Part shown: piece by piece, positions 1 to 17,513 of the stretch
Position numbering within the stretch: the first letter of the stretch is position 1
Layout of the letters: each line of letters starts with the position of its first letter
From: Candidatus Heimdallarchaeota archaeon
GTDB lineage: Archaea > Asgardarchaeota > Heimdallarchaeia > Heimdallarchaeales > Heimdallarchaeaceae
DNA length: 17,513 nucleotides
Direction: 5' to 3'
Assembly: GCA_018238545.1 (NCBI GenBank)
Contig: JABCTC010000059.1
Coordinates: 1 to 17,513 of the forward strand
The notes under the pieces: generated by a model
The model's database searches: none
What the model saw: only the letters and a program-made list of their open reading frames with translations
What the model was told of the DNA's origin: nothing
Made by a program: the position numbers and the translations under genes

Positions 1-677
1 AGTTTGGCTAGAAAGGCTTGTTGCCTCTTAGTCACTTGGGGAGTAGTAGCAAAAGCATTGTTGTAAAAGAACAGTGCGTCATCTATCGCTTGTACTATCT
101 CTTGTTGTGTTATTGAGGGGAGGAAGGAATTGAGTTTCAAATGATTTGAACCATAAATTGCTTTCTTTTTCTTTCTCCAATATCCATCTGTTTGTTGCCT
201 AGTACTGGTTAAGAGGTTGATAACGTACCTTCTTTTCAGTTTCCAATAGTTCCCTAAACTGCTTTCAGCATAAGGTGATCTACCAAAGATCATCCATTCC
301 ACAAGTTGTTGAGGGTTCTTAGAAAGGAAATTGAGTAATCCTTGCACTTTTTGTTCCTTATCTCTTTTCCCTTTGATTGCTATATGCAACCAATGGAAAG
401 CACTCTCCGCTATATCAGGACTCTTCCCCACTTCTTTACATAGTTGACGGGTGAAGAACCTTTCCTTAGGGTTGGATCTGTATAACGTTTCTGCTTTCTT
501 TACTATTTGCGGAGAAAGGAGGAGCAGTTGCCGTTCTTCTAGTTTTCTTATCCTTCGGTTGATCTCTTCTCGTTGGTGCTGGTCTACACGTTTTAACGCA
601 ACCTGGTAGCTGCGCATCACTGTCTTTGAGTGATGGTTGACAGCTACTTGTGCTTTCTTTGTTGCTTGTGAGACCAT
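1..677 (-). CDS. TnpB-position protein of the IS607 element, 3'-partial (at least 225 aa), putative RNA-guided nuclease N-terminus
   Basis: Hand translation from ATG 677, preceded by SD-like GAAGGTGA, gives MVSQATKKAQVAVNHHSKTVMRSYQVALKRVDQHQREEINRRIRKLEE...QQAFLAKL with no stop before base 1. It is absent from the ORF track. It is K/R-rich and VMRSYQVAL resembles the first TnpB beta-strand. No RuvC motif lies within the window. Confidence 0.6.
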   Translation of the reverse strand, partial: MVSQATKKAQVAVNHHSKTVMRSYQVALKRVDQHQREEINRRIRKLEERQLLLLSPQIVKKAETLYRSNPKERFFTRQLCKEVGKSPDIAESAFHWLHIAIKGKRDKEQKVQGLLNFLSKNPQQLVEWMIFGRSPYAESSLGNYWKLKRRYVINLLTSTRQQTDGYWRKKKKAIYGSNHLKLNSFLPSITQQEIVQAIDDALFFYNNAFATTPQVTKRQQAFLAK

Positions 678-725
678 TGTCTTCACCTTCTTATCCACAG
701 AATGGTATATAAACGCGAAGAAAAG

Positions 726-1316
726 TCAGCTAGGAGGAGCTTTCCCTCTCCTTTGCCTGTGTAATCTTCCAGCAAAGGAGGTTACTAAGGCAATTATATC
801 TTCCACCAATCATTCCTCCTTCGAGGTACTTTGTTGGTTATGTATAGTAATGATGTTTGTGGAGAAAGTTTGACAGTAGTGACTGATTACTTTTGTTCCA
901 AACCTTGCTAGTCTATCTTCATAGGTACAGATGATGGCAAAAGGGCTAGTTGTTGCTACCTCATTCAATAATCTCTGCAACCCTTTTCGTTGTTCATTCA
1001 TCCCTGAAGCAATATCAGCAAACATTTTCTCCATTTTCCATCCTTGCTGTTTGGCAAACTTTTGCAGTTGTTCTTTCTGCTTCTGCAATTCTTTTCTTTG
1101 CTTCGTTGCACTTACTCTCACATATCCAAGCACAATTTTCTTTTGTTTCCTTCCCCCTCTCACTTTTTCTCCATTTATCGCTTGAACAAGTTTATATCTT
1201 CTATGTCCTCCCCTTGTTCTTCGCTCTGGTAAGAACTTCTCTTCCTTTTCCCATCGTCTTAACGTACTAGTTGACACTCCTTGTAACTTTGTTGCTATCC
1301 CTATTCTCACTAACAT
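726..1316 (-). pseudogene. tnpA: IS607 TnpA serine recombinase with an in-frame TGA at 810-812
   Basis: It has the HTH GVSTSTLRRWE..RTRGGHRRY, the catalytic GYVRVS, and DIASG and EDRLARFG motifs. After KEE-TGA the same frame continues LVEDIIALVTSFAGRLHRQRRGKAPPS-TGA(726-728), the canonical IS607 TnpA C-terminal helix, for 196 codons in total. Confidence 0.9.
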
Positions 1317-1585
1317 ATGCTCTCTTCATTATTTTTGCTCAAAATTTTTCCCCTCCTCCCCCCTCATAACAAGATTGGGTAAGTTTTTACTCATCAGTTG
1401 ACTACGGTGCATACAATTTAGTGGTTAAGTTGAGGGATAGCGAAATGCATTTCCCGAGTAGGGCTTGATTTTATTGTTGGACATCTACTTAGCAGAGACT
1501 ATAGACCACCCATCAAAAAACTGGTTCTTTTTTCAAATTTTTGGAGAAAAATCAATACATTAAAAACATAATTTCTCTCTCATCG

Positions 1586-1610
1586 AACAAGTATTAATAT
1601 ACTACTTGTT
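1586..1610 (+). promoter_or_regulatory. Putative metG promoter/operator: 8-bp inverted repeat around a TATA-like core
   Basis: AACAAGTA-ttaatatac-TACTTGTT lies 50 nt upstream of the metG ATG. Confidence 0.4.
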
Positions 1611-1660
1611 ATTTGGACAGAAGAATAAAAACTTAAATTTATCAGAAGGAGTAATTCTCA

Positions 1661-3709
1661 ATGAGTAAAGAAAAGTGGGTAGTGACAGCAGCTTGGCCTT
1701 ATGTGAATACTGTTCCACATTTAGGAACAATGTTACAATTGCTGAGTGGCGATGTTATAACAAGATATCGAAAATTAAAGAAAGATGAAGTTGTATACGT
1801 AAGTGGTTCAGATGCTCATGGTACACCAATTGTAGTAGCAGCTGAAGCAGAAGGAATTTCCCCAAATGAGTTAGCGTTGAAATATCATAACAAAATAGTT
1901 CAGCTGTTAGCTGACTGGAATATTGATTTTGATAAGTATACAATAACAACAAACCCAACCCACATTTCATATGTACAAGGATTACATAAAAAAATCCATG
2001 AAAATGGATATTATGTTTTAAAAGAATCAGAACAATATTATTGCAATCACTGTAACAGATTCCTTCCAGATCGATTTGTTGAAGGCACTTGTCCTCATTG
2101 TGGAATAAAGGATGCAAGAGGAGACCAATGTACTAATCATGAATGTGGAAAGGTGTTAAAACCTACAGATCTCATTGATCCATATTGTTCAACCTGTTCC
2201 AATGTACCTGTTCTGAAAAAAACAAAACATTGGTATTTTGATTTACCAAGATTGGCGGATGACCTCAAACAATTTGCTGAAAATAATCCTCATATACCAC
2301 CATTTGCTAAACAAAAAGTACTAAGTATGATTGAAGAAGGGCTCATACAACGACCTGTTTCAAGAGATTTATCTTGGGGGATATCAATAGCTCCTATCTT
2401 TGGAGAAGAATTCAATGATAAAGCCCTTTACGTTTGGTTTGAAAACGTTCTTGGATATGTTAGTACAGTTAAGTTAATTGCTGAAGAACTTGGGAAACCT
2501 GAGATGTTTGACGAATTTTGGCTTGATAAAAAAACAAAAACTGTTTTTTGTATAGGTAAAGATAACATCATATTTCATGCTTTGTTATTCCCTGGAATGT
2601 TAATTGCATCTAAAGATTCTTACCCCTTACCTCATGCTATAGCGACAACAAACTTTCTAATGTTTAAGGAAGGACCATTTTCAAAATCAAAAGGAATTGG
2701 TATTTGGGGGGATGAAGCAGTAGCAACATTACCTGCAGATTATTGGCGTTATTATCTTATGATAAATAGACCCGAGCTCAAAGACTTTTATTTTGACTGG
2801 GGTGAATTTGCATCGACTGTGAATAATGATTTAAATGATGTACTGGGGAATTTTATTCATAGGATTACTATCTTTATATCTCAACATTTTGACGGAAAGA
2901 TTCCTAAGAGAGGAGAGTTGAAGAAAGAGGATAAGGATTTGCTTTCTCAAATAGAGAATAACATTCAGAATTATAAAGATGCTATGGAAAACTTCAAACT
3001 GAAAGATGCTACCTCAATTGCGATAAATGTTGCTAGACTTGGGAACCAATACTTCTCAACAACACAACCTTGGCATTTAATAAAAAATGATAAGGAGAGA
3101 ACCGCTACAGTACTTAATCTTTCAGTTAAATTATCAGAGATACTTTCCATTCTACTATGGCCTATTATCCCAGCAACAGCTGAAAGTATTTGGGAAGTAC
3201 TGGGATTTGAAGGACTTCCAGTAAGTAATGGGATCGATGAGATAGATTTAGCAATCACTAATGAAAATCAGATAGTTAAAAAATCCAAACCTGTCTTTCA
3301 CAAGATAAAGGGTGATGAGGTTAAGAAGAAACTAGATGAAGTACGCAGTAAAACAAAAGCACAAAAGAAGGATGATAAAAAAATGAATAAAATAAGTTAT
3401 GATGAATTCAAGAATGTTGAACTGAAGATTGCAACAATAATCGGCGCTGAATCTCTAGAGAAAAGCCGAAATCTAATCAAATTACAGATAGATTTAGGGG
3501 AGGAGAAAAGACAGATTCTAGCAGGAATAAAACAATATTATTCTCCAGAGGATCTCGTAGGAAAGCAAATTGTGGTTGTTACTAATCTAAAACCAGCTAC
3601 TTTGATGGGCGAAGAGTCTGAAGGCATGCTTCTTGCAGCTGATATTGATGGTGAACCCATAATATTGCATCCAGATAAAGATGTACCACCTGGAACAGGA
3701 GTAAAATAG
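1661..3709 (+). CDS. metG: Methionine--tRNA ligase with C-terminal tRNA-binding (Trbp111-like) domain
   Basis: It has TAAWPYVN..PHLGT (HIGH variant), SGSDAHGTPI, a Cys-rich zinc knuckle, RDLSWGI, LYVWFE, IGKDNIIFH, FSKSKG (KMSKS variant) and a C-terminal OB domain (VVVTNLKPATLMGEESEGMLLAA). An AAGGAG SD is present. Confidence 0.98.
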   Translation: MSKEKWVVTAAWPYVNTVPHLGTMLQLLSGDVITRYRKLKKDEVVYVSGSDAHGTPIVVAAEAEGISPNELALKYHNKIVQLLADWNIDFDKYTITTNPTHISYVQGLHKKIHENGYYVLKESEQYYCNHCNRFLPDRFVEGTCPHCGIKDARGDQCTNHECGKVLKPTDLIDPYCSTCSNVPVLKKTKHWYFDLPRLADDLKQFAENNPHIPPFAKQKVLSMIEEGLIQRPVSRDLSWGISIAPIFGEEFNDKALYVWFENVLGYVSTVKLIAEELGKPEMFDEFWLDKKTKTVFCIGKDNIIFHALLFPGMLIASKDSYPLPHAIATTNFLMFKEGPFSKSKGIGIWGDEAVATLPADYWRYYLMINRPELKDFYFDWGEFASTVNNDLNDVLGNFIHRITIFISQHFDGKIPKRGELKKEDKDLLSQIENNIQNYKDAMENFKLKDATSIAINVARLGNQYFSTTQPWHLIKNDKERTATVLNLSVKLSEILSILLWPIIPATAESIWEVLGFEGLPVSNGIDEIDLAITNENQIVKKSKPVFHKIKGDEVKKKLDEVRSKTKAQKKDDKKMNKISYDEFKNVELKIATIIGAESLEKSRNLIKLQIDLGEEKRQILAGIKQYYSPEDLVGKQIVVVTNLKPATLMGEESEGMLLAADIDGEPIILHPDKDVPPGTGVK

Positions 3710-3910
3710 AAACTCCCTATCTCCCATTGGTTATTGTATTATCTCTGAAATAGCAATTGGGGACGTTTTCAGCGCTTAAGATTGAGTTTATCGCCATGTT
3801 TTTACACTGAAGAAGTATATCAGCAAATTATGTGGAAACAGACAAGTATATTTCCCTAATATTACACTTCTTTTAAATAGAAAATGAAAAAGTAGCTTAG
3901 GTGTAAAAGA

Positions 3911-4066
3911 ATGAAATTAGTAACAGTCCATCTTCCTGATGAATTCCTTCATGATTTAGATGAATTAGTCAGATTAAAGAGATATCCCAATAGAAGTGAA
4001 TGCATAAGAGTAGCAATTCGTGATTTATTAAAAGAAGAGATGTGGAATAAAAACAACGCTTTCTAA
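3911..4066 (+). CDS. Ribbon-helix-helix (CopG/Arc/MetJ, CdrS-like) transcriptional regulator, 51 aa
   Basis: Hand translation gives MKLVTVHLPDEFLHDLDELVRLKRYPNRSECIRVAIRDLLKEEMWNKNNAF. It has the alternating beta-strand, LDELV helix and YPNRSExIRxAIRDLL motif, with AGGTG upstream. It is too short for the ORF track. Confidence 0.9.
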   Translation: MKLVTVHLPDEFLHDLDELVRLKRYPNRSECIRVAIRDLLKEEMWNKNNAF

Positions 4067-4127
4067 TCTTCACATCTAATCTTTTCTTTTTGAGCTTTCT
4101 TATGATTATTTTGGATAAAAACAGTTT

Positions 4128-4766
4128 TTAGAAATGAATTTGAAAAGTTCTTATCATTTTTTCTCCAATGGTCAAATTAGTTCCTTCCCCAGTGGTTTTT
4201 CGTTTTCTTATAGCTTCTAAGAGATCATCAACTGTTCCCATTTCTTCTGTACAAGCCGCGTATGCCATTCCTATGTCCTTTAGTCTATGTGCATCGCTTC
4301 CTCCAGTTTCGGGAAGATTGTACTCAATGGCCATTTGTTTTGCTTTCGTGTTAAAAGATTTTATGGGGCATGATCCATTTACAGTCTCTACAGCTATCTT
4401 TTTCAAATTGTAGATAATCTTGCCGATCCCCTTGCGAGTAAAATCAAAAGGATGAGGTATTGTGGCCAGTCCTCCCAAATCAATAATTTTTTCAACAGTT
4501 TCTTCAGGACTTAACCTTTTTTCAATTGTTTCTTTTATTCCAAGTCCTATTACGTGACCTTTTTTAGTTGAAATTTCAACACCTGGTATTATTAACAAAC
4601 CATCAATTTTGAAATTCTTTTGATGAAATCTAGCGCTATTATGATCTGTTATAGCTATCCCGCTTAATCCATTTTTTTTAGCAATTTTGAGAATGTCCTT
4701 TGGATCGCTTTTACAATCATTTGAAAACCAACTATGAACGTGCAGATCATATCTCTTATCATTCAT
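4128..4766 (-). CDS. PHP-domain metal-dependent phosphoesterase
   Basis: Motifs DLHVHS, AITDHN, PGVEIST..GHV, PHPF and GGSDAH. Its ATG directly follows the dim2 TAG. Confidence 0.93.
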   Translation of the reverse strand: MNDKRYDLHVHSWFSNDCKSDPKDILKIAKKNGLSGIAITDHNSARFHQKNFKIDGLLIIPGVEISTKKGHVIGLGIKETIEKRLSPEETVEKIIDLGGLATIPHPFDFTRKGIGKIIYNLKKIAVETVNGSCPIKSFNTKAKQMAIEYNLPETGGSDAHRLKDIGMAYAACTEEMGTVDDLLEAIRKRKTTGEGTNLTIGEKMIRTFQIHF

Positions 4767-5414
4767 CTACGATTCATCTTCTGCTTCTTCTTCAAAGACT
4801 ATTCGTTCAACTTCATCTAAATCAGTCATAGAGGCTATTGCTTCTTCGTCACCGTGAGCTATCCACAATTTATCTTGATCACTTTTAAGATCCCTCATCT
4901 TCTCCTCTAAGTACTTGTAAACAGTACTGTGTTTAGAACCATTTATTAGTCTAGTAAGTCCGTCTCTCAGAATTTTTAACTTACTGAATTCTGATATTAT
5001 TCCTATGGTATTGCCAAAAACTGATACGTGAGCACCTGTTATTTGCTCTATAATGTTCCTTGTTCTCCCATTTTTACCAATAACCCTTGATCGTACTTCT
5101 CTTAATGTGTTTGGAGAAGTTCCTACAAGGTCTCGGAGTTGTATTATATCAAAACCCCAACTAGAATCTTTAATCTGAAAAGCTTTCTGAGGACTGAACC
5201 CTCTCCCAACAGCTTTAACCATATCTCTTGCGCGCCACATATTAACAGGATCTTCAGAATCTTCCTCTATTGTGATGATGACATCTCCAGTCTTACTGTC
5301 TATCATCAATTTACTTTCGGTTAATTCTTCTATCCTCTTCTTAGTGCTTCCTTTCGGACCTATCAGTACAGCAATCCTTTCCAATGGGATTCGTACTAAA
5401 AATTCGCTTGACAT
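4767..5414 (-). CDS. dim2: KH-domain pre-rRNA processing protein Dim2/Pno1
   Basis: Two GxxG KH motifs (LIGPKG, RVIGKNGRTR), AVGRGFSP and GSKHSTVY, located downstream of rio1. ATG 5414 with GGTG upstream is preferred over TTG 5426. Confidence 0.93.
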   Translation of the reverse strand: MSSEFLVRIPLERIAVLIGPKGSTKKRIEELTESKLMIDSKTGDVIITIEEDSEDPVNMWRARDMVKAVGRGFSPQKAFQIKDSSWGFDIIQLRDLVGTSPNTLREVRSRVIGKNGRTRNIIEQITGAHVSVFGNTIGIISEFSKLKILRDGLTRLINGSKHSTVYKYLEEKMRDLKSDQDKLWIAHGDEEAIASMTDLDEVERIVFEEEAEDES

Positions 5415-5426
5415 AGTTAACACCAA

Positions 5427-6227
5427 TTATATTTCCAATAGTTGTATTTTAGGGCTAGGGGGAGAATCTGTTATTTGTTCATAAAGTTCTTCATTTGGGA
5501 GTATTTCTACACCGAGAGAACTGAAATAGCGGTTAATATTTTTTATGTCTCTAAATAGAAAAGCTGCAGCATAAGGATGGTCAAGCAACACAGCTTGTGA
5601 AACATCAATAAAAACTGGATTTTGCTTCAACATTAATATATTGTACTCACTCAAATCAGCATGAATTAATCTCGCATCTTCATACATTTTTGTCATATAG
5701 TCCAGTACCTTCGCATATAATTTATGAGGTTTCTTAACTTTACTATCCTTAAGAAGAGGGGCGGCCTTCTCATTCTTTCCTATAAACTCCATAACTAGAA
5801 CATTTTTCTGTATAGCTATAGGTAGTGGAGATCTCACGCCAATTTTATTCATCCGTTTAAGATTCTTAAATTCTTTTTTAGCCCAAGTATAGATGAACGA
5901 ATAAGTTCCTTTTTTGTAGTTTTTAAAACGAGGATCTCCCTGAACATATATCCAGTTCTTCTTAAATTCTGCAGAAGCTGTTCGATATATCTTAATTGCA
6001 AGTTCCTCTTTTTGCATTCCATAACCATGATACACATTAGCTTCTTTTCCAGTAGAAACACAAAAACCAATGTCACTTAAGATCCCAGAATTCATCATTT
6101 TTACTATAAGCATGCTTGTTTGAAAATCAAATACACTCTCAATTGACTTTAGAGTATTGGAATCCTTCTCCCTAATACGACTCTTGTCTATTTTTTGGTC
6201 AATGGAAGCTATCTCTTTATCAGACAT
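5427..6227 (-). CDS. rio1: RIO1 atypical Ser/Thr kinase (small-subunit maturation)
   Basis: The RIO1 signature STGKEANVY, plus AIKIYRT, WAKKEFKNLKR, LIHADLSEYNIL and IDVSQAV. Confidence 0.96.
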   Translation of the reverse strand: MSDKEIASIDQKIDKSRIREKDSNTLKSIESVFDFQTSMLIVKMMNSGILSDIGFCVSTGKEANVYHGYGMQKEELAIKIYRTASAEFKKNWIYVQGDPRFKNYKKGTYSFIYTWAKKEFKNLKRMNKIGVRSPLPIAIQKNVLVMEFIGKNEKAAPLLKDSKVKKPHKLYAKVLDYMTKMYEDARLIHADLSEYNILMLKQNPVFIDVSQAVLLDHPYAAAFLFRDIKNINRYFSSLGVEILPNEELYEQITDSPPSPKIQLLEI

Positions 6228-6356
6228 TTTTTCACAATTCCTGTTTTTTTAATGAGAGTGCGCATAGGGCTCTTAGGTATGGTCATCAATGGAGGAGATG
6301 AGGTGGAACCATAATCTCAATAGTAATACAATAATTGCAATAAATAAAACTATTGC
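6228..6356 (-). promoter_or_regulatory. Putative rio1 promoter and structured 5' leader with two short uORFs
   Basis: A TATA-like TTTTATTTA sits inside the inverted repeat GCAATA/TATTGC (6337-6356). A GC-richer self-complementary island spans 6253-6319. uORFs 6312-6286 and 6286-6209 are joined by TGATG. Confidence 0.4.
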
Positions 6357-6416
6357 TTAATCAAAGACAATTTACACGTTAAATTAATTTATCTAAGAAA
6401 AATGGAAAAAGAATAT

Positions 6417-6791
6417 TTACAGAACAAATTCTTCTGGAATATGTTTGTTGTTTATTAGCCATCTTACTTCATTTTTTCTAAAGCGATGTACTAATTCACC
6501 TTTTTCATCAGGTTTCATTCCATATAGGGGCATTATAATGACCACGTCTCCAACTCTACACCACATTCTTTTCCTGTATTTACCTGGAATACGGATTTGC
6601 CTTGTAAAACCATCTAAACATTTCACAAGCAAAATACTTGCACCAAGAATTTGGAGAACGATTCCGAAAAATTCTCCTTCTTTAGGTAACTGTGCTCTAA
6701 TGGCATCAGAATCAGCTGTTACCCAACCTGAATATGTCCTTTTATATGGTTTTTTCTTGCCCTTTGTCGGTTTCTTTTTCTTTTTACTCAA
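6417..6791 (-). CDS. eif1a: Translation initiation factor aIF-1A
   Basis: LPKEGEFFGIV..LGA...VKCLDG.TR..RIPGK.RKRMW.R.GD.V is the S1-like aIF-1A pattern. It has a TTG start with GAGG upstream and lies in the conserved aIF-1A/rio1/dim2 order. Confidence 0.93.
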   Translation of the reverse strand: MSKKKKKPTKGKKKPYKRTYSGWVTADSDAIRAQLPKEGEFFGIVLQILGASILLVKCLDGFTRQIRIPGKYRKRMWCRVGDVVIIMPLYGMKPDEKGELVHRFRKNEVRWLINNKHIPEEFVL

Positions 6792-6920
6792 ATATAATCC
6801 TCATTACTAAAAAGAAGAAGGGCTTAAAATATTTTGTTGTTAAGCTGAAAATATTGAGAAAAGAAGTTTCAAACGAAACAAACAAAAAGGTAAGAGCTAA
6901 AAAACTCTTGAGGCAATAAG

Positions 6921-7331
6921 ATGGAATATGATGAATTATTCGAAAGAGCAAGAAAACACCTCCCAGAAAAAGTGTTCGAACAATCAAGATTCGAAATTCC
7001 AACCATACATTCAGTAATTGAAGGAAATAAGACCTTTATAGTTAATATCAGAGAGGTTTTAGAACGAATTAATAGAGAAGCAAACCATTTTCTCAAATTT
7101 ATGGCTGGAGAGTTAGCTGCTTCAGTTACAATGGAAGGCGCTCGTGCAGTATTTGCTGGAAAACATGCCAAAACAACACTCCAAACACTCCTTGAGAGAT
7201 ATGTTAAAGAGTACGTTAATTGCGCAGAATGTGGAAAACCAGATACTCAGTTGGTAATAGAAACAAGAATTCTAAGAAAACGCTGTGATGCTTGCGGTGC
7301 AACGATGTCTGTTAAACCTTTACGAAAATAA
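6921..7331 (+). CDS. eif2b: Translation initiation factor aIF-2 beta subunit
   Basis: YDELFERA..LPE, RFEIP, EGNKTFI.N, and the zinc ribbon YVNCAECGKPDT...CDACGA. Confidence 0.95.
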   Translation: MEYDELFERARKHLPEKVFEQSRFEIPTIHSVIEGNKTFIVNIREVLERINREANHFLKFMAGELAASVTMEGARAVFAGKHAKTTLQTLLERYVKEYVNCAECGKPDTQLVIETRILRKRCDACGATMSVKPLRK

Positions 7332-7353
7332 ATCAAAAGTGCGAGTGATTTTT

Positions 7354-7671
7354 ATGTCTTCTTCCTTTTTTATTAAAGTAATAAAGCAGTCAAGAGAAAG
7401 GCTAGTTGCCGCATGTGATGAAGAAATTATGGAAGTGGAACTCTTAAGCCATGGAGTTAAGATTAAGGCTAGTAAAACTTTCTATGGCATTGAACTAGTT
7501 TCTGCAGATGAATTATTGGATGAAGTTAAGAGAAGCACATCTGTTAATGTAATAGGAACAAGAGCAGTAAACCTTCTTATAGAAAACCGGATTATTCATG
7601 AAGAAGCAATTTTATGGTTTGATCACCCTGACAAAAAGACGAAAGTTGGCCATGCGATGATGTTAAGATGA
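7354..7671 (+). CDS. DUF424 family protein
   Basis: LVAACDEE, FYG, SVNVIG.RAV and a terminal HAMM, in the known aIF-2beta/DUF424/NMD3 neighbourhood. ATG 7354 with GAGTGA upstream avoids overlapping aIF-2beta. Confidence 0.85.
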   Translation: MSSSFFIKVIKQSRERLVAACDEEIMEVELLSHGVKIKASKTFYGIELVSADELLDEVKRSTSVNVIGTRAVNLLIENRIIHEEAILWFDHPDKKTKVGHAMMLR

Positions 7672-7716
7672 ATAAGAAAAGGCTTATTTGGGTTAAGGAA
7701 AAGATTTATTGTAAAG

Positions 7717-8823
7717 GTGAGTAAGATTTCTGAAAGAGGACGATTTTGCGCCGTATGTGGTACTATGGATAAAATACTTCTTGACAACTTGTGCGAAACA
7801 TGTTACAAGAAAGAACACCCTCTTGACATTGAACTATTAAAAAGTCTGAATGTTGAAATATGCATCGATTGTGGTGTCCTCAGAGTTTTAAACACACGTA
7901 TAGACCCACATGTGAGGGAGGAGAACCTGGAAGAGGTTATAAGAGAAGTTGTAAGAAGTGCTGTTTTATCTAAATTTCACTCTGCAGACCCCTATGAAGC
8001 TGAATTTGAAGATGATATAGAAAATGATAAAATCATGAATTATGGTGTTAAATACTTCGAACTTAAAACAAAAATCATTTTGCAGCCACATGAAGAATTT
8101 TCTCCCTTCGAGAAAGATTTTGTCACTAGACTGAAAATGAAGAGAACTATCTGTAATGATTGTTCATTGTATAAATCTGGTTATTTTGAAGCTATTCTGC
8201 AGGTTCGAGCAGATAAAAGAAGATTAACAGATGATGAATTAGACAGATTTGAAAATCTCATCAATGATATGATGAAGCAACATGAAGATTCTAAACTATC
8301 TTACATATTAGATATAAAAGTTGAACCCGATGGTATTACTGCTCAAGTGAGTACAAAAATACTAGCTTCAAATTTAGCTAGAGAGATAAGAGCACAAACT
8401 GCAGGAAAACTTTCTACTGCATACGAACATAAAACAACATCAAAAGATGGAACAGAAGTCTACACAAACACTTACCTTGTCAGATTGCCTGCATTTGGTA
8501 ATGGTGACATTATTAATTTTGAGAAAGAAATCTGGAGAGTAAGAGCAATAAACGATGATCAAGTTAGATTAGAATCTCTTACAAACCATGAGGAAAGAAA
8601 GGTTGTACGAAAGAGAGTAGAAATCAGCGCTAAAAAGAGGAACGATGAGTTAGTGCCTCGAGAATATATGTTAGTTTCAACAGAAGGTCAAACCGTAGTT
8701 ATTATGGCAATGGACAACTATGAGAACTTTGATGATAATTTGGAGAGGTTACCTAAAAATAAAGCAATAGGCGAAACCATCAAAGGATTTCTACTGGATG
8801 AGAAAAATTATTACCTTGACTAA
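7717..8823 (+). CDS. nmd3: NMD3 family large-subunit maturation protein
   Basis: Four CxxC pairs (CAVC, CETC, CIDC, CNDC), SGYFEAILQVRA, TYLVRLP and a C-terminal SH3/OB-like region. GTG start. Confidence 0.92.
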   Translation: MSKISERGRFCAVCGTMDKILLDNLCETCYKKEHPLDIELLKSLNVEICIDCGVLRVLNTRIDPHVREENLEEVIREVVRSAVLSKFHSADPYEAEFEDDIENDKIMNYGVKYFELKTKIILQPHEEFSPFEKDFVTRLKMKRTICNDCSLYKSGYFEAILQVRADKRRLTDDELDRFENLINDMMKQHEDSKLSYILDIKVEPDGITAQVSTKILASNLAREIRAQTAGKLSTAYEHKTTSKDGTEVYTNTYLVRLPAFGNGDIINFEKEIWRVRAINDDQVRLESLTNHEERKVVRKRVEISAKKRNDELVPREYMLVSTEGQTVVIMAMDNYENFDDNLERLPKNKAIGETIKGFLLDEKNYYLD

Positions 8824-8888
8824 TTCCCCCTATTTTCGTTGTGTAGATAAGTTTTTTATTTGTAATTAAACTGCCTTCTTCGATTATT

Positions 8889-10679
8889 ATGCCAAAGAAC
8901 GAAATTGCTTGGGATTTATCTGAGATGTTTAAAGGTCCTGATGATTCTAGAATAAATGAAGTTTTGAAAAAACTTGATAAACAAGTTGATGAGTTCATCA
9001 GAGACTATAAGGGTAAATTAAATTTTCCTGAATTCTCAGCTGATGATTTATTGGTTCTACTAAAAAAACAAGAAGATTTTACAGCTGATTTCTTTGAATT
9101 CAGCTCATTTGCTCGATTATCCTTCTCAGCAAACATGACAATACCTGAAATAAAGACACTATTTAACAAAGCACAGGAATACTCATCCAAAATAGGCGCT
9201 AAATTAGCTTTTCTTGAAATAGAAACTGGCAAATATGTTTATGAGAATGAGCAAGTTATTTCAGATCCAAAATTAGAGAGCTATAAACACTCTCTTGAAA
9301 AACTAAAGCGATCTTACCCTCATAGGTTGTCAGAAATAGAAGAGCAGCTAATTATTGAAAAAGATCAATATGGCATTATTGGGTGGCAACAACTTCAATC
9401 TAAATGGTTGAATACAAGGATGTTTGATGTTGAAGTGGAAGGAGAAACAAAAAAATTGTCCTACGGAGAAGCAAATGGATTGTTGGCGCATCCCGATAAA
9501 GATACAAGAAGGTCAGCTAACAAGGCTATATATGGTGTACTTGGAAAAGATGAGGAAATATTCTCTTCAGCTATGCACAATATTTGCAGTGATTGGGTTA
9601 AAACCTCAAAAAGAAGAAAATATGATTCTCCCATGCATCAGAGTCTTATAGCCAATGATGTTGATCAAGAAATAATAGATAATTTAATGAAAGCGATAGA
9701 TGAACATTCTGTGATATATAGAAGATATCTAACTCTAAAAGCTAAAATGCTGAACTTGCCTAAATTAAGCTGTGAAGACCTTGTTGCACCTCTTCCTGAT
9801 GTTCCAAATACAGAATATACCTGGGAAAGAACACAAGAGTTGATCTTAAAGGCATATGGCAATTTTGATGAAGATTTTTATTCAACAGCAAAAGACATGT
9901 TTGAAAGAAATCATATAGATGCAAGTCCAAGAATGGGAAAGAGAAACGGAGCTTTTTGTGCAAGTTGGTATAAAGGAAAAACATCTTACATACTTCAAAC
10001 TTTTACCGGAGCACTCGGCAATGTTTACACACTAGCACACGAGCTTGGACATGCAGTGCATGGATATATGGTTTCAAGAGAGCAATCGATAATAAATGCA
10101 AGATATCCAATGGTTATAGCCGAAGTAGCATCAATATTTGGAGAACTACTACTAACAGATCTTCTATTAAGTGAAGCAGAAACTAAAGAAGAAAAGAAGG
10201 CAATACTTAGCAGAGTGTTGGATGGTGCAGGCATGGCAACTTTTCAGGTTAGTGCAAGAGTGTGGTTCGAGCAAAATATGTACAAAACAGTTGCCGAAGG
10301 TGGCTTTCTAGATGGAAAAACGATCTCAAAACTTTGGACAGAAGCAAGAGATAAAATCTATGGAGATGCAGTGGAGTGGTTTGAGGAGATGAATTGGGAG
10401 TGGACTATGAAACCCCACTACTACATGCCAAACTTCAGATTCTACAACTATCCATATGTTTTCGCACAAATGTTTGTCTACACTCTATACCAATTGTATA
10501 AAGAACAAGGCGATGCTTTCATACCAAAACTGAAGTTAATTCTAAAATCTGGTGGAAGTAAATCTCCAAAAGAATTCGGAGAAATGATGGGAGTAGATAT
10601 CACAAAACCTGATTTCTGGAAATTAGGGATGAAACAATACGAAAGATTTGTAAATGAATTAGAAGAAATAGTAAGTTGA
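8889..10679 (+). CDS. pepF: M3B oligoendopeptidase F
   Basis: N-terminal WDLSEMF, HIDASPR.GKRNGAFC, zinc motif TLAHELGHAVH, AEVASIFGE and HYY...FYNYPY. Confidence 0.95.
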   Translation: MPKNEIAWDLSEMFKGPDDSRINEVLKKLDKQVDEFIRDYKGKLNFPEFSADDLLVLLKKQEDFTADFFEFSSFARLSFSANMTIPEIKTLFNKAQEYSSKIGAKLAFLEIETGKYVYENEQVISDPKLESYKHSLEKLKRSYPHRLSEIEEQLIIEKDQYGIIGWQQLQSKWLNTRMFDVEVEGETKKLSYGEANGLLAHPDKDTRRSANKAIYGVLGKDEEIFSSAMHNICSDWVKTSKRRKYDSPMHQSLIANDVDQEIIDNLMKAIDEHSVIYRRYLTLKAKMLNLPKLSCEDLVAPLPDVPNTEYTWERTQELILKAYGNFDEDFYSTAKDMFERNHIDASPRMGKRNGAFCASWYKGKTSYILQTFTGALGNVYTLAHELGHAVHGYMVSREQSIINARYPMVIAEVASIFGELLLTDLLLSEAETKEEKKAILSRVLDGAGMATFQVSARVWFEQNMYKTVAEGGFLDGKTISKLWTEARDKIYGDAVEWFEEMNWEWTMKPHYYMPNFRFYNYPYVFAQMFVYTLYQLYKEQGDAFIPKLKLILKSGGSKSPKEFGEMMGVDITKPDFWKLGMKQYERFVNELEEIVS

Positions 10680-10796
10680 AATCTATAGATAATTTCATCT
10701 TCTTTTTTTGTTTTGTTAAATTATATACGAATACTAGTTATCTTTTTATTCTCCATTCTTTTCATCGTTTATTGTGATTGTATTCAGGTGAATCCT

Positions 10797-11219
10797 ATGT
10801 CTCAGATTTATGTGTTTCTTCAGATTTTGGAATATCTTCGTAAAAAAGGCTTGCAGACTATTGAAGTGATTGATAATGAAGGCGCATGGAATTATAGGGT
10901 AGCTCCTAAAGAATTCAGTGTCCAAGAAACCTTCCATCATACAGTAAAATCTATTTTTGAAGATACAGGGAATTGGTTTCTTAATGACACCAAACCATTT
11001 AAAGCTTCGGACAATCCCATTGCAGACCTCAATAAATCAATTAATCGTATGGTTGGAGCAATAAAGGATTTTACTAATGAAAAGATAAGTGAAGACTTTG
11101 TTTTTCAGTGGGGAGAAAAAACAACTATAGGGGGAGCAATAACACAAAACCTTTTTCATGCTGCAGAGCATTTTAGTCAACTTAGACACAGAGTGGGAAT
11201 TTATAAGAGGAATAAATGA
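10797..11219 (+). CDS. DinB/YfiT-superfamily protein
   Basis: WNYRVAP..FSVQETFHH and C-terminal HAAEHFSQL fit the DinB His-triad pattern. ATG 10797 follows AGGTGA; the track's upstream extension is T-rich intergenic sequence. Confidence 0.75.
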   Translation: MSQIYVFLQILEYLRKKGLQTIEVIDNEGAWNYRVAPKEFSVQETFHHTVKSIFEDTGNWFLNDTKPFKASDNPIADLNKSINRMVGAIKDFTNEKISEDFVFQWGEKTTIGGAITQNLFHAAEHFSQLRHRVGIYKRNK

Positions 11220-11276
11220 GAATATATAACAAAATTAGAAAAAATAGGTAAAATCAATAGAAATTTTGGAATTATT

Positions 11277-11334
11277 ATGAATTTAGAGAAAATATCACAA
11301 TATCAAATTTGGGAAAATAATAAGCTTAGAGAAA
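11277..11334 (+). pseudogene. 5' remnant of a probable second DinB-family gene
   Basis: MNLEKISQYQIWENNKLRE resembles the DinB N-terminal YxxWAN helix. The frame then runs into pepF-derived sequence out of frame and stops at 11381. Confidence 0.45.
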
Positions 11335-11499
11335 GCATTCATTCCAAAACTAAAGCAAATCTTGAAATCCGAAGGAAGTAAATCTACTGAAGAGTTCGGG
11401 GAACTAATGAGACTAGATATCACCAAACCTGATTTCTGGAAATTAGGCATGAAACAATACGAAAGATTTGTGGATGAATTGGAAAAACTAGTCGAATAA
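11335..11499 (+). pseudogene. 3' remnant of a second oligoendopeptidase F paralog (diverged repeat of 10515-10679)
   Basis: A gap-free 165-nt match to the pepF 3' end translates AFIPKLKQILKSEGSKSTEEFGELMRLDITKPDFWKLGMKQYERFVDELEKLVE*, 43/54 aa identical by hand alignment. There is no upstream pepF sequence. Confidence 0.92.
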
Positions 11500-11629
11500 A
11501 CTGGTTTTTCCTAATCTTTTTTCATTTTTACTTTCCTTTACATAATTACACTTTTTGTTTATCCTATTTTTCAAAGCTTAAAGAAAACCTTAAAAAAAGA
11601 TAATACGAACAAGGAAACGAGCATAGGTC

Positions 11630-11733
11630 GGGAACTTGGCTCAGTCCGGTAGAGTGGTTGGCTCCAGAGAACATTGTTTATCAATGTCGGCAAAACCAAT
11701 TGGTCGGGTGTTCAAATCACCCAGTTCCCACCA
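11630..11733 (+). tRNA. trnW: tRNA-Trp (anticodon CCA) with a 27-nt intron at 37/38 (11668-11694) and encoded CCA end
   Basis: Acceptor stem GGGAACT/AGTTCCC + A-CCA, D arm GCTC/GAGT, anticodon stem GTTGG/CCAAT with CT-CCA-G, and T arm GGGTG-TTCAAAT-CACCC. Removing the intron gives 77 nt. A T-tract follows. Confidence 0.95.
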
Positions 11734-11902
11734 TTTTATACATCTTACATAATTTCCTTTGGTATATTATCACTAATTTAGTGAAACTTTTTTCGAGTTA
11801 ATTCGCTGAAAATTTATATATTACATTCTACTATTGTTTTCTGGTAATTACTTACTAAGCTTTCAATATTATTATTCAAAGTTGATGGTGAAAAAATTGG
11901 AA

Positions 11903-14830
11903 ATGAAATTCAATAAAAACTCTCTTCGTGTCATTTTTACAGTTTTTGTAATAATGATTCTTGCAAACCAAATTGTACCTCTTAATGCAGTTAAACCTGA
12001 TAATATACCTCCCATTGTAACTATTCTTACCCCCTCTGATGGAGCAACTGTTAGTGGTGCCGTATCAATAAGTTTTGAGGCATATGATCAACAAAACTCG
12101 ATAAAGGAACATGGTATTAGAATTGATGGTGTTACAGTTATAACCTATTCGTATATGTATTCTTGGGATTCCACAACTTATTCAAATGGTTCTCATACAA
12201 TCGAAGCTTATGCTAAGGATAAAACTGTAGAAGGTACAGATTCCGTAGTTGTAACTGTTTCTAACGGAGGTTCTGGTGATACAACCCCCCCTGTAGTCAC
12301 TATTACTGCTCCAAACGATGGTGCTACCGTTTCCGGAACAATAACTATTTCTGTTTCTGCTACTGATGAAAATGGAATAGACATACAATCCATATTTATT
12401 GATGGAATCTTGGTGGCTAGTAGTTCTTCCTATTCTTGGGACACTACCTTAGAACAGGATGGGTCACACATTATTCGAGCTGAGGCAACTGACCCCTCCT
12501 CTAATTTAGGGCTCGATAGTATTTCTGTTACAGTGAACAATTCCATCACTGGTTCTCCTTTCAAAGTAATGGCATACAACATAAAAGAGAGTGGTGAATC
12601 TTCAACTCATCCAGATTGGAAAGATGTGGTATATGAAGAAAATGCCGATATCCTCATTTTTGTTGAAACAGGTTATTGGGACGATAATAGCAATGCTAAA
12701 CTTGACCAATATGTTGCAGAATTTAATGCTTACTTCTCCAGTGAGGATCCATACGTCGGTTATACCTTACAGGATATTAGTTACAGTACAAGTGGTGCTG
12801 CAATACTTAGTCGTTTTCCAATTTTGGAAACTAATCAACTTCTGACCGTTCCTCTTGATGATAGTACAAATTATGATGTTACTCATGATTTCTTACATGC
12901 TATAGTCAATGTTTATGGTGCCCCCATCCATATGATTGGTTCTCATCTTAAGGCTATGACGGGTGCAGATAACGAGCAAAGACGTGAGTGGGAACAAGAA
13001 GGCATTATTAATTATATGGATAATCTTGGTTCAGTTCCCATTATGTATATGGGTGACCTCAATTCTTTCAGTCCAGAGGATTACACACTCAATACACTTC
13101 AGAGTGGTTTGGGTTATGGTCCTTGCTCTATGTTAGTTCCCCCCTATGTTAATCCTGAAACTAGCGAAGATTTCAGTCAATATCAATCAGCGATTCATGA
13201 TTTCACAGATGTATTCAGAACATTACATCCAACTGATTTAGGAATCACATCTCCTGATTATGATTCGAGAATAGATTATATCTATGTAAATCAACAACTC
13301 GCTTCTTATATCCTAAGTTCTACAACTGGTGATACTGCACACGCTTTAACAGGATCAGATCATCTTTCTGTCGATGCTATTATTGATTTAAGTGGAAGTG
13401 GTGGAGATTTCATTCCCCCCTCAGTTACAATAACAAATCCTGTCGATGATTCTATAGTTAGCGATTCAATTACTATCACAGTAGATGCTACTGATGATGA
13501 TAGTGTGGTATCACAAAAAATACTCATAGATGGAATTGAAGTGTCAACAGGTTCTTCCTATGTCTGGGATACAACTGCTTATTCAGAAGGTATCCATACT
13601 GTAAGAGCAGAAGCAACAGACCCATCATCAAATGTTGGTATTCATCAAATTTCTGTAATAGTTGATAATGATGGTGTTGTAGCTATTCCTTCTATGGTAG
13701 TCATCAATGAATACCTTCCAGATCCCTTTAGTCTCTACACTGAAGAGTGGATTGAACTGTATAATCCAGTAGGTGAGGAAATAGATCTTTCTGGTTGTAA
13801 ACTTGATGATCTTATCGGTGGAGGAACTTCAGCCTATACTCTTCCTGGTGGAACCTTAATACCAGCAAATGGTTATCTTGTTTTGTATCAGTCAACAACT
13901 GGTATTTATTTGAACAATGCTGGTGATGATGTTAACTTTATTGATACAGATGGTTCTACTATTATTGACTCTCACACATATTCTAGCAGTGCTGATGACA
14001 CTTCCATAGGCCGAGAGACTGACGGTGCTTCTACTTGGACTACTTTTGCTATTCCAACCCCTGGTGCTGCGAATGATGGTGGTTCATCTAGTGGTGATGT
14101 TTTTGACATAATCATTAATGAATACCTTCCTGACCCATATGTTCTATATTCTGAGGAATGGATAGAGTTGTACAATCCTTCGGTTGAAGATGTTGATCTT
14201 TCAGGATGCGTGTTAGATGATCTTATCGGTGGAGGAACCTCTGCCTATACTCTTCCGGGTGGAACGATAATTGCCGCTGGTGGATACTTGGTGTTTTATC
14301 AGGGTACAACTGGTTTAGCTCTGAATAATGATGGTGATGATGTTAACCTTTTAGCAACTGATGGTTCTACACTTATTGACTCCCATACATATTCCAGTAG
14401 CGCTAATGACATCTCCATAGGTCGAGAGACTGATGGTGCTGCTACTTGGACTACTTTTACTACTCCAACCCCCGGTGCTACAAATGGAGGTACTTCAACT
14501 TCAGAAATTCATGTTCATTCAATCACAGTAACCCATATACAGGCTGGACCTCCAAATAATCCAAAATACACTGTGATTGTAACAGTTTCTGTGAGGGATA
14601 GTGATGAAAATGCAATAGCTGATGTTTTAGTGACAGTTGAGTTAACACTTCCTGATAATTCAAAAATAGTTCTAACTGCAACTACTAATGCAGAAGGAAT
14701 AGCCAATTTAACGTTTGCAAACATAAGACAATCGGGAACGTTTATTGCAACCGTGACAAATTTAGCTAAAGATGGATGTTTATATCATCCTGCATCAAAT
14801 GTGGAAACATCAGAACAATATGTAATCTAA
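11903..14830 (+). CDS. Secreted multidomain EEP (endonuclease/exonuclease/phosphatase) enzyme: signal peptide, Ig, Ig, EEP, Ig, lamin-tail domain x2, C-terminal beta-sandwich
   Basis: Signal peptide MKFNKNSLRVIFTVFVIMILA. DxxPPxVTIxxP Ig repeats start at 11999, 12278 and 13406. EEP motifs are MAYNI, DILIFVE, HLKA, MGDLNS, RIDYIYV and SDHL. There are two INEYLPDP..EEWIELYNP...LNN.GD.V..PTPGA.N domains. ATG 11903 follows GGTGA; ATG 11885 is an alternative. Confidence 0.88.
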   Translation: MKFNKNSLRVIFTVFVIMILANQIVPLNAVKPDNIPPIVTILTPSDGATVSGAVSISFEAYDQQNSIKEHGIRIDGVTVITYSYMYSWDSTTYSNGSHTIEAYAKDKTVEGTDSVVVTVSNGGSGDTTPPVVTITAPNDGATVSGTITISVSATDENGIDIQSIFIDGILVASSSSYSWDTTLEQDGSHIIRAEATDPSSNLGLDSISVTVNNSITGSPFKVMAYNIKESGESSTHPDWKDVVYEENADILIFVETGYWDDNSNAKLDQYVAEFNAYFSSEDPYVGYTLQDISYSTSGAAILSRFPILETNQLLTVPLDDSTNYDVTHDFLHAIVNVYGAPIHMIGSHLKAMTGADNEQRREWEQEGIINYMDNLGSVPIMYMGDLNSFSPEDYTLNTLQSGLGYGPCSMLVPPYVNPETSEDFSQYQSAIHDFTDVFRTLHPTDLGITSPDYDSRIDYIYVNQQLASYILSSTTGDTAHALTGSDHLSVDAIIDLSGSGGDFIPPSVTITNPVDDSIVSDSITITVDATDDDSVVSQKILIDGIEVSTGSSYVWDTTAYSEGIHTVRAEATDPSSNVGIHQISVIVDNDGVVAIPSMVVINEYLPDPFSLYTEEWIELYNPVGEEIDLSGCKLDDLIGGGTSAYTLPGGTLIPANGYLVLYQSTTGIYLNNAGDDVNFIDTDGSTIIDSHTYSSSADDTSIGRETDGASTWTTFAIPTPGAANDGGSSSGDVFDIIINEYLPDPYVLYSEEWIELYNPSVEDVDLSGCVLDDLIGGGTSAYTLPGGTIIAAGGYLVFYQGTTGLALNNDGDDVNLLATDGSTLIDSHTYSSSANDISIGRETDGAATWTTFTTPTPGATNGGTSTSEIHVHSITVTHIQAGPPNNPKYTVIVTVSVRDSDENAIADVLVTVELTLPDNSKIVLTATTNAEGIANLTFANIRQSGTFIATVTNLAKDGCLYHPASNVETSEQYVI
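13703..14491 (+). repeat. Intragenic tandem duplication of the lamin-tail domain (about 13703-14080 and 14114-14491, period 411 nt)
   Basis: Long shared nucleotide tracts occur in both copies, e.g. GATGATCTTATCGGTGGAGGAAC, GCCTATACTCTTCC and GGTGATGATGTTAAC. Confidence 0.9.
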
Positions 14831-14852
14831 TTTTTTTTACCTTTCTTTTTTT
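14831..14852 (+). terminator. Oligo-T archaeal-type terminator
   Basis: TTTTTTTTACCTTTCTTTTTTT immediately follows the stop codon, between convergent genes. Confidence 0.55.
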
Positions 14853-14862
14853 TACATTACTT

Positions 14863-15891
14863 CTACTCAAAGAAAGCTTTAGCTACTTCATATGTCTCTT
14901 TGTCGACTATCTTTGATTCCTTTATCCCATCCAATATTGTTACTGATCTAACTTTTGTTCCTTGAAGAGATGTCATCATACCAAATTCCCCTTTGTGAAC
15001 CATATCAATTGCAGCAATTCCGTATTTTGTGCCTAAAACTCTATCATAAGCTGTCGGCGTTCCTCCTCTTTGTACATGCCCCAATACCACTACTCTTGAT
15101 TCTATTCCTGTCCTCTTTTCTATTACTCTTGCCAACCCCTCTCCTATCCCTCCTAGTCTCACATTTCCGAAATCATCCATCTCTCTGGATTGAGCTAAAA
15201 CTCCTGTTTCTAGTAATGTTGCCCCTTCAGCTACCACGATAATTGAAAACAACTTACCTCTTTCTATTCTTCCTTTTACTACTTCAATTATGTCATCTAC
15301 TGTACAAGGTACTTCAGGTATTAGTATAAAATCTGCTCCTCCTGCTATTCCGGAATATGTTGCTATCCATCCTGCATGTCTACCCATCACTTCTACTACC
15401 ATACATCTGTGATGTGATTCAGCTGTTGTGTGTAAACGATCGATAGCTTCTGTTGCAACTGAAACAGCTGTATCAAAACCAAATGTCATATCGGTTGCAC
15501 AGATATCATTGTCTATGGTTTTAGGTACACCAATTACAGGAATGCCCATCTCATGTAATTTTTGTGCTACACCTAATGTATCGTTACCGCCTATAACTAT
15601 TAGAGCATCAAGTTGTAGTTTCTTGAAATTTTCTATAGCTCGTTCGTATCCCCCTTCTTCTTTTTCTGGATTTGTTCTAGATGATCCTAAAATAGTCCCT
15701 CCTAAATGTAAAATACCACTTAGATTTTTGCGTTCCAAATTAACATAATTTAGATTCATTAATCCTGCCCACCCGTTTTTTAATCCAATAAACTCGTCAT
15801 TGTAATGAACAATGCCTTTTCTTCCTATTGCTCTTATTACAGCATTCAAACCAGGACAATCTCCTCCACCTGTTAATACGCCTATTCTCAT
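14863..15891 (-). CDS. pfkA: PfkA-family 6-phosphofructokinase, probably PPi-dependent
   Basis: MRIGVLTGGGDCPGLNAVIRA, GGTILGSSRTNP, IGGNDT, PKTIDND, VEVMGRHAGW and LGHVQRGGTP. The start is set at ATG 15891 (MRIGV). Confidence 0.95.
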   Translation of the reverse strand: MRIGVLTGGGDCPGLNAVIRAIGRKGIVHYNDEFIGLKNGWAGLMNLNYVNLERKNLSGILHLGGTILGSSRTNPEKEEGGYERAIENFKKLQLDALIVIGGNDTLGVAQKLHEMGIPVIGVPKTIDNDICATDMTFGFDTAVSVATEAIDRLHTTAESHHRCMVVEVMGRHAGWIATYSGIAGGADFILIPEVPCTVDDIIEVVKGRIERGKLFSIIVVAEGATLLETGVLAQSREMDDFGNVRLGGIGEGLARVIEKRTGIESRVVVLGHVQRGGTPTAYDRVLGTKYGIAAIDMVHKGEFGMMTSLQGTKVRSVTILDGIKESKIVDKETYEVAKAFFE

Positions 15892-16119
15892 TTGAATCAC
15901 AATTAGTACACTTACAAAGTGAAAATACATAAACGTTATTTTCGCAATGTTTTTTATATTTTAAATCCAACTTCATAATAGTTCTCAAAATGTGGTTAAG
16001 ATTAGCAGTGAATTGAAATTGGTTAGATGATAACAATGACTCTGACTCTGGAGCAATGAGCTTTTCTTTCACATGAGAAAAACTTCCTCCCTCATTCAAT
16101 CTTGAAATGCAAAGTTTTA

Positions 16120-17513
16120 TTATATTCCATTATTATAATTTGAATAAATTAAATTCCGCACAATATTATTATATACTGCATTGCCATCAAGATAAATCCC
16201 ATAAACATTCTGATTAATATAATTGGACTGTATTATATTATTATCTCCATCACTAATATAAATTCCATAATTTTGGTTTGTTCCCCAGATGTTATTTGTT
16301 AAAATATAATTATTATCTGCATCATCAGAATTAATGTATATGCCATAATCCTCATTTGAATAAATTGTATTTTTAGCAATATAATTGTTAGTTGCTATAC
16401 CTTTAAGTAATATTCCATGTATGTATTTTGTTATTTCCAATTCTCTAATGATTATACTGCTTGCATTTGTAATGAAGAATCCATGATTACTTGTCAGAGA
16501 ACCAGTCATAACAGGTGGATTGCTATTTGTGAGAGCTGTAAAGACCATATATCCTGTATTTGCATTGGAATAAATCTCAACTGTTTCAGAATAAGTTCCT
16601 GGGAAGATGTAGCAGGATGCAACAGTGCATGTAGGCAATCCAACCGACATAACATCAGCAGCTTTCTGGATGGTCTTGAATGGTTTAGCAAATGTGCCGG
16701 CAAAAGTGTTGCTTCCGCTTGTATCATCAACAAAAAATGGGCCATTATTAATTGCTGTAAAGCCTGATTCTTTCCATCCCATATCAATCCCATCTCCATT
16801 AAAGGCTTCAGTATAATAGTTTGTACCAGTATCCACAGCAGAGCTTAAGGCGGATGTTATAATAAATGAAGTAGTGGTTTCAATCATTGGATCCTGAAAC
16901 GTATTTCCTTGCCCCCAAGTTAGACTCCCATTGGTTGTTCCATTTTGATTTCCATAGATGCAGTTATAGGCCACATAAACAACTCCTGTGGATGTTCTGT
17001 TTATTCCATAATCATCTCCATTTCCATTTGAAAGGATAATGTTGTTATACATTGTTCCACATGATGTTCCACTCCATAATACGCCATCGCCAAATGCAGA
17101 GCCAAATATTGTATTATTTATAATTTTCATGTTGGTAGAGTTAAAAGATAATTTTATTCCATTGGTTGCATTATTATAAATTAAATTTCTATATATTTCA
17201 TTATTATTTCCACCTGTGATAATAATTCCAGAATCCTGACTTTTCCCCCATATTATGTTAGATGCTATATAATTATTATGCGCATTAGTTGAATTAAAAA
17301 ATATACCACCATCATAATCGTTTGAGTAAATTGTGTTTCCTGCAATATAAGTGTTTGTTGCGGTATATCGCAGTTGAATACCTGTATAATGATTTTTGTA
17401 GAACAAGTTAAATTTGATGATAGTATTATCTGCATGGTCAATTCGAATACCATCATCCTGAAAGCCCCCTCCATACGCAGTGTTACTTATAATATAATTG
17501 TTATCTGCCTCAT
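16120..17513 (-). CDS. Right-handed parallel beta-helix (PbH1/NosD-like) repeat protein, 5'-partial and apparently 3'-truncated
   Basis: Repeats of GIxx...NNyI..N.I..N, with an internal DUF1565-like motif FVDDTSGSNTFAGTFAKPFKTIQKAAD. The frame stays open from 17406 to the window end (EADNNYIISNTAYGGGFQDDGIRID...). It ends at ..NNGI-TAA-TAA. Confidence 0.85.
   Translation of the reverse strand, partial: EADNNYIISNTAYGGGFQDDGIRIDHADNTIIKFNLFYKNHYTGIQLRYTATNTYIAGNTIYSNDYDGGIFFNSTNAHNNYIASNIIWGKSQDSGIIITGGNNNEIYRNLIYNNATNGIKLSFNSTNMKIINNTIFGSAFGDGVLWSGTSCGTMYNNIILSNGNGDDYGINRTSTGVVYVAYNCIYGNQNGTTNGSLTWGQGNTFQDPMIETTTSFIITSALSSAVDTGTNYYTEAFNGDGIDMGWKESGFTAINNGPFFVDDTSGSNTFAGTFAKPFKTIQKAADVMSVGLPTCTVASCYIFPGTYSETVEIYSNANTGYMVFTALTNSNPPVMTGSLTSNHGFFITNASSIIIRELEITKYIHGILLKGIATNNYIAKNTIYSNEDYGIYINSDDADNNYILTNNIWGTNQNYGIYISDGDNNIIQSNYINQNVYGIYLDGNAVYNNIVRNLIYSNYNNGI

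Follow-up and report, generated by a model that had tools for sequence, protein, structure and literature searches.

The closest described counterparts of the locus analysed here are found among IS607 TnpBs, Cas12f nucleases, TnpBs with rearranged RuvC sites and pro-Fanzors. In CboIStron, an IS607 IStron, TnpA targets TGGG; this sequence is also the TAM, and the right end of the element reads differently (10.1101/2023.11.20.567912). The TnpB clade RIIIr-4, some genes of which are linked to RHH/MazE, carries a His in place of the RuvC-III Asp and has no zinc finger; conserved rearranged RuvC sites were inferred to stay active, altered specificities were suggested for them, and two of the rearranged branches, Ser-6 and RIIIr-6, are nearly confined to archaea (Altae-Tran 2023, PMC10691335). 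Pro-Fanzors are cyanobacterial and have DPG at RuvC-I and an alternative Glu located six residues before the zinc finger (PMC10711439).

The window, that is, the whole stretch of 17,513 nucleotides analysed here, is the complete contig C72 of a 3.6-Mb Heimdallarchaeota genome (G000), with no neighbouring sequence beyond its ends. It carries the 5' part of an element that, like those of the IS607 TnpBs ISFba1 (8iaz) and CboIStron, contains a serine-recombinase tnpA followed by tnpB, a left-junction motif that is the predicted TAM, a dinucleotide core shared by the two junctions, a predicted right-end RNA with the flank as guide, and a TnpB of WED-REC-RuvC-zinc-finger fold. The Asgard family differs from these systems in size (635 aa with a REC of ~270 aa, whereas the 8iaz chain has 384 residues), in its D-E-H site with DxN, in the HxxC first zinc knuckle, in having no intron, and in its motif ACYGT with core GT, compared with TGGG and core GG in CboIStron. 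It also departs from a typical TnpB, with 635 aa versus 300-450 aa, 17-49 bits for NF040570 versus a cut-off of 100, and a score of 12-24 for NF038280 versus a cut-off of 350.

The best sequence and structure matches were Cas12f and the 'derived' NADxN TnpB clade (CnCas12f1, 8hr5; AsCas12f, 8dzj), and the NTHxN of the Asgard family resembles NADxN with Asp changed to His. The family shows only 11-16% identity to them, a predicted guide RNA from the transposon end and a larger REC, and as an HMM score NF049972 (Cas12f) reached 25-39 bits against a cut-off of 450. No cas genes were observed among the called neighbour genes of the listed loci, in a search that covered gene calls. The Asp-to-His change is already known in another TnpB clade, since RIIIr-4 has the same RuvC-III His, but the Asgard family has a zinc finger and an IS607 tnpA. 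The family could be the Ser-6 or RIIIr-6 branch of Altae-Tran 2023, with which it was compared by description only. Its likeness to pro-Fanzors and Fanzor2 is the IS607 association, whereas DxN instead of DPG, the canonical Glu532, the RuvC-III His and the archaeal hosts set it apart; it is neither a pro-Fanzor nor a cargo gene. No description of this TnpB family was found in a literature search; two papers on Asgard mobile elements mention neither TnpB nor IS607, and a 2026 survey of archaeal IS does not mention TnpB.

The IS607 element and its ends

The tnpB frame was located on the minus strand from the ATG at 677 to base 3, where it exits the contig end. This piece (3..677) comprises codons 1-225 of about 635, covering the first strand of WED and the greater part of the enlarged, helical REC. 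As a sequence-only reading of the window had described, at least 225 open codons lie 3' of tnpA and their product is basic, with 41 K+R against 18 D+E. The 225-aa piece had no real family match in Pfam and NCBIfam searches. The frame is far beyond chance, because it has 111 homologues and shows a dN/dS of 0.13-0.20 against three same-genome paralogues. Upstream, a Shine-Dalgarno-like GGTGA (683..687, minus strand) was located 5 nt before the ATG, and GTG at 698 was excluded as the start because the paralogues carry an in-frame stop just upstream. An archaeal TATA-like box (TTTATATA; 706..713, minus strand) lies ~30 nt before tnpB; by a loose pattern, 43 of 47 related loci have it at the corresponding position, and it is retained in tnpA-deleted copies. 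From the box and the ribosome-binding motif we infer that tnpB probably has its own promoter.

The IS607 tnpA, with HTH and serine recombinase regions, was identified at 730..1316 on the minus strand (NF033518, 131 bits, cut-off 110), and its read-through end is separated from the tnpB ATG by 52 nt. The window copy contains a premature TGA at 812-810 (codon 169), where the intact C102 paralogue has CGA (Arg), and thus encodes 168 aa rather than 196 aa. The remainder of tnpB was traced to another contig of the genome. The left flank of the window element is continuous with the flank of the right end at the C43 start in the empty alleles of three close relatives, and C43:1-775 is therefore the 3' part of the window copy, encoding residues 409-635 (open) and the right end. 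Residues 226-408 fall in the unassembled gap between C72 and C43.

Alignment of other genomic copies, which the sequence-only reading had proposed, defined both ends, the target motif and a predicted ~95-nt right-end RNA. The left end was placed at 1317..1403 (minus strand), of which 1362-1403 is retained in tnpA-deleted derivatives on C71, C106 and C7. It is preceded by the host-derived target motif ACCGT (1404..1408, minus strand), the predicted TAM, the last GT of which recurs at the right end. Left junctions consisted of ACCGT or ACTGT after unrelated flanks, giving the family consensus ACYGT, and right ends consisted of GTGCGT or GTGTGT followed by unrelated flanks. Within one genome, 27 right ends had 27 different flanks, and the insertion site of the window copy is empty in three close relatives. 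When a loose left-end pattern was applied to the genome, 21 of its 35 matches followed ACYGT and 3 followed a one-base variant; the remaining 11 are probably chance.

The target motif is assigned to the host because empty alleles carry exactly five bases between the flanks. Exactly 5 host bases were observed in five filled/empty comparisons, one allele being exactly ACTGT, and at eight sites that are filled elsewhere and empty in G000 there was A at -5 in 7/8, C at -4 in 5/8 and a pyrimidine at -3 in 7/8. Several empty alleles deviate from ACYGT at 2-3 of the 5 bases, and ACYGT may be looser than the consensus or partly templated by the element. Terminal inverted repeats (AC...GT) were rejected as element ends, since the first five bases occur in empty alleles. 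GT was found at both junctions, the joined flanks were colinear with empty alleles, and no longer target duplication was observed, so that GT is the probable recombination core. ACYGT, with core GT, is predicted to be the TAM by analogy with the IS607 IStron, in which TGGG serves both as the target of TnpA and as the TAM of TnpB.

G000 also contains derivatives with internal deletions, as well as a miniature element of ~330 bp in which both ends are kept (C102:49318-50270, C51:3050-3383, C71:1-1084, C106, C7, C10 and C40). The C102 left flank and the C106 right flank are adjacent in three relatives; in C106 this may reflect chimeric assembly or a genuine rearrangement between copies.

Elsewhere in the window, reading by eye showed that 1661-8823 contains metG, a PHP hydrolase, a Dim2/Pno1-like KH protein, RIO1, aIF-1A, aIF-2 beta, DUF424 and NMD3, an ordinary archaeal translation cluster of host genes. 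Also by eye, a secreted-looking 998-aa protein (11834-14830, plus strand) was seen to contain Ig-like repeats, an endonuclease/phosphatase-type domain and two lamin-tail-like repeats. The beta-helix repeat protein at 16100-17513 (minus strand) has a deviant composition, exits the other contig end and may be acquired or mis-binned.

The TnpB family and its RuvC site

The homologue search returned 111 proteins, most of which were 620-650 aa and many of which contained the zinc ribbon PF07282; all named ones belonged to Heimdallarchaeota. Open copies in the same genome encode 635 aa (C106) and 647 aa (C71 and C82), and the length estimate does not depend on the C106 copy. Genome scanning gave 76 loci, whose informative names were Heimdall-group except for one Thorarchaeota and one Promethearchaeati. 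When 1.84 billion representatives were searched with a profile, 268 relatives with lengths of up to 1784 aa were obtained, and the named distant members were Heimdall-, Odin- and Lokiarchaeota. The added length of the longer distant members lies before RuvC-I. An IS607-type recombinase adjoined 3 of the 7 distant members looked up. A link to aCas1 was also sought, but the genes called around seven distant members included no Cas1 family. Among same-genome copies dN/dS was 0.10-0.20 in both protein halves, and tnpB was open in many loci with tnpA partial or undetected. In the ESM Atlas only generic TnpB/Cas12f-like clusters were found.

Relatives of 1200-1800 aa include P0136, P0149, P0167, P0175, P0179, P0215 and P0262, and those that were aligned keep D-N-(E/D)-H. 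Near P0262 lie two genes, one with a Piwi domain and one with a Schlafen domain (L176).

AlphaFold was run on a 93-sequence alignment with P0002, a homologue 87% identical to the window piece, as the query. The resulting model (pLDDT 87) contained a strand at 19-29, helices only at 33-305, WED strands to 405 and RuvC from 429, which is the WED-REC-WED-RuvC-zinc finger layout of TnpB and Cas12f. The TnpB-like first strand and helical remainder noticed in the sequence-only reading are thus borne out, with only helices following the strand up to residue 305, as is the absence of a RuvC-I motif from the first 225 residues: in the model, the helical REC region of ~270 aa displaces RuvC-I to D433. 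REC conservation was 0.72-0.79, versus 0.75-0.81 in the rest of the protein, and residues 19-310 folded alone from one sequence gave a pLDDT of 46. An interpretation of REC as three HTH repeats was discarded, as there was no profile similarity.

The structure comparison with TnpB, Cas12f and Fanzor suggested by the sequence-only reading placed Cas12f and TnpB structures on top and Fanzor2 lower. The best matches (Foldseek, VIA), over residues 19-632, included AsCas12f (8dzj, Z 13.6), ISFba1 TnpB (8iaz, Z 12.8, rmsd 5.9, 340 aligned) and ISDra2 TnpB (8h1j, Z 12.0, rmsd 4.7, 334 aligned); over the top Cas12f/TnpB matches, 334-349 residues were aligned with an rmsd of 4.7-5.9. Fanzor2 (9b0l) aligned with Z 10.7, about 2-3 Z units below these structures. 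Nearly 300 residues of the model have no counterpart in the matched structures, and judging from the secondary structure they would be mostly REC.

The conserved motifs are GxDxNR at RuvC-I (D433, N435), E532 at RuvC-II and NTHxNAA at RuvC-III (H617), the last of which aligns its His with the catalytic Asp of the Cas12f NAD; the active site was placed by the secondary structure of the model. An HxxC-CxxC zinc finger (H588, C591, C607 and C610) is also conserved. Of the two features that the sequence-only reading had named for checking, the zinc finger is therefore present, and the typical D-E-D triad is absent and replaced by D-E-H, the trait that most sets the family apart and that is encoded beyond the contig end. 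D433, N435, E532 and H617 were invariant in 93/93 close homologues. In 50 distant members (18-44% identity, 584-1352 aa), D433 and N435 were found in 50/50, an acidic residue at 532 in 50/50 and H617 in 48/50. The canonical ligand here would not be His; DEDH Argonautes provide a precedent for His as a metal ligand, and by analogy His617 may be the third metal ligand of the RuvC site.

Homologues, model, structure matches and profile search together uphold the proposal that the gene encodes an oversized TnpB in which the REC lobe is expanded, from a distinct lineage in an Asgard host. The family is an Asgard-centred TnpB lineage with an enlarged REC and a D-N-E-H RuvC site.

Predicted right-end RNA and proposed function

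Approximately 95 nt ending at the right end were conserved in the IS607 branch and in a sister branch, with a sharp conservation boundary followed by variable flank. They contain a 6-bp hairpin and a 7-bp pseudoknot in which the loop pairs with the bases just before the right end. When covariation was counted over related sequences, 96.6% of the cells of the hairpin and pseudoknot were paired and 39 cells were changed on both sides, compared with 12 in shuffles, a control that gives support and not a probability, and with 0-3 in slid controls. The right end is thus predicted to encode a structured guide RNA of ~95 nt, and no family matching it was found in Rfam. In the window copy, the loop of the hairpin (on C43) is the consensus loop inverted over 9 nt, and the pseudoknot should be weaker as a result; this inversion and the tnpA stop suggest that the window copy is decaying.

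The locus is an IS607 insertion sequence that likely encodes a 635-aa RNA-guided homing nuclease with a His metal ligand, a reading in which the cutting is what we infer. TnpA, which would now act in trans given the broken tnpA here, would excise the element as a double-stranded circle and insert it into ACYGT at the GT. Together with ~16-20 nt of right flank, the RNA of the right end would guide TnpB to the empty allele, that is, ACYGT followed by the flank, which TnpB would cut with His617 as the third metal ligand. Repair of the cut from the element-bearing copy would then retain or spread the element, and the element would escape its own nuclease because its right end, GTGYGT, lacks the AC of ACYGT. 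The architecture, ends, target motif, mobility and RNA structure signal were read from the sequences, and the remaining steps are modelled on IS607 biology.

It is possible, though in our view unlikely, that the protein binds without cutting, in the manner of TldR, with the His marking nuclease loss and guided binding helping the element, perhaps by labelling empty sites or by bringing in TnpA or repair. No member has the third catalytic Asp, a large REC lobe could bind tightly, and the guide of the sister gene L055 matches its own tRNA-Ser gene at 15/15; that match, however, is adjoined by ACCAC instead of ACYGT and ends at 15 nt. The other two acidic residues and the His are near-invariant over deep divergence, and dead sites do not usually stay so. 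Loci at tRNA-Cys with tnpB never exceeded 14/17 to their own tRNA, and one without tnpB reached 16/17, a contrast that is no more than suggestive. TldR-like repressors have a degenerate RuvC and a fixed, conserved guide and do not move, whereas the IS607 branch is mobile, its RuvC site retains the D and the E, and its guides number 27, all different.

Retained activity with altered chemistry, as in an enzyme that nicks, needs Mn, works slowly or takes another substrate, would fit the two linked changes (DxG to DxN at RuvC-I and His at RuvC-III) and the altered specificities proposed for such sites by Altae-Tran 2023. The element and RNA layout is nevertheless that of ordinary homing TnpBs, and we consider this quite improbable. 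The link to Fanzor2 implied by the sequence-only reading did not hold: an Asgard relative of the Fanzor ancestor, to which the IS607 association, the Asgard host and the alignment to 9b0l at Z 10.7 would point, is highly improbable, as the family is without DPG, has the canonical RuvC-II Glu with Tyr at the alternative-Glu position, and matches Cas12f/TnpB structures about 2-3 Z units better, and pro-Fanzors are cyanobacterial. Hardly any weight is left for a non-TnpB cargo gene or a frame ending soon after the window, both raised by the same reading, although the 225-aa piece itself had no Pfam or NCBIfam match. Full-length homologues carry RuvC-I, -II and -III and the zinc ribbon, as does the 3' half on C43, which is open; the 111 homologues, mostly of 620-650 aa, also speak against a standard TnpB of ~400 aa.

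Natural copies allow the protein, the TAM, the compact RNA scaffold and the boundary of the guide to be predicted, which makes activity directly testable; the literature searched contained no assay of any TnpB or Cas12 that has His at RuvC-III. The family shows a TnpB that, within a transposon and with no link to CRISPR seen, reached the size of a Cas12, and thereby bears on REC expansion in Cas12. It also constitutes an active IS family of large size in those archaea that are nearest to eukaryotes, and has no bearing on the origin of Fanzor.

Sister genes beside tRNA genes

Proteins of the sister branch are ~40% identical to those of the IS607 branch, occur without detected tnpA, and keep D-E-H and the pseudoknot. 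In the tree, the IS607 branch of the window formed a supported clade whose closest relatives were tRNA-anchored genes; the tree, a quick one with midpoint rooting, gives no order of events. Unlike the IS607 branch, the sister branch has fixed guides. Many of its genes adjoin tRNA-Cys, -Asn, -Ser or -Pro genes, with guides resembling the antisense of an arm of the adjoining tRNA type. Sister tnpB loci beside tRNA-Cys (L146, L155, L063, L066-L068, L070 and L082) have guides that resemble the D-arm of other tRNA-Cys alleles, and solo copies at tRNA-Asn, -Ser and -Pro (L055, L060-L064, L069, L072, L073, L117-L121 and L127) have guides to the tRNA type that they adjoin. L061 and L069 have a common guide, which matches a nearby repeat.

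At tRNA-Cys, the gene and guide were present in 11 of 22 genomes of the genus, and the five bases beside the matched site start with ACY in 11/11, a separate hint at the TAM. Guides matched their own allele at 8.5-14/17 and the best foreign allele at 14-17/17, the latter being a best-of-many comparison; the mean own-allele percentile of 0.34 is no more than suggestive of self-avoidance. The D-arm had 17 different alleles in the 22 genomes, a count that stands by itself with no control tRNA for comparison. Viral contigs contained no relative and no exact match to one tRNA-Cys guide. A joint reading is tentative and rather doubtful as a whole: the family would be an undescribed, mainly Asgard class of active RNA-guided D-N-E-H nucleases of ~580-1800 aa without CRISPR, and the branches lacking a transposase, which sit at tRNA genes and carry guides fitting other alleles of that tRNA beside ACYNN, would serve as natural RNA-guided drives between alleles or guard integration sites in essential genes.

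Beyond tRNA-Cys (L146-L149 and L156), one or two 3' tRNA fragments and variable cargo were observed, the latter including a SIR2-TPR protein, DUF4145 and DUF4365. No integrase match was obtained among the scanned proteins of these loci, and by its gene content the region appears to be an integration hot spot. The sister copy of G000 at tRNA-Cys is divided between C49:62252-63122, at the C49 end, and C68:51090-52427, at the C68 start. Also on C49, the tRNA-Phe (194-267) and tRNA-Pro (about 28110-28190) genes are both broken in the T-loop, with a similar short tail ending in TTCAGATGC, which would represent a T-arm intron or another insertion.
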